Of a stretch of 64,000 nucleotides of DNA, positions 1 to 64,000 are shown piece by piece (within the stretch, counting starts at the first letter, position 1; each line of letters opens with the position of its first letter). The translations under genes were made by a program, and so were the position numbers. The stretch comes from an uncultured Chlorobiaceae bacterium (GTDB lineage Bacteria > Bacteroidota > Chlorobiia > Chlorobiales > Chlorobiaceae), in contig CAIWUU010000058.1 in NCBI GenBank assembly GCA_903915955.1, positions 8,169-72,168 of the forward strand, in the 5' to 3' direction. The notes below the pieces were generated by a model. The model was given only the letters and a program-made list of their open reading frames with translations, did not search any database and was not told the origin of the DNA.

Positions 1-104
1 CGGCGTGTATAACGCCATCATCATGACGTTTATGCCCTTCTTTTCTTTGCCGGGCAGGGCTTTTTTCGGATAAACCCACTCTCTTTTTTTAAAGCAGAAT
101 TACT

Positions 105-1541
105 ATGGACGCACAACATATCACAACCAAAGAACGTCTTGCTATTCCCCGCCAGGAGATGCCCGCCCAGTCACCTGGGGTACGTATCCATAATTTCAGT
201 GAAGTACATCTCGGATACACACCGGAACTGGCCCGGAAAGAGGCTATGCGATGCATTCAGTGTAAAGATCCGGTCTGCGTCAAAGGATGCCCGGTCAATA
301 TCAAAATAGACCAGTTCATCAAGATGATTGCCGAGGGCAACTTTCTTGGTGCAGCAAAAAAAATCAAGGAGGACAACGTTCTTCCGGCCATCTGCGGCAG
401 GGTCTGTCCACAGGAAGATCAGTGCGAGAAAATGTGCATTCTCACCAAAAAACATGAATCTGTTGCTATCGGCAATCTGGAACGGTTTGCGGCCGATTAC
501 GAGCGTCAAACCGGAAATGTGGAACTGCCTTCAGTAAAACCATCAACAGGCAAAAAAGTCGCGGTGATCGGCAGCGGACCTGCGGGACTGAGTTGCGCAA
601 ACGATCTGATTCAACTGGGCCATGCCGTCACGGTGTTTGAGGCACTGCATGAACTGGGTGGTGTTCTTGTTTACGGCATTCCGGAATTCCGCCTTCCCAA
701 AGAGATCGTGAAGGGGGAAATTGAAGGACTGAAACAACTCGGTGTGGTGTTTGTCACCAATGCTGTGGCTGGCCGTTCAATTACTGTGGACGAGCTCCTG
801 CAAGAAGAGCATTTTGATGCCGTGTTTATTGGTGTCGGCGCCGGTCTTCCATGGTTCATGGGCATCCCTGGAGAAAATTTGCTCGGGGTTTACTCCGCCA
901 ATGAATTCCTGACCAGAGTAAACTTGATGAAGTCATATCAATTCCCTGAAAATGATACGCCGGTATTCAATTGCAAGGGGAAAAACGTCGCGGTGTTCGG
1001 CGGCGGCAATACCGCTTTGGATGCCGTTCGCACAGCAAAAAGACTGGGTGCAGAACATGCTTATATTGTTTATCGCCGTTCTGAAGCTGAAATGCCCGCC
1101 CGTCTGGAGGAACTTCACCACGCACAAAAAGAGGGAATTGAATTTATGCTGCTGATGAACCCTGTGGAGTTTATCGGTAATGATCAGCAGTGGCTTACCG
1201 GAGTCAAGTGCATCAGAATGGATCTGGGTGAACCGGATGATTCAGGCAGACGGCGCCCGGTGCCAATTAAAGATTCGGAGTTCATTCTCCCGATTGACAT
1301 GGCCATCATATCGATCGGCAACGGCTCAAACCCGCTTATCAAGCAGACCACGCCTGATATTGATGTCAGCAAACGCGATACCATTGTTGTTGATATGAAG
1401 ACCATGGCGACATCAAAAGAGAATGTCTATGCAGGCGGAGATATTGTTACGGGTGGAGCAACAGTTATTCTTGCCATGGGAGCAGGACGAACTGCCGCTG
1501 CGGCCATTCATGAAAAAGTCATGAACACCGCGACAAACTGA
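105..1541 (+). CDS. NADPH-dependent glutamate synthase small-subunit-like / homotetrameric GltA (NfnB/SudA-type) FAD-FeS oxidoreductase
   Basis: 478-aa ORF. N-terminal Cys clusters (CIQCKDPVCVKGCP; CGRVCP..CEKMC) are followed by two dinucleotide-binding motifs (GSGPAGL, GGGNTALD). This is the typical GltD-family architecture. Confidence 0.85.
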   Translation: MDAQHITTKERLAIPRQEMPAQSPGVRIHNFSEVHLGYTPELARKEAMRCIQCKDPVCVKGCPVNIKIDQFIKMIAEGNFLGAAKKIKEDNVLPAICGRVCPQEDQCEKMCILTKKHESVAIGNLERFAADYERQTGNVELPSVKPSTGKKVAVIGSGPAGLSCANDLIQLGHAVTVFEALHELGGVLVYGIPEFRLPKEIVKGEIEGLKQLGVVFVTNAVAGRSITVDELLQEEHFDAVFIGVGAGLPWFMGIPGENLLGVYSANEFLTRVNLMKSYQFPENDTPVFNCKGKNVAVFGGGNTALDAVRTAKRLGAEHAYIVYRRSEAEMPARLEELHHAQKEGIEFMLLMNPVEFIGNDQQWLTGVKCIRMDLGEPDDSGRRRPVPIKDSEFILPIDMAIISIGNGSNPLIKQTTPDIDVSKRDTIVVDMKTMATSKENVYAGGDIVTGGATVILAMGAGRTAAAAIHEKVMNTATN

Positions 1542-1559
1542 ATTATTCCACAATTGCCA

Positions 1560-1598
1560 CCAAAAGAACCGACTCCACTGTCGGTTCTTTTGGTTTTA
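1560..1598 (+). terminator. rho-independent terminator after the gltD-like gene
   Basis: Perfect 14-bp stem ccaaaagaaccgac/gtcggttcttttgg with a 6-nt loop, followed by tttta. It starts 18 nt after the stop codon. Confidence 0.8.
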
Positions 1599-1681
1599 TC
1601 ACTGATAACACCGAAACGCAGGTTAACAATACATGTTGGCAACCGCTCGCGTTCAAGTGTAAAATGTGCGCTCCCTTGCAC

Positions 1682-2428
1682 TCAATCCCCCTGCTTCTCA
1701 GTGAGATATTTCCAGTACTTCATGGGCATGTTCGATTTCTGGAGGCGGGGGTTTTTACGGTCGGAGATGGCGATAGTTTTAAAAAAGGTCTGCCACAAAA
1801 GCTGCACCTTTTTTTCATCCTCTGACAGCGCAGGGGTAATAAACTGTTCGATGGTACCAAACTGCAGCACACCTCTACTCCATTGAGCAGCAGTTCGACG
1901 CTTGACATCATAGAGAAACCAGTGTTGCGCCCTCAGCCTCGTACGAAAATATGAGGCAAGGGGCTGAATAATATTATGGTCGGGCTCCATTTTGGCAAGA
2001 TAGGCACCATCCTGGAGCTTTTCAAAACGGAGAAGCCCTTTCATGCGGTGCAGCTCCCGCCCAGCTTTTTTGGCAATGGAAACAATATCTCGCACTGCCG
2101 GATGGGTCAGGTAACCACTGACCTTGTCGCCATGCCTGAAAACAAGCGAGATATAGTGAAGCAAGCTGCTCTCCATTCCACATTTTTCGGCCAGTATGAA
2201 CATATAGATGCTATATGCCGCATCAGGCGCACAATTGCGAAGCCGTGTAAAAAGCAACTCCGCCTGGGCCACATTGGTATTGATAAAAAAGCCATCCTCA
2301 AAGAGCGTCTGCTCACGTTCTGCAAGAATAACTTTTTCAGGATCAGCCTCCTCTTCAAGAATCCACGAAATGGCTGAGAAAAGACCATCGGCAGTTCCGT
2401 CGTAGAGGTATCGCTTCATGGCGTTCAT
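1682..2428 (-). CDS. DUF4130 / TIGR03915-type putative DNA repair protein (partner of the radical SAM protein)
   Basis: 248-aa ORF. Its start overlaps the stop of the upstream radical SAM gene by 4 nt (ATGA). I recognise the family from memory only, through the pairing and the N-terminal MKRYLYDGT..GLFSAI pattern. Confidence 0.6.
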   Translation of the reverse strand: MNAMKRYLYDGTADGLFSAISWILEEEADPEKVILAEREQTLFEDGFFINTNVAQAELLFTRLRNCAPDAAYSIYMFILAEKCGMESSLLHYISLVFRHGDKVSGYLTHPAVRDIVSIAKKAGRELHRMKGLLRFEKLQDGAYLAKMEPDHNIIQPLASYFRTRLRAQHWFLYDVKRRTAAQWSRGVLQFGTIEQFITPALSEDEKKVQLLWQTFFKTIAISDRKNPRLQKSNMPMKYWKYLTEKQGD

Positions 2429-3678
2429 AAGGAGAGACCGGGAAGAACAAGCTGCCGGGAAGGCAACGTTGCAGTTGCTTCACCAAGAAGAAGTTGCTGA
2501 CGAATAAGAGCTGGTGTGCGGACAGGCTTTTCAAACGTCCTGCCTGAACTGGCGATAAAATATTTCGCTCGCTTCATCACTACCCCGATTTTTTTCATCC
2601 CTTCAGGAGTAATCGCTGAAAAACGACGTGCTGCGATAATACGTTTGGCGGAGGTAACTCCTATTCCCGGAACGCGCAGCAGTGTCGCATAGTCTGCCCG
2701 GTTGATCTCAACTGGAAAGAACTCGGGGTGACGGAGAGCCCATGCTGTCTTGGGATCAAACGTTTCGTCAAGAAAAGGAAGATCATCAGAGAGAATCTCT
2801 TCTGCTGAAAAACCGTAGAAGCGCAGGAGCCAGTCGGCCTGATAGAGACGATGCTCTCGCAAAAGAGGGGGCGATGCCAGTACAGGAAGACGGTTGTCAT
2901 CACTCACTGGCACATAAGCCGAGTAGTAAACCCGCTTGAGGTTCATCTTTTTATAGAGCCCCTGGGAGAGACGAAGAATCTGAAAATCATTTTCAGGGCT
3001 GGCACCGATAATCATCTGGGTACTCTGCCCTGCGGGGGCAAACCGGGGCGCTCGACGGTCAGCTTTGCGCTCAACCAGGCTTGATGTTATCTCGCGACCA
3101 ATAAGCGCCATAGGATCCAGAATAGCATCCTTATGCTTCTGGGGAGCAAGACGCTGCAGCGATGCCTGTGATGGGAGCTCAATATTGACACTGATGCGAT
3201 CGGCGTAGAGTCCAGCTTTCCGAACCAGTTCACTACTGGAGCCGGGAATAATTTTAAGATGAATATAGCCACCAAACTGCTCTTCCAGCCGCAAAGTTTC
3301 TACAACCCTGACCATTCGATCCATGGTACTATCGGGACTCTGCATGACCGCTGAGCTTAAAAAAAGGCCTTCAATATAGTTTCGGCGATAAAACTCAAGG
3401 GTAAGATCAACCACTTCCCGTGCAGTAAAAGAGGCTCGCTCAACAGAATTGGATGAACGGTTCACACAATAGGCGCAGTCATAACGGCAATCGTTGGAGA
3501 GAAGGATTTTCAGGAGAGAGATACAGCGGCCATCATCCGACCAGGAGTGGCATATCCCGCTCTGCGAGGTGTTGCCGATGCCACCGGAGGAAGCTTCACG
3601 CTTGCTGCCACTTGAAGCACAGGATGCGTCATAACGGGCTGCGCCTGAAAGAATCTGTAATTTGGCCAAAGTATCCAT
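2425..3678 (-). CDS. radical SAM protein, putative DNA modification/repair type (TIGR03916-like) with C-terminal helix-hairpin-helix
   Basis: CxxxCxxC motif in DCRYDCAYC and an HhH motif LLRVPGIGVTSAKRIIAARR. I set the start at MDTLAKLQIL (ATG 3678) because the longer track ORF (to 3765) runs into the tRNA gene. Confidence 0.75.
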   Translation of the reverse strand: MDTLAKLQILSGAARYDASCASSGSKREASSGGIGNTSQSGICHSWSDDGRCISLLKILLSNDCRYDCAYCVNRSSNSVERASFTAREVVDLTLEFYRRNYIEGLFLSSAVMQSPDSTMDRMVRVVETLRLEEQFGGYIHLKIIPGSSSELVRKAGLYADRISVNIELPSQASLQRLAPQKHKDAILDPMALIGREITSSLVERKADRRAPRFAPAGQSTQMIIGASPENDFQILRLSQGLYKKMNLKRVYYSAYVPVSDDNRLPVLASPPLLREHRLYQADWLLRFYGFSAEEILSDDLPFLDETFDPKTAWALRHPEFFPVEINRADYATLLRVPGIGVTSAKRIIAARRFSAITPEGMKKIGVVMKRAKYFIASSGRTFEKPVRTPALIRQQLLLGEATATLPSRQLVLPGLSL

Positions 3679-3723
3679 AGGCAAATATACAGAACAGGGA
3701 AGAATAAAAAGCAGACAAGAGAG

Positions 3724-3797
3724 TCGGCGTAGCGGGATTCGAACCCACGACCCCTTCCACCCCAAGGAAGTGCGCTACCAGGCTGCGCTATACGCCG
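3724..3797 (-). tRNA. tRNA-Pro (anticodon GGG)
   Basis: The reverse complement folds by hand into a 74-nt cloverleaf: acceptor CGGCGTA/TACGCCG, D arm GCGC-AGCCTGGTA-GCGC, anticodon stem CTTCC/GGAAG with loop TTGGGGT, and T arm GTGGG-TTCGAAT-CCCGC. CCA is not encoded. Confidence 0.9.
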
Positions 3798-3832
3798 AAA
3801 CAAGCTGAAAAGGTAGTGATTATAAAAAAATC

Positions 3833-3935
3833 TGTGGATATATAGCTAATCTTTTTTCAAGAATCAGACTTTTATCATCCACTTCCTGAAGATCTATTCC
3901 AGCTCATCCTCTTGACAGATTAGAGGTTATCCACA
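3833..3935. promoter_or_regulatory. pair of DnaA-box-like 9-mers in an AT-rich spacer
   Basis: TTATCCACA (perfect consensus) lies at 3927-3935. TGTGGATAT (the reverse complement of ATATCCACA, one mismatch) lies at 3833-3841. A third one-mismatch box, TTATCAACA, lies at 4114-4122. Confidence 0.3.
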
Positions 3936-4136
3936 TTCACCCTGTTAATAAACAGCAAACGACAAGCCCCTGTCATTGAACAACAAGATGCTACAATTCT
4001 CGGAAAAAGGCTTACAACTATTTTTTATAAAACAAGTTAGACAGAAAAAAACGAACACGAACGAGACAGGCATCGCACCTGAAACTTACCACTTCAGGCA
4101 ATGACTCAACAAGTTATCAACAATCCGCAAACATTT

Positions 4137-4808
4137 TCAAACATCCAGCTTCTGACCAAACCGGTGCTTCAGATACTCAATAACTGGCGGTAAAAGAGAG
4201 AGCCCAATAATAGCAAAAATCAGCAGCTTGAAATTATGCTGCACAAAGGGAAGCTGTCCAAAAAAGTAGCCACTGTAACTAAAAAAACCAACCCAAAGCA
4301 GCGCGCCAACAACATTGAACATAATAAATTTACTGTAGCTCATGGCACCAATACCGGCAACGAAAGGGGCAAATGTTCTGATAATCGGCACAAAACGAGC
4401 TATGATAACAGTCTTGCCTCCATATTTTGCAAAAAACGCATTGGTCTTGATGAGATGCCCAGTGTGGAAAAAACGGGAATTCTCGTACTGAAATACTTTG
4501 GGCCCAATCTTGTGACCAATCTGGTAATTAAGCGTATCACCCAGCACAGCGGCAATAAAAAAGAGTAAAAAAAGCAGATGGGGATTCAGTGACGAACCAG
4601 GCATGGAGGCAAGTGAGCCAGCGGCAAAGAGAAGGGAGTCTCCCGGCAAAAAAGGGGTAACAACCAGGCCGGTTTCGCAAAAAATAATAATGAAGAGAAT
4701 ACCATAAAGCCAGAGACCATACTCTGCAGCCAAAAACTGAAGATGGGTGTCAATATGGAGAATAAAGTCAACAAGGGAAGAGAGCAGAGCTGTAAGTGAA
4801 TAGTCCAT
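4137..4808 (-). CDS. DedA family (SNARE-associated) inner-membrane protein
   Basis: The motif [21 protein letters not shown] and a multi-TM profile are typical of DedA/YqjA. I set the start at MDYSLTALL (ATG 4808) rather than the 27-codon-longer track ORF. Confidence 0.85.
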
Positions 4809-4991
4809 TATGATGACTGCTGAAACATGAAAAACATCTTCTTTTCTTTTTCGCGAACATAATGTAGTCATTGAGCGGCAGAGTCGCAAAAGCTCCTCGA
4901 GCCCTCCCTGATGAGTGAAAACTGAAGAAACGTTATTATATGTTTATATTGTCCCCGTTCTTTTTCAACAAGAGACCATACGTCATTTCTC

Positions 4992-5879
4992 ATGAGTTAT
5001 TTAGCCTCAGCCCGCTGCAAGCTGTACTACGAAGACACTGCGGATGCCGATCCTTCAGGGCAAAACAAGCCAGTGGTGCTGTTTGTGAATGGCTGGGCAA
5101 TCTCTTGCCGATACTGGAAACCACTGGTCAACGCTCTCTCTGCACAGTACCGGTGTGTTATTTATGACCAGAGTGGCACCGGAAAAACAATCATCAAGGG
5201 TTATAATCTGGCGTTTACTATTCAGGGTTTTGCCGATGAAGCAGGTGAACTTATTGAGCACCTCGGACTCAACAGGTCAAGAAAGCTGCATATCGTTGGC
5301 CACTCAATGGGTGGTATGGTTGCAACAGAACTCTGCCTTCGGTACGCCGATGCGGTTGTTTCTTGCACCATCATTGCTTGTGGAATTTTTGAAGAGACCA
5401 CCTGGACATCATTCGGCCTCTTTATGCTTGGGGGACTGATTGATATTTCCCTGAATTTCCGCACTGTTTTTCAGGTTGAACCATTACGAAGCATGTTCAT
5501 CAAACGGGCTGCCACGAAAGAGATCACCCGTGAATATCAGGATGTGCTGATTGAGGACTTCACGCAATCAGACAAAGATGCTACGAATGCCGTTGGGAAA
5601 TTTTCGATTGACCGAGATGTGCTGAGAGCATATACCCGTCATGTACTCGCTATCGCCTCTCCCCTGCTGTGCAGTGTTGGGATGGCCGATAACACCATTC
5701 CGCCTGAAGGCACTATTACGCTCTATGAAAGACGCAAAGCAAAATCTGCGGCCCCAACACACCTGGCAAAATTCATGGAGCTTGGTCACCTGCCCATGCT
5801 CGAAGAGACCACCCAATTTGCCAGCGAGCTTAAACAACATTTTGAACGTGCAGAACAATATTACAAGCTTCAACCTTAA
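4992..5879 (+). CDS. alpha/beta-fold hydrolase
   Basis: 295 aa with the nucleophile elbow GHSMGG, an HGW-like VNGWA oxyanion region and a C-terminal GHLPMLE His motif. Confidence 0.8.
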   Translation: MSYLASARCKLYYEDTADADPSGQNKPVVLFVNGWAISCRYWKPLVNALSAQYRCVIYDQSGTGKTIIKGYNLAFTIQGFADEAGELIEHLGLNRSRKLHIVGHSMGGMVATELCLRYADAVVSCTIIACGIFEETTWTSFGLFMLGGLIDISLNFRTVFQVEPLRSMFIKRAATKEITREYQDVLIEDFTQSDKDATNAVGKFSIDRDVLRAYTRHVLAIASPLLCSVGMADNTIPPEGTITLYERRKAKSAAPTHLAKFMELGHLPMLEETTQFASELKQHFERAEQYYKLQP

Positions 5880-5888
5880 GAGTTCATC

Positions 5889-8177
5889 GTGAGTAAAATA
5901 TTTCCAAAAACACAACTATTACTGTTAGCATCATGTATCGCACTGACGCTGGTAACTTCTGTGGACTGTTATGCCGCAAAATCTTTTTTGGGGCTTCCGA
6001 GCATTGAAGAGCTCGAAAATCCAAACCCCGATCTTGCATCTCTTGTCTATTCAGAAGATGGCGTGCTTTTGCATAAATTTTTCCTGAAAAATCGCACCTT
6101 TATCCCCCTCAAATCTATTCCGCGCTCTACCCGATATGCCCTTATTGCCACTGAAGATGTAGCCTTTTACAGCCACTGGGGTGTCGATATGCGACGGCTG
6201 GTTCTTGCAATGGGTGAAAATATCATCAAGATGCGCAGTCGATGGCAAGGGGCGAGCACCATTACCCAGCAACTTGCAAAAAATCTTTATCTGACCCAGG
6301 AGCGCACTGTCACCAGAAAAGTTAAAGAGTTGGTAACCGCAATTGAGCTGGAGAAAACTTATACGAAAGATGAGATTCTGGCGCTCTATCTCAATACTGT
6401 CTATTTCGGATCAGGCGCTTATGGCGTTGAAGCAGCAGCTCGCACCTACTTTGGCAAACCAGCATATCTGCTGACACTACCTGAAAGCGCGACGCTTATT
6501 GCTACGTTGAAAAACCCAACCGCTTATAGTCCGGCAAAAAACCCGACCAGCTCCATCAGCAGAAGAAATCTTATCCTTTCACTGATGGAAAAGGAAGCAT
6601 TTATAACACCAAAACAGGCCGCTGCTGCAAAAAGAACTCCATTAGTACTCAACTATACACCAGTTAACCATCAAGGGTTGGCACCTTACTTTACGGAATA
6701 TATCCGACAGACGGTCAAGCCTGCTGCTCTGCTTGGTAATGTTGACCTGTACCGCGATGGACTGACCATCCAGACAACGCTTGACAGCCGCATGCAGAAC
6801 TATGCCCAGCAGGCTGCCGCAGAACATCTCGCGGGGTTGCAGGCTTCATTTGACCGTGCATGGAGATGGTCGGAGTCGCTGAAGAGCCAGATCATCATGG
6901 AGAGTGAACGGTTCAAGGAGCTGAAGGATAGTGGATTTTCGGATCAGCAGGCCATGGCAAGACTCAAGGCTGACAAGGTGTGGCTGAACGATCTGCTGCA
7001 GGAGAAGACCCGGATTCAGGTTGCATTGGTTGCTATCGACCCGGCCAATGGACATGTCAAGGCCTGGGTTGGCGGCAACAGGTTCTCATCCGATGACTAC
7101 AAGTACCAGTTCGACCATGTCTGGCAAGCCAAACGACAGCCGGGTTCAACCTTTAAACCATTCGTTTATACAACGGCTATCGACAAAGGACTGCCAGCAA
7201 ACTTCCAGGTGCTCGACCAGCCCCTTGCCCTCAACAGCGGCAGCGGAATCTGGTCGCCAAGAAACTCCGACGGTTCATCGGGAGGAATGACCACGCTCCG
7301 CACCGCGTTAAGCCGCTCACTGAACCAGGTTACCGTACGGCTTGCCTACGAGCACCTCACCACGGCGGAGATTATCAGCTATGCAAGAAAAATGGGCATC
7401 AGCTCTCCCATGCCCTCGAACCTCTCAATAGCCCTTGGAACAGCAGAGGTGTCACCGCTTGAACTGGCCGGAGCGTTTTCAACGTTTGCCAACAACGGCT
7501 TCTGGAACGAACCAATATCCATCCTGAAAGTTGAGGACAAACATAGCCGGGTTTTGTCAGAGTACACTCCAAACAGACGCTTTGCCATCGACTCCACCTC
7601 AAACTTTGTGATGGTCTCGATGCTGAAAGATGTGATCAACAAAGGTACCGGTGTTGCAGTCCGTGCCCGTTTCGGCTTTAATGTTGAAGCGGCAGGAAAA
7701 ACAGGAACAACACAAAGCATGAGGGACGCCTGGTTCGCCGGATTTACCCCTCAACTTGTCGCGGTTGTCTGGACTGGCTTTGATGACGAGCGTATTAAAT
7801 TTACCTCCATGGAGTATGGCCAGGGCGCACGCGCCGCGCTTCCGGTATGGGCTGGGTTTATGAAACGCTGCTACAGTGATCCGACACTGAAGCTTGAGAA
7901 CAAATACTTCCATATTCCTGAAACGGTTATTGCTGTCCCAATGTCCAGCCAGACCAATACCCCATCTGACCTGCTTGGCAGCGATGTCTATATTGAATAC
8001 TACACTCCAAAAGGCTTTCAGTACTATCAAGGCCACGCGGTAAACTCTCCAGAACCAGCGGAGTTCCCTGTTGAGAGCAATCGCGCCAGTAGTGCTCCCA
8101 AACCACCAACTCAGGCACCAGTGCAAATGTCAGTTCCTGCGCCAAAACCAAAGCCGAAACCGGTGCAAGCACTTTAA
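5889..8177 (+). CDS. class A penicillin-binding protein (PBP1A-type transglycosylase/transpeptidase)
   Basis: GTG start and a signal/anchor segment. GT51 motifs EDVAFYSHWGVD and GASTITQQ are present. Transpeptidase motifs STFK and KTGTT are present. The tail is Pro/Lys-rich (KPKPKP). Confidence 0.9.
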   Translation: MSKIFPKTQLLLLASCIALTLVTSVDCYAAKSFLGLPSIEELENPNPDLASLVYSEDGVLLHKFFLKNRTFIPLKSIPRSTRYALIATEDVAFYSHWGVDMRRLVLAMGENIIKMRSRWQGASTITQQLAKNLYLTQERTVTRKVKELVTAIELEKTYTKDEILALYLNTVYFGSGAYGVEAAARTYFGKPAYLLTLPESATLIATLKNPTAYSPAKNPTSSISRRNLILSLMEKEAFITPKQAAAAKRTPLVLNYTPVNHQGLAPYFTEYIRQTVKPAALLGNVDLYRDGLTIQTTLDSRMQNYAQQAAAEHLAGLQASFDRAWRWSESLKSQIIMESERFKELKDSGFSDQQAMARLKADKVWLNDLLQEKTRIQVALVAIDPANGHVKAWVGGNRFSSDDYKYQFDHVWQAKRQPGSTFKPFVYTTAIDKGLPANFQVLDQPLALNSGSGIWSPRNSDGSSGGMTTLRTALSRSLNQVTVRLAYEHLTTAEIISYARKMGISSPMPSNLSIALGTAEVSPLELAGAFSTFANNGFWNEPISILKVEDKHSRVLSEYTPNRRFAIDSTSNFVMVSMLKDVINKGTGVAVRARFGFNVEAAGKTGTTQSMRDAWFAGFTPQLVAVVWTGFDDERIKFTSMEYGQGARAALPVWAGFMKRCYSDPTLKLENKYFHIPETVIAVPMSSQTNTPSDLLGSDVYIEYYTPKGFQYYQGHAVNSPEPAEFPVESNRASSAPKPPTQAPVQMSVPAPKPKPKPVQAL

Positions 8178-8211
8178 GCTTCTGATCAGTTAACCTCACA
8201 ACACTCTTGTT

Positions 8212-9747
8212 ATGCAATCGGTAGTAGTCCTTGATTTCGGTTCGCAATACACCCAGTTGATCGCCCGTCGTATCCGCGAACTGGGTATCTATTCTGAGAT
8301 TCTTCCCTATAACACTACACCGGAAAAAATCAGGGAACACAACCCCAAGGCAATCATCCTTTCGGGGGGACCGAACAGCGTATATGATCAGGACGCCTTT
8401 ATGCCCAATGGCGGCATTTTTTCGCTTGGTATTCCGATACTCGGTATCTGCTATGGTTTGCAGGCAATCGCCAACCATTTTGGGGGTAAAGTTGCCTGTT
8501 CGTCAAAGCATGAGTTCGGCCGTTCAAAAATTATGGTTGCCCGACATGGTGAGAGTATGCTTTTTCAGAATATTCCAGATTCGGATGTCTGGATGAGCCA
8601 TGGCGACAAGGTTGTACAACTTCCTGAAGGGTTCAGGGCAACGGCCAGCAGCGAAAATTCTGAAATATGCGCCATTGAAAGCTTTGGCAGCAAAGGTGCG
8701 CTGAAAGTTTATGGGCTGCAGTTTCACCCTGAAGTGCAGCACACCCTCTACGGCAAACAACTCTTCTCAAACTTTCTGCTCAATATTGCCGGCATCACGC
8801 CCGACTGGTCGTCAAAAAGCTTTATCGACCACCAGATTGAAGAGATTCGGCGCAAAGCAGGCAAAGAGACGGTTATCTGCGGCATCAGCGGCGGAGTTGA
8901 CTCAACCGTTGCTGCTGTTCTGGTAGGCAAGGCGATAGGCAAGCAACTGCACTGTGTCTTTGTCGATAACGGCCTGCTGCGAAAAAATGAGGCTGCGAAG
9001 GTGATGAGCTTTCTCTCTACGCTCGGCCTCAGAGTATCTCTCGTCGATGCTTCCGATCTTTTCCTGAAACGGCTGAAGAATGTCGCATCACCTGAAAAGA
9101 AGCGCAAAATCATAGGAAAAAGCTTTATACAGATTTTTGAAGAGCAGATGGCTCATGAGAAGTTTCTGGTACAGGGCACTCTCTACCCTGATGTTATTGA
9201 GAGTGTGAGCGTCAAAGGCCCATCGGAAACGATCAAGTCGCACCATAACGTAGGCGGGCTTCCAAAGCGGATGAAGCTCAAGCTGATTGAGCCACTTCGT
9301 GAACTCTTCAAGGATGAAGTTCGCGCCGTAGGCCGGGAGCTCGGAATCGCCGAAGATATTCTGATGCGCCACCCCTTCCCCGGCCCCGGCCTTGCCGTCA
9401 GAGTGCTTGGCTCAGTCAACAAAGAGAGGCTTGATGTATTGCGGGAAGCTGACGAAATTTATATCGAAGAGCTGAAATCCAGCGGCCTTTACAGCCAGGT
9501 CTGGCAAGCCTTTGCGGTGCTTCTGCCTGTCCAGTCGGTTGGCGTCATGGGCGATAAACGCACCTACGAAAACGTTCTGGCACTACGGGCGGTCGAATCA
9601 ACCGACGGCATGACTGCCGACTGGGCCCCCTTGCCACACGACTTTCTTGCCCGCGTCTCAAACAGGATCATCAATGAGGTACGAGGAATTAACAGGGTGG
9701 CTTATGATATTTCTTCGAAGCCACCGGCAACGATTGAGTGGGAGTAA
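8212..9747 (+). CDS. guaA: GMP synthase (glutamine-hydrolysing)
   Basis: 511 aa. The GATase domain has ICYGLQ, the ATP-PPase P-loop is SGGVDS, and the C-terminus ends in the canonical PPATIEWE. Confidence 0.95.
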
Positions 9748-9845
9748 TTGCAAAGTACCTGGGTAAAGGTATCTCTCCGAGCAGTCACAGGCAGTCACAC
9801 GCTTTTACCTGGCGCAATTATAACTATTTTTCCGAGCTAAAGCGT

Positions 9846-9916
9846 CCTGGGAACGCTGAGCTCCGGCTCGGCAAAATGAATTATAAAATGCCGAGCTGGA
9901 GCTCGGCGTTCCCGGG
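9846..9916. repeat. long imperfect inverted repeat (28-nt arms, 15-nt AT-rich loop); probable terminator or REP-like element
   Basis: The arms are CCTGGGAACGCTGAGCTCCGGCTCGGCA and TGCCGAGCTGGAGCTCGGCGTTCCCGGG. The 3 non-Watson-Crick positions are all G.U on the + strand RNA. Each arm also folds on its own (GCCGAGC-TGGA-GCTCGGC). Confidence 0.7.
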
Positions 9917-10224
9917 TGTAAGCTCAATGATTTCGATACATCCTTACCAAATAACCTTGTAATTCACGGAATTAGAAATATTGCTGTGCTGTTTGGCGCT
10001 GACTCGTTATAATATCTTCGGGAAATCAGGATACCTTGTAGTCCCCGCAATACCCCGGCTTGTATAATGTGCGTATACATTACCACTCAAGTATACACAA
10101 GCGTCGCAGTTTCAACTATTTATTACTAATCCATTTCAATGCATGGAGTTAAATTATCAAACCCGACATAGGGAGAGCCAGCGGCTCAACACCGATGGCT
10201 CTTGCAAAACACAACGCAAACCTT

Positions 10225-11244
10225 TCAGTTCTTCGCCACAATAACCTCAGCAATCTGCACCGCATTAGTCGCAGCCCCTTTCCTAAGGTTATCTGCCACA
10301 ATCCACATATTCAGCGTCTGCGGGTGCCAGTAGTCGCGGCGAATGCGTCCGACAAAGACCTCGTCGCGCTCGTAGGAGGTGAGCGGCATGGGATAGAGAC
10401 GTGCCGACGGATCATCCTGCAGGATAATGCCTGGCGAGGTACGAAGAAGCTCACGCACTTCGTCGATGTCGAAATCTTTTGCCAGCTCAATGTTCAGCGA
10501 CTCGCCATGGCCACCGTACACAGGAATGCGGACAGTTGTGGGAGAGACACTGATAGCATCGTCACCCATGATTTTTTTGGTCTCGTTCACCATCTTCATC
10601 TCCTCCTTGGTGTAGCCATTCTCAGTGAAGGCATCAATCTGCGGCACGGCATTGAAGGCGATCTGGTGAAAATGGGTAAACTGCTCCGGGTTCTCACCGG
10701 CAAGCTCACTTTCGAGGGCATCGCGTCCTGCCTTGCCTTTTCCAGTCACGGACTGATAGGTTGAAACAACCACTCTCTTGATGCCAAAGTGGTCGTACAA
10801 CGGCTTGAGCACCACCACCATCTGAATGGTCGAACAGTTGGGGTTGGCAATAATCGACTCTGGGGTGCCATCCGCTTTAAAAATATCTCCGGGATTGACT
10901 TCGGGCACAACCAGGGGAACATCGGTATCCATGCGGAATGCCGATGAGTTATCGATCACAATGGCCCCTTCGGCAGCGGCAACCCTGGCCCACTCTTTGC
11001 TGGCGGTTGCGCCTGCGGAAAAGAGTGCAATATCGACACCACGGAACGCTTCGGCAGATGGCTCACGGATAATGTACTCCTTGCCATTAAAGGCCACCGA
11101 CTGACCGGCGCTTCTTGCGGAAGCAATCGGCACAAAGTCGGTTACCGGAAATTTTCTCTCTTCAAGTACCTTGATCATGGTGCGGCCAACCAGGCCAGTT
11201 GCACCAAGCACCGCAACTCTGCAGCGGAAATCCGAACTACTCAT
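10225..11244 (-). CDS. asd: aspartate-semialdehyde dehydrogenase
   Basis: 339 aa with N-terminal VAVLGATGLVG and the active-site region IIANPNCSTIQMV. Confidence 0.95.
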   Translation of the reverse strand: MSSSDFRCRVAVLGATGLVGRTMIKVLEERKFPVTDFVPIASARSAGQSVAFNGKEYIIREPSAEAFRGVDIALFSAGATASKEWARVAAAEGAIVIDNSSAFRMDTDVPLVVPEVNPGDIFKADGTPESIIANPNCSTIQMVVVLKPLYDHFGIKRVVVSTYQSVTGKGKAGRDALESELAGENPEQFTHFHQIAFNAVPQIDAFTENGYTKEEMKMVNETKKIMGDDAISVSPTTVRIPVYGGHGESLNIELAKDFDIDEVRELLRTSPGIILQDDPSARLYPMPLTSYERDEVFVGRIRRDYWHPQTLNMWIVADNLRKGAATNAVQIAEVIVAKN

Positions 11245-11255
11245 AACACGCTCTT

Positions 11256-12299
11256 TTAATAATTCAAAATTAGTTTATCTGAATGATCATTGAGATATTC
11301 CGCGCCGTCGTGAATCTTTCCCTCCCGCGCATATCCCTCACACTCCTGCCTGTAGGCCAGAAGAATATCGATAAGCTGCTCCCACCCATCCTCGCGCACC
11401 AGTTTGTTACGGACACGCGACACCATCGGGAGCCCTTTCAGGTAGGTCGAATAGTGGCGACGCATCTCAAGCACGCCATATTTCTCACCCTTGAACTGTA
11501 CAGAGAGCTTCAAATGCTCTATGGCCGCATCAATCCTCTCGCGAAAATCGGGCATCGACATCGGCTTGCCGGTTTGAATAAGCTGCTTGGCCTGTTCAAA
11601 GATAAAGGGGTTGCCAATTGAGCCTCGGCCAATCATCACCCCGTCCGCTCCGGTCTCGGCAAACATCGCCACAGCATCCTCGGCTGACCAGATATCGCCA
11701 TTGGCAATAATCGGAATTCTCGCATGCTCTTTTGCTGCACGAATCCAGCTCCAGTCTGCCCTCCCCTTGTACATCTGGCTCCGCGTGCGCCCATGCAGCG
11801 CCAGCGCCTGAATACCGGCATCCTCAAGACGGGGAAGAATATCAAGAATATTGATCGATTCCAGATCCCAGCCAATTCTTGTTTTGGCTGTCACCGGAAT
11901 GTTCACCGCCTTCACAACCGCTTCGGAAATCTGCGCCATCTTCTCTGGTTCCCTCAGCAGCGCAGCGCCAGCTCCCTTGCCAGCAACCTTCTTGGTGGGG
12001 CAACCGAAATTGATATCGAGATAGTCGGGGCGATACTCTTCGGCAATCACCGCCGCCTCAACCATCGACTCAACACTGTTGCCAAAAATCTGTATGGCAA
12101 AGGGCCTCTCAATGGGATCGGTCTTCAGTTTGCGCAACGACTTTTCAACGCCCCTGCGCAGGGCTTCAGCGCTGATAAATTCTGTATAGACAATATCCGC
12201 CCCATGGCACTTGCAAAGTTGCCTGAATGCCCTGTCTGTCACATCTTCCATCGGTGCAAGCATGACAGGACGGTCAATATCAAGAAGGCCTATCTTCAT
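11256..12299 (-). CDS. dusB: tRNA-dihydrouridine synthase
   Basis: 347 aa, starting with [14 protein letters not shown]. It shows Dus TIM-barrel motifs (INFGCP, HGRTR) and overlaps the recA stop by 4 nt. Confidence 0.85.
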
Positions 12300-13348
12300 T
12301 CCTGGCCGCTGATAATCTCCGCTGATCCAGTCATCAGCTCCTTGACCTGCGCATGGATTTTTTTATAGAGCACAGAATCTTCACGAAGCGCTTTTTTCAC
12401 CGTCTCACGTCCCTGACCAAGCTTCTCCTGACCATAACTGAACCATGATCCAGCCTTTTTGATCACCCCGAATTCGACGCCAAGATCAATCAGCTCACCT
12501 ATGGCTGAAATACCCTCTCCATAAAGAATATCAAACTCAGCAGTCTTGAAGGGAGGAGCAACCTTGTTCTTGACAACCTTGACCCTGGTGCGGTTGCCGG
12601 TGCTCTCATCACCATCCTTTATCTGGGCAATTTTGCGAATATCGAGACGTATTGAGGAATAAAATTTCAGTGCCTTGCCGCCAGTCGTTGTCTCCGGGCT
12701 GCCGTACATCACCCCGATTTTATCGCGAAGCTGATTGATAAAGATACAGACAGTGCTCGATTTGGAGATAGCGCCAGTCAGTTTGCGTAGCGCCTGGCTC
12801 ATCAGTCTGGCCTGCAACCCCATAACACTGTCGCCCATCTCTCCCTCAAGCTCAGCCTGGGGCACGAGAGCAGCAACAGAATCGACCACAACAACGTCAA
12901 TGGCACCACTTCTCACCAGCGTTTCAACAATAGAGAGCGCCTGCTCACCAGATTCCGGCTGGCTGATGAGCAGCGCATTGATGTCAACGCCGAGCTTTCG
13001 GGCATAAGTTGGGTCAAACGCATGTTCAGCGTCCACAATAGCGGCAATACCACCCTCTTTCTGCGCTTCTGCAATAACATGCAGCGCCAGAGTGGTTTTG
13101 CCCGACGATTCAGGCCCATAAATTTCTGTTACCCTTCCACGGGGAAGACCACCAACGCCAAGCGCAAAGTCAAGCGCCATGGAGCCTGTAGAGATCGACT
13201 GTACCGTCAATCCGGCAGAGCCGTCACCCATTCGCATAATGGCCCCCTTCCCAAACTGCTTTTCAACAGCCTCAACAGCCAGGTTCAACTGTTTGAGTTT
13301 TGCTGGATCAACAGCGACAGGCATCTGTTCAGTTTTTTGGATATCCAT
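12296..13348 (-). CDS. recA: recombinase RecA
   Basis: 350 aa with the Walker A motif GPESSGKTT and L1/L2 regions matching canonical RecA throughout. Confidence 0.98.
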
Positions 13349-13385
13349 AGTCCGCTCATTATAAAATTGTAAAAAAGAGAATAGT

Positions 13386-14375
13386 TCAGGCGGTAATCGT
13401 CTTGAATGTTTCCGGGAGATCCCGATAGCGAAGACTCAGCTCCTGTACTGACCTTGTGTTGCTGTATGCAAGATGCCTTGTGGAAGTACGCATGCTCTCA
13501 AGACTGATAAAGGAGGGGCGACGCAACAACAGCGACCAGCACTCTCCACCAAGACCGGCAAGCAAACCCAGGATCTCTGGCAGCATCATGGTATGACCTG
13601 CGCCGCGACCACCACTCCTTCCAAGACGGTCGAACAACTCCTGAAAAGAGAGATTATGACCAACAATAACATAGCGCTCCCCGGAACAGCCGGTTTTCCA
13701 TGCTGCAATATGGGCATCAGCCACATCGCGGACATCAACAAAACCGGTACCTCCTGAAGGGCAAAGTGGCAGTTGACCTTGATAGATAAGCTTCAGCACC
13801 TTGTTGGACGAGCTGACTGAGGCAATGTTCTCCCGGTCCACACCAATCACAACCCCGGGGTTGAGCAGAACAACTTCAAGTCCCTCTGCCAGACCACGCA
13901 ACCCTTCGAGCTCCGCCAGATGTTTTGCCTCCATATACCCGTTACTGCGCTGCCACTCCTGGAAGGTTGTGGATTCGCTGGCCGGAGAACCATCCTCAGT
14001 AGCTCCGACCGCCGCAATGGAGCTGGTCATAACCAGCCTGCGCACCTTGTTGTGAAGAGATGCGTTGACCACGTTTCTCGTTCCGAGAACATTGGTATCG
14101 TAGAGGGCATTACGAAAACTCTTTGTGTAGGCAATCAGTCCGGCACAATGAAAAACAGTGTCAGCTCCCCTGAATGCTTCATTGAGAGCGAGAGGATCAA
14201 GAATATCAGCGTTGACAATTTCAACAGGCAACCCCTTAAGAAAGGAGCAGTCTGAGCTTTCGCGGGCAACCACCCGGCAGTTGATCTCTCCTGAAAACCG
14301 GGAAAGCAGCCCAAGAACGACCTGAGATCCAATATATCCGGTGGCTCCGGTTATGACAATTGATGATTTGAGCAT
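13386..14375 (-). CDS. NAD-dependent epimerase/dehydratase family protein (extended SDR)
   Basis: It has the Rossmann motif [10 protein letters not shown] and a YxxxK (YMEAKHL). I set the start at [13 protein letters not shown] (ATG 14375), because the 75 extra codons in the track ORF have no SDR counterpart. Confidence 0.8.
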
Positions 14376-14617
14376 TAATCGCTGAATATTTCTGCCTGTT
14401 TGTTCCCGACACGTAACCTTGTAACAATAGCTCAGGAAACAACCGTCCTCCTCTCTTGCAGAAGTAAAATACCTTAATTTTTCGCTGAACACCAAAAAAA
14501 AACGACCCCGGCAGTAAAGGAATATAAACGACGGCAAAGCTTCACTGTTCTTAAAAATAAGAATTAAAACTACATTGCATTCAATTCCACTCACAAGCAT
14601 CAGAAAATTATTCGGTC

Positions 14618-15898
14618 ATGACAAAAGATAACCAGCCCTCTCCGGTAACTCCATTTTCAGAGGGGTCAGTTCACCAGGGTGTTCTTGGCAATGGGCTGAA
14701 CATTGTCACTGATGCCGTCCCGTACCTGCACAGCATTACGCTCGGCATCCAGATCGAAGCCGGTTCTCGCGATGACCCGGAAAAGAGTCCGGGACTGGCA
14801 CATTTCATTGAACATGCGATTTTCAAAGGAACGAAGCGACGCAGCTACATCGATATCGCCAGGAATATTGAAAAACATGGTGGATACCTTGATGCATACA
14901 CAACCAAGGAGCATACCTGTATCTATCTGCGCTGCCTTCCGGAACACCTCGAGCCATCCTTCGACCTGCTCTCGGATCTTGTCTGTGACCCGATTTTTCC
15001 TCCCGAGGAGATCGAGAAAGAGAAAGAGGTTGTTATTGAGGAGATCAGCAGCGTTAATGATACCCCTGAAGAGCTTATTTTTGAGGAGTTTGATCTGCGC
15101 TCATTTCCCTGCCACCCCATTGGCAAACCGATTCTTGGCACTGAAAAGAGTGTTGAGGGATTCAGCGACAGTGACCTGAAAAACTTTATGCGGCAGCACT
15201 ATGTTCCGAGAAAAATGTTGCTCACAGCAACCGGCAAGGTCGATCACGACGACATTATGCGGCTCAGTGACAAATTTCTTGGTTCCCTTGCAGAGGTGCC
15301 TGGCAACAGCCATATCCGCCAGCCATTCCTGCCGGAGCACTATACACCATTTACCGTGAAACTGAAAAAACGGGTCTGCCAGGCACAGATTCTGCTCGGT
15401 ACCGCCATAGCGCGACAGGATCCTCTCTATTACAGTTTGATGGTACTTAGCTCCATGCTCGGCAACGGCATGAGCTCTCTCCTCAATCTGGAACTGCGGG
15501 AAAAAAGGGGACTGGCTTACAACGTTTACTCATCAGTCACCTTTTGCGATGATCTGACCGCCCTCAATATCTATGCAGGCACCGACGGCAATAAAACAAA
15601 GATTTCACTTGAGCTTATCGCTGAACTGCTCAAGAGTGATGCACTCCTCAATCCCGACCAGGAAGAGGTGCGGGCGGCCAAAACGAAACTACTCGGCTAC
15701 CATATCATGGGCATGGAAAAAATGACGCGCCGTATGTCGCAGATCTGTTCTGACCTCTCCTATTTTGGACGGTATATTGATCCAGAGGAAAAAACCGCAG
15801 CAATCGAAGCTGTCACCGTGGAAGATATCGCCGAAGCCGCAAAGCAGATACTGCATCAAGCCCCGTACTCCACACTGGTCTATAAGCCAAGCCGATAG
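14618..15898 (+). CDS. M16 family (pitrilysin/insulinase-like) zinc peptidase
   Basis: 426 aa with the inverted zinc motif HFIEH (HxxEH) near the N-terminus. Confidence 0.85.
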   Translation: MTKDNQPSPVTPFSEGSVHQGVLGNGLNIVTDAVPYLHSITLGIQIEAGSRDDPEKSPGLAHFIEHAIFKGTKRRSYIDIARNIEKHGGYLDAYTTKEHTCIYLRCLPEHLEPSFDLLSDLVCDPIFPPEEIEKEKEVVIEEISSVNDTPEELIFEEFDLRSFPCHPIGKPILGTEKSVEGFSDSDLKNFMRQHYVPRKMLLTATGKVDHDDIMRLSDKFLGSLAEVPGNSHIRQPFLPEHYTPFTVKLKKRVCQAQILLGTAIARQDPLYYSLMVLSSMLGNGMSSLLNLELREKRGLAYNVYSSVTFCDDLTALNIYAGTDGNKTKISLELIAELLKSDALLNPDQEEVRAAKTKLLGYHIMGMEKMTRRMSQICSDLSYFGRYIDPEEKTAAIEAVTVEDIAEAAKQILHQAPYSTLVYKPSR

Positions 15899-16000
15899 AT
15901 TTTGGGAGGAGAGGAGTGGCTCAATTTTAATAAACAGGATTTATTCGTTATCTTATGCACTTTTACTTTTTTCAGCATTACCAATTAACCTAAGAGAGCC

Positions 16001-17290
16001 TTGCAAAAAATTATCAGAAACATTAACGAAACCGAACAGATTCTGGAGATTACTCTTACAGCAGAAGAGTTTGGAGCCGAATATAACCAGGAGCTCGAAG
16101 AAGCCAGAAAAAGCATTCAGATCAAGGGATTCAGGAAAGGGCATGCCCCGGTAAGCCTGGTAAAAAAACTCGCAGGCCCCTCTATTGAGACCACCGTTGC
16201 TGAGAAAATGGCATCGAAATATTTTACCGAGATTGTAGAAGCTGAAAACATTAAACCGGTAAACCGCGCAGAGATTATTGGCTTCTCTTTTGAGGGCGAT
16301 CAGTTGACGATCAAGCTCGCTTATGAAGTTCAGCCTGAGTTTGAACTCAACGATTTCAGCGGCTATTCATTTACCAAAGCGCTCTACACCATTACTGATG
16401 AGGATGTTGATCGTGAAGTAAACCTTATTTTGAAGGGACATGGCTCATTGATCAGTGTTGATGAAGCTGCATCAGCAACGGATACCGTCATCGGTGATGT
16501 ATGGAAGCTTGATGAAGCTGGCGAACCTGATGAAACACAGAAAACCTCAAGCCACCACTTCAGCCTTGAGTACCTTCCTGAAGGAAACCCTTTCCGCAAA
16601 GAGCTGACAGGGAAAAAAGCCGGGGAGAGTGTTGATATTGAAAACAAGGAGCAGGATTCCGAGACAGAGCCCACCCGCTATCGGGTTGCCATCAGTGAAG
16701 TCAAACGACTCGACCTGCCGGAACTTACCGAAGAGTTGGTCAAGGAGATTACCGATCATCAATTTGAATCAGTAGCAGCCTTCAAGGCTGACATACAGAA
16801 CCAGCTTAAAAAGCATTTCACCAAAAAAGCTGAAGAAGACCTCCTCGAGTCCATCTCGGCGAAACTGATTGACGAAAACCCGGTACCTACTCCAGAATCA
16901 ATCGTTGAATCGTTCTCCAACATGCTTCTTGAGAACGCCAAACGGCAGATCGGCGGAAATTTCCCGAAAAATTTCAATCCCGCTGATTTCCGGGAAACTT
17001 TGAGGCCAAATGCCATCAAACATGCTCAATGGATGATCATCACCAGAAAAATAGCTGAAACAGGCAATATCTCTATATCTGATGATGATCTCAAAGCCTA
17101 CATGGAAAAAGAGGCGATGAATCATCCCGAAGCTCAAAGAGAGCAATTTGTTGAATCATATAAAAACCCTGAAATCAGTGAGTACATCTCTGAGATGATT
17201 TTCAAGGGGAAGATCTACGACCTTCTGAAGTCGCAGGTGACCATCACTGAAGAGGCAAAACCAGTCCCCGCCCCAAACCAGGAAGAGTGA
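16001..17290 (+). CDS. tig: trigger factor
   Basis: 429 aa with the ribosome-binding signature GFRKGHAP in the N-terminal domain. The start is TTG. Confidence 0.9.
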   Translation: MQKIIRNINETEQILEITLTAEEFGAEYNQELEEARKSIQIKGFRKGHAPVSLVKKLAGPSIETTVAEKMASKYFTEIVEAENIKPVNRAEIIGFSFEGDQLTIKLAYEVQPEFELNDFSGYSFTKALYTITDEDVDREVNLILKGHGSLISVDEAASATDTVIGDVWKLDEAGEPDETQKTSSHHFSLEYLPEGNPFRKELTGKKAGESVDIENKEQDSETEPTRYRVAISEVKRLDLPELTEELVKEITDHQFESVAAFKADIQNQLKKHFTKKAEEDLLESISAKLIDENPVPTPESIVESFSNMLLENAKRQIGGNFPKNFNPADFRETLRPNAIKHAQWMIITRKIAETGNISISDDDLKAYMEKEAMNHPEAQREQFVESYKNPEISEYISEMIFKGKIYDLLKSQVTITEEAKPVPAPNQEE

Positions 17291-17316
17291 GCAGCACTCA
17301 TACTGAATGAGAAACT

Positions 17317-17352
17317 AAAAGCAGGAGTTCATAAAACAGCTCCTGCTTTTTT
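17317..17352. terminator. bidirectional intrinsic terminator between tig (+) and acpS (-)
   Basis: The stem is aaaagcaggag/ctcctgctttt, flanked by an A-run on one side and a T-run on the other. The T-run abuts the acpS stop codon. Confidence 0.75.
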
Positions 17353-17719
17353 ATTTTCCCCCTGGCTCATCAATCATCGACATAGCCACCGCAGCACGTC
17401 GATCATGAGCAATTGAGATTTTGATGGATCGTCCATGAAAACAGTGTACATCAGTGGGGCGCACATAAGGACGTCCCCTTTCATCATTGAGTATCTCAAA
17501 GCTTTTCCAGTGCACATCCCCCGAAAATCCTGTACCAAGCGCCTTGACAACCGCCTCTTTGGCTGCGAATCGACCGGCTATACTGGCAACCACCTGCGGT
17601 TTATGCAGGCACAGGGCGATCTCCTCCTCCGTGAGAAAACGCTGAAGAAACTTCATGCCATATCGAGTATAGAGTGTCTCAATCCGATCAAGATCAACAA
17701 TATCTACGCCAATTTCCAT
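17351..17719 (-). CDS. acpS: holo-[acyl-carrier-protein] synthase
   Basis: N-terminal MEIGVDIVDLDRIE and FAAKEAVVKALG are the classic AcpS motifs. The start is set at the MEIGVD methionine. Confidence 0.85.
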   Translation of the reverse strand: MEIGVDIVDLDRIETLYTRYGMKFLQRFLTEEEIALCLHKPQVVASIAGRFAAKEAVVKALGTGFSGDVHWKSFEILNDERGRPYVRPTDVHCFHGRSIKISIAHDRRAAVAMSMIDEPGGK

Positions 17720-17729
17720 ACTCTTCCTT

Positions 17730-18611
17730 TCAGTCAAGCTTGATTGTCATGGAGAGATCGAGAGCTTTGACGCTGTGCGTCAATTCGCCAATAGAGATAA
17801 AATCAACACCAGTTTCTGCCACTGCAACCACATTGTGTAAACCGATATTGCCCGATGCTTCAAGAAGAACGGTGAGGCCAGTGCTTCTGACATTGAGAAC
17901 AGCCTCTTTCATAAGGGCAGGAGTAAAGTTATCAAGCAAAATAATATCCGGCCGGCATGAGAGAGCTGCCCGTAACTCATCAAGAGAGCGTACCTCCGTC
18001 TCAATCTTCACATCAAGCTCGTTATTCTCACGATACTCTTTGGCATGAAGAATAGCCTGGGCAATTCCTCCTGATGCATCGATATGGTTGTCCTTGATAA
18101 GAATCATGTCGAAAAGACCAACGCGATGGTTCACTCCACCACCAATCCTGACCGCCTCCTTGTCGAAATAACGCAACCCTGGGGCAGTTTTGCGGGTATC
18201 AAGAATTTTTGCTCCGGTATGGCTGATGGTATCGACATAGCTCCTTGTTCTGGTCGCAATCCCCGACATGCGCTGCATGAAATTCAGTGCGGTACGTTCA
18301 CCAACAAGAATCGGTGAGAGCTTTCCCGTCAACTCAAGAATAAGGTCACCACTGAGTACGGCATCACCATCACTGCAATGCGGAACAACGGCAAGCGCTG
18401 AATCACAGGCGGCAAACACCTGCATGGCAACAGCAATACCGCCCACAATACCACTCTCCTTGGCCCTGATTACAGCACGACCTCCCTCCTGAGGATCAAT
18501 GGTGGCAAGGGTGGTAATATCCCCCGTGTAACAATCTTCCTCAAGAGCAAGCATTATTGCCTTTGCGCGGCACCCCTCATAAAAGTCGGCGAGAGCCTTG
18601 TTCATCATCAT
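17730..18611 (-). CDS. nadC: nicotinate-nucleotide diphosphorylase (quinolinate phosphoribosyltransferase)
   Basis: It shows the motifs LGERTALNF, TRKTAPGLR and LIKDNH. The start is taken at the MMMNKAL triple-Met (18611, or 18605/18608); the longer track ORF is unsupported. Confidence 0.9.
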   Translation of the reverse strand: MMMNKALADFYEGCRAKAIMLALEEDCYTGDITTLATIDPQEGGRAVIRAKESGIVGGIAVAMQVFAACDSALAVVPHCSDGDAVLSGDLILELTGKLSPILVGERTALNFMQRMSGIATRTRSYVDTISHTGAKILDTRKTAPGLRYFDKEAVRIGGGVNHRVGLFDMILIKDNHIDASGGIAQAILHAKEYRENNELDVKIETEVRSLDELRAALSCRPDIILLDNFTPALMKEAVLNVRSTGLTVLLEASGNIGLHNVVAVAETGVDFISIGELTHSVKALDLSMTIKLD

Positions 18612-18789
18612 CACTTTTGAAACATGAAAGAAACCTTCTGTACCCATGAAGGTAGTGAATTTTATTCTTTTTAGAGTGACGGGATGCACCTCTTTCAGGC
18701 AAGGGAACTTCGATTGATTCTCTGCCACTGTACAACGATGCAGGGAATTTGCTATATTGCGAGCGATCAACTTACCACTTGAAAGTTAT

Positions 18790-19167
18790 ATGACACAACA
18801 TGCCCACTCATGCGTCCGACTGGTTAACATGGTCTTCTACGCGCACCACGGCGTACTCAAGGAGGAGCATACCGTCGGCGCTAAATATGAGGTTGATGCT
18901 GAGCTTACCTTCGATTTCACCGATGCAGCGAAGAACGACGATATTACAAAAACTGTTGATTACGGCTCAGTGTACAAGAAGATACGGGAAGCGCTGACCC
19001 TTAAAAAGTATTTCCTGATTGAGGCAGTCGCCTGTGAAATTGCTCACGACCTTCTCTGTGATTTCCCGATTCTCGAGCGGGTCTCCATCAGGGTTCGCAA
19101 ACGCAACCCTCCCGTTGATGGTATCTGCGACTATGCGGAAGCTGATTACTCCACCACCCGTCTTTGA
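18790..19167 (+). CDS. folB: dihydroneopterin aldolase
   Basis: The FolB fold signature [21 protein letters not shown] is present, and the gene lies immediately upstream of folK. Confidence 0.85.
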
Positions 19168-19173
19168 AATATA

Positions 19174-19698
19174 ATGATGCACAAGGTATTCATTGGGATA
19201 GGATCCAATATCGGGAATCGCATCCACCATCTTCAGGAAGCCGTTGATAAGCTCATGAAGCTTGATGACACATCGGTGTGCGGGGTATCATCCATCTATA
19301 TGACTGAGCCAATTGGTGAAACTGAACAGAACCGTTTTTATAATGGTGTTATTCTGCTTGAAACACTCCTTCCTCCTGAAGAGCTCCGACTGAAGTGTAA
19401 AACGATCGAACATGATCTTGGACGACCTGACGGCTATCCCCGGTGGAATGCCAGGGTGATCGACCTCGATATTCTGCTCTATGACGACCTCTGCCTGCGC
19501 ACTGAAACTCTCTCAATACCACACGCTGAACTGCAGCACAGAAAATTCGTCCTTATCCCGCTGCTTGATATTGCCAATCCTCTGCATCCAGAAACAGGAC
19601 AGAATATCCGTCAACTGCTGGAGTGCTGCGAAGATCAGTCAGTATTGATAAGAACAAAGGAAAATATCACACTAAAAAAAAGACGGAATGCAGATTAA
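19174..19698 (+). CDS. folK: 2-amino-4-hydroxy-6-hydroxymethyldihydropteridine diphosphokinase
   Basis: 174 aa with the HPPK motifs IGIGSNIGN, RVIDLDILLY and PHAELQHRKFVLIPL. Confidence 0.9.
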   Translation: MMHKVFIGIGSNIGNRIHHLQEAVDKLMKLDDTSVCGVSSIYMTEPIGETEQNRFYNGVILLETLLPPEELRLKCKTIEHDLGRPDGYPRWNARVIDLDILLYDDLCLRTETLSIPHAELQHRKFVLIPLLDIANPLHPETGQNIRQLLECCEDQSVLIRTKENITLKKRRNAD

Positions 19699-19749
19699 TG
19701 CACTCCGTCCTATACCTGCGAGGTTATAAGAAAAAAACGATGAAATCAC

Positions 19750-20904
19750 TCAATTGGCAAAGGTGATATTAAGGTTTCCTTCGTCAAAATCTGCGCCCTC
19801 AGTCTTCCGCCCCACAAGGACATTCGGCAGAATAATACTCTTGCGAAAATTGTTGATATCCACAAGTAACTCATCGCCCTTGATATTCACATTAAGCTTC
19901 TTGACCTCAACATTCGGCAGGTAAAGACTCAGCACATATTTCCCGTTGATTTTTTCAAGGCGCTGGGTTTTCTCGCTGGTGTAGAGAATTTCCGACGGGT
20001 TTTTATCGCCAAACATCTCCTTACTCAGCTCATAAAGCCTGTCGGTATTGATAATCTCTGCCGTAGACTGCTTCACCTTAAAAATGGGGACAGGATAGAA
20101 ACAGTTGTCAATCACCTTGAGATATTTGCTTTGAATATCAATAAGACTCTGCAGATAACTATCGGAGGAACTTGGAGGAAGAATCTTGTTGACAATAGCA
20201 GCATCAAGCTTGTAGCCAAAGAGGTTGAGATAGGTCTGTACCCGCAAGGCCTCTTTTATAACCATATTTTCCGGATTCAGGACAACCCTGAAGGTGGTTA
20301 TCGATTTATCCTGAAGCATGGCATGAAGCTCTTTCATGTGACTGTTCACCTCCGGCATGAGCTTGAAGATATTTTTCTTCGGCATAAACTTGTTCAGAAG
20401 AGGTGCTGCAAAACCTATCGCTTTTGAGTGCCATCCACCGATCTTGTCAGCATACCATCCGTAAGATTCAGGCATTCCAAGCAAACGCATCGTCTCACCT
20501 GTTGGAGCGGCATCAACAACAACAACATCATAATTGCCTGACTTGGCAGCCTTCCAGATATAGCGAAGACTGATCATCTCCTCCATTCCGGGCATAATAG
20601 CCAGCTCTTCAGCAACAACTTCATCAGCGCCATCATGCATCAAGATCGATGAAAAATAGGAGTAGAGCTCCGTCCAGTTCTCCCTGATCTCCGCAAGAAC
20701 ATTCACTTCCATGGCAAAAAGATTCTTTTCAACTTCCACAGGCGTAGAAGAAAGTTCAGCATTCAAGGCATCGGCAAGACTGTGCGCTACATCCGTACTC
20801 ATAATCAAAACCCGTTGCCCTCTTCGGGCAATTGCTGTAGCAGACGAAGCTGAAACGGTAGTTTTACCTACCCCTCCTTTACCCAGGTAAAGAATAATTC
20901 TCAT
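19750..20904 (-). CDS. Get3/ArsA-family ATPase (single ATPase domain) with C-terminal HSP20-like domain, paralog 1
   Basis: It has the deviant Walker A GKGGVGKT and the switch II motif [14 protein letters not shown]. The C-terminal ~90 aa form a beta-rich alpha-crystallin-like tail ([28 protein letters not shown]..). Confidence 0.85.
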
Positions 20905-20951
20905 GTTGATAATAAAACTATTGAGTAAACTTGATCTTGACTGAACGCTGG

Positions 20952-22433
20952 TTATCGACGAGGTGCATCCTGGTTATCGTCACCATCTTCTGACTGCGCC
21001 GCCGAAACACCCGCATCTTGTGAATGAGCACTCTCCTCGGGATCCGATTTGATCATAATTTTTTTTCTTGGCGCACCTCCTCCAGCACGCGGTTCCATAG
21101 CCTCCAAACCACTCTCTGAAAAGTCATCCATACTCATCATATTTTTCACCAGAGCAGAAACCTCGTCATCAGAAGTTTGAATTGAAATGCTTTTGCGTGC
21201 AGGAATATTGGACTCTTGAAGGTCATCTACCGGTAAAATCATCTTCGAGGAGGCCTCGGAGCTCCTCTTTTTTTCAAAACCTCGATCCGTGCTACTGAAA
21301 CAATCATCGTTCTGCGTCGCATCATCATCACAGTTTATCTTGATTTTCTTTTTTCCAGAAAAGTCATCATCATCACTGAAATCCCGCTGACTGGATTGCG
21401 AAGGGTCCGTTCTTGATTCTGAATTTCCAGTCTTTGCTGCTGACCTTTGCCGCCGCCTCTTTTGATTTTCGCCAAAACTGTTAGAGAGACGCAGCAGTTT
21501 ACCCACAGAGCCGATAACACCATCATTTCTGACGGCGGTTTTAACAATATTAATGACAAATCGCTCAGCTTGCGGATTATCTGCTATGCTGTTGAGCAGC
21601 TCATTGAGCGCTGAGAGCATACCCGGAACATGTTGAAGGTCACTCTTGATCTGATCACGAATCTTGAAAGGCGCATCTCCAATCATATCCTTTATGGATT
21701 CAGCAACCCGTTTCAATGCAGCTGGATCCGTGGGAAGAAGGTTTTCAATTCCCCGCAATGCATCGGCAGGAGAAAACCCTTCCGGTTTCTGCTCTCCGCC
21801 CTGTTGACGGGGCCGTTCGTCAGATGGCGAATAGCCAAGACTCGCCTTGTATTGCTCAAGAAGATCCTGACCATAACCTATATTGCTCTCCTGCTGAGAA
21901 TGAGCTGGGGCATCAAATTGAATAGGAAAAGATTGTGGCGCACAAACACTCCGCGAAGCCTGTAAAATAAGCAGAGAGACCTGATCAGGAAGATTCTTGC
22001 GGTAATTAAGACCGAGGTTCTCTTCAATAAGAGACTCAACAAGTGTCTGGAGCCTGGTAATCAATTCAGCTTCATGTAACTCAACCATGTCAAAAATCAC
22101 ATAAACAGGCTCTTTCTCTTCACGACGCACTTTGATATTCAGCGTTGCGAAATCATGATCTTTATTGCGGCTGTTAACAGAGACAGCACCAAGATTAAAT
22201 CTGTCGAGATAATCTTTATTCGACCCTCTAGCCCACAGGTAAACTGCCTTGTCGGTATAAATGAGATAATCCTGAAAGGCAATATTCCCGACACGCTCCT
22301 GATGCGACTCATAAAACACTCCTTCAAAAAATGCAATCGGATTCTCTCCGGCACTCATGAGGCCCTTCTGAAAAAATTCATTCACATCACCCTGTTCGGT
22401 CTGCCCCGAAACGTACAACGATACATTAACCAT
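20952..22433 (-). CDS. hypothetical protein: globular N-terminal (PH/GRAM-like?) domain plus long acidic Ser/Asp-rich disordered C-terminus
   Basis: 493-aa ORF with no competing frame and no motif I recognise. The C-terminal third is low complexity ([25 protein letters not shown].., ..SEDGDDNQD). Confidence 0.65.
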
Positions 22434-22555
22434 TGACCATACCTGTTCAGCTTAACACTTTTCAAAAGCTCGAAGCCAAATCTATGAAATTTTTACAATA
22501 AACAGAAATTACTCGCTTACCCGGGCAATATCAACCCTTGATTGATCGTTTTAAC

Positions 22556-22597
22556 AAAAAAAAAGGCAGTGAAAGCCGTTAAAGCTTTTCACTGCCC
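22556..22597 (-). terminator. rho-independent terminator of csmA
   Basis: On the minus strand, ggcagtgaaa/tttcactgcc forms a 10-bp stem followed by a 9-nt T-run. It lies 25 nt downstream of the csmA stop. Confidence 0.85.
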
Positions 22598-22621
22598 ATG
22601 AAAAGAGCGTCATAAATACGC

Positions 22622-22864
22622 TTATTTCGCGAACTTTGATTCTACAGCCTTGGTTGGGACAGCATAACCTGTCACCTCAGGTGAAGAACCACGAAGGGCT
22701 GTGCCCCCGCCCATGCTGCCGTAAGCATTGCGATTGATTCTCATTGTACCTTTGCCGAGAGAATCAAAAAGCATTCCGACAGTCTCCCAGTGCCCTTCAA
22801 CCATCACTTCAAAAATGCGACCAGTTGCGGCCAGGATATCGGTAAATACACCTCCACCACTCAT
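22622..22864 (-). CDS. csmA: chlorosome baseplate protein CsmA (precursor)
   Basis: The 80-aa product [48 protein letters not shown]...VESKFAK matches the CsmA sequence I remember from Chlorobiaceae almost residue for residue. Confidence 0.95.
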
Positions 22865-23009
22865 AAGTCCCCCTTGGAATTTAAATTATTGGAAAGTTTA
22901 AAATTTCAGAACAGTCAACCTTTTTCTAATCTACAGTAATTAACCAAAAAAACCAAAAAAAAAATTTCTCTTTTGAACGGAGCACCCTCCGACAACAGAG
23001 TGGGCTCTT

Positions 23010-23429
23010 TTATTTTCTTAACTGTCCCTTCTGAAAGGAACCCGCAAAATTCTTAACTACTTCAGAAGCAGAAACACCAGCGTCACCAACAGCAGTCGCA
23101 GCATTTCCTGTAGCATTTTCAACAGTTTCCACAGCAGTTGCATACAACTCGTTAGCTGTTCTTGATGCATCCTTGACAGTAATGGCAACCCTGTCAATAG
23201 TTTCTCCCACAACCCCGCCTGTATTGCCAAGCAGATTTCCGATACCAGTTGCATCAATAACAGCGCCAACGGTTCCTGTTACTGTATCAACAAGATTACC
23301 TGCCAGATTAAGACCACCCACGACAGCACTTTGGCCAGTCAAAAGAACACTTTCAGCAAGAAACGTAAGGCGATCGGTAAATTCAAGCTCTTTGAAATCC
23401 TTACGCAGTTTCTGGTACGATTCCGACAT
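23010..23429 (-). CDS. csmC: chlorosome envelope protein, CsmC/CsmD family
   Basis: 139 aa made of Gly/Ala/Thr/Val-rich amphipathic repeats, preceded by a strong SD (agggaggaag). It sits directly upstream of csmA, as in the known csmCA operon. Confidence 0.8.
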
Positions 23430-23556
23430 ATCTTCCTCCCTTGATAATGAGGCTTCCCGAAGGACACCTCTTGTTATAGTTTATATACTTAAGAGACCAA
23501 CTTCCCAAAATTTAAACATAAATATCAATCAAAACAAATTCACTCTCCCAAGCCCA

Positions 23557-24792
23557 CTACCCTCTGTCATACTCCTTATGCATCTTTTGCTCCTGTTTCG
23601 AGCGGCTATGATTCTGACGATCAAGATCAAAAGGAATATGCAACCATTTATCCTTGAAGACAGCATTTCCCGGTTCAAGACCTGTCAGGCTGATTGGAAG
23701 GGTAATAATCTTGCGCTGATTACCGATCTGTACAAACAACTCATCGCCGGTTACCCATACATCAATATCAACAGGGTTGGCAAACATAAGTTTTAACTGC
23801 ACCTCGTAGACATCCTTGTTCCTCACAAACTTGATCGGTGGCTCGTCATACATCATGTCCGACGGATCAGTGTCACCATACATATCTTTGGCGAAAAGCT
23901 CAAGTGACTGAAGACCGACAATCTCCTGCTCATACATCCTCAGTTTTTTTACCGGAAGAGGTGAAAAACCCTCCTCTATCTCCCCGAGGTACTTCTGCTG
24001 GATAGCTTTCCAGTTCTCAAGATATCCACTGTCCTCTTTGGTATCAAGCAGCTTGTTCACAAGCACCATATCAACCTTGAAACCATACAGATTCAAATAC
24101 GTCAGGGCACGCATGGTCTCCTTGATTGACATTTTCTCCGCATTCATGACCAGTCTGACGGTTGATTTTTTGTTGTCTGTCAAAATATCACGAATATCCT
24201 CAAGTTCATCAAAAACCTGGTCAACCGACTCAATAGCATCTGCAGGAGGAACAAAAAAGGCAATTTTGTCAGACATTTTTGAGAGTGGCTTACTCAGCGG
24301 TTTGATGAGGTATTTATTAACGTTTTTGATCGCTTTCATGCCCCACGCAAGGGTATCGGGAAGGGAAAGGAGACGAAGGGTCTCTCCGGTCGGGGCTGTA
24401 TCAAGCACAAGAACATCATAAAGGCCGGAAGCTTTATAGCGCTTTATCCTCAAAAGAGAAAAAAGCTCTTCCATGCCAGGAAGAATGGTCATCTCATCTG
24501 CCATGACACCGGAAACACCCTGAGCCATAAAAATCTTCGTGTAGTACTTCTGCACAGATTGCCAGTTCTGCTTGAGATCAACATAAGGGTTGACCTCAAT
24601 AGCATGAAGATTATCCTTTATTTTTGTTGGTTCAGCGCCAAGAGGGAGGTTAAACGAATCTGATAGACTATGTGCGGGATCTGTTGAAAGGACAAGAGTA
24701 CGATAGCCAAGCTGTGACAAACGAACAGCAGTAGCGGCTGATACACTGGTTTTGCCTACCCCGCCTTTACCTGTAAAAGTTAAAATACGCAT
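23557..24792 (-). CDS. Get3/ArsA-family ATPase with C-terminal HSP20-like domain, paralog 2
   Basis: It has GKGGVGKT, the switch II motif VLDTAPTGETLRLL, and a tail YEVQLKLMFANPVDIDVWVTGDELFVQI... The start is set at MRILTFTGKGG (ATG 24792). Confidence 0.85.
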   Translation of the reverse strand: MRILTFTGKGGVGKTSVSAATAVRLSQLGYRTLVLSTDPAHSLSDSFNLPLGAEPTKIKDNLHAIEVNPYVDLKQNWQSVQKYYTKIFMAQGVSGVMADEMTILPGMEELFSLLRIKRYKASGLYDVLVLDTAPTGETLRLLSLPDTLAWGMKAIKNVNKYLIKPLSKPLSKMSDKIAFFVPPADAIESVDQVFDELEDIRDILTDNKKSTVRLVMNAEKMSIKETMRALTYLNLYGFKVDMVLVNKLLDTKEDSGYLENWKAIQQKYLGEIEEGFSPLPVKKLRMYEQEIVGLQSLELFAKDMYGDTDPSDMMYDEPPIKFVRNKDVYEVQLKLMFANPVDIDVWVTGDELFVQIGNQRKIITLPISLTGLEPGNAVFKDKWLHIPFDLDRQNHSRSKQEQKMHKEYDRG

Positions 24793-25056
24793 GAGCCAAA
24801 GATATTGTATTTCGGAATGCAGAGAAAATGTCAAAGATATAACTCTAAGCTGACACTACAAAAGATCTTCTAACAAAGAGAGTTCAGGCAATCTTCAAAA
24901 TGTTTACCCCAGCCATGTTAACTATTTCGGCAATCCAAAAAATTTCCCGTTTGCGGCGAAAACAAACGCTTTCGAAGAGAGCGTATACCCGAAACTGCTT
25001 GCAAATGAGCACCCTGCTCGTTTAATTAAGCTCACTGTATCAACCGTCACCGATTT

Positions 25057-25866
25057 TTGATGTGCTCCATTATGTGCAAAACAAAATCCCTTGCCGATAT
25101 CAGGGCAACTGTTGTCCAAATACAAAATATCAGTCCTGATGTCAGCATCATCAGCCTTGAATGCCCGGGGATTGCATCTACGGCAAAACCTGGAAATTTT
25201 GTAAACATCAAGGTCAACGATGCAACACAGCCACTGCTCAGAAGGCCATTTTCCATACACAACGTACGGGGCTCTCTTATTGATATTATGGTTAAGTCCG
25301 TAGGACGTGGAACAACACTCTTCTGCAACACCCCCGCAGGCTCAACGGTGAAGGTACTCGGCCCACTGGGTAACCATTTTGATCTTGGCAGCGAACCTTT
25401 CCAGACTGCCGTTCTTGTTTCAGGAGGTATTGGAACAGCTCCTATGCTTTTTTTAGAGAAAATAGTTGTCGCCAGTGGCAAAGAGGTGATCAACCTCACT
25501 GGAGGAAGAACCAAAGATGAGCTGCTCACGCAAAACCTTACAAACTGCCGATGCGCAACAGATGACGGCTCTGCCGGCTTTAAGGGAACTGTCGTAGAGT
25601 TGCTCCGTAATGAACTCCCGGAACTCAAAAAAAAGGGAGCCATCAAAATTTTTGCCTGTGGACCAAATCCAATGTTGAAAGCACTCGCACACTTCTGCCA
25701 TGAGCATCAATTGGTATGCGATCTCTCACTTGAATCGGTCATGGGATGCGGGATTGGAATATGCTATGGATGCAGTGTTGAAGTAAAAGATCTTAATGGC
25801 AAGGCGGAAATGATCCTTCTTTGCAAGGAGGGGCCGGTTATCAATTCCGAACTTTTTGCAAATTAA
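25057..25866 (+). CDS. PyrK/NfnA-type FAD/NAD(P)-binding electron-transfer subunit with 2Fe-2S site
   Basis: It has the RPFSI FAD motif, the GGIGTAPM NAD motif and the C-terminal Cys cluster CGIGICYGC. I cannot tell whether it partners a dihydroorotate dehydrogenase or the GltD-like protein. Confidence 0.75.
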   Translation: MMCSIMCKTKSLADIRATVVQIQNISPDVSIISLECPGIASTAKPGNFVNIKVNDATQPLLRRPFSIHNVRGSLIDIMVKSVGRGTTLFCNTPAGSTVKVLGPLGNHFDLGSEPFQTAVLVSGGIGTAPMLFLEKIVVASGKEVINLTGGRTKDELLTQNLTNCRCATDDGSAGFKGTVVELLRNELPELKKKGAIKIFACGPNPMLKALAHFCHEHQLVCDLSLESVMGCGIGICYGCSVEVKDLNGKAEMILLCKEGPVINSELFAN

Positions 25867-25962
25867 TGTGTATTTTTATAGTAAATTTTTAGGCATATTA
25901 CTTGGATTTATATATGCGGGGACGGAACTCCCGAAGCTTTTTTCAACGAACCTCTAACTACC

Positions 25963-26451
25963 ATGGCAAAAGGACTGAACAAAGTAATGCTGATCGGACA
26001 TTTAGGAAATGACCCTGAAGTAAAAGTGATGACTTCAGGCCAGTCGAAGGCCAATTTTACTCTGGCTACCACCGAAAGCTTCAAGGACAACGATGGAAAC
26101 TGGCAAGAAAAGCCTGAATGGCACAGAATCATCGTTTGGGGTAAACTTGCCGAGATATGCGGCCAGTACCTGAAAAAGGGACGGCAGATTTATGTAGAAG
26201 GGCGTCTGCAAACCAGAAGCTGGGATGATCCAAAAAGTGGTGAAAAAAAATATACTACTGAGATTGTCTGCTCCGAAATGCAGATGCTTGGCGGACAACG
26301 GGATCAGAGCAGTGGTGTCGGGGGATATGATGGCGATGAACGATCACAGATCAACTCTCCTCATAAGGAATATTCACAAGGAAATCCAACGCAGGCCATG
26401 CCTCCCTCCGTATCAATACTTGAAAACGAAAAGGATGACCTGCCATTTTGA
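25963..26451 (+). CDS. ssb: single-stranded DNA-binding protein
   Basis: The N-terminal OB fold starts [20 protein letters not shown], followed by a Gly-rich linker and an acidic tip ending DDLPF. Confidence 0.95.
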
Positions 26452-26509
26452 CTCTTTAAACCTTCAGGGCGCACCAAAGTGCGCCCCTTGATGCCTGACC
26501 TCTCCTCCT

Positions 26510-27553
26510 ATGGATGCACTGAAAAAAAATATTCGTGCTGGTGCCATTGCTCCGATTTATCTCTTGTATGGCCCTGAAAGCTTCCTCAAGGAAGAGGCTG
26601 CTGACATGATCAAAACGGCAATTTTTTCTTCGGAAAGCGATGCCGCATGCAACACGCAGATGTTTTATGGCCCCGAGCTGACACTCGGAGAGCTACTCTC
26701 CAAAGCCTCTGAATACCCGATGTTCACCCAGAGGCAGCTCATCGTTGTACGGCAATTTGATAAGATAAAAAAGCCCGCAACAAAAGAGCTGCAGAAGCAG
26801 CATGACGAAAAACTCAGCCGATACATAGAAAAACCAGCAGAATTTACCGTTCTGATTCTGGATACTGACCCTGTCGATAAAAAGGATAGCGAAAAGTCAC
26901 CATTCAGTGCGCTAAAAAAATACCGCCACGAGTTCCCGGTTATCAAGGCTCCTGATCTCTTTGCCTACAACAGAGCGAAGCTATTCGGGTGGGAATTTGA
27001 TGCCGATGCACTTAAAGCATTTACCGCCTATATCCAGCCATCAGCCAGGGAAATATGCCAGGAAATCGAAAAGATCATCCTGTATGCCTCTGCCCGCAAA
27101 GAAAAAAAAAAACAGATCACTGCGCCAGATGTCTACGACTGCGTCGGCATCTCTCGTACGTACAATGTTTTTGAGCTGGAAAAAGCCCTTGCAGCTCGAA
27201 ACCTGCGGCTCTGCAGTGGCATGTCGCTCATGATTATGGATCAGGAGGGTCAGAAAGAGGGACTTGGTAACATCGTCCGATTCCTGACCACCTTTTACAT
27301 TCGCCTGTGGAAACTTTCACTTCCTGAAGTACAGCAAAAACCGTTGGCTGAAATTGCAAAAATTCTCGGGATGTACGGTAAACAGGAGTACTTTGTCAAA
27401 AACTATCTTGCCTACTGCAGATCGTTTTCATTACAGGATACAGAGCAGGCGCTCATTGCTCTAAAGGAGGCAGATGCCGCACTAAAAGGTCTGCTTCCCT
27501 ATCTCGATGAAAAATATCTGCTCCTGCAGCTCATGCAAAAATTACTCGGGTAA
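26510..27553 (+). CDS. holA: DNA polymerase III delta subunit
   Basis: 347 aa. The N-terminal IAPIYLLYGPE..FL pattern and the length are typical of HolA, and the gene lies downstream of ssb. Confidence 0.8.
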   Translation: MDALKKNIRAGAIAPIYLLYGPESFLKEEAADMIKTAIFSSESDAACNTQMFYGPELTLGELLSKASEYPMFTQRQLIVVRQFDKIKKPATKELQKQHDEKLSRYIEKPAEFTVLILDTDPVDKKDSEKSPFSALKKYRHEFPVIKAPDLFAYNRAKLFGWEFDADALKAFTAYIQPSAREICQEIEKIILYASARKEKKKQITAPDVYDCVGISRTYNVFELEKALAARNLRLCSGMSLMIMDQEGQKEGLGNIVRFLTTFYIRLWKLSLPEVQQKPLAEIAKILGMYGKQEYFVKNYLAYCRSFSLQDTEQALIALKEADAALKGLLPYLDEKYLLLQLMQKLLG

Positions 27554-27575
27554 ATGACGAGAAACTGAGCCAAGC

Positions 27576-28586
27576 TCACAGCCACCCTTTTCGACGGTAC
27601 CAGTCAATGGTTTTTGCAACACCATCAGCAAGAGTCGTCCGGGCAGTAAAACCAAAATCCTGCCAAGCCTGCTCCGGTGAACAGACCCAATAGTTCTGCA
27701 CAAGTTCAATGGCTTTGTCGCGACTTATCAACGCAGGTTTTCCCCAAAGCGACCCTGCTGCACCGATCACCGCCCCCACAAAAAAAACAAATGGTTGAGG
27801 CAAGGAAACCTTGTACAGCTTGCTGAACCCAAGCACCGGTTTCGCAGCGGCAATAACATCATCCCATGACAAGGAACAAGAAGAGGTAATATAGTAGATT
27901 CGACCAATAGCCAACACTGAACGAGCAGCCATCATTATCCCCTCAACAAGATCATCAACATAAATCATGCTGAAACGCTGCTTCGCTGCACTGCCCGGTA
28001 AAACAAGAACGCCTCTTGCAAGCATAAGGAAAACCTGAAGCACATCCTTGTCTCCCGGCCCATAGACTGCCGGAGGGCGCACAATGGTCACCGGAATATG
28101 CGCCGCATGTTCCCGGCAAACCATTTCAGCCCGGAGTTTACTACGCCCATAAGCGCTCACGGGATGAGGAGTGTCAGACTCTTTTACCCCTCGTATACCC
28201 TCCGAAGCAGGGCCGCCCGCTGTAAGTGATGAAATATAAATAAAGCGCTTCAGCTCATGATTATCCTTCATGATCGCGGCAAACAGGTTTTTTACAGGCA
28301 TAACATTACCCGCCTCGTACCCTGACTCGTCAAGTGCTTTGGTCACCCCCGCAAGATGAATAATACGGTCAACACCTCTCACTGCACGAGCGAGAGATTC
28401 GGGATCGCTGAAACTTCCCCGAACAATTTCCACCGCGTCGGGCAGTGCTGCAACTTCGCTCTCAAAGCGAAGAAAAATTCTGACTTTCGCTCTTTCGCCT
28501 TTGAGGTATTGTAATAGCCTCACACCAATAAAACCGGTCGAACCCGTCACCAGGATGGTTTCACTCATATCCCTCATCACTCCCAT
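27576..28586 (-). CDS. NAD-dependent epimerase/dehydratase family protein (extended SDR, NDUFA9/3beta-HSD-like)
   Basis: It has VTGSTGFIG and a YxxxK (YGRSKLR). The start could instead be the MSETILVTG Met at 28568. It is divergent from the SPT-like gene. Confidence 0.8.
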   Translation of the reverse strand: MGVMRDMSETILVTGSTGFIGVRLLQYLKGERAKVRIFLRFESEVAALPDAVEIVRGSFSDPESLARAVRGVDRIIHLAGVTKALDESGYEAGNVMPVKNLFAAIMKDNHELKRFIYISSLTAGGPASEGIRGVKESDTPHPVSAYGRSKLRAEMVCREHAAHIPVTIVRPPAVYGPGDKDVLQVFLMLARGVLVLPGSAAKQRFSMIYVDDLVEGIMMAARSVLAIGRIYYITSSCSLSWDDVIAAAKPVLGFSKLYKVSLPQPFVFFVGAVIGAAGSLWGKPALISRDKAIELVQNYWVCSPEQAWQDFGFTARTTLADGVAKTIDWYRRKGWL

Positions 28587-28619
28587 TTATTCGGACACCC
28601 AAGCTACAATTCCCTGCAC

Positions 28620-28780
28620 CCAGCGCTGTGCAGCAAAAAAAACGAAGTCCGTTTTAACAAAAAAAAATAAAAAATTTAATTACATTTCGTTTCAAAAGCA
28701 GAATCCGCTTACCTGAAGAACTTATCGCTGCAAGAAACACAAAAAACAGCGATCGTAACAACAAGAAATTCCAGCGCTGT
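28620..28780. repeat. two copies of CCAGCGCTGT (contains the 8-bp palindrome CAGCGCTG) in a divergent promoter region
   Basis: Exact 10-mers occur at 28620-28629 and 28771-28780, 151 bp apart, within the 225-bp spacer between the SDR gene and the SPT-like gene. Confidence 0.5.
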
Positions 28781-28811
28781 CTGTCAAAGCTGAAGATAAA
28801 AATGAATTCCT

Positions 28812-30014
28812 GTGGAGAAAACGAAAGACTTATTCAAAAAGTGCATTGATTATACCATTGCTGATGAAGTAAAGGCTCAAGGCATATATCCCTTTTTTCA
28901 TCCAATAGACGAAAATGAAGGTCCTGTTGTCTCTTTTGGGGGGCGAAAGCTGGTTATGGCTGGATCAAACAACTATCTCGGCCTTACCGCAGACCCAAGG
29001 GTAAAAGCAGCCTCAATCGAAGCAATCAAGAAATACGGCACAAGCTGCAGTGGCTCCCGATACATGACCGGAACGGTGAACCTTCACGTGGAACTGGAGG
29101 AGAAGCTTGCTGACTTTTTTGAGAAGGAACGCTGCCTGCTCTTCAGCACTGGCTACCAGACCGGACAAGGCATCATCCCGACACTGGTACAGCGTGGTGA
29201 ATACATCGTATCCGACCGCGACAACCACGCCAGCCTTGTGGCTGCATCTATTATGGCTCAGGGAGCGGGAGCAAACCTGGTGCGCTACAACCACAACAAT
29301 ATGGAAGATCTGGAGCGTGTCCTTCAGACAATTCCTGAAGCTGCAAGCCGCCTGATCGTCTCTGATGGAGTTTTTTCGGTCTCCGGAGAAATAGTTGATC
29401 TCCCACACCTTGTGAAACTGGCAAAAAAATATGGTGCACGTATTCTCATTGATGACGCTCATGCTGTCGGTGTAATAGGTAAAAACGGCAAAGGTACGCC
29501 ATCGGAGTTTGGGCTGGTCAATGAGGTTGACCTCATTATGGGCACCTTCTCCAAAACATTCGGTTCACTCGGAGGATATGTTGTTGGTGACCGCTCAGTC
29601 ATCAACTATATCAAGCATAACGCAGCATCACTGATCTTCAGTGCCTCCCCGACACCGGCAAGTGTAGCCGCAGTTCTGACCACTCTTGAGATTATCCGTA
29701 CTGAACCAGAGCTTACAGAACGACTGATCTCCAACACCGACTACGTTCGCCAGGCACTGCTCAAAGCAGGATTTACCCTTATGTCATCGCGTACGGCCAT
29801 AGTCACCGTGCTGATCAAAGACCAGATAAAAACCCTTCTTTTCTGGAAAAAATTGTTTGATGCCGGAGTTTATGTCAACGCATTCATTCGTCCTGGTGTC
29901 ATGCCTGGCCACGAAGCGCTCCGCACCAGTTTTATGGCAACACACAAACGCGTGCACCTCGATAAGGTCATCACTGAATTCTGCACCATCGGCAGAGAAC
30001 TTGGTGTCATCTGA
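28812..30014 (+). CDS. alpha-oxoamine synthase family PLP enzyme, serine palmitoyltransferase-like (could be BioF/Kbl-like)
   Basis: GTG start. The PLP-Lys motif is [28 protein letters not shown] and [15 protein letters not shown] resemble my memory of Sphingomonas SPT (GEYVILDADSHASI, VRFRHNSVEDLDKRL, GTFSKSVGTVGG). Confidence 0.8.
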
Positions 30015-30312
30015 GCGTATAACCCCTCCTCTTTTTACTCTCCCCGGTAACTGCCTGGGAGTATTTTTTTTCATTATTGCGCTAAATCCTTCTTATATCT
30101 ACCGTTTCACTCCAACCTCTGAGTATTTTCTTTGATTTTTTCATAGATTGAATCGTTGATTGCATGCACGGTGTGAACAGTATATGTCTCACGTGATCCC
30201 ATTGTCAGGATGTAGACGGTTTTCATGCTTCAGGTGCAAGTCGGAGGCTGTACACAAAAAAGTAAGTCTGTTTTTATTTGTACGAATCACTGCAACAAAA
30301 CCAGATACAATC

Positions 30313-32778
30313 ATGAAAACAAAACATGCTCGGGCTTCTCGTTTTGTCCTTTCAGCGTTTTGCCTGACGGCATCATTGCTGCCTCTTTCTTCCTACGGAG
30401 CCGATTACTGGCACAGTAAAAGGCAAAATCATCGACAAATCCGACGGTGAAGGGGTCTTCGGCGCTTCGGTTACCATTGCTGGCACCACCATTGGCACCG
30501 CTACCGATATGAACGGCAACTTTACCCTCCAGAACGTCCACGCAAAACAGCAGAAGATTGCTATATCAATTGTTGGTTACGCCCCTGCAAGTCAAGTGAT
30601 AAACGTCAGCAGTGACAAAACAACCGAGGTCAACCTCCAACTTGCCAGACGACGATTATGGCATCAGAAGTTGTGGTTGGCGCCTCACTCTACAAACAGG
30701 ATCGGCTTGATGTGCCGGTTACTGCCAATGTGGTCTCGCATGAAAAGGTCAAACAAGAATCAAACCCGACACTCGACAGAGTTATTGAGGATGTTCCCGG
30801 TGTTGTCGTCACACACGCAGGAGGACAGACAACTTCCGGAATCCAGATCCGTGGCTCAAACACCTACCAGGGCAGCGCTATCGGTACCCGTGTCAGTGCA
30901 TTTTACGACGGCTTTCCGATCAACGCTCCTGAGTCTGGAGAAGTAGCCTGGTCATCAGTCAACATGAATGCCGCCGACAAGGTTGAGATCCTGAAAGGCT
31001 CTGCCGCAACACTCTATGGCTCAAGCGCCATGGGCGGAGTGGTGAACGTCTTCGGCCACCTTCCTGATAAAAATAGAAGTGAAAGCCGGTGTGAGCGGAG
31101 GTTTTTACGACGCTCCCCCATCCAGCGACCAGAGCCTCTTTTTTGCTGATGGCCACACCCCCTTGGTTTTGGAACACCTACGTTGGCTTGGGCAACAAGA
31201 GCGGCAAACTGAATTACAGCCTGCTTTATACTCACAGCAACGATGATGGCTACCGTCAGAACGCCAAAACAGAACTGAACGACGTAAAACTGAAGGCACG
31301 CTACGACATCGATGCCAGGCAATACCTGCTGCTCAGCACATCATACAGTGAGACAAACGGTGGATACGCGTACGAATGGTTTTCCGATTTCATACCTACA
31401 ACACTGACATTCATAGCCCATCCTGAGCGGGCTTATGACATTGCATATGAAGATTCTAAGGACGACCTCATCAAGCGAAAGAATGCACGGGTTGGGCTGA
31501 ACTATGTAAATCTCTTAAGCGACAAACTCAGCCTTGATACCCGCAACTACTATAACCCATAATGGAACCCATTACGAATACAATCCTTCGGGTCCAGACG
31601 AACAAATAATAGTAGGGTATTATCCAGCGGGTCCTCCTTTCTTTGGTGCGCCAATTTACGTTACTTCTCAGCCTGTTGGAAACTTCAACGAAACCTATTC
31701 CAATCGCCTTGGTGCAGGCACAAAACTCGACTGGAGGGTAAACAACTGTAATCGCCTTGTTGTTGGTCTTGAAGGCAGTACAACTGACTTAAAGACAACA
31801 CAGCTTACCACAGCATGGCCGACGGCAAGAGTTCTTGGTGATATTAACGAAAAAAGTTTGGCCGCATTTGTGCAGGATGAGTGGAAAATCACCAACAAAC
31901 TCACCTCTCTGTTCTCTCTCCGTTATGACTGGAGTGGCATTAATGGAGATCAGGTACAAACATCTTCGGCTGGCCCATGGAATGCGATCGAAAACCCCTC
32001 AGTTGACGCATTCAGCCCTCGTGTCGCCCTCAACTTCAAGGCAATGGATGATCTCTCCTTCCGTGCGTCGTGGGGAATGAGTTTCCGCGCACCGACCCTC
32101 TATGAGCGCTTCATCCGCAGCGCAGGTCCCTACACAGGAAATCCCAATCCTGCGCTCGACAAGGAGAGCATGACCGCCTATGAAATCGGTATGTTCAAGC
32201 AGTTCGGCGACAAGCTCTCCTTTGATATCGCAGGCTTTCTGAACGACTATAACAACCTTATTGAGTCCGTTATCCTTTCAAATACTCCGCTTCGTCTCTT
32301 CCAATTCAGGAACATTACAAAAGCCCGTATCTGGGGTATCGAGACCAGCCTGAATTACAGGCCGACAAGTGAATGGACACTGAATGCAGCCTACACATGA
32401 ATGCCAAAAACAAAAGCTATGCTGTAAGCACTCCGAGAGCCATTAATGACGACAATCCTGATCCGACATGGCTGGCTTACAGGCCGGAACACACCGCATC
32501 AGTAGGAACGACATGGAAACCGCTCAGTAAACTCTTGATTAACCTGAACGGACGCTATATCTCGCAATACAAGTCGGTCAGTGCACATGCAAACACAACC
32601 AGATCCAACTATCCCGGCGGCTTCATCGTCACGAATGCTGGACTAAAATACCATGTTGCAGAAGGAGCTGAGTTGAGCCTCCTCTGCCGTAACATCGGCA
32701 ACGATACAATACGAAGAAGCAGAGTGGTTCCGTGCCCCTGGACGCAGTTTTATTGCGGGAGTGGATTTCACATTCTGA
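30313..32778 (+). pseudogene. TonB-dependent receptor (CarboxypepD_reg + plug + barrel) disrupted by about 6-7 frameshifts
   Basis: Recognisable signal peptide, N-terminal regulatory-like domain, plug (IEILKGSAATLYGSSAMGGVVNV) and barrel pieces lie in frames 1,2,1,2,0,1,0,1. The canonical ...GVDFTF terminus is recovered only after the last shift. Confidence 0.85.
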
Positions 32779-32812
32779 TCAGAAACCTTTACAACGATAT
32801 GATTGTGACCCC

Positions 32813-32851
32813 AGCCAGCCCCTGAATCATCAAGGGCTGGCTCTTTTTTTT
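32813..32851 (+). terminator. rho-independent terminator downstream of the decayed TBDR
   Basis: The stem agccagccc/gggctggct has a 12-nt loop and is followed by an interrupted T-run (ctcttttttttaa). Confidence 0.8.
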
Positions 32852-32934
32852 AATCGTTAGTTTACATCGTGAGATTTTATTACATTTTGCAGTCCTGTTA
32901 AAACCACAAACAAACGTACATTTTTTGTATTTCT

Positions 32935-35900
32935 ATGCACGATAAAATCAGAATTGCCGCTATTGTCGGTATGGAACAATGCAATCAGCGTGTTTGGCGC
33001 GAAGTAACCTCCAAAATTGCTGATCATGCCGAATTGACTCAGTGGACCGATCAAGACCTCGAGCATCAGAACCCTGAAGCCGCAGAAGCTATCCACAATG
33101 CCGACTGTATTTTTACCACCCTGATTCAATTCAAGGGACAGGCTGACTGGCTGCAGGAACAAGTCAATCAATCAAAAGTTAAAGTTGTATTTGCCTACGA
33201 GTCAATGCCTGAAGTGATGCAGATGACTAAAATTGGCAATTATGTGGTCTCGGGTGATGGAAGTGGAATGCCTGATATCGTCAAGAAAGTTGCGAAGATG
33301 CTGGTAAAGGGACGCGATGAGGATGCTCTTTATGGTTACATGAAGCTGCTTAAAATCATGCGCACCATGCTCCCGCTGATACCGAAAAAGGCCAAAGATT
33401 TCAAGAACTGGATGCAGGTCTATACCTACTGGATGAACCCCACCACCGACAATCTGGCTTCGATGTTTAACTACATCATGGCAGAATACTTCGAGGTTGG
33501 CATCAAGGTTGAAAAAGTACAGGAGGTACCAACCATGGGTTTCTATCATCCTGATGCACCAGAATACCTTAAAGATCTGCACCATTACGAAAAATGGCTT
33601 CACAAACGCGACCGAAACGCAACAAAAAAACGCAATATCGGCCTACTTTTCTTCCGCAAGCATCTCTTGCAGGAGAAAGAATATATTGATAATACAATCC
33701 GTGCCATTGAGGCCAAGGGGCTCAATCCCCTGCCGGTTTTTGTGATGGGTGTTGAGGGTCACGTTGCCGCCAGGGAGTGGTTTACGCACAACAACATCGA
33801 TATGCTGGTCAACATGATGGGCTTTGGCTTTGTTGGCGGCCCCGCAGGCGCAACCACACCAGGCGCATCATCAGCCGCACGTGAGGAGATTCTCGGAAAA
33901 ATCAATGCCCCTTATGTTGTTTCACAACCACTCTTTATTCAGGATTTCACCTCATGGAAGTCGCAGGGCGTTATCCCTCTCCAGTCTGCCATGACCTACT
34001 CGCTGCCTGAAATGGACGGCGCTGTCTGCCCGGTTGTGCTCGGAGCCATCAAGGATGGACGCCTGCAGACGGTTCCTGACCGCCTCGAAAGGCTTGCCGG
34101 ACTTGCCAAAAAATTCTCAGAGCTGCGCCAGATTCCAAATAAAGAAAAGAAGGTTGCTCTGGTGGTTTACGACTATCCGCCCGGCATGGGCAAAAAGGCC
34201 AGCGCTGCCCTGCTGGATGTCCCCAAAAGTATTTATAACATCCTGCTTTCACTCCGCACTGAAGGGTATGATATCGGTGAGCTGCCGGAATCACCGGAAG
34301 CTCTGCTTGCCATGCTCGACAAAGCAACCGATTACGAAATCCAGGCACACGAGCAGGATTGCTTTGCCATCGACCGAGAACAATTCAACACTATCACCAG
34401 CAGCAGGGAGCGGGAGCGCATTGAGGGACGCTGGAGCGGCTTCCCTGGTGAAATTGCACCAATCAAGCCAGACAAGCTCTTTATCGGTGGTATCACCTTC
34501 GGCAATGTCTTTATCGGTGTTCAGCCACGCCTTGGCATCCAGGGCGATCCGATGCGTCTGCTGTTCGACAAGGAGAATACACCCCACCATCAGTATATCG
34601 CCTTCTATCGCTGGATCAGCCGCATTTTCCAGGCTAACGCCATGGTACACGTCGGTATGCACGGTACCGTAGAGTGGATGCCCGGGCTACAGCTTGGTGT
34701 TACCGGTGACTGCTGGTCAGACATTCTGCTTGGTGAAGTGCCGCATTTCTATATCTATCCTATCAATAACCCGAGCGAGGCCAATATTGCCAAACGTCGT
34801 GGTTATGCCACCATGATTTCACACAACATCCCGCCGCTGGCACGTGCTGGCCTCTACAAGGAGCTGCCTGCCTTCAAGGAGATGCTGAATGATTACCGCG
34901 AACGAGGACTGCAAACTACTGCGGATGCTGAAACAGAAGAGGTCATTATCACCAAGGCACAGCAGCTCAACCTGACAGATGATTGCCCTCGGGTTGAAGG
35001 AGAGGAGTTCCAGAACTATATCAGCCGTCTTTACACCTATATGATGGAGCTTGAGGGGCGCTTGATCTCGAACTCGCTGCACATCTTTGGAGAGACACCG
35101 AAGCTTGAGACCCAGGTAACCACCATTACCGAATACCTGAAGGTACGCGGCAATGAAAAATCCCTCCCATCAGTGATCATGCAGGCCATTGGTGAAGACA
35201 GAACGTATGGTGACTACGCATCGCTGGCTACACGTGCCCGAAAAGGCGAACAACAGGCGATGACCGCTCGCGAAACGGTAGATGGTCACACCAAAGAGTT
35301 TATTGAGCAGACAATTTTCGGGAAGAGCAACCCGACAAGCCTCTTTAACAAACTGACCAATGGCGCTAAAGTATCGCAGGATATGGTTGAGGCGATCAAT
35401 GGAGCACTGCAGGATGGCCTTGCCCTGAAGCTGGCCCTTGAGGACAACCACAATGAGATGAAAGGATTCCTGAGAGCCCTGTGTGGTGAATATATCCCGT
35501 CAGGTCCAGGCGGCGATCTGGTGCGTGACGGCGCTGGTATTCTGCCAACAGGACGCAACATTCACGCCATTGATCCATGGCGCATTCCTTCAGAACTTGC
35601 CTTCAAACGCGGCAAGCAGATTGCTGAAACAATCCTCAACCGCCACGTTGAGGAAAATAACGGCGAGTATCCTGAAACCATTGCCCAGGTGCTCTGGGGA
35701 CTTGATACCATCAAGAGCAAGGGTGAAGCCGTTGCCGTCATCATTCACCTCATGGGCGCTGAACCGGCTTATGATGGACAGGGCAAAATCAGCCACTACC
35801 GTCTGGTACCACTTGAAAAGCTTGGCCGTCCAAGAATTGATGTGCTGATCCAGATCAGCTCGATTTTCCGCGACACCTTTGGCGTCCTTGTCGACCATCT

Positions 35901-36738
35901 CGACAAACTGGTCAAGGATGCTGCGAAAGCCATTGAGCCGCATGAGATGAATCATATAAAAAAACATGTCGATGCCGCCCTGAAAGAGGGCAAGGATTTT
36001 GAGAGCGCGACATCGCGCCTCTTCACCCAGGCGCCCGGTGCTTATGGCTCACAGGTCGAAGAGCTAGTCGAAGATTCAGCATGGGAGTCAGAAGAGGATC
36101 TTGACAATATGTTTATCAAACGAACCGGTTTCGCTTATGGCGGCAACCGCTACGGCGACCAGCAGACTGATATCCTTAAAGGGCTTCTCAGCACCGTCGA
36201 TCGCGTTGTGCAGCAGGTTGACTCGGCTGAGTTCGGCATTACCGACATTGATCGCTACTTCTCCTCATCGGGAGCGCTCCAGCTTTCCGCTCGCCGCCGC
36301 AACCCGAAAGGTGACAACGTCAAACTGAATTATGTCGAGACCTTTACTGCGGATGTTAAGATTGACGACGCCGACAAGGCATTGAAGGTGGAGTTCCGCA
36401 GCAAACTCCTTAACCCGAAATGGTTCGAGACCATGCTCGACCAGGGGCACAGCGGCGCAGCCGAAATCAGCAACCGCTTTACCTATATGCTCGGATGGGA
36501 TGCCGTCACCAAAGGTGTCGACGACTGGGTGTACAAAGAGGCTGCTGAAACTTATGCCATGGATCCAAACATGCGCGAGCGACTTATGAAAGTCAATCCG
36601 AAAGCCTTCAAAAACATTGTAGGCCGTATGCTCGAAGCAAGTGGACGCGGCATGTGGAGCGCAGACCCTGACATGATAGAAAAACTGCAGGAGATCTACT
36701 CCGACCTTGAAGACCGCCTTGAGGGAATTGAGGTTTAA
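32935..36738 (+). CDS. bchH: magnesium chelatase large (H) subunit, BchH/BchS/BchT family
   Basis: 1267 aa of CobN/Mg-chelatase family sequence throughout (N-terminal KIRIAAIVGMEQ...). It is followed by bchM and bchE. I cannot assign which of the three GSB paralogs it is. Confidence 0.92.
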   Translation: MHDKIRIAAIVGMEQCNQRVWREVTSKIADHAELTQWTDQDLEHQNPEAAEAIHNADCIFTTLIQFKGQADWLQEQVNQSKVKVVFAYESMPEVMQMTKIGNYVVSGDGSGMPDIVKKVAKMLVKGRDEDALYGYMKLLKIMRTMLPLIPKKAKDFKNWMQVYTYWMNPTTDNLASMFNYIMAEYFEVGIKVEKVQEVPTMGFYHPDAPEYLKDLHHYEKWLHKRDRNATKKRNIGLLFFRKHLLQEKEYIDNTIRAIEAKGLNPLPVFVMGVEGHVAAREWFTHNNIDMLVNMMGFGFVGGPAGATTPGASSAAREEILGKINAPYVVSQPLFIQDFTSWKSQGVIPLQSAMTYSLPEMDGAVCPVVLGAIKDGRLQTVPDRLERLAGLAKKFSELRQIPNKEKKVALVVYDYPPGMGKKASAALLDVPKSIYNILLSLRTEGYDIGELPESPEALLAMLDKATDYEIQAHEQDCFAIDREQFNTITSSRERERIEGRWSGFPGEIAPIKPDKLFIGGITFGNVFIGVQPRLGIQGDPMRLLFDKENTPHHQYIAFYRWISRIFQANAMVHVGMHGTVEWMPGLQLGVTGDCWSDILLGEVPHFYIYPINNPSEANIAKRRGYATMISHNIPPLARAGLYKELPAFKEMLNDYRERGLQTTADAETEEVIITKAQQLNLTDDCPRVEGEEFQNYISRLYTYMMELEGRLISNSLHIFGETPKLETQVTTITEYLKVRGNEKSLPSVIMQAIGEDRTYGDYASLATRARKGEQQAMTARETVDGHTKEFIEQTIFGKSNPTSLFNKLTNGAKVSQDMVEAINGALQDGLALKLALEDNHNEMKGFLRALCGEYIPSGPGGDLVRDGAGILPTGRNIHAIDPWRIPSELAFKRGKQIAETILNRHVEENNGEYPETIAQVLWGLDTIKSKGEAVAVIIHLMGAEPAYDGQGKISHYRLVPLEKLGRPRIDVLIQISSIFRDTFGVLVDHLDKLVKDAAKAIEPHEMNHIKKHVDAALKEGKDFESATSRLFTQAPGAYGSQVEELVEDSAWESEEDLDNMFIKRTGFAYGGNRYGDQQTDILKGLLSTVDRVVQQVDSAEFGITDIDRYFSSSGALQLSARRRNPKGDNVKLNYVETFTADVKIDDADKALKVEFRSKLLNPKWFETMLDQGHSGAAEISNRFTYMLGWDAVTKGVDDWVYKEAAETYAMDPNMRERLMKVNPKAFKNIVGRMLEASGRGMWSADPDMIEKLQEIYSDLEDRLEGIEV

Positions 36739-36756
36739 ACAACTCTCTCATTGATC

Positions 36757-36810
36757 CTTATAACGCAAAAGCACGATGATGGGCCGTGCTTTTGCGTTAT
36801 AAGCTTTTAC
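36757..36810 (+). terminator. strong rho-independent terminator after bchH
   Basis: A perfect 19-bp stem cttataacgcaaaagcacg/cgtgcttttgcgttataag with a 9-nt loop, followed by cttttac. Confidence 0.85.
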
Positions 36811-37243
36811 TGAAAAGAAATAAAAAATCTATTGCAAAAACCACTTTGATCACACTATTTTTTCACATTTTCACGCAACAATCAACTATCCCGCAGCAGA
36901 GCTACGGGGTATGAAGCAATGTTTGGAATGCTTTCACGAAGCACAGCTTCGAGGAATATATTCCTATAGCGATTTAATCTCTCAGTTGAAATTGGACATA
37001 CCACAGAATCGTCCAATACTACGACGCTAAGTGAACCCGAGGCAGAGTAAAGTTATTCTAATTAGTGCTGTTTGAAATTGCCTGTTCTCGCCTCATCAGC
37101 CTCAGGATACCACTCTATTTCTTTATTGCCACTCCATTTGGTATATTCGGCCTTCAACCAGCTTGTATGGCCTCAAAGTGAATGATAAAAGATTATCACC
37201 CATATTTTTTGCAATCAACACTACAACCGTCAAACCCTTTACC

Positions 37244-37942
37244 ATGAGCAGCTCCTCATTCAATGCTGAAGAACACAAGAAAATGCTCCGTTCCTATTTT
37301 AACGGGCAGGGCTTTCAGCGATGGGCATCAATATACGGAGACGACAAACTCTCTTCCGTACGCAATACAGTCCGTCAAGGCCACGCCGTCATGATGGACA
37401 AGGCATTCGACTGGCTCCAGCAACTTGGACTGCCAAAAGGCGCAACGGTACTTGATGCCGGCTGCGGCACAGGACTCTTCAGCATCAGGCTTGCCAAGGC
37501 AGGCTACAAGGTAAAAGCAGTCGATATTGCCTCACAGATGGTTGACAGGGCAAGAGCTGAAGCCATCAAGCAGGGAGTAGAGAAAAACATCGAATTCGAA
37601 GTCAACACCATTGAGTCGGTAAGCGGAAAGTACGATGCTGTTGTCTGCTTTGACGTACTTATCCATTACCCGGCAGAAGGGTTTGCCCAGGCCTTCAGCA
37701 ACTTGAGCCGCCTTACCAAAGGGGCAATTATTTTCACTTATGCCCCTTATAATAACCTTCTTGCTCTCATGCATTGGGCTGGTGGCTATTTTCCAAAAAA
37801 GGAGCGCCGCACGACCATCCAGATGATCCGCGATGAAGAGATGAAAAGAGCAATGGAAAAAGATGGTATGCAGGTGAAGAGCAGAGAAAAGATCAGTTTC
37901 GGCTTTTATCACACCATGCTGATGAATGCCAGCCACCGCTGA
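37244..37942 (+). CDS. bchM: Mg-protoporphyrin IX O-methyltransferase
   Basis: The N-terminal [15 protein letters not shown] and the SAM motif [12 protein letters not shown] match. The start is set at [10 protein letters not shown] (ATG 37244). Confidence 0.85.
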
Positions 37943-38137
37943 GATGACTCTATATAAAAACAGTGAATGTTTTACCGGTAATCAGGGTTCTTGTGGAAGA
38001 AAAAACCCTATGAAGTTTTTCTAAATAAATTGTAAATTGGGAATCGATGACTTTTTCAGGTCAGAATACAGGATTTCCGATGTATTGCACAACAAGTGAC
38101 TATTTCGTAAAAAAACATATCTGGAGGATGGAGACCG

Positions 38138-39778
38138 ATGAAAATACTGATGGTTCAACCAAATTATCATTCAGGTGGAGCCGAAATTGCCGGTAACTGG
38201 ACACCAAGCTGGGTCGCTTATATTGGTGGTGCCCTGAAAAAGGCAGGATTTGATCAGGTGCGTTTTGTTGACGCTATGGCCGAAGATATTCCTGACGACC
38301 AGGTCGAGGAGATCATCCGCAAAAACAATCCGGATGTGGTGATGGTAACCAATATCACCCCGTCAATCTTCAAGGCGCAGGCCATCATGAAGATCGCCAA
38401 AAAGGTAAACCCAAAGATCAAAACGATTATGGGTGGAATTCACTCAACCTTCATGTACCCGCAGGTGCTGAGTGAAGCTCCCGAAACCGATTACGTTGTC
38501 CGTGGTGAAGGTGAAGAGGTAACTGTTAACCTCATCAGAGAGATTGCCGCCGGAACCGACCTGAAAAACAGAGGTGAAATCACCGGTATCGCCTACATTG
38601 ATAACGACGGCAAGGTGTTCGCCACCGCAGCACATCCTGTTATTGAAGATCTTGATACACTCTCCCCCGACTGGAGCCTTTACGACTGGGATAAATATAT
38701 TTACACCCCTCTGAACTGCCGTCTTGCTGTTCCAAACTTTGCCAGAGGCTGTCCATTTACCTGCACCTTCTGCTCACAATGGCAGTTCTGGCGTCGCTAC
38801 CGTGCTCGCAGTCCCAAGCTTTTCGTCGATGAAATTGAGGTACTGGTCAAACAGTACAAAGTGGGCTTTTTCATCCTCGCTGATGAGGAGCCAACCATCA
38901 ACAAGCAGAAGTTTGTTTCGCTCTGTCAGGAGCTTATCGACCGCAAACTTGATGTTACCTGGGGTATCAACACCCGAGTGACTGACATCATGCGCGACGC
39001 TGATCTGCTGCCCTTCTTCCGCAAAGCTGGCCTTGTGCACGTCTCGCTCGGTACAGAGGCTGCCAGCCAGATGAATCTGAACCGCTTCCGTAAAGAGACA
39101 ACTATTGAAGAGAACAAGCTTGCTATCAAGCTCTTGCAGAAAAACGGCATTGTCGCCGAAGCGCAGTTCGTTATGGGTCTCGAACACGAAACCCCTGAAA
39201 CGATTGAGGAGACCTACCAGCTCTGCAAAGACTGGGATCCAGATATGGCCAACTGGACAATTTACACCCCATGGCCCTTCTCCGATCTCTTCAAAGAGCT
39301 TGGCGACAGGGTGGAGGTGCGCGACTACTCCAAGTACAACTTTGTGACGCCGATTATCAAGCCGGATAATATGGAGCGTGAGGATGTACTCAAGCTTGTG
39401 CTGAAATCTTATGCACGCTTCTACGCCCGCAAAACCTTCTTTGGCTACCCATGGATCAAGGATCCCTATGTCCGCAAGTACATGCTTGGCTGTCTGAAAG
39501 CATTTGCACAGACCACCATTACCAAGCGCTTCTACGACATTGACCGCGTCAAAACCAAGAACCGCAAAATTGAGATTGACCTCGGCTTCGACAAGTCAAG
39601 AATTCTTACGCAGGACGAGGTGAAAAACCTTAAGGAGCTGCGTCCGGAAATGGTCGCCGACATGAGCTTCGGCTTGAAAGAGGCTGGTTACCAGCGCGAG
39701 CACGACGAGCACAACTGGGACGAGTTCGACGAGAGCACCATCAAGGATCGTAACTCTTCGACCGTGCGCAACTGCTGA
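38138..39778 (+). CDS. bchE: B12-binding radical SAM enzyme, anaerobic Mg-protoporphyrin IX monomethyl ester cyclase-like
   Basis: 546 aa with an N-terminal cobalamin-binding-type domain and a CxxxCxxC in ARGCPFTCTFC. Its length and position after bchM favour BchE over the shorter BchQ/BchR methyltransferases. Confidence 0.7.
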   Translation: MKILMVQPNYHSGGAEIAGNWTPSWVAYIGGALKKAGFDQVRFVDAMAEDIPDDQVEEIIRKNNPDVVMVTNITPSIFKAQAIMKIAKKVNPKIKTIMGGIHSTFMYPQVLSEAPETDYVVRGEGEEVTVNLIREIAAGTDLKNRGEITGIAYIDNDGKVFATAAHPVIEDLDTLSPDWSLYDWDKYIYTPLNCRLAVPNFARGCPFTCTFCSQWQFWRRYRARSPKLFVDEIEVLVKQYKVGFFILADEEPTINKQKFVSLCQELIDRKLDVTWGINTRVTDIMRDADLLPFFRKAGLVHVSLGTEAASQMNLNRFRKETTIEENKLAIKLLQKNGIVAEAQFVMGLEHETPETIEETYQLCKDWDPDMANWTIYTPWPFSDLFKELGDRVEVRDYSKYNFVTPIIKPDNMEREDVLKLVLKSYARFYARKTFFGYPWIKDPYVRKYMLGCLKAFAQTTITKRFYDIDRVKTKNRKIEIDLGFDKSRILTQDEVKNLKELRPEMVADMSFGLKEAGYQREHDEHNWDEFDESTIKDRNSSTVRNC

Positions 39779-39812
39779 GTTGGAATTGCACCTGGTTTGA
39801 TTGAAAAAAGAG

Positions 39813-39840
39813 AGCCCTCCGCATTGCGGGGGGCTTTTCT
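39813..39840 (+). terminator. rho-independent terminator after bchE
   Basis: A 9-bp stem agccctccg/cgggggct (one G.U pair) with a 5-nt loop, followed by tttt. Confidence 0.7.
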
Positions 39841-39859
39841 TGTCTGGAACAAGCGGCTC

Positions 39860-40753
39860 TCAATTACCCTTCAACATCGTACCAATACCAAACAGATCAG
39901 CAATATTGGCGGCAGGATCAATAACCGGCTTGATAAGCGGTGACGCGCAGGTCATGAGCGTGGTAACGCCCGGTCCATGCCCGGCCTCAAGGCAATCACT
40001 GTGAACCACAATGCCAATAGTGATTGCTCCCTTGCGATATGCTCGGCCATAACGGTTGTCGTGGTCAAGCAGGGCAACAAAGTCGCCAAGACGAATCTTG
40101 TCGATACTGTACTCTTTGACAGTCTCGGCATCGCTGGTCATGATATCGTAATCTCCTTTGGCGACATGGGCAGAACCAATTCCTGAACCCATACAGACAG
40201 CAGGTACAATGGTGGTGACGGGCACTTCGAGCACACCTCCCTCAAGTTCACGAATTTTCATGGCGTGAAGCAAAACCGGATCAAGATTGAAAAGAGCAAT
40301 ATCCGGATAATCGGTGAGTTTCATCCCCTGACCCTTGCCACGAATGATGATGGTATCGCTGTAAAGCAGCTTCTCCTTGACATCACGCCGAAAATCGACA
40401 ATCACATGCTCAGAGCCACCATGATGACCAAGAACACGACCTTCAGCCCCTTTGGCCTCGCCGGTAGCAACCGTCGCAGTATTGCCCGCGCATGAAAAGA
40501 TCTGCAGGCCAACATTGGGATGTTCAAAGGGTTTCATGGTATCGGCAGTGCAACTGACTCCTGGCTCAATATGGTCGCCCGCCCAGCCAAATGCCGGATC
40601 GCCTGCCTGGACATTCAGGGTAATGCCTCCGATTGCTGGAAGAAGAAAAGGTAAACCGTTGTGGTCAACTTCCCAGGTACCTCTGGTTTTTGGCTGTCCC
40701 GGCTGGCATTGCAGCAGAAACTCTACAAGTTTTTGTTCGTTTGTGTTGAGCAT
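39860..40753 (-). CDS. conserved hypothetical protein (possibly DUF4438 family)
   Basis: 297-aa ORF with clean coding appearance, Gly-rich and beta-rich, with no catalytic motif I can name. The DUF4438 label rests only on remembered length and sequence style. Confidence 0.5.
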
Positions 40754-40840
40754 GAATTATTCTTCGATTGTGTAGAGCATACAGTGAAAAAGAGTACTAC
40801 CTGCCGATACAGAGGCTTCAGGGAAAAGAGCAATTTGATG

Positions 40841-40870
40841 CAAAAAACAAAAGGCGCATGGTAGTGCACC
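40841..40870 (-). terminator. probable intrinsic terminator downstream of the cold-shock gene
   Basis: On the minus strand, ggtgca-ctacca-tgcgcc forms a 6-bp stem with one G.U pair, followed by ttttgtttttt. Confidence 0.5.
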
Positions 40871-40926
40871 CTCTGTTTTTTGTACCGTAATCAATGTCTG
40901 CCAGTTACAGGCAAAACGAAAATAAT

Positions 40927-41136
40927 TTAAAGAGGAGTTACATCTTCAGCCTGAAGGCCTTTTGCTCCCTGCGTTACTTCCATCGTTACTTTCTGGCCCT
41001 CTACAAGTGTTTTGCGACCTGTGCCATTGATGGCACTATGATGCACAAACACATCTTTTCCGCCTTTCTGTTCGATAAAGCCGTAACCTTTTTCTTCGTT
41101 GAACCATTTTACAGTTCCTTCAACCTGAGTACCCAT
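40927..41136 (-). CDS. cold-shock protein (CspA family)
   Basis: 69 aa with the RNP1 motif KGYGFI and the RNP2-like motif VFVHH, beginning [15 protein letters not shown]. Confidence 0.95.
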
Positions 41137-41362
41137 ATCTACCTCTTTTTATTTTTGCCAGTTAAACTTGGCGTTACAATGAGCAAACTTCGACATGAAG
41201 CGCTCAAAAACGAATTAATTCTTCGTAGGATTAATTTACTTACTTTATGCTAAATCAAAAAGGAAGTTTTGTGGTTTAGACCATTTTTTTATAATTGACA
41301 AAAAAACAACAATACCCTTCAACAGAGCTCTATAAACGCATAAACTCTTATCAAAAATCGTT

Positions 41363-42313
41363 CTACCCTATAGACCAGAGTTTGATCTTCCGGTCATCGC
41401 TGCCGCTCGCAATTATTTTTCCATCAGGCGAAACATCGACTGACTGCACTTCGAGAACATGACCCCTGTAAAGATGCTGCTCCTTGCCGGATGCGACATC
41501 CCAAAGCCTCACTGTTTCATCGTTTGCCGCACTGACAACTTTTAAACCATCAGGAGTAAAACAGACACTGCGCACAGCATCTCCATGGCCCGTAAACACC
41601 TTGACAATATCTCCTGTTGCAGCATCAAGAACCTTGACCAGGGCATCACGTCCACAAAAAGCAATAAACTTGTCGTCAGGGCTGTATGTCAGCGCGTGTG
41701 AAAGTCTGTCGTCAGTCTTGTAGTTGGCAATATTTTTGCCGCTCGCAACATCCCATATTTTTATAACCGGTTCTTCACCACAACTTGCCAGCCTCTGCCC
41801 ATCATGACTGTATGCCAAGCACTCAATATACGATTTATGACCGAGAAACCTTGAAAGCTCCTTTCCAGTTTCAACATCCCAGAGGCGTATTGTCGTATCG
41901 CGAGAACAACTCGCCACTACCTTGCAATCCGGACTGAAGGCCACCATGCGCACAGCCGTATCATGCCCCTTGCACACATGCAGACACTGACCATTCGCTG
42001 CATCCCATATCCTTACCGTACTGTCGGTGCTGCCACTGGCAAGCCTCCGGCTGTCACGGCTGTAATCAATACACTCAACCCAAGTCTCATGCCCCTTCAT
42101 GGTGAAAAGACTTTTACCTGATGCCACGTCCCATAACATCACGGTCTCGTCAAAACTGCCACTGACAAGTTTTTTGCCATCAGTACTGAATTTTACCCCG
42201 AGCACCCGGTCAAGATGACCCTCCATCGTCTTGATCAGGTTGACATCTTCAATCACCTTTGGAAGTTTGAGTTCCACTTCCTTTTTACCGAATATGTTCG
42301 ACAAGAAACCCAT
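41363..42313 (-). CDS. stand-alone seven-bladed WD40 repeat protein
   Basis: 316 aa. Seven GH...(L/I)WD-type repeats are visible (MLWDV, IWDA, LWDV, IWDV, a degenerate VKVLDA, LWDV, LWSI). No other domain is present. Confidence 0.9.
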   Translation of the reverse strand: MGFLSNIFGKKEVELKLPKVIEDVNLIKTMEGHLDRVLGVKFSTDGKKLVSGSFDETVMLWDVASGKSLFTMKGHETWVECIDYSRDSRRLASGSTDSTVRIWDAANGQCLHVCKGHDTAVRMVAFSPDCKVVASCSRDTTIRLWDVETGKELSRFLGHKSYIECLAYSHDGQRLASCGEEPVIKIWDVASGKNIANYKTDDRLSHALTYSPDDKFIAFCGRDALVKVLDAATGDIVKVFTGHGDAVRSVCFTPDGLKVVSAANDETVRLWDVASGKEQHLYRGHVLEVQSVDVSPDGKIIASGSDDRKIKLWSIG

Positions 42314-42438
42314 GAGCCTTATTTTTGTTTGAATTAATACTCGACATTGTTAACACCACCAGATCGTCAAAAGGCGAAAAGCTGGTTTTATGTGCCAATT
42401 TAAAAAAAATTATCTCCTTCACCGAATTCTCTGCTCCG

Positions 42439-43599
42439 TCAGGAAAAATTATAGCTCCTCCCTTTCCATTGTGAGCCTTTTCCAAATTTAATCGTGTAAA
42501 ATGAGTTGCAGGCTATGGCAAGCAACACTATCTCTGAGAAGAGGTGAAGAGGCACAAACAACAGTGACTGACGAAATACCTTCGCAACAATAAGCCGACT
42601 GAGAAGAACAACACCTGTCTGGGAAAGCGGCAGCCAGAAATGCACCATGCTGAACTCAGCAGTTGACAAGGCTCGGACAAGAAAGAGATATGGAGCAATA
42701 TAGATGATGAACGAGACGACAATCATGGCAAAGAGTGCTGCCGTTTTGTATCCAAGACCCGCAAAAAGATTTTTTGAAAACCCCTCCCAAACCTCCCTGG
42801 CATTACGATACATCCTGCAACTGACGGTATCCCGCCCGTTAAAAGCAGCCACAATGCCACCAGCTTTTTTCACCGCCATGCAGAGCCAGACATCTTCAAC
42901 AATATTGCCCTTGACAGCGGCATGGCCATTGATGCCATCATACATACCCTTCCGAAAGAGGATAAACTGACCGTTGGCAAAACTGAACGCAGGATTTCGG
43001 CTTGTCTGGACAAACCGCAAGGGCAGATAGCACATAAGAATAAAATAGACCATCGGCACCACAAGCTTCTCCCAGAAAGAGCCGAGCTCCTGCAGAGGTG
43101 TCAGAGAGAGCATGTCAGCACCTGATTTCTGCAAAGCGCCGACCGAGCGGCGAAGAGAGTAGGGCTGGTGCATGGTATCTGCATCAGTAAAAAGAAGCAG
43201 CTCCCCTTTTGCCTGCCGCCCAAGCTGATGACAAGCCCAGGTTTTTCCGTGCCATCCGTCGGGAAGTGGCATGCCTTTCAGTATGCGCAGGCGCCCGACA
43301 GACTCGCCGACAAGAGAGCGCAATAACTCCGGAGTTGCATCGGTTGAGCCATCATCCAGAACCAGAATCTCATAAGCTCCATAGTTCTGCTGCAGAAGCG
43401 ATCGTACACAACGTTCGATATTCAGCGCTTCGTTTCGGGCAGGAACCAGAATAGAGACGAGTGGCCCTGTGCCAGATGAATGCACTGGCATACAAGGCAG
43501 ATCAATCAGGTTTCTCAGCAAAATTCCAAAAAAAACCAGCAGTGACAACAGTATCAGTATCTGATAGAAAAGCAGCATGACAACGATAAAAAAGGCCAT
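42439..43599 (-). CDS. membrane-bound family-2 glycosyltransferase (carotenoid/lipid glycosyltransferase-like)
   Basis: An N-terminal TM segment, the GT2 core VSILVPARNE, the DxD motifs LDDGSTD and FTDADT, and several C-terminal TM helices. Confidence 0.8.
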   Translation of the reverse strand: MAFFIVVMLLFYQILILLSLLVFFGILLRNLIDLPCMPVHSSGTGPLVSILVPARNEALNIERCVRSLLQQNYGAYEILVLDDGSTDATPELLRSLVGESVGRLRILKGMPLPDGWHGKTWACHQLGRQAKGELLLFTDADTMHQPYSLRRSVGALQKSGADMLSLTPLQELGSFWEKLVVPMVYFILMCYLPLRFVQTSRNPAFSFANGQFILFRKGMYDGINGHAAVKGNIVEDVWLCMAVKKAGGIVAAFNGRDTVSCRMYRNAREVWEGFSKNLFAGLGYKTAALFAMIVVSFIIYIAPYLFLVRALSTAEFSMVHFWLPLSQTGVVLLSRLIVAKVFRQSLLFVPLHLFSEIVLLAIACNSFYTIKFGKGSQWKGRSYNFS

Positions 43600-43642
43600 C
43601 CTTGCGGGCAGCCAATATGGTTCATGAGTATGACGAACGTCT

Positions 43643-44527
43643 TCAGTCGATCAATTTGTTGATGTTGTACTCGAAAATACCCTCCGCTCCAGCCTTTTTT
43701 AGCTCAGGAATCAGCTTGCGTACAATTTTTTCAGTAACGATCACCTCAAGCGCCACCCACTGCTCCTCGGCAAGACTCGATATGGTCGGCTGACGCAAAG
43801 CGGGAATAATGGCCATAATCCTGTCAATCGCAGATTTTGGCGCGTTCATTTTCAGACCAACTTTACCCTGGGCGTTGATTGCTCCAAGCAGCAACAGGGC
43901 CATATTCTCAATTTTTTCCCGTTTCCATGGATCGTTCCATGAACTTTTATTGGCAATCAGTTTGGTGTTGGATTCAAGAATGGTATCAATAATCCTTAAC
44001 TTGTTTGCCCGGAGAGATGAACCGGTTTCCGTCACCTCAACAATAGCATCAGCAAGATCCGGTGGCTTGACCTCAGTAGCTCCCCAACTGAACTCGACAG
44101 AGGCATTAACCCCGTTTTTGGCAAGATATTTCTTTGTAATGTTAACAACCTCAGTAGCAATATGCTTGCCCTCAAGCTCTTTAACCGACGTGATCGGGGA
44201 ACTCTCAGGCACACAGAGTACCCAGCGCACCGGCCTCATTGAGGCTTTCGAGTAAACAAGATCAGCAACCTCCACCACATCGGCATCAGTCTCAATAATC
44301 CAGTCCTTGCCGGTCAGCCCGACATCGAAGGCACCCAGCTCCACATAATGAGCCATCTCCTGGGCCCTTATCAGAATAGCTTCCAGTTCATCATCATCTT
44401 TTGATGGTAAATAGGAGCGACTCTGTACAGAAAAATGAAATCCGGCCTGCGCAAAAAGATCAATTGTTGAATCTTGCAGACTTCCTTTCGGCAAGCCAAG
44501 TTTCAGCACCTTGTTTACATTACTCAT
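43643..44527 (-). CDS. hisG: ATP phosphoribosyltransferase (long form)
   Basis: 294 aa with [10 protein letters not shown] at the N-terminus, the TGSSLRAN motif, and a C-terminal regulatory domain. Confidence 0.92.
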
Positions 44528-44554
44528 AAAAACAACTATCTAATACTATTAATG

Positions 44555-45286
44555 TTATAACTCCCTGAGCCGAACAACACCATTGTTAAATACCCCATAA
44601 GGCGAACTGCCATCAATCCACGTTCCAAGATTGACATACCTGCTGGAACCATCAGAAAGCTCTACGATACCTTTTACATGGTTATGGCCGCATATAAAAT
44701 AGTCGAAATCTCTCTCGCTCACCAATAATTCAGCAAAATTTAACAGTCGATCAGTCTCAAAAACAATATTGACCGGCTTATGCGTACGACTTAGTTGTGA
44801 TAACCCCTTCATCAATCCAATGGCAAGATCAGGATGGAACCATCGAAGGAGCGAAAGGTTAAAGCGGGTTCTGACAAAACGTGAAAAAATCTTGTACCCA
44901 ATATCCCCATTCCCCAATCCATCACCGTGAGCAACAATGAACCTGCTTCCATCAAGATGGAGCTGATTCATACCATACATGGTTTTAACGCCAAGCTCAT
45001 CGTCAAAGTATCGGCCAAGATAAAAATCATGGTTGCCCGCCACATAGACAACCTCAATATCGTGGCGCACAAGATCAGACAAAAGACAAATAAATCTGGT
45101 AAACCCCTTTGGAATGAGGTGGCGAAACTCCAGCCAGTAATCAAGGATGTCGCCAAGCATGTAGAGTGAACGGCCTTCTGACTTGACAAGAGAAAAAAGT
45201 TGTTCGAGCTTGTCAAGCTTCCGCTGTTCGCTCCGGTCGTCCTGAAGCCCTAAATGAATGTCACTGATGAAATAAATACCGGACAT
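44555..45286 (-). CDS. lpxH: UDP-2,3-diacylglucosamine diphosphatase
   Basis: It carries the calcineurin-like motifs ISDIHLG, LGDILD, GNHDF and GHNH. The start is set at MSGIYFISDIHLG (ATG 45286). Confidence 0.8.
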   Translation of the reverse strand: MSGIYFISDIHLGLQDDRSEQRKLDKLEQLFSLVKSEGRSLYMLGDILDYWLEFRHLIPKGFTRFICLLSDLVRHDIEVVYVAGNHDFYLGRYFDDELGVKTMYGMNQLHLDGSRFIVAHGDGLGNGDIGYKIFSRFVRTRFNLSLLRWFHPDLAIGLMKGLSQLSRTHKPVNIVFETDRLLNFAELLVSERDFDYFICGHNHVKGIVELSDGSSRYVNLGTWIDGSSPYGVFNNGVVRLREL

Positions 45287-45287
45287 C

Positions 45288-46001
45288 TCACAAAAGCCAT
45301 GATGCGGCAATGACAGCAAGAGGAATGGTCAGGTTATCAACCTCTTTCGGACTAACACCCTCCGCAATGGTTGCAATCAGGGCAATAAGCACGATTTTCA
45401 TCACATTAAAAGATTCGGGTACAATCAGATGTGTAAAAAAAAGCCCTGCGGCAAGACTTCCTGCAAGAAATGCCAGACTCCCCTCAATACTTTTGTCGCT
45501 GAGTATATGGTATTTCATTTTTCCATATCGGGTACCGATAATCGGCGCGAGACCATCACCCCACCCAAGCATAGCCATGGCAAGAACTCCCGCAGGCTGT
45601 TTATAATAAATAGTACCACAGATCATGGCAACCAGAACAAAATAGAGCGTGCCCTTCAGCAATTCACGCTTGTTACCGGTACGGGTCATGGTCTTCACCG
45701 CCTGGTCATCATCGGCAGCAAAGAGCCCTTTCTGAATAAGCAGGAGAGTCCATACAGCAAAAACAGTGATGTTGAGGTACTGTGACCAATGACCATCCAC
45801 AAAGAGAGGGAGAAAAACAATGGAGGAACCAGCACAGATATGGGTAATTTTACGGCTGATATCCCGTGGAAGCGAGTGGTTGGTGACCAGATAATCCATC
45901 AATGGAGGCACGCTGAAGACATAGATAAAGGTCATCAGGGTAATCAGCACATTGTGCCATACTATTGGAAGCGAGAAAAAAGTGACTGGTAAAGTATCCA
46001 T
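45288..46001 (-). CDS. CTP-dependent polyprenol/phytol kinase-like membrane protein (CdsA/dolichol kinase superfamily)
   Basis: 237 aa and polytopic. It shows the RKITHI pattern, and a C-terminal GWGDG..IGTRYG / EGS motif resembles VTE5/dolichol kinase. It lies next to the chlorophyll synthase gene. Confidence 0.55.
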   Translation of the reverse strand: MDTLPVTFFSLPIVWHNVLITLMTFIYVFSVPPLMDYLVTNHSLPRDISRKITHICAGSSIVFLPLFVDGHWSQYLNITVFAVWTLLLIQKGLFAADDDQAVKTMTRTGNKRELLKGTLYFVLVAMICGTIYYKQPAGVLAMAMLGWGDGLAPIIGTRYGKMKYHILSDKSIEGSLAFLAGSLAAGLFFTHLIVPESFNVMKIVLIALIATIAEGVSPKEVDNLTIPLAVIAASWLL

Positions 46002-46053
46002 ATAGGCTTTTATCGATTTAAAATCATGAAACCATTACAAAGTAATCGCAAGA

Positions 46054-47058
46054 CTACAGATTCATATATTTTGTTCCAACCATACCCGCAACGAGGAGAT
46101 TGTTGACTAAAAACAAAATATTGTTGATAACCTGAAACCTCAGAAAAGTATTGTGTTCCTGAACATCGCTCTTGCCGATTGCATTGCCAAAGCCATCTTC
46201 AACTGCCCCCCTCATAAATGATATGCCGCCCTTGGGATCGCGCAACAACTGAACCTGAATAGCCATATTCAGTAACAGACCTATGACGACAAAAACTGAA
46301 GGCCCCACAAATCCCCAATCAAAAGAGAGGTAGGCAAGCAGAGCAAAAACTACATCAATAATCAGAAATGAGACAAGAAAGGTATTTCTGGCGCCAATCA
46401 TCACAGTTAAAGATTTCAGCCCCCCCTCTTTGTCGCCTTCTGCCGATTTGAAATCATTAAGAATAATCAGCGCAACCGCCATGAAAAAGTTCAGACTGGC
46501 AAGCCATAATGCTTCAGGACGTATATCTCCAAAAAGGGCGTTTGCGGATAAAAATGGCGCCAATCCATAAGAAAAGCCAACCGCAGGAGCCGAAGCCATA
46601 ATATTTTTTTTCAGCTTGAGTGGTGGCGCTGAATATATATAAGCAACAAAAAGAGCCACCATAATTGAAATCAGTATGACCATACCCCTGACTCCACCAA
46701 TATGTAACCAAAAGAAGACTCCAATACCCATGGCAAGCAACAGGGCAATGATACTGTTCCATAAGCCCTCTTTTTCACTCAGGCGGCCTGACGGTATAGG
46801 ACGGGATGGCTCATTGACCCGGTCAAGTTCAAGATCAAAGCAGTCATTGACCGACTGGCTGAAGCCGGTGCCAAGAGGCCCGAACATTAGAAAAATTGCA
46901 AAAAGAAGAAGATAGTCGTGAACAGTGCCCTTCATCGCACCAGAAGCCATCACCCCTGCGGCAAGACATGGAAAGACGCTAATCCATGTTACAGGATCAA
47001 GAAGCTCCAGATGTGCCCTTACTTTATCAACCAACCCAATTTTTTCAGGAACCGGCAT
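46054..47058 (-). CDS. (bacterio)chlorophyll synthase, UbiA prenyltransferase family (BchK/BchG/ChlG paralog not assigned)
   Basis: 334 aa and polytopic. It has the Asp-rich motif NDCFDLELDRVNEPSRPIPSG and a second motif LNDFKSAEGD. Confidence 0.85.
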   Translation of the reverse strand: MPVPEKIGLVDKVRAHLELLDPVTWISVFPCLAAGVMASGAMKGTVHDYLLLFAIFLMFGPLGTGFSQSVNDCFDLELDRVNEPSRPIPSGRLSEKEGLWNSIIALLLAMGIGVFFWLHIGGVRGMVILISIMVALFVAYIYSAPPLKLKKNIMASAPAVGFSYGLAPFLSANALFGDIRPEALWLASLNFFMAVALIILNDFKSAEGDKEGGLKSLTVMIGARNTFLVSFLIIDVVFALLAYLSFDWGFVGPSVFVVIGLLLNMAIQVQLLRDPKGGISFMRGAVEDGFGNAIGKSDVQEHNTFLRFQVINNILFLVNNLLVAGMVGTKYMNL

Positions 47059-47167
47059 ACTTTAAGCCCGATGACGGGATGATTAAATGATCAGATATCT
47101 CAAAGAGCCAATTTACAAATACCACTCAAGATAAAAAACTCTGAAATGATGATAAAAGTGATAAGAG

Positions 47168-48505
47168 TTATGGCAAAACCGCTGGCACTGGTCTACCGGT
47201 AAGAGTAGCTGATGTTGCACCAGTAATGAGAACACGCAGGAGATCACCCGGCTGATAGTGTGCACGATCGAAAACCACTGCCCTGTTGCCAGCCGTCCTG
47301 CCCATAAGCTGCTCCGACGAACGTCGGCTTTCCGTTTCGGCCAACACCTCAACAACCGTCCCGATCGCCTCCTGAAAAAGCTCGTTAGAAATACTGTTCT
47401 GAAGATCAATAATCTCCTGTAATCTCCGTTTTTTGACTGATTCAGGCACATCATCCTCTAATGTTTCCGCAGCAAGAGTCCCCGGCCTGGTCGAGTAAAA
47501 AAACATGTACGCCGAATCAAACCGAACATTGGCAAGAAGATCAAGCGATGCCTGATGATCCTCCTCCTGCTCGCCACAAAATCCGGCAATAATATCAGTT
47601 GAAAGGGCTACATCAGGAATAACTGAACGAATCAGTGCTATTTTCTCCATGTACTCCTCAATGGTATGGCCACGATTCATACGGCCAAGCACGCTCGATG
47701 AACCTGACTGTACCGGTAAATGAAAAGAGTTACAGATGTTCGGACGTGACGCAATGGTACGAACCAGCGATTCAGAGATGTCTTTTGGATGTGATGTGGT
47801 AAAGCGGATTCGCGCCAGAGGAGCCTCCCGACTGACAGCATCAAGCAAAGCCGCAAAATCGTATCCTTTGTCAATGTCGCAATAGGAGTTGACATTCTGG
47901 CCAAGCAGGGTAATCTCCCGATACCCCGAAGCAACAAGCTTCTGAACCTCAAGCATAACTGAGCTAAAGGGTTGACTACGTTCACGACCACGAGTAAATG
48001 GAACGACACAGTAGGCACACATATTGTCGCACCCCCGCATAACAGGCACAAAGGCACTGATCACACCATCTCTTACCGGTTCAACCCCTTCATAGGTCTC
48101 CCCTGAGTTGAACTCCAGTGAAGCAAGCTTTCCCCCTCGACGAACCTGTTCAACAAGTGATGGGATAGTTCGATAGGTATCCGGGCCTGCAAGAAAATCA
48201 ATGGCCGGATAGAGTGAAAACATCTCCTCCTTCCGATACTGAGGAATACAGCCCGCAACTCCGACAATCAACCCTTTCTCTCTTTTTTTCCGCCCCTGAA
48301 GGTGCTGTAAAAAATGTTCAACCCGATCAACAGCATTTTCCCTCACAGCACAGGTGTTCAGCAGAACAATCCCTGCATCCAGCTCCTGTTCTGCCTGAAC
48401 ATAACCCTCCGCATGGAGGAAGGCTGCAATAATACCAGAATCCGCCTGGTTCATCTGACAACCAAACGTATGAATAAAAAAGGTGCTCCCTCTTCCTGCA
48501 CTCAT
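47168..48505 (-). CDS. miaB: tRNA-2-methylthio-N6-dimethylallyladenosine synthase
   Basis: The UPF0004 start is [14 protein letters not shown], the radical SAM motif is CDNMCAYC, and a TRAM tail is present. The start is set at [10 protein letters not shown] (ATG 48505), 5 nt after the nifU stop. Confidence 0.9.
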
Positions 48506-48509
48506 AACC

Positions 48510-49121
48510 TCAGATCCCAAAATGGAGGTGCTTGAATTTTGCAAGCAACACCTCTGTTTCATCCTTGCACTGGCCACAGACAGTGCCACACTTGGTGCGC
48601 TCCTGAAGTTCAAAATAGGTGCGAGCGCCTTCAAGCACAGCATCCTCAATATCATGGTCAGTAATGCTCATACACTGGCAGACCACTTTGACCTGCTCCT
48701 GCTTGACCTTATCCTCCTGACCTGTGCGGATATAATAATTGTTTATGGCGGCACGCAATGCCTTATCGCCAAGCACCGAACAGTGGATTTTGTGATCAGG
48801 GAGGCCCCCAAGCTCCTGGGCGACCTCTTTGGGAGAGATATGAAAAGCCGCATCAAGCGTTCGGCCTTTAACCATCTCGGAGAGAACCGAAGTACTGGCA
48901 ATTGCGCTGGCACAACCATAGGTCTTCCACTGGCAATCGGTAATAATATCCTTATCCTTGTCCACCTTGATGACCACCATCATCTGATCCCCGCACTGCA
49001 GATTCCCCTCCATCCCGACACCATCGAAATCATCGGTATTCTCACCTTGCAGAATGTTCTTCGGGTTCATGAAATGTTCCTTCAGTGTTTCGCTATATGC
49101 CCACTCACCTGCTTGTAGCAT
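48510..49121 (-). CDS. nifU: NifU-like Fe-S scaffold (IscU domain + BFD-like 2Fe-2S domain)
   Basis: It has the IscU motifs CGD, GCASAI and HCSVL, then CQC...CGTVCGQC. A strong SD aaaggagg lies inside the nifS 3' end, giving a 17-nt overlap. Confidence 0.85.
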
Positions 49122-50298
49122 GCAATCCTCCTTTTATATAAGCTGTTGACATGTTTCTGATTTGTTTTATTATTCTTGGTAAAACGTCAAGCAGGTATTC
49201 CACCTCCTGCAGGTTTGTTTCGCGCCCCATACTAAACCTGATTGAACCATGAGCAAGCTCTGCATCAACACCTGTCGCAAGAAGCACATGCGAAGGATCA
49301 AGAGAACCTGATGCACAGGCTGATCCTGTAGAGACTGCAATCCCTTCAAGATCCAAATAGAGCAGGATTGCCTCGCCCTCCACACCGGTAAACGAAACAT
49401 TGAGCGTACTGGCAAGCGACTCCGTCGGATGGCCATTGATGGAGATATCATCAATCCTCTCTTCAATTCCCTTTTGCAACAACTGTTTCAGAGCAAGCAA
49501 CCGCTCCTCCTCTTCCGGCATTTCAACCATTCTCATCTCTACCGCTCTTGCCATTCCAAGAATACCCAGAGTGTTTTCGGTTCCTGCCCGCCTGCCACGC
49601 TCCTGATGTCCACCTCTGATCAGGGGACAATAGGGAATACCCTGCTTCACAAAAAGAGCGCCAACTCCTTTCGGACCATATATTTTATGGGCTGAGATAG
49701 TAAGAAAATCCACACCAAGCTTTCTGACATCGACAGGCACCTTGCCCACAGCCTGCACAGCGTCAGTATGCATGTACGCACCGCTTTCATGCACCATTTT
49801 TGTAATGGTCTCAATATCCTGCAGTGTACCAATCTCATTGTTGGCCATCATGACAGAGACAAGACCAACATTATCGTTGAGCAGTCTGGCAAGCTGATCA
49901 AGATCTATTGTACCATAGCGATCAACATCAAGATATTTGACCTTGACACCGCGATGCCCCAGACACTCCGCCGTCTCAAGAACACAAGGATGCTCAATTT
50001 TAGTGGTAATAATGGTGCTGCGTTTTGAACCGGGAATACACTGGCTCGAAGCGCAGACAAAAAGAGAAAGCACCGTATTATTGGCTTCGGATCCACTTCC
50101 CACAAAGATAATCTCATTCTCTTTCGCACCGATAAAGTTGGCCACTTGATGACGGGCATGCTCGACATTTGCCCGCGCCTCCCGCCCGTAAGCGTGCATG
50201 CTGGATGGATTGCCGAACATCTCCATACCAGCGATCATCTCTTTTTTGACCTCAGGATGAAGTGGCGTTGTGGCATTGTGATCGAAATAAACCTTCAT
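49105..50298 (-). CDS. nifS: cysteine desulfurase (NifS/IscS class)
   Basis: 397 aa with the PLP-Lys motif SAHKIYGPKG and the active-site loop STGSACASG. Confidence 0.9.
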   Translation of the reverse strand: MKVYFDHNATTPLHPEVKKEMIAGMEMFGNPSSMHAYGREARANVEHARHQVANFIGAKENEIIFVGSGSEANNTVLSLFVCASSQCIPGSKRSTIITTKIEHPCVLETAECLGHRGVKVKYLDVDRYGTIDLDQLARLLNDNVGLVSVMMANNEIGTLQDIETITKMVHESGAYMHTDAVQAVGKVPVDVRKLGVDFLTISAHKIYGPKGVGALFVKQGIPYCPLIRGGHQERGRRAGTENTLGILGMARAVEMRMVEMPEEEERLLALKQLLQKGIEERIDDISINGHPTESLASTLNVSFTGVEGEAILLYLDLEGIAVSTGSACASGSLDPSHVLLATGVDAELAHGSIRFSMGRETNLQEVEYLLDVLPRIIKQIRNMSTAYIKGGLHATSR

Positions 50299-50515
50299 GT
50301 CTGCTATAAGATTCTAATATTGAGTGATTACGTCTTAAACCATTATTGATTTATTCATAGCTATTATTCTATCTCTAAACCAGTGGGCCACAGTCATACT
50401 GACTTTACACAAAGTGATAATAACATATCTCAGCCCTAAAATAAGACTTTCTTTGTCTTATTGCCATCAAAAAACAAAATCCCCTTAAAAAATGCAATAC
50501 CGAAAACATTTCGCC

Positions 50516-51190
50516 TTATAAAATAAGAAAGTGTCCGGTAAATGGAGGGACTTTTTTGCCATTGAGGTATAACTCGACACATTCAGGACGATCGACACTG
50601 ACACGAAAGCTGCTGCGGGACTCATAACGAAGCTCCTGGCCTTTGCTTAACGTTCCACCCGCATAAGCCTTTGCTCCGTCATCCGCAACAACCTTAACCC
50701 ATGAGTGGTCGCAAACCACACGAACAACCAATACTTTATGCCAAGGAGAAAAGGGAAGCGATGAAAGAAATGGTGAAAAATACCCTTTTTCAAATGCATA
50801 AAATGAGGTCAGCGCTATCAGAACAATGAGGAGAATAACAACAATCACTCGCGTTACTGCTGATGTCAATGTCAAATCATGAGGACGTTCTGTGACATCG
50901 GGTAAAACATTGCTCTTCACTGGAGAAAAAAGCTGCAACTCTTTTCGACATCGCTCAAAAGCCTCATCGTTACCTACTGCCAGCGCCCGGGCATACGCCT
51001 TTATATGGGCAAAAACATACACCCTTGGAAGAAAGTTGAAATCACCACTCTCAATTTTGGTGAGATAGTCTTTCTGGATCGAAACCAACTGACTTGCGTC
51101 ATCAAGGGAGAGCTTCATGGCTATTCTGGCATTTTTCAGCTCCCTTGCCATAAGCTCCAAGGCCGCGCCACCCGATACATGCTCTATCAT
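50516..51190 (-). CDS. RodZ-like protein (XRE-type HTH, one TM, C-terminal DUF4115-like domain)
   Basis: An N-terminal HTH (LKNARIAMKLSLDDASQLVSIQKDYLTKIE), a central hydrophobic helix, and a beta-rich C-terminus. Confidence 0.65.
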   Translation of the reverse strand: MIEHVSGGAALELMARELKNARIAMKLSLDDASQLVSIQKDYLTKIESGDFNFLPRVYVFAHIKAYARALAVGNDEAFERCRKELQLFSPVKSNVLPDVTERPHDLTLTSAVTRVIVVILLIVLIALTSFYAFEKGYFSPFLSSLPFSPWHKVLVVRVVCDHSWVKVVADDGAKAYAGGTLSKGQELRYESRSSFRVSVDRPECVELYLNGKKVPPFTGHFLIL

Positions 51191-51276
51191 CGGCGGTACC
51201 TCCGGATTGTGATAACATGAGCGAATTTATGAAACGACTATCCCCAAGTTTAATAAAAAAACATCTCCATTTTTAT

Positions 51277-53343
51277 TTAATCCACTCCGTATGAAGAGAT
51301 ATGCATCCAAAGATCCTTTTCAGTGTCAGCACTCTTGCGAAGCATAAAAAGTCCCTCAGAACCAGAAACCCTACCCTGCATCTTTTGACCAATCTTTTGA
51401 TTCAACCTCCGAATTTCAGTGGCTGTGAATTTTTTCCAGAGAATAAATACAGGGTCACGGGGAGCAAAAAGTTTATGCAGACGTGCTCCAGAGATATTAT
51501 CAAGCTGGTAAAATGAGATCTGCGATGAAACGGGTACCCGCTGAGGTTTTTCCGACAAGAGAACAAACTCTTTGATCGATGACAAAAATGAGTATCGCTT
51601 GTCATCGATTGAAAAAGAAGAGCTTCCCAAGATGTGATAGGGCAAAAGATCATCTGCTATAACCACAAGATGGCTGAAACCAGTGATTGATCCTGCAAGG
51701 GGCTCATAGAATGCTCTGGTAAACCACGCTTGTTCCCTCTCGGGTGCTGAAGAGAGAGCTCCTGATGCAAGCTCACTGCGAAGAGTGCGAATGGCTGAGG
51801 CGGGCGTATGCTGTGCATCGAAAGAGATGTGGCTTCCGGTAATCTGCAACTGCCGCTTGCCAATCAGCATGACACCGCAAAGACTGTCGGAAAGCAACGG
51901 CTTGATAATAAGTTGATCCTCCTTTAAAACCTCCTGAACAGTACGAAGCGTTACTGGAATAAACTGAATGGCTTCGGCTGCAACAGGATTAATGGCTCGC
52001 ACCTCAGAAAGCAGTTCAAGCATCTTGCCTCTTTTGATGTTCAGAGCCTGATCAACCTGCCTGCTTGTTTCAGCACCTTCAGCTTGACTGAAAATATTGG
52101 CTTTCCGCTGAAGCAACCCGGCAGTTTCATGTTGCAATCGACGAATTTTTGCTTCAAGTGCCTCATGACCTTTTCCAAGCACAAAACTGTTTGGATATCG
52201 CAGCAGTGTACGTTTCAGCTCAAGAGTGCCTATTTTTTCTTCTGCATCGAAAAGCTCAAAAATCCTTGATTGCTCCAAAAGCAGCGCGGTCAAACGACGC
52301 CCTGCACTTTTCTCGATTTGAAGATACTCTGTTGTCGGGTAAGGGGGGGCAAAATCCCTGCTGAGAGCAAAACCCTGTTGCAGGGCCGCAATCCGCTCTT
52401 CAGCACTGAGTGATTTACTCGACGCCAGCATAAAAAGTGATGTCGCCTGGGCATACTGCATAGTAGTGACCCGAAAATAGTCTGCAACCTCACGGAAAGC
52501 ATCAGCTTTTCGAACAATAACGGCGTTCGATTCCAGACGAAGCACCTGAATAAGATGCTGGTTTTGCGCCTCCTCGGCCAGCATCAGCGCCCTGAAGAGA
52601 AGATAACTGGCATTTCTCTGCTGTTTTTCAAGGAGCAAAAGACTCTTTGCGGCAGTTCTGATGGCCTGAATCCGCAGCACCAACTCACCTTCACTTGCGA
52701 ACACTCTTTTCGATTCAGCGGCAATTTTAGCCGCTATGCTCTCTGCACTCTCGGTGCCAAGCTCCGGCTGAGCTACCTTGCAGTGGAGAAGACCAGCAAA
52801 GGCCATTATCCTTGTGGCAGGATCATACTCCAGAGCAGTATAAGGGTGATAAATCGTTGCTGCTTTCGCATAGTCCCCACTCTCCTGGCACAGGGTGGCC
52901 AACTCAAACCGATGCTTTTGTGAGGGAGAAGCAATCTTCTCCAGCGCTGCTGCAGCCGCCTTAAAATTACCCAATTCACAAAGCAAGGTGGCTTCATCAG
53001 AAAAGAGCCCTGCTCGAAGTGAATCCGGCAGGGGAAGTTTTTCAAGATGCGCTGCTGTTATAAGCGCTGCGTAATACTCGCCTGTCAGCCCTTCAAGATG
53101 CCTCTTCTCCTGGAGTGCCTCTACCACCCTTGGAGAGTTAACCTGCAACGTATCCAGAGCAATCGCCCTGTTATAACAATCAAGTGCTTTCAAATATTCC
53201 TTACCTCGACTGAAGGTGGATGCCTGCTTGTACAACACCTCCAGAGCATGCTCTGCCTGATCGGCAGAACCACAACCTGAAAAAAGAAAAAAAAGAGCAA
53301 CAAGATGCATTCCTAACGGAGACCGTCGGAAATGTATTTTCAT
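51277..53343 (-). CDS. TPR-like lipoprotein of unknown function
   Basis: 688 aa with a signal peptide and lipobox LFSGC. The N-terminal half shows TPR-like helical repeats (YYAALITAAHL, GDYAKAATIY..). The C-terminal ~250 aa are unassigned. Confidence 0.65.
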   Translation of the reverse strand: MKIHFRRSPLGMHLVALFFLFSGCGSADQAEHALEVLYKQASTFSRGKEYLKALDCYNRAIALDTLQVNSPRVVEALQEKRHLEGLTGEYYAALITAAHLEKLPLPDSLRAGLFSDEATLLCELGNFKAAAAALEKIASPSQKHRFELATLCQESGDYAKAATIYHPYTALEYDPATRIMAFAGLLHCKVAQPELGTESAESIAAKIAAESKRVFASEGELVLRIQAIRTAAKSLLLLEKQQRNASYLLFRALMLAEEAQNQHLIQVLRLESNAVIVRKADAFREVADYFRVTTMQYAQATSLFMLASSKSLSAEERIAALQQGFALSRDFAPPYPTTEYLQIEKSAGRRLTALLLEQSRIFELFDAEEKIGTLELKRTLLRYPNSFVLGKGHEALEAKIRRLQHETAGLLQRKANIFSQAEGAETSRQVDQALNIKRGKMLELLSEVRAINPVAAEAIQFIPVTLRTVQEVLKEDQLIIKPLLSDSLCGVMLIGKRQLQITGSHISFDAQHTPASAIRTLRSELASGALSSAPEREQAWFTRAFYEPLAGSITGFSHLVVIADDLLPYHILGSSSFSIDDKRYSFLSSIKEFVLLSEKPQRVPVSSQISFYQLDNISGARLHKLFAPRDPVFILWKKFTATEIRRLNQKIGQKMQGRVSGSEGLFMLRKSADTEKDLWMHISSYGVD

Positions 53344-53441
53344 AACGTGGAGCCTCCAGCTCCCTTTTCAAGAATTTAATAGTATGTTGTACCTGAATAT
53401 AAAGGAAATAAAGGTTTAACACGAAAAACAGCAATCAACCA

Positions 53442-53888
53442 ATGATAGCAGAAAAAACACAAGCGCCAGCATTTACCCTTTCTGATGGCGATGGAAAGCG
53501 CATCTCACTCTCCGACTTCACCGGAAAAAAAGTGCTGATCATCTTTTATCCGGGCGACGACACCCCGGTCTGTACCGCACAATTGTGCGACTACCGTAAC
53601 AATGTACTCGAATTCACGAAACGCGGAATTGCAGTGCTTGGCATAAGCTCCGACAGTGCCGCTTCACACAAAAGCTTTGCCGAGCGCAATCAGCTCCCCT
53701 TCACTCTCTTGAGCGACACTGAAAAAACAGTGGCAAAAGCCTACGATGCCCTCGGCTTTCTCGGCATGTCGCAACGCGCATACGTGCTTGTTGATGAAGC
53801 CGGAGTGGTTCTGCTGGCCTACAGCGACTTTCTGCCGATACTCTATCAGCCGATGAAGGATCTGCTGGCGAGAATTGACGGGGTGTAG
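53442..53888 (+). CDS. bcp: thioredoxin-dependent thiol peroxidase (Bcp-type peroxiredoxin)
   Basis: 148 aa with the peroxidatic Cys in FYPGDDTPVCTAQLC. Confidence 0.9.
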   Translation: MIAEKTQAPAFTLSDGDGKRISLSDFTGKKVLIIFYPGDDTPVCTAQLCDYRNNVLEFTKRGIAVLGISSDSAASHKSFAERNQLPFTLLSDTEKTVAKAYDALGFLGMSQRAYVLVDEAGVVLLAYSDFLPILYQPMKDLLARIDGV

Positions 53889-54039
53889 CTCCCGTAACGT
53901 TCCTGCCGCAGAGAGAGAATGCGGAAAAACCCTGGACTGGTAAAGGGAAAATGGAATTGTACGTCTTGACGTTGTAGCTGATGGAGAAAGCCTTATCTTA
54001 AAGAACAACGTTCAATGGATACAAAATGAGATTACTACT

Positions 54040-54842
<803 letters not shown>

Positions 54843-54882
54843 AATTATTCAGGCGACCATTCAATAATTCCAGCAGTGGGGG

Positions 54883-54987
54883 CGCGATATGCTGGCTATA
54901 CACACCAAAACGTTTGTGAGCAGTAGTGTATTGATCCGAATCCAAGGTTAATACGCGATATGCTGGCTATACACACCAAAACGTTTG
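54883..54987. repeat. two exact 34-bp direct repeats separated by a 37-bp unique spacer
   Basis: CGCGATATGCTGGCTATACACACCAAAACGTTTG occurs at 54883-54916 and 54954-54987. Each copy ends in the palindrome AAACGTTT. No third copy or cas gene is in the window. Confidence 0.8.
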
Positions 54988-54997
54988 ACTCCCTTTG

Positions 54998-55168
54998 TCA
55001 TTCGCCCTCGTCCCACGAGGACTGGCCATCAAGTACGCTGTCAAGAAAAGTAACATCTCCCCCTGCGGCCAGACTGTTGAACTTTTCATCCCAGCCCTGA
55101 CGAGGAAGTGATGCGGAACAAATTAGTAACGTTTCATTCTCAACTTCAAACTCCATATCTGTCCCCAT
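54998..55168 (-). pseudogene. truncated AbrB/MazE-type antitoxin remnant with a 17-codon toxin stub
   Basis: The minus-strand ORF MGTDMEFEVENETLLICSASLPRQGWDEKF...SSWDEGE looks like the C-terminal half of a SpoVT/AbrB antitoxin. Its stop overlaps (ATGA) an ORF MTKGVKRFGVY... that terminates inside the repeat. Confidence 0.35.
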
Positions 55169-56063
55169 AGTGAGTACAAGCGTAAGGCTTATTGATTTTC
55201 TGTGTGTTTTGAACCAACGCTATAAAGTCACTTTCCTTGATAATGCGGATTTTTTGTCCTTTCGAAATTAACTGTTCTGCCTTGATGTGTTTTGAACTTT
55301 TTTCTTTTCCGCCTAATCTCAATAGGTCTTGGTCACCAACGACTAAAATGCTGGTTTTCTTGGTAATACCCGTGCCAACTGAGCAACCAATGCTGGATGC
55401 AATATCTGCTGCTTCAGTACGAGGGATTTCCAAGGAACCTGTAAACACCATTATTTCACCATATAATTCGCCGTCAGGATTCCCATCTCTTTTTATTTCC
55501 GTTTTTAAAGAAGATTTTTCAGTACCTATTGGCTGCTTAACACGATACATCCATGCATTTAAATCCAAACCTGACGTTTCAATTGCTGCAAGTAATACTT
55601 GTCCACAGGCTTTAGCATCTTCTAATGCATCATGATGCTTAAATGTATAACCGATCATTTCACAGATGTTTGCAAGACCGTAACCCTTCCAAGCAAACTC
55701 TTCCCATGTCCTTCGGGCTACTCTTGCAGAATCAAGCCAATTAGTTTCTATTTCTTGAAGATCATATTTTGCCAATGCTCGACTCACTGATACACGATCA
55801 AAATGAGTATGGCTAACGCAAATTGTATTTTTCAAGAATGCTGCCAATATTTCAATAATCTGAGGAAAAGTTGGAGATCCCTTGACCACATGTTCATCTA
55901 TACCGTGGACACCAATATTTATGTAATCAAAGTAATCCTCAGGGTCAATCAATGATGACCACTCTTCAACCAATCTGCCATCAGCATATTTTGCTATCCC
56001 TATCTGGCAAATTGAAGCCATATCAGCATTTGCTGTTTCAACATCAATGGCTACAAAGCTCAA
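55146..56063 (-). CDS. DnaQ-like DEDDh 3'-5' exonuclease fused to a C-terminal BRCT domain
   Basis: The motifs are ExoI IDVETAN, ExoII SHTHFD and ExoIII HHDALEDA, followed by a BRCT-like tail (VFTGSL..TKKTSILVVG). It has a TTG start 9 nt after the SD GGGAGG. Confidence 0.85.
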   Translation of the reverse strand: MSFVAIDVETANADMASICQIGIAKYADGRLVEEWSSLIDPEDYFDYINIGVHGIDEHVVKGSPTFPQIIEILAAFLKNTICVSHTHFDRVSVSRALAKYDLQEIETNWLDSARVARRTWEEFAWKGYGLANICEMIGYTFKHHDALEDAKACGQVLLAAIETSGLDLNAWMYRVKQPIGTEKSSLKTEIKRDGNPDGELYGEIMVFTGSLEIPRTEAADIASSIGCSVGTGITKKTSILVVGDQDLLRLGGKEKSSKHIKAEQLISKGQKIRIIKESDFIALVQNTQKINKPYACTHYGDRYGV

Positions 56064-56081
56064 AAGTCTGTACCTCCCAAA

Positions 56082-56453
56082 TTATGGATCAACATACTTT
56101 GACGCATCACCTGTATAAATAACAGTAATTCCTGTTTTTATACAGGTGATGCGTGTTTCTTTACTCGTATCAATATCTAAATCCTCATTTCGTAAACCTT
56201 GCCATTGTGCCAAGTAGTTAAGAGAACCATACTTTTCTTTCTTTTTTAGTTTTTTCTCTACATCACCCTTCCAAGCAAATACGGGCAACTCGCCATTCAT
56301 GGCACGATCTGACAACTCTGGCAATTTGATGCGGTTTATTCGTCCAACTTCCCAGCATGTTATAAGACCATTATCCGGGCCATTCCATCGTTGACAAAAT
56401 GTAGGGTCTTTTCTTATTGGCTTGTCAACAGAGCGAAAAATATGTGTAGTCAC
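56082..56453 (-). CDS. hypothetical 123-aa protein, co-transcribed with the exonuclease-BRCT gene
   Basis: GTG start and an 18-nt gap to the exonuclease gene. It has no TM segment or known motif, and it is very AT-rich (19 G+C in 60 nt at 56221-56280 by hand count). Confidence 0.55.
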   Translation of the reverse strand: MTTHIFRSVDKPIRKDPTFCQRWNGPDNGLITCWEVGRINRIKLPELSDRAMNGELPVFAWKGDVEKKLKKKEKYGSLNYLAQWQGLRNEDLDIDTSKETRITCIKTGITVIYTGDASKYVDP

Positions 56454-56782
56454 TTACTTTCTCCCCACTTATTACACGTTTAACCATCATAAAAAAGCAT
56501 TATAGAGCATAAACTACTACATAAGTTACAATAACGGTATAAAGATTCCCGGTAAAACATGCAAAGTAAAAACATGTTCATGTTGACATGCAATTCCAAA
56601 GGAGTTTCTGCCAAGTACACCATCCCAGTATACGGATATTTCCTGCAAACAATGAAAAGCGTTAAACCCCGATTTCACCCGAGAACCAACCAAAACCTCG
56701 AATTTCAATAATCCACAGCTTTTCCGTATCTTCGCCCACGAACTTGTACTCTTCAGTAACATTCAACATTGCATTTACCATC

Positions 56783-57205
56783 ATGGAAAGAACCCTGACC
56801 ATCCTGAAACCTGATTGTGTCCGCAAAAATCTTGTCGGCGCTGTCATTAACCACATCGAACGTGCTGGCTTTCGCGTTGTAGCGATGAAAAAAATCAGGC
56901 TCACCACTGAGACTGCCGGAGAATTTTATGCCGTTCACCGTGAGCGCCCTTTTTATGGCGAACTGGTTGAGTTTATGTCTTCGGGTCCTTGTGTGCCTAT
57001 GATTCTTGAGAAGAATAATGCTGTTGCAGACTTCCGTACCGTCATTGGTGCCACTGATCCAGCCCAGGCTGATGAGGGTACCGTGCGCAAACTCTATGCC
57101 GACAGCAAGGGTGAGAACATTGTCCACGGCTCTGACTCTGACGAGAACGCCGCCATAGAGGCAGCCTTTTTCTTCTCTACCGAAGAGGTTGTCAGAGGCA
57201 ACTAA
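56783..57205 (+). CDS. ndk: nucleoside diphosphate kinase
   Basis: It begins [11 protein letters not shown] and has the active-site NIVHGSDS. The start is set at the conserved MERTL (ATG 56783). Confidence 0.95.
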
Positions 57206-57328
57206 GTTTCAGAGGAATTGAACCGCAAAAAAAGCGATCGGAAGGTCGCTTTTTTTTATGGGTTGTCGTGCATGATAAGGGCAGCATCCTCAGCAAAACC
57301 AGCCTTATTGGCGCCCTCACGAAGAGTA

Positions 57329-58432
57329 TCATCCATGACCGGATGGCTTATCACTTTGAAGCTCGGCAAGATAGTCGCTGAAGCTCTCTCCGTACATCTC
57401 CCATATTGTCATAAAAAGGGCGGCGACTATGGGGCCAATAATAAATCCGAAGAGCCCGAACAGGCCGATACCTCCCAGCGTTCCAAAAAAAATAAGCAGC
57501 TCATGCATCTGTGTGTCGCGCCCGATAAGGATGGGACGAATAATATTGTCAATCTGGCCAACAACAATACTGCAAAAGAGCAGCACGCCAATAGCCTGAG
57601 GATACTGCCCGATCGCAGCAAGGTAAATCACCGCAGGAACCCAGACAAGTGGAGGACCGAGAACCGGCACCACCGAAATCAGCGACATAATGGTGCCCCA
57701 AAAGAGAGCGCTGTCGATACCAGCAAAATGCAGGGCAAGACCGGCAAGAGATCCCTGTACAATCCCGACCACCATGCTTCCCTTTATCGTCGCACGGGTG
57801 ACCGACAAAAACTTGTCGAGCAGCCGATGCTGATCACTCTTCGTCAGCGGAAGCAGCGAGAGCGTCCTGGCAAGCAGCTCCTTTCCATCTCGTAAAAAAA
57901 AGAACATGGTGTAGAGAAAGATAAAAAGCAGGAAGAGGTCATTCACTGCCGAATAGGTAAATGAGGATATGGAATTAAACAGCATTGAACCCGTGTTACT
58001 GGCAAGCTCTCCCGCTTTCTGAAAAATTTCCTCCCGATAGAGTTCGAGATCGTCGTAAAAAGGAAGCGCGCGCAATTGCTGGTCGAAGGAGGCTGACTCG
58101 AGAAGCTGCTGCTGAACCCAGGGAATGGCAAGACGGCTTATTCGCACGGCCTGTTTGGCAACAACACCAAAAAGAGTTGCCAATGGAAAAACCACCATGA
58201 GCAAGAGGGTAAGCATGGTCATGGCGGCACTGGCGCTTTTGCCACCCCTGAACCAGCGCTCAAAACGGCTGAACACAGGCATGGCAAGGGCTGAAAAGAG
58301 GGCGGCAAGAAAAATGACCATGAGGAAATATCGGATCATGGCAAAAAAAATGGCCGAGATGAACAGGAGAAGGAGGAGAAGAATAGCCTGATTTGATTTG
58401 ATTCTGTTCATGATCGTTTTTATTAGCCTCAA
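57329..58432 (-). CDS. AI-2E family transporter (PerM/UPF0118)
   Basis: 367 aa with about 8 TM helices and the C-terminal pattern FFGTLGGIGLFGLFGFIIGP typical of this family. Confidence 0.8.
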   Translation of the reverse strand: MRLIKTIMNRIKSNQAILLLLLLFISAIFFAMIRYFLMVIFLAALFSALAMPVFSRFERWFRGGKSASAAMTMLTLLLMVVFPLATLFGVVAKQAVRISRLAIPWVQQQLLESASFDQQLRALPFYDDLELYREEIFQKAGELASNTGSMLFNSISSFTYSAVNDLFLLFIFLYTMFFFLRDGKELLARTLSLLPLTKSDQHRLLDKFLSVTRATIKGSMVVGIVQGSLAGLALHFAGIDSALFWGTIMSLISVVPVLGPPLVWVPAVIYLAAIGQYPQAIGVLLFCSIVVGQIDNIIRPILIGRDTQMHELLIFFGTLGGIGLFGLFGFIIGPIVAALFMTIWEMYGESFSDYLAELQSDKPSGHG

Positions 58433-58438
58433 TAAAAC

Positions 58439-59182
58439 TTAAAACCACTCCGCAGAGTCCCCTTCAAGTAGCTGCGAACGGACATAGGCCACAGCAAACA
58501 GTCCAGCCGTTTCGGCCCTGAGAATTGTTTTTCCCAGAGAGATCGGGGCAAATCCTGCTGCCTCAGCGCCCTGCACCTCACCCGTCGTAAAGCCACCCTC
58601 ACCCCCAATCAAAAAAAGTATCTTTTTACCGCTGCACTGCACTCTGGGCGGAACCTCTGAACCCTCATAAGGAATCAGCCTGAGATCGTATCCCTGAAGT
58701 TCAAGTACCTTTTTGAAAGAGAGCGGTTCATGAAGCGTTGGCAGATAATATCGTTTTGACTGTCGCGCAGCAGAGAGCATAATCGTTCTCCACCGGTTGA
58801 GCTTCCCCTGAACTTTTTCACTCGATGGCTGAGAGATCGTCCTCACCGTCATCATGGGAATAATAGAAGATACTCCAAGTTCAGTGGCCTTTTCCAAAAA
58901 CAGATCAAATCGCTGGGGTGCCTTGAGCAGGGAGAGCGCAACCGTCACTTCGGTTATTGATCGGCAAACAGTGGTTTCATTGATAATTTCCGCCCTTAAT
59001 GAGCTTTTATCGACAGCCGAAATCCTTACTTCACAACGCAAACCATTGCCATCGGTCACAAGAATCTGATCTCCCTCTTTTTTTCTCAGCACCCGCACAA
59101 GATGGTGAAACTCATCGCCATCAATCACAAGAGTTCGTGCAGCGAGAGTAACTTGCTCCGGAGATGTATAAAAAAGTTCCAT
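58439..59182 (-). CDS. rsmE: 16S rRNA (uracil1498-N3)-methyltransferase
   Basis: N-terminal ..DGDEFHHLVRVLR and C-terminal GGEGGFT...LGKTILRAETA match RsmE. The start is set at MELFYTS (ATG 59182). Confidence 0.85.
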   Translation of the reverse strand: MELFYTSPEQVTLAARTLVIDGDEFHHLVRVLRKKEGDQILVTDGNGLRCEVRISAVDKSSLRAEIINETTVCRSITEVTVALSLLKAPQRFDLFLEKATELGVSSIIPMMTVRTISQPSSEKVQGKLNRWRTIMLSAARQSKRYYLPTLHEPLSFKKVLELQGYDLRLIPYEGSEVPPRVQCSGKKILFLIGGEGGFTTGEVQGAEAAGFAPISLGKTILRAETAGLFAVAYVRSQLLEGDSAEWF

Positions 59183-59189
59183 GACCTCT

Positions 59190-59882
59190 TTACTCCCTCG
59201 CAGCCAAAGCAAGAGCGGCAAGCGAGACGCTTTTCGCTCCGCCTGCACGCAGCGCTTCTGCCGCAGCAGCCATAGTCGCGCCTGTTGTCACGACATCATC
59301 AACAAGCAGGACATGACGGCCCCGCACTCCGCTGGTAGCAAGAAACGCCCCGGCAGAATTCTTTTCCCGATCAATGGCTGACAGGCCAGTCTGCGAAACA
59401 GTAAACCGCTCTCTTACAAGAAATTCTGAGCGCACCGGCCTCCGCAGCGATTGAGCGAGACCGTCAGCAATTTTTTCTGACTGGTTATAAGAGCGTTCAA
59501 TTTTTTTAAGCCGATGCAGTGGAATCGGCACAAGACACTCAATCGCTCCAATACCTCCCCCGGAAAGCATCCAACGACCAAGTTGACGACCAAACATTGT
59601 ACCAAGGTGCAAGAGCCCCTCATACTTCATGGAGTGCAGCACCTGCTGTAGTGCACTCTTTTTGTGAAACAAGTAACGACACCAACCCCGTTCAAATGGA
59701 AAGCGTTCGCCAAAATGAGCAACAATGGTGGAACGCAGCTCATTTTCCGCTTCAGAAATGGTTGAGAACGGATCAAACCCCTCCATACAGGCACTGCAAC
59801 AATACTCTTCACCAGGAAGAAGGAGCCTCTTGCAGAGCAGGCAGACATGGGGAAAAAGCAGATGAAGCAGTTGTTCGCGCAT
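59190..59882 (-). CDS. ComF family protein (phosphoribosyltransferase domain)
   Basis: N-terminal Cys pairs (CLLC...CCSAC) and the C-terminal PRTase motif VLLVDDVVTTGAT. Confidence 0.8.
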   Translation of the reverse strand: MREQLLHLLFPHVCLLCKRLLLPGEEYCCSACMEGFDPFSTISEAENELRSTIVAHFGERFPFERGWCRYLFHKKSALQQVLHSMKYEGLLHLGTMFGRQLGRWMLSGGGIGAIECLVPIPLHRLKKIERSYNQSEKIADGLAQSLRRPVRSEFLVRERFTVSQTGLSAIDREKNSAGAFLATSGVRGRHVLLVDDVVTTGATMAAAAEALRAGGAKSVSLAALALAARE

Positions 59883-59901
59883 AGCTTATACTGGTCTATG
59901 G

Positions 59902-60885
59902 TTAGCCGAAGCATAAGGCAGCGGCACCATACATCCCTGCCTTGTTGCCGAGAAGAGCTGGTACAAGCTCAAGCCCTTCGTGCATGGAAGGAAGCGTTGA
60001 CTTTTTAACCTGAGCAAGAGCAGGTGCAAGAATAAGATTACCAGCGGCTGAAATACCGCCTCCAATAACAAATTTACGGATATCCATGAGCACGGCAACA
60101 TTGGCAAGCCCGACACCAAGGAGAGAACCAACCCTGTGCCATAGTGCAATGGAGACTTCGTCGCCTGCAAGAGCTGCTTCTTCAAGATGGCGTGGAGAGA
60201 GTTTGGAATAGTCATTACCACAAAGAGTACCTGCAGAGGAGCCGAAAGGAGTTGCATCCATCATCTGCCGGGCAATCGCCAGAATCCCTTTTTTCCCGAT
60301 AAAGCTCTCAAGAGTACCCCTGATACCTGCATGAATCGTCGGCCCCTCAAAATCAAGAATCATGAAGCCCACTTCGCCAGCAGTACCAGAAGCGCCACGG
60401 TAGAGTTGCCTGTCGAGCACAATCCCGCCTCCAACGCCTGTGCCAAGAGTCACCATGAGAAAATCATTATACTCACGACCCGCACCATAACGGGCCTCAC
60501 CCAGCGCGGCAACATTGGCATCATTGTCGAGAGTGACGGAAATGGAGAGCTTCTCTCTCTCCATAAGACAGCTCTGCAGTTCATCGCGCAAGGGCACAAC
60601 AGACCAACCAGGAAGATTGGGAGGATAGCTCAACAATCCCTTCCGGGAATTGACGGCTCCCGGCGCTCCAACTCCTGCACCAACAAAATTTTCGGCTGAA
60701 TTTTTCCTGGAGGCTTCGCGATAAAGATCAGCAATAATTGCAGAAAGCTGTATCACAATACCCCGTGGGCCGGATGCTGTATCAGTGAAAACCCTTCTGT
60801 CAGTCAGAATACCTCTCTCCTTATCGACCACAGCAGCCTTGATTGCCGTACCACCAAAATCTATACCAATTGCCCATTGAGACAT
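59902..60885 (-). CDS. ROK family glucokinase
   Basis: It has the N-terminal ATP motif IGIDFGGTAIK and the ROK signature region with GAGREY..TLGTGVGGG. The start is set at MSQWAIGIDFGG (ATG 60885). Confidence 0.8.
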   Translation of the reverse strand: MSQWAIGIDFGGTAIKAAVVDKERGILTDRRVFTDTASGPRGIVIQLSAIIADLYREASRKNSAENFVGAGVGAPGAVNSRKGLLSYPPNLPGWSVVPLRDELQSCLMEREKLSISVTLDNDANVAALGEARYGAGREYNDFLMVTLGTGVGGGIVLDRQLYRGASGTAGEVGFMILDFEGPTIHAGIRGTLESFIGKKGILAIARQMMDATPFGSSAGTLCGNDYSKLSPRHLEEAALAGDEVSIALWHRVGSLLGVGLANVAVLMDIRKFVIGGGISAAGNLILAPALAQVKKSTLPSMHEGLELVPALLGNKAGMYGAAALCFG

Positions 60886-60898
60886 AGCACACCAATGA

Positions 60899-61699
60899 CT
60901 ATTTGTGATTAAAAGGCCTGATAAATTTTCTGCCATGGCTGCCCGCTGCAAAAAAGTCAAGAATCTCAAGGAGTTCAGGCTCGGGAGGAAATTCCGACTT
61001 TACCTTCTCAAGAGCATTGGCAAGAAGAAGTCCCGACTGAAAAATAATCCTGTAGACATTTTTGATGAGCATTATTTTCTCAGAAGTAAAGCCCCTCCGT
61101 TTCAGGCCAATACTGTTCAGACCCTCAAAGCGAAAGGCTTCATGGCCGGAAGCCATAACAAAGGGTGGCACATCAAGCGTGACCCTCGATAGTGCTCCCA
61201 CCATTGAAAAGCGTCCAATCCGGACGAATTGATGCACACCTGCAAGTCCACCAACAACCACATAATCACCCACCTCACAATGGCCACCAAACGGAACACA
61301 ATTTGCAACCACAACATGGTTACCAATCACACAGTCATGACCAACATGCGAATAAGCCATAAAAAGATTATCAGAGCCAATGACAGTCTTGCCGCTCGCC
61401 ATGGTGCCACGATTAAGAGTCACACACTCCCGAACAACCGTCCTGTCGCCAACATAGAGATACGTTTTTTCGCCCGAAAATTTAAGGTCCTGGGGCTCTG
61501 TGGCAAGCACCGCACCGGAATATATCTTGCATTCACTTCCGATTCGGGCACCTGAGGCAATATGAGCATGGGGCCATATTTTGGTGCCAGCACCGATTTC
61601 TACATCATCCTCAATAACGGCATAGGCGCCAACGCTGACACCCTCTCCAAGAATGGCACTCTGACCAATAATCGCAGTTGGATGAATAGTGCTCTGCAT
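60899..61699 (-). CDS. lpxA: acyl-ACP--UDP-N-acetylglucosamine O-acyltransferase
   Basis: 266 aa with left-handed beta-helix hexapeptide repeats, beginning IHPTAIIGQSAILGEGV, and a C-terminal helical domain. Confidence 0.92.
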   Translation of the reverse strand: MQSTIHPTAIIGQSAILGEGVSVGAYAVIEDDVEIGAGTKIWPHAHIASGARIGSECKIYSGAVLATEPQDLKFSGEKTYLYVGDRTVVRECVTLNRGTMASGKTVIGSDNLFMAYSHVGHDCVIGNHVVVANCVPFGGHCEVGDYVVVGGLAGVHQFVRIGRFSMVGALSRVTLDVPPFVMASGHEAFRFEGLNSIGLKRRGFTSEKIMLIKNVYRIIFQSGLLLANALEKVKSEFPPEPELLEILDFFAAGSHGRKFIRPFNHK

Positions 61700-61704
61700 A
61701 GTAT

Positions 61705-64000
61705 TTATTTTTTTTCAAATTCTTTAATCAATTCAGGCTCTTTAAGCTCTTCGGCAAGCGACTTGACAAGATGTTTCGCCTCCTCTTTTCTGCCTACATC
61801 ATTATACGCCCTTGCCAGAGCATACGAGAGACGAGGATCAGAAGCGGGCGAAGAGTGGCTGCTCAGTTCCTCAAGGTACTCAATGTACGCAGAGGTTTTC
61901 TGCTTTTCTCCGAGGAGAACATACAGAGCAATCACCGAACCCGCAAGTTCGGGATTTAGAGGATACTGTGCAAGAGGCATAAGTCTCGCCGAAATATCAA
62001 GCACCTGCAGTGCGAGAGTTCCACGCCTGACATTCCGCACCGCGCCTGACGCATCGCGTACAGGAATAACTCCTGAAGGGTCAGCGGCCAATTCAAGGGC
62101 AAGACGGACAAAGAGCGGGGAATAGTTGCCGCACAACCTCCTTGAGGTCTCCTCAAGAGTAACCTCACTATTATTGAGGTTTCTGTACCTGTAGAGCTGT
62201 ACAAGATTTCTATACAGCAATACCGGATCAACATAGCTCATGGTATCGACACTTTTAAGCGGAACCACTTTATAAGCCAGACCGTCAAGACGAAGATAGT
62301 TCTCAAGACCAATCATACTTTCAGGATCAACCGTCAATGCAAAATAGATCGGTCGCCTGGAAAAATTATTCATCAGAATCTCATAGACCGCAATATCCTG
62401 CGGACGAAGATAGCCTTGATTATTATACACCAATCCGGGTTTCAACAGCCAGATCATGGTGTCAACCGGCTCAGCAGGCAACGAAAGACCTCGAAGGCTT
62501 GACTCACGCAACAGCTCTCTACGAGCGAGTTGTGAAGGAAGCACGGCATCAACCGAATCAATGGGAACATAGGTGATGGCATCAATCTCCCCATCACCTA
62601 AACTGAATTCCACCGGTTTTGCCCCACGAGGAGAGCTGTTTTTTAACTGATTGAGATACCAACCCGTATTGGCAAGACTCAGGTTGACAACGCGCACATC
62701 AGTCCTGATGCGCTCAACCTCCTGCAGGTACCACAAGGGAAAGGTATCATTATCGCCATTGGTAAAAAGAATAGCATCTTTTTCACAGCTCTGGAGCATG
62801 TTCCAGGCCCAGTCCCATGGAACATAGTTTCCGGAACGGTTGTGCATACGATAGTTCGCCTGCAACATCCGGCCATTAATCAATAACAGCCCGGCGAAAA
62901 CTGTCAGCGCGGCAAAAAGCACCTGCGGTCTGCGGCCAACAAACTTCAACCGCTTGCCAAGCCACTGCCAGGTACTCTCAACCCCTATCCCGATCCAGAG
63001 AGCAAAGGCGAAAAAACTCCCGGCATAACTGTAATCCCGCTCTCGCGGCTGAGGTTCTGTCTGGTTAAGATAGACCACCAGCGCAGCACCGGTAAGAACA
63101 AAGAGGGCGGTAACAACCAGTCCCATTTTCCACTGCCGCCTGAAATGGGTTATTGCGCCAACCAGCCCGACAAGAAACGGTATTCCCCACAGTACAGACC
63201 AGTCAACTCCAGCTCCCTCCATATCGTGCTCCCTGCCAATAAACTGCCAGCCGAAATAGCGGAAATACATTTTCTCCATCTGGTAAGAGAGAAAATAGTC
63301 GAGATCACTTGAATAATGACTGTAATAATACTGATGCACCGGCTCAGGTGACCAGCGCCTCGGCCAGAGCGGCATCTCCCCGTACTGATCGCGGTTGAGA
63401 TAGGAGAAAAAGGTCTCGGAAGTAGAGGGATTGTTCTCATTGATGGGTGGCCCTGCCTGCGCCCGCACCGAGATCATGCCATAAGAGGTATAGCCGATAA
63501 CAATCAGAAAAAGAGAGACAAGCACGGTATTGAGCAGAGCCATTCGGTTTCTGTGCGAATACCAGGTGCCATAGCCAAGCAACATGAGAAAAAGTATAAA
63601 TCCCCACCATGAGGCCAGTTGCAGCAGAATCGGAAGGCCTTTGATGATACCAATATAAATCAGGAAAAAAAGTCCGGACGAAGCAAGAGTGAAGAGTGCA
63701 AAGGATTTGACCGTAACTTGATACTTTTTGAAGTAATAAAGTAATGCGACGGCAAAAACAGCCAGAAGACTGAGCAGGTGAACCCCTATTGAAAGCCCGA
63801 TAATGTACATGACGAGCAAAAGCCACCGTTCGTTACCTGGAGCAGGATCCTCTTCATACCAGCAAAGAATCAGCCAGACAACAAGAGCCGTAAAAAATGA
63901 TGAGAGTGCGTACACCTCCGCCTCTACAGCATTGAACCAGAAACTGTCGGAGAGGGCAAGAGCCAGCGCCCCGATAACAGCCCCACCATAGGCTGAAACT
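61705..64000 (-). CDS. DUF2723-like polytopic membrane glycosyltransferase with C-terminal TPR region (5' end outside the window)
   Basis: The frame stays open to the window edge (..SDSFWFNAVEAEVYALSS..), so the GTG at 63915 is internal. It has many TM helices followed by a soluble TPR-like C-terminus. Confidence 0.7.
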   Translation of the reverse strand, partial: VSAYGGAVIGALALALSDSFWFNAVEAEVYALSSFFTALVVWLILCWYEEDPAPGNERWLLLVMYIIGLSIGVHLLSLLAVFAVALLYYFKKYQVTVKSFALFTLASSGLFFLIYIGIIKGLPILLQLASWWGFILFLMLLGYGTWYSHRNRMALLNTVLVSLFLIVIGYTSYGMISVRAQAGPPINENNPSTSETFFSYLNRDQYGEMPLWPRRWSPEPVHQYYYSHYSSDLDYFLSYQMEKMYFRYFGWQFIGREHDMEGAGVDWSVLWGIPFLVGLVGAITHFRRQWKMGLVVTALFVLTGAALVVYLNQTEPQPRERDYSYAGSFFAFALWIGIGVESTWQWLGKRLKFVGRRPQVLFAALTVFAGLLLINGRMLQANYRMHNRSGNYVPWDWAWNMLQSCEKDAILFTNGDNDTFPLWYLQEVERIRTDVRVVNLSLANTGWYLNQLKNSSPRGAKPVEFSLGDGEIDAITYVPIDSVDAVLPSQLARRELLRESSLRGLSLPAEPVDTMIWLLKPGLVYNNQGYLRPQDIAVYEILMNNFSRRPIYFALTVDPESMIGLENYLRLDGLAYKVVPLKSVDTMSYVDPVLLYRNLVQLYRYRNLNNSEVTLEETSRRLCGNYSPLFVRLALELAADPSGVIPVRDASGAVRNVRRGTLALQVLDISARLMPLAQYPLNPELAGSVIALYVLLGEKQKTSAYIEYLEELSSHSSPASDPRLSYALARAYNDVGRKEEAKHLVKSLAEELKEPELIKEFEKK

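Follow-up and report, generated by a model that had tools for sequence, protein, structure and literature searches.

Why do two ATPases of the Get3/ArsA type bracket the genes of the chlorosome proteins CsmC and CsmA in an uncultured Chlorobiaceae bacterium? The arrangement lies in a 64,000-nucleotide stretch of contig (hereafter the window), for which a preliminary description claimed five co-directional genes on the minus strand. All five open reading frames are present, together with two flanking features:

23557..24792, minus strand: ArsA_up, the upstream Get3d-type ATPase, 411 aa from ATG
23010..23429, minus strand: csmC, chlorosome envelope protein C, 139 aa (PF11098, E 1.5e-62)
22622..22864, minus strand: csmA, baseplate BChl a-binding protein precursor, 80 aa (PF02043, E 6.5e-34)
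20952..22433, minus strand: unannotated 493-aa protein, without a match in Pfam or NCBIfam
19750..20904, minus strand: ArsA_dn, the downstream Get3d-type ATPase, 384 aa
19680..19711, minus strand: terminator-like hairpin, a 13-bp stem followed by a T run, directly 3' of ArsA_dn
19174-19698, strand opposite to the five-gene set: folK-like gene, the next gene past ArsA_dn

A longer, TTG-initiated reading frame of ArsA_up extends to 24834, but the ATG start was preferred, the orthologues being 408-411 aa long. The hairpin likely marks the 3' end of the transcription unit.

Domain searches showed that both ATPases match ArsA_ATPase (PF02374; E 2e-116 for ArsA_up and 1.6e-82 for ArsA_dn), ArsA_HSP20 (PF17886; E 5.9e-20 and 2.6e-19) and TIGR00345 (281 and 230 bits, cutoff 135). 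Both also possess the motifs GKGGVGKT and D[TA]APTGET[LM]RLL, in agreement with their earlier description as single-domain Get3-type ATPases with an alpha-crystallin/HSP20-like C-terminus; the sequence of ArsA_up includes DTAPTGETLRLL. The two proteins share 38% identity with each other, and across Chlorobiaceae ArsA_up is 84-100% and ArsA_dn 83-98% identical. The AlphaFold2 model of ArsA_dn is of low confidence overall (pLDDT 54), with a C-terminal seven-strand β-sandwich at residues 314-382 (pLDDT 64-81). Structural similarity search of this model using Foldseek gave NosGet3d (8egk/3igf) as the best matches, over ~400 columns. In addition, both ATPases match NF050088 (NosAFP) over the full length, and 3igf, 8egk and 8elf by sequence.

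Altogether, ArsA_up and ArsA_dn belong to the published Get3d family, which combines a single-domain Get3/ArsA fold with a C-terminal HSP20-like domain and is represented by AtGet3d (At1g26090; PDB 8ELF) and Nostoc All4481/NosGet3d (PDB 8EGK/3IGF) (Barlow et al. 2023, PMC10248533). Like Get3d, they have a deviant Walker A motif, carry an alpha-crystallin domain at the C-terminus and lack a CxxC zinc site. However, their switch I and switch II motifs are retained in canonical form, their NosAFP score of 147 bits is under the equivalog cutoff of 325, and by sequence archaeal Get3 (3zq6, E 1e-51) is a closer match than NosGet3d (E 2e-26). Get3d proteins enclose a hydrophobic chamber able to hold a helix of ~22 residues, and their ATPase activity and capture of a transmembrane helix in vitro have been published (PMC10248533). 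As the same study already counted the alpha-crystallin-containing proteins of both green sulfur bacteria and green nonsulfur bacteria as Get3d, with as many as five copies in one genome, the ATPases themselves are not new. That paper proposes no client or genomic context, and the word "chlorosome" is absent from it.

The five-gene order is kept in every Chlorobiaceae locus long enough to display it, about 50 in number, yet it is uninformative alone because the wider neighbourhood is syntenic too. Compared to the window, Chlorobaculum sp. 24CR has ATPases that are 88-89% and a CsmA that is 94% identical, whereas the flanking housekeeping genes tig, holA, pyrK and nadC are only 52-59% identical, a sequence-level indication of strong purifying selection on the ATPases and CsmA. 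A divergent Chlorobi-like contig (L081), in which CsmA is merely 52% and ArsA_up 71% identical, retains ArsA-csmC-csmA. Chlorobaculum has a third ATPase paralogue near csmE, a position that is not conserved.

In Chloroflexus and its relatives, the order is ArsA1, csmA, then proteins of 375 and 461 aa, ArsA2 and ArsA3, all co-directional and closely spaced, and it was found in all 28 csmA loci, each as far as its contig reaches; the L087 proteins match ABY33383.1 and ABY33384.1 of Chloroflexus aurantiacus J-10-fl exactly. The third Get3d, ArsA3, lacks a P-loop; bchU follows ~5 kb past it, and then bchK, csmM and csmN. ArsA1, at the same position upstream of csmA as ArsA_up, is 49-51% identical to it and groups with it in the tree; to judge from this, the ATPases upstream of csmA are orthologous between Chlorobi and Chloroflexi. 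Beyond the order ATPase-csmA-WAR-ATPase (the WAR family is described below), nothing in the surroundings is common to the two phyla. A transfer of chlorosome genes between Chlorobi and Chloroflexi is assumed (PMC3150298), and so the shared order may partly reflect common descent of a transferred island. Nevertheless, the divergence is deep (CsmA ~30% and the WAR protein ~20% identity), which argues that the order has been maintained. As the arrangement is found in about 50 Chlorobiaceae loci and recurs in a second phylum, it is not due to chance. The preliminary description had staked its idea on conservation outside this strain, which is seen in Chlorobiaceae, in L081 and in Chloroflexi; the Chloroflexi synteny is, on our reading of these sequences, the decisive result for the module.

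The 493-aa protein is labelled "hypothetical protein" in every source checked. It consists of a conserved N-terminal domain (residues 1-160) bearing a "WAR" motif, conserved helical regions at 181-200 and 221-320, and a charged, variable tail. Its orthologues are 459-777 aa long, with 85-96% identity in the N-terminal domain and variable tails. The N-terminal domain is possibly bacterial-PH-like, as bPH_3 gave weak matches to five of the 12 family members (best E 0.0013). Profile comparison using hhalign aligned the family with the Chloroflexi 461-aa family (probability 97.1%, E 5e-11) and, at lower probability, with the 375-aa family (73.7%, E 3e-5), and the two Chloroflexi families with each other (98.8%). 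At the profile level, the 493-aa protein is thus homologous to both Chloroflexi proteins that follow csmA, with E19, E30, G38, R47, D55, W67, A68, R69, F79, D92 and H93 invariant. This WAR family was seen only beside csmA, and by gene order and homology the 493-aa protein is itself a member of the conserved module.

What might such a module handle? According to one source (PMC9316378), CsmA is the sole protein of the chlorosome that every phylum bearing this organelle has in common, and the way chlorosomes are made is described there as unsettled. Consistent with the claim that CsmA is made as a precursor with a cleaved C-terminal tail, the structures of the mature 59-residue protein (2k37/5lcb) align to residues 1-60 of the 80-residue precursor, leaving residues of about 61-80 as a propeptide. 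This propeptide closes with a K..S[KR]F motif common to Chlorobi CsmA and CsmE and to Chloroflexi CsmA. The earlier analogy with tail-anchored clients cannot be taken literally for CsmA and CsmC: the mean Kyte-Doolittle hydropathy over 19 residues peaks at ~1.2 in both, so neither has a transmembrane segment or is tail-anchored in the strict sense, and the hydrophobic helix of CsmA is N-terminal (PDB 2k37). In this they differ from all demonstrated Get3 clients. Moreover, csmC separates the ATPase gene from csmA in L081 and in every Chlorobiaceae locus, but the Chloroflexi csmA cluster lacks it, and hence it lies outside the cross-phylum core. CsmA is thus left as the conserved client candidate, and pre-CsmA would be the most likely cargo.

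We propose, with about even confidence, that the locus is the green-sulfur-bacterial form of a chlorosome (baseplate) biogenesis module common to Chlorobi and Chloroflexi, the core of which would be a Get3d ATPase, csmA, one or more WAR-domain proteins and a second Get3d ATPase. In this model, the two Get3d paralogues would act as ATP-gated holdases, as homodimers or a heterodimer, the enclosed hydrophobic chamber shielding the N-terminal hydrophobic helix of new pre-CsmA and, in Chlorobi, possibly amphipathic CsmC as well. The conserved CsmA propeptide may be a signal for handling or processing. With its possibly PH-like N-terminal domain, helical middle part and presumably disordered charged tail, the WAR-domain protein would be an adaptor or receptor at the interface of cytoplasmic membrane and chlorosome, where CsmA would be released in an ATP-dependent manner, loaded with BChl a and built into the baseplate. 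The link of the ATPases to the chlorosome is likely, whereas client and mechanism are inferred. It speaks against the model that Get3d is also found in chlorosome-free cyanobacteria and plants (PMC10248533), so that a chlorosome-specific function cannot hold for the family as a whole. Of the chaperone/targeting pair first suggested for CsmA and CsmC, comparative genomics upholds a chlorosome-related biogenesis module as opposed to arsenic resistance, but not the tail-anchored analogy or csmC as a core member.

The logic of this model is that of the GET/TRC40 pathway, in which a homologous ATPase, whose client-binding subdomain is helical and rich in methionine, catches a hydrophobic helix in an ATP-gated manner and hands it to a receptor. 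The partners of Get3 there are the Get1/2 or WRB/CAML receptors and the loading factors Get4/5. In contrast, the module has no CxxC and no recognisable Get1/2/4/5 homologues; its partner belongs to a new family whose domain may be PH-like, its candidate clients are neither tail-anchored nor equipped with a transmembrane helix, and they would be delivered to a lipid monolayer and baseplate instead of a bilayer. Mycobacterial BagA/BagB (Rv3679/Rv3680, PDB 6BS3), a heterodimeric pair of Get3-like paralogues encoded next to each other or nearly so, provide a precedent for a bacterial heterodimer, and by analogy ArsA_up and ArsA_dn may pair. Both match the NCBIfam BagA/BagB models and 6bs3 weakly and very distantly (46-57 bits, where the cutoffs are 400-521). 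BagAB, moreover, lacks an alpha-crystallin domain and is not connected with any photosynthetic organelle. Chloroplast cpSRP43/cpSRP54, which keeps the abundant hydrophobic light-harvesting apoprotein LHCP soluble until pigment assembly, is a functional analogue only, from unrelated protein families.

A possible but doubtful alternative is that the Get3d chamber ferries hydrophobic small molecules such as BChl c/a, carotenoids, quinones or glycolipids from where they are made to CsmA or into the forming chlorosome, the linkage to csmA then reflecting joint assembly of pigment and protein. In the Chlorobium clade, a duplicate of ArsA_up (~85-88% identical) always precedes a B12/radical-SAM gene, named BChlide d C-8(2)-methyltransferase (BchQ) by JGI, and then bchU (TIGR02716, 485 bits; PDB 1x19, E 7e-158), in about 22 loci with differing outer flanks. 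Both this paralogue and the closeness of bchU and bchK to the Chloroflexi cluster are just as compatible with a role related to pigments. Likewise, AtGet3d co-purified with small molecules of ~750 Da, and both Get3d crystal structures show unexplained density inside the chamber (PMC10248533). However, the authors of the Get3d study regard lipid binding as an unlikely primary role, given the lack of conservation of the head-group contacts (PMC10248533). The copy linked to bchU arose by a lineage-specific duplication inside the Chlorobium clade and hence is no ancient independent association, and the closest and most broadly conserved neighbour, csmA, encodes a protein and not a pigment enzyme.

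It is unlikely that the ATPases are housekeeping Get3 homologues for general (tail-anchored) membrane-protein targeting with no specific chlorosome client, next to csmA only for historical reasons (transfer as an island, or joint expression with the genes of photosynthesis). Get3d proteins do bind a transmembrane helix in vitro (PMC10248533), and the entire Chlorobiaceae neighbourhood is syntenic. Yet the order ATPase-csmA-WAR-ATPase is kept across two phyla at 20-50% protein identity and includes an otherwise unknown protein family seen beside csmA only, while several paralogues per genome leave room for specialisation.

Less probable still is a system for positioning or attachment, in which an ATPase and a disordered partner would space or segregate chlorosomes or dock them on the membrane, by analogy with McdA/McdB of carboxysomes. 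It would account for the linkage to an organelle structural gene and for the long, variable, highly charged tail of the 493-aa partner, and Get3/ArsA shares the deviant Walker A fold with ParA/MinD. However, ParA/MinD models cover only the first 40-70 residues of the window ATPases, except Pfam CbiA and AAA_31, which reach residue 139-219; all such matches score far under the full-length ArsA_ATPase match, the NCBIfam models fall far below their cutoffs, and the Get3-specific helical client-binding region and alpha-crystallin domain are kept. Moreover, chlorosomes are anchored to the membrane via the baseplate, and we know of no nucleoid-based chlorosome positioning.

Arsenite or anion resistance, suggested by automatic annotations ("arsenite-transporting ATPase") and the Pfam family name only, can practically be discarded, in line with the initial view that these are not ArsA pumps and lack ars genes nearby: ArsA of E. 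coli R773 (PDB 1F48) shares the fold superfamily and PF02374 but consists of fused A1 and A2 halves (a pseudodimer of ~580 aa), has cysteines that bind metalloid and belongs to an ars operon, whereas the window ATPases are single-domain, have zero (ArsA_up) and one (ArsA_dn) cysteine and no CxxC, score far under the cutoff of the ArsA equivalog TIGR04291 (119 and 86 bits vs 650), have no arsB, acr3, arsC or arsR within 10 kb in the window or orthologous regions, and keep chlorosome genes as their conserved neighbours.

We found no report of a link between Get3d and the chlorosome in the open literature; to the published picture of Get3d the present analysis adds its linkage to csmA and the partner with a WAR domain. 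The module described here is a concrete candidate for the machinery that builds the chlorosome, a light-harvesting organelle.

The preliminary description placed five co-directional genes on the minus strand of this region, and the open reading frames at 19750-24792 bear out both their direction and their order, as follows.

24792..23557, minus strand: ArsA_up, the upstream ATPase of 411 residues (PF02374 and PF17886)
23429..23010, minus strand: csmC (PF11098, E = 1.5e-62, residues 1-137 of 139)
22864..22622, minus strand: csmA (PF02043, E = 6.5e-34, residues 4-79)
22433..20952, minus strand: an open reading frame of 493 residues without Pfam or NCBIfam match
20904..19750, minus strand: ArsA_dn, the downstream ATPase of 384 residues (PF02374 and PF17886)
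19711..19680: a strong hairpin with a T run, directly 3' of the last gene, ArsA_dn

From ArsA_up to ArsA_dn, the five genes are separated by gaps of 127, 145, 188 and 47 nt, and the genes flanking the run on both sides lie on the opposite strand. Their neighbours in the window are folK, folB, nadC, a pyrK-like gene, ssb and holA. The encoded CsmA has the invariant GHW motif of the BChl a-binding histidine and matches the structure PDB 2k37 with an E value of 4e-32. An ArsA_up 100% identical to that of the window is encoded on contig CAJEXL010000010.1 (L001). Photosynthesis genes are generally abundant in the region, including a Mg-chelatase H-type subunit of 1267 residues (CobN-Mg_chel, BchH/S/T-like, 32935-36738) and a B12-binding radical-SAM protein of 546 residues (BchE-like, 38138-39778), both 8-15 kb from the csm genes. 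The sole Rfam match in the 64-kb window is one tRNA gene (3724-3797, minus strand).

Pfam search assigned both ATPases to the ArsA_ATPase family (PF02374), with E values of 2e-116 for ArsA_up and 1.6e-82 for ArsA_dn, in addition to full-length matches to ArsA_HSP20 (PF17886, 6e-20 and 2.6e-19, respectively). Both also pass the NCBIfam model of the Get3/TRC40/ArsA subfamily (TIGR00345), scoring 281 and 230 bits where 135 are required. The motifs of the pair are GKGGVGKT (deviant Walker A), D[PV]AHS and D[TA]APTGET, and those quoted in the preliminary description were accurate for both proteins. Each ATPase combines an NTPase fold, in which the deviant Walker A and both switch motifs (I and II) are present, with a C-terminal β-sandwich of the α-crystallin/HSP20 type. 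The CxxC motif, through which the dimer of cytosolic Get3 binds zinc, is absent from both, the total number of cysteines being zero in ArsA_up and one in ArsA_dn. Since Get3d is defined by this architecture (Barlow et al. 2023, PMC10248533), the two ATPases are members of an already known family, and their database label "arsenite-transporting ATPase" is misleading. [quoted passage not shown]

Sequence matches of the ATPases comprise archaeal and eukaryotic Get3 structures as well as the Get3d proteins of Nostoc (PDB 3igf/8egk) and Arabidopsis (PDB 8elf). An AlphaFold2 model of ArsA_dn, built from a shallow alignment, has a mean pLDDT of only 54, with the helical client-binding region as its low-confidence part and a seven-strand C-terminal β-sandwich (residues 314-382) at pLDDT 64-81. 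Foldseek search with this poor model gave the Nostoc Get3d (8egk/3igf) as the best match, with an E value of 8e-20 over about 400 aligned columns, spanning the full length, at a TM-score of about 0.43; the model is at most consistent with the family assignment.

Conservation of the locus extends beyond the source strain. A scan of Chlorobiaceae with one genome per species returned 80 loci, and the same five genes stand in the same order in every locus that reaches far enough, about 50 in all, as the called genes confirm. Within this family, the five-gene order is weaker evidence than it looks, because the wider flanks are syntenic too, an epimerase gene, holA, ssb and the pyrK-like gene adjoining it at one end and folK, folB, nadC, acpS and tig at the other. 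How strongly the proteins are conserved says more. Compared to Chlorobaculum sp. 24CR (L062), ArsA_up, ArsA_dn and CsmA of the window are 89%, 88% and 94% identical, CsmC is 78% and the 493-residue protein 50% identical, and the neighbouring tig, holA, pyrK-like and nadC products share 52-59% identity. Judged by these identities, the constraint on the ATPases equals that on CsmA itself. Between folB and nadC, genomes of the Pelodictyon phaeoclathratiforme type (L115-L117, 16102-16510) contain a small open reading frame with a phage-type YopX domain, unlike the window, where no open reading frame of at least 50 residues was seen at this position.

Homologue searches seeded on CsmA of the window found only Chlorobiaceae. 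The word-seeded search gave 33 clusters from this family, and the corresponding search with ArsA_up had, among the matches listed, only orthologues at least 88% identical, reaching no other phylum. Scanning 1.8 billion representatives in full with a CsmA profile in HMMER led to CsmE and to a single divergent CsmA (P0154), but not to Chloroflexus CsmA, and the results of a search with a mixed CsmA/CsmE/Chloroflexus alignment were dominated by CsmE of Chlorobiaceae. The divergent CsmA is 52% identical to that of the window and lies on a contig of 4.5 kb (L081), in the order of an ArsA_ATPase plus HSP20 gene (71% identical to ArsA_up), csmC (51%), an open reading frame of 68 residues and csmA, followed by the contig end. 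The 68-residue product (3577-3783), without Pfam match, has an N-terminus like the start of CsmC (FKxxxxxxxxAF).

Loci of Chloroflexi were found by scanning metagenome contigs with the CsmA precursor sequence of Chloroflexus aurantiacus, which is 100% identical to environmental contigs. The scan gave 28 loci, with CsmA 76-100% identical to the query. As established by tblastn, Pfam and clustering of open reading frames, the Chloroflexi cluster has the order ArsA1, csmA, a 375-residue protein, a 461-residue protein, ArsA2 and ArsA3, where ArsA1 to ArsA3 are Get3d-like genes; all are on one strand and nearly abut, and the 375- and 461-residue proteins have no Pfam match. Each component is present wherever the contig reaches (27, 27, 20, 19 and 18 of the 28 loci), the shortfalls being short contigs. 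ArsA2 and ArsA3 of one of these loci (L087) exactly match ABY33383.1 and ABY33384.1 of C. aurantiacus J-10-fl. In this strain csmA is Caur_0126, and bchK, csmM, csmN and csmP are found at Caur_0138-0142, with the genes in between drawn as uncharacterised (PMC3150298). Going by position, the genes flanking csmA there are probably Caur_0125 and Caur_0127-0130. The C. tepidum counterparts of csmA and csmC are probably CT1942 and CT1943, with flanking genes at about CT1940, CT1941 and CT1945.

Past ArsA3, the Chloroflexi loci continue with α/β-hydrolase genes and unknown genes, and a bchU-like gene follows about 5 kb further. In L087 (15211-19283) and its orthologues, the stretch from ArsA3 to bchU is a conserved run of three genes of the α/β-hydrolase fold and two unknown genes (293 and 238 residues), the 293-residue product having a very weak match to the metallopeptidase family DUF6782 (E = 0.16). 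Candidate functions for these genes are processing of the CsmA propeptide and pigment esterase activity.

Thus, a module of Get3d, csmA, one or more proteins related to the 493-residue protein, and Get3d is kept together and co-oriented in two phyla at 20-50% protein identity, with nothing else around it in common, and it is found in the 28 Chloroflexi loci as far as their contigs reach. The preliminary description had treated csmC and csmA as a bracketed pair; csmA indeed lies in the core of both phyla, but it is csmA rather than csmC on which the conserved core centres. An exchange of chlorosome genes between Chlorobi and Chloroflexi has been suggested (PMC3150298). We read the gene order common to both phyla as having arisen once in evolution, and what carries the argument is that it was retained. 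This cross-phylum conservation, as judged by sequence comparison, is the decisive result of the analysis.

The 493-residue protein is a "hypothetical protein" in all public sources. Profile comparison by hhalign, using 40 non-redundant orthologues of the 52 collected from Chlorobiaceae, aligned its family to that of the 461-residue Chloroflexi protein with a probability of 97.1% (E = 5e-11, 373 columns) and to that of the 375-residue protein with a probability of 73.7% (E = 3e-5, 320 columns); the two Chloroflexi families matched each other at 98.8% (E = 1e-16, 333 columns). On these profile matches, the 493-residue protein belongs to the conserved module. Residues E19, E30, G38, R47, D55, W67-A68-R69, F79 and D92-H93 are invariant in the N-terminal domain that the families share, and the proteins are here termed WAR-domain proteins after the motif of this domain. 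Among the Chlorobiaceae orthologues, this domain is 85-96% identical, the central helical regions at 181-200 and 221-320 are conserved, and the charged C-terminal tail (20952-21470 in the window) is of very variable length, giving totals of 459-777 residues (orthologues on L001-L079).

A PH-like fold is possible for the N-terminal domain, as sub-threshold matches to bPH_3 (PF14470) occur in 5 of 12 family members, the best with an E value of 0.0013; the two full-length Chloroflexi proteins score 13-15 bits against a cutoff of 23, and the 493-residue protein of the window itself has no bPH_3 match. A single-sequence AlphaFold2 model of its residues 1-330 was unusable (pLDDT 36), and the N-domain profile matched no PDB sequence. 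No Get1/2 (WRB/CAML) receptor or Get4/5 loading factor was recognisable, the sole co-conserved partner of the ATPases being this protein, without Pfam, NCBIfam or PDB sequence match beyond the weak bPH_3 similarity.

Among the ATPases, ArsA1 of Chloroflexi is 49-51% identical to ArsA_up of Chlorobi and groups with it in the tree, and the two genes occupy corresponding positions, upstream of csmA in Chloroflexi and of csmC-csmA in Chlorobi. Separate deep branches are formed by each of three others, ArsA_dn, ArsA2 of Chloroflexi and a third paralogue of Chlorobaculum. ArsA3 (L087, 14120-15223, with orthologues in 18 Chloroflexi loci) has kept the ArsA_ATPase and HSP20-like domains and lost the P-loop and both switch motifs, with HHQLQQS replacing GKGGVGK; from its sequence, it is probably a pseudo-ATPase subunit or regulator.

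In addition, the Chlorobium clade possesses a second copy, about 85-88% identical to ArsA_up, which the tree nests in the Chlorobium ArsA_up clade, indicating a lineage-specific duplication. In about 22 loci, with differing outer flanks, it is always followed by the same two genes (L076, 6188-11827; L038, L047, L049-L053, L056, L057, L060, L063-L065, L068, L069, L071-L074 and L078), namely a B12/radical-SAM methyltransferase gene, named BChlide d C-8(2)-methyltransferase (BchQ) by JGI, and bchU (TIGR02716, 485 bits against a cutoff of 276; PDB 1x19, E = 7e-158). On L076 the copy is flanked at each end by a BchQ-like gene. On L080 (3824-5047, 5089-6195 and 6711 to the contig end), two bchU-linked copies flank bchU with no bchQ-like gene between, possibly owing to a rearrangement at this site or an artefact of assembly.

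The third Get3d paralogue, which is deeply divergent with 42% identity to ArsA_up, is found in Chlorobaculum parvum (CP001099, L082, 13992-15176), 3.7 kb from csmE on the opposite strand, and its cluster includes C. tepidum AAM73287.1. The linkage to csmE was set aside as evidence, since neither Pelodictyon luteolum nor Prosthecochloris GSB1 has the paralogue close to csmE. Small islands of other chlorosome genes with BChl c genes occur in these two genomes (L083, 9350-12779, and L085, 2373-5150, respectively), examples being csmB and csmE with a B12/radical-SAM gene and a UbiA-family (BchK/G-like) gene, and csmB with a bchF-like gene and a B12/radical-SAM gene.

As candidate clients, CsmA and CsmC differ from what had been proposed by analogy to tail-anchored proteins. 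Neither has a transmembrane segment by Kyte-Doolittle analysis with a 19-residue window, the maximal means being 1.18 for CsmA (residues 4-22, at the N-terminus) and 1.21 for CsmC, and the C-terminus of CsmA is a hydrophilic propeptide; lacking a single C-terminal transmembrane helix, they are not tail-anchored proteins by definition. The known removal of a C-terminal propeptide from the CsmA precursor, already mentioned in the preliminary description, fits the solved structure, in which mature CsmA has 59 residues compared to 80 encoded by the gene. Alignment of Chlorobi CsmA, CsmE and Chloroflexi CsmA revealed conserved G, F, GHW and NAY positions in the mature part, and K..S[KR]F at the very end of the cleaved propeptide (residues about 61-80; 22622-22684 in the window) is conserved in CsmA of both phyla and in CsmE. 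Such conservation, as expected of a signal read by conserved machinery, suggests a conserved handling or processing signal.

Get3d proteins are structurally characterised and conserved from green bacteria to chloroplasts, without known client, and they also occur in organisms that make no chlorosomes; they have a closed hydrophobic chamber with room for a helix of about 22 residues, and molecules of about 750 Da co-purify with them (PMC10248533). ATPase activity and capture of a transmembrane helix in vitro have been published only for the Arabidopsis and Nostoc proteins, and the study never mentions chlorosomes (PMC10248533). Altogether, a functional tie of the module to the chlorosome is highly probable, and the most economical reading is that it serves CsmA and baseplate biogenesis. 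The earlier suggestion of a chlorosome targeting or biogenesis module is thereby retained in sharper form, with the ATPases placed in Get3d, csmA at the core, a new protein family as partner and the arrangement shared with Chloroflexi. The specific mechanism, chaperoning and targeting of CsmA, stands at about even chances: the hydrophobic helix of CsmA would be held by the Get3d proteins, working as ATP-gated holdases, CsmC would perhaps be a second cargo in Chlorobi only, and the WAR-domain protein could be an adaptor or receptor.

The main rival to CsmA as cargo is a pigment or lipid, to which the ATPase duplicate linked to bchQ-bchU, the presence of bchU and bchK near the Chloroflexi cluster and the small molecules in Get3d chambers all point; we consider it unlikely. 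Generic targeting of tail-anchored proteins, with an incidental linkage to csmA, appears quite improbable, the linkage being the one retained in both phyla. A positioning role like that of ParA/MinD-type proteins (e.g. McdA) is very improbable and was rejected on family-model matches: those to ParA/MinD models, and to most P-loop models related to them, are confined to the N-terminal 40-70 residues, the Pfam CbiA and AAA_31 matches are longer, to residue 139-219, yet far under the full-length ArsA_ATPase score, and the NCBIfam ParA/MinD models leave the ATPases far below their cutoffs. Arsenic resistance is effectively excluded, in agreement with the preliminary description, by a single NTPase domain in proteins of 411 and 384 residues compared to the tandem A1-A2 of about 580 residues in the ArsA pump, by scores far short of the cutoffs for the ArsA equivalogs (TIGR04291, 119 and 86 bits with 650 required; NF041417, 131 and 101 bits with 800 required), by zero and one cysteine compared to the three metalloid-binding cysteines of E. 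coli ArsA, and by the absence of the arsB/acr3, arsC, arsR and arsD Pfam families from the 10 kb to each side of the locus in three genomes with the orthologous region, among them Pelodictyon phaeoclathratiforme BU-1.

We know of no chlorosome assembly factor. Chlorosome biogenesis has been described as unresolved with respect to the route of CsmA to the baseplate, pigment packing and the choice between budding and aggregation models, and CsmA is reported as the sole chlorosome protein common to all chlorosome-bearing phyla (PMC9316378). No paper linking these ATPases to chlorosomes was found in open-access full text or bioRxiv, and paywalled reviews or book chapters may note the arrangement. 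The ATPases belong to a known family, and their context, candidate client and partner family are new. Through the two-phylum module, csmA is directly connected with Get3d paralogues and with a new protein family, which makes chlorosome assembly and Get3d function jointly testable by genetics in Chlorobaculum tepidum and Chloroflexus aurantiacus. More tentatively, and with considerable doubt, we propose that the Get3d paralogues, possibly as a heterodimer, and the WAR-domain protein may form a dedicated ATP-driven pathway that places the non-tail-anchored pre-CsmA into a lipid-monolayer organelle. If true, this would give chlorosomes their first known assembly machinery and would define a physiological client of a Get3d protein for the first time, and the original task of Get3d in phototrophs, as far as plant chloroplasts, would be the assembly of pigment-binding antenna proteins rather than generic tail-anchored insertion.
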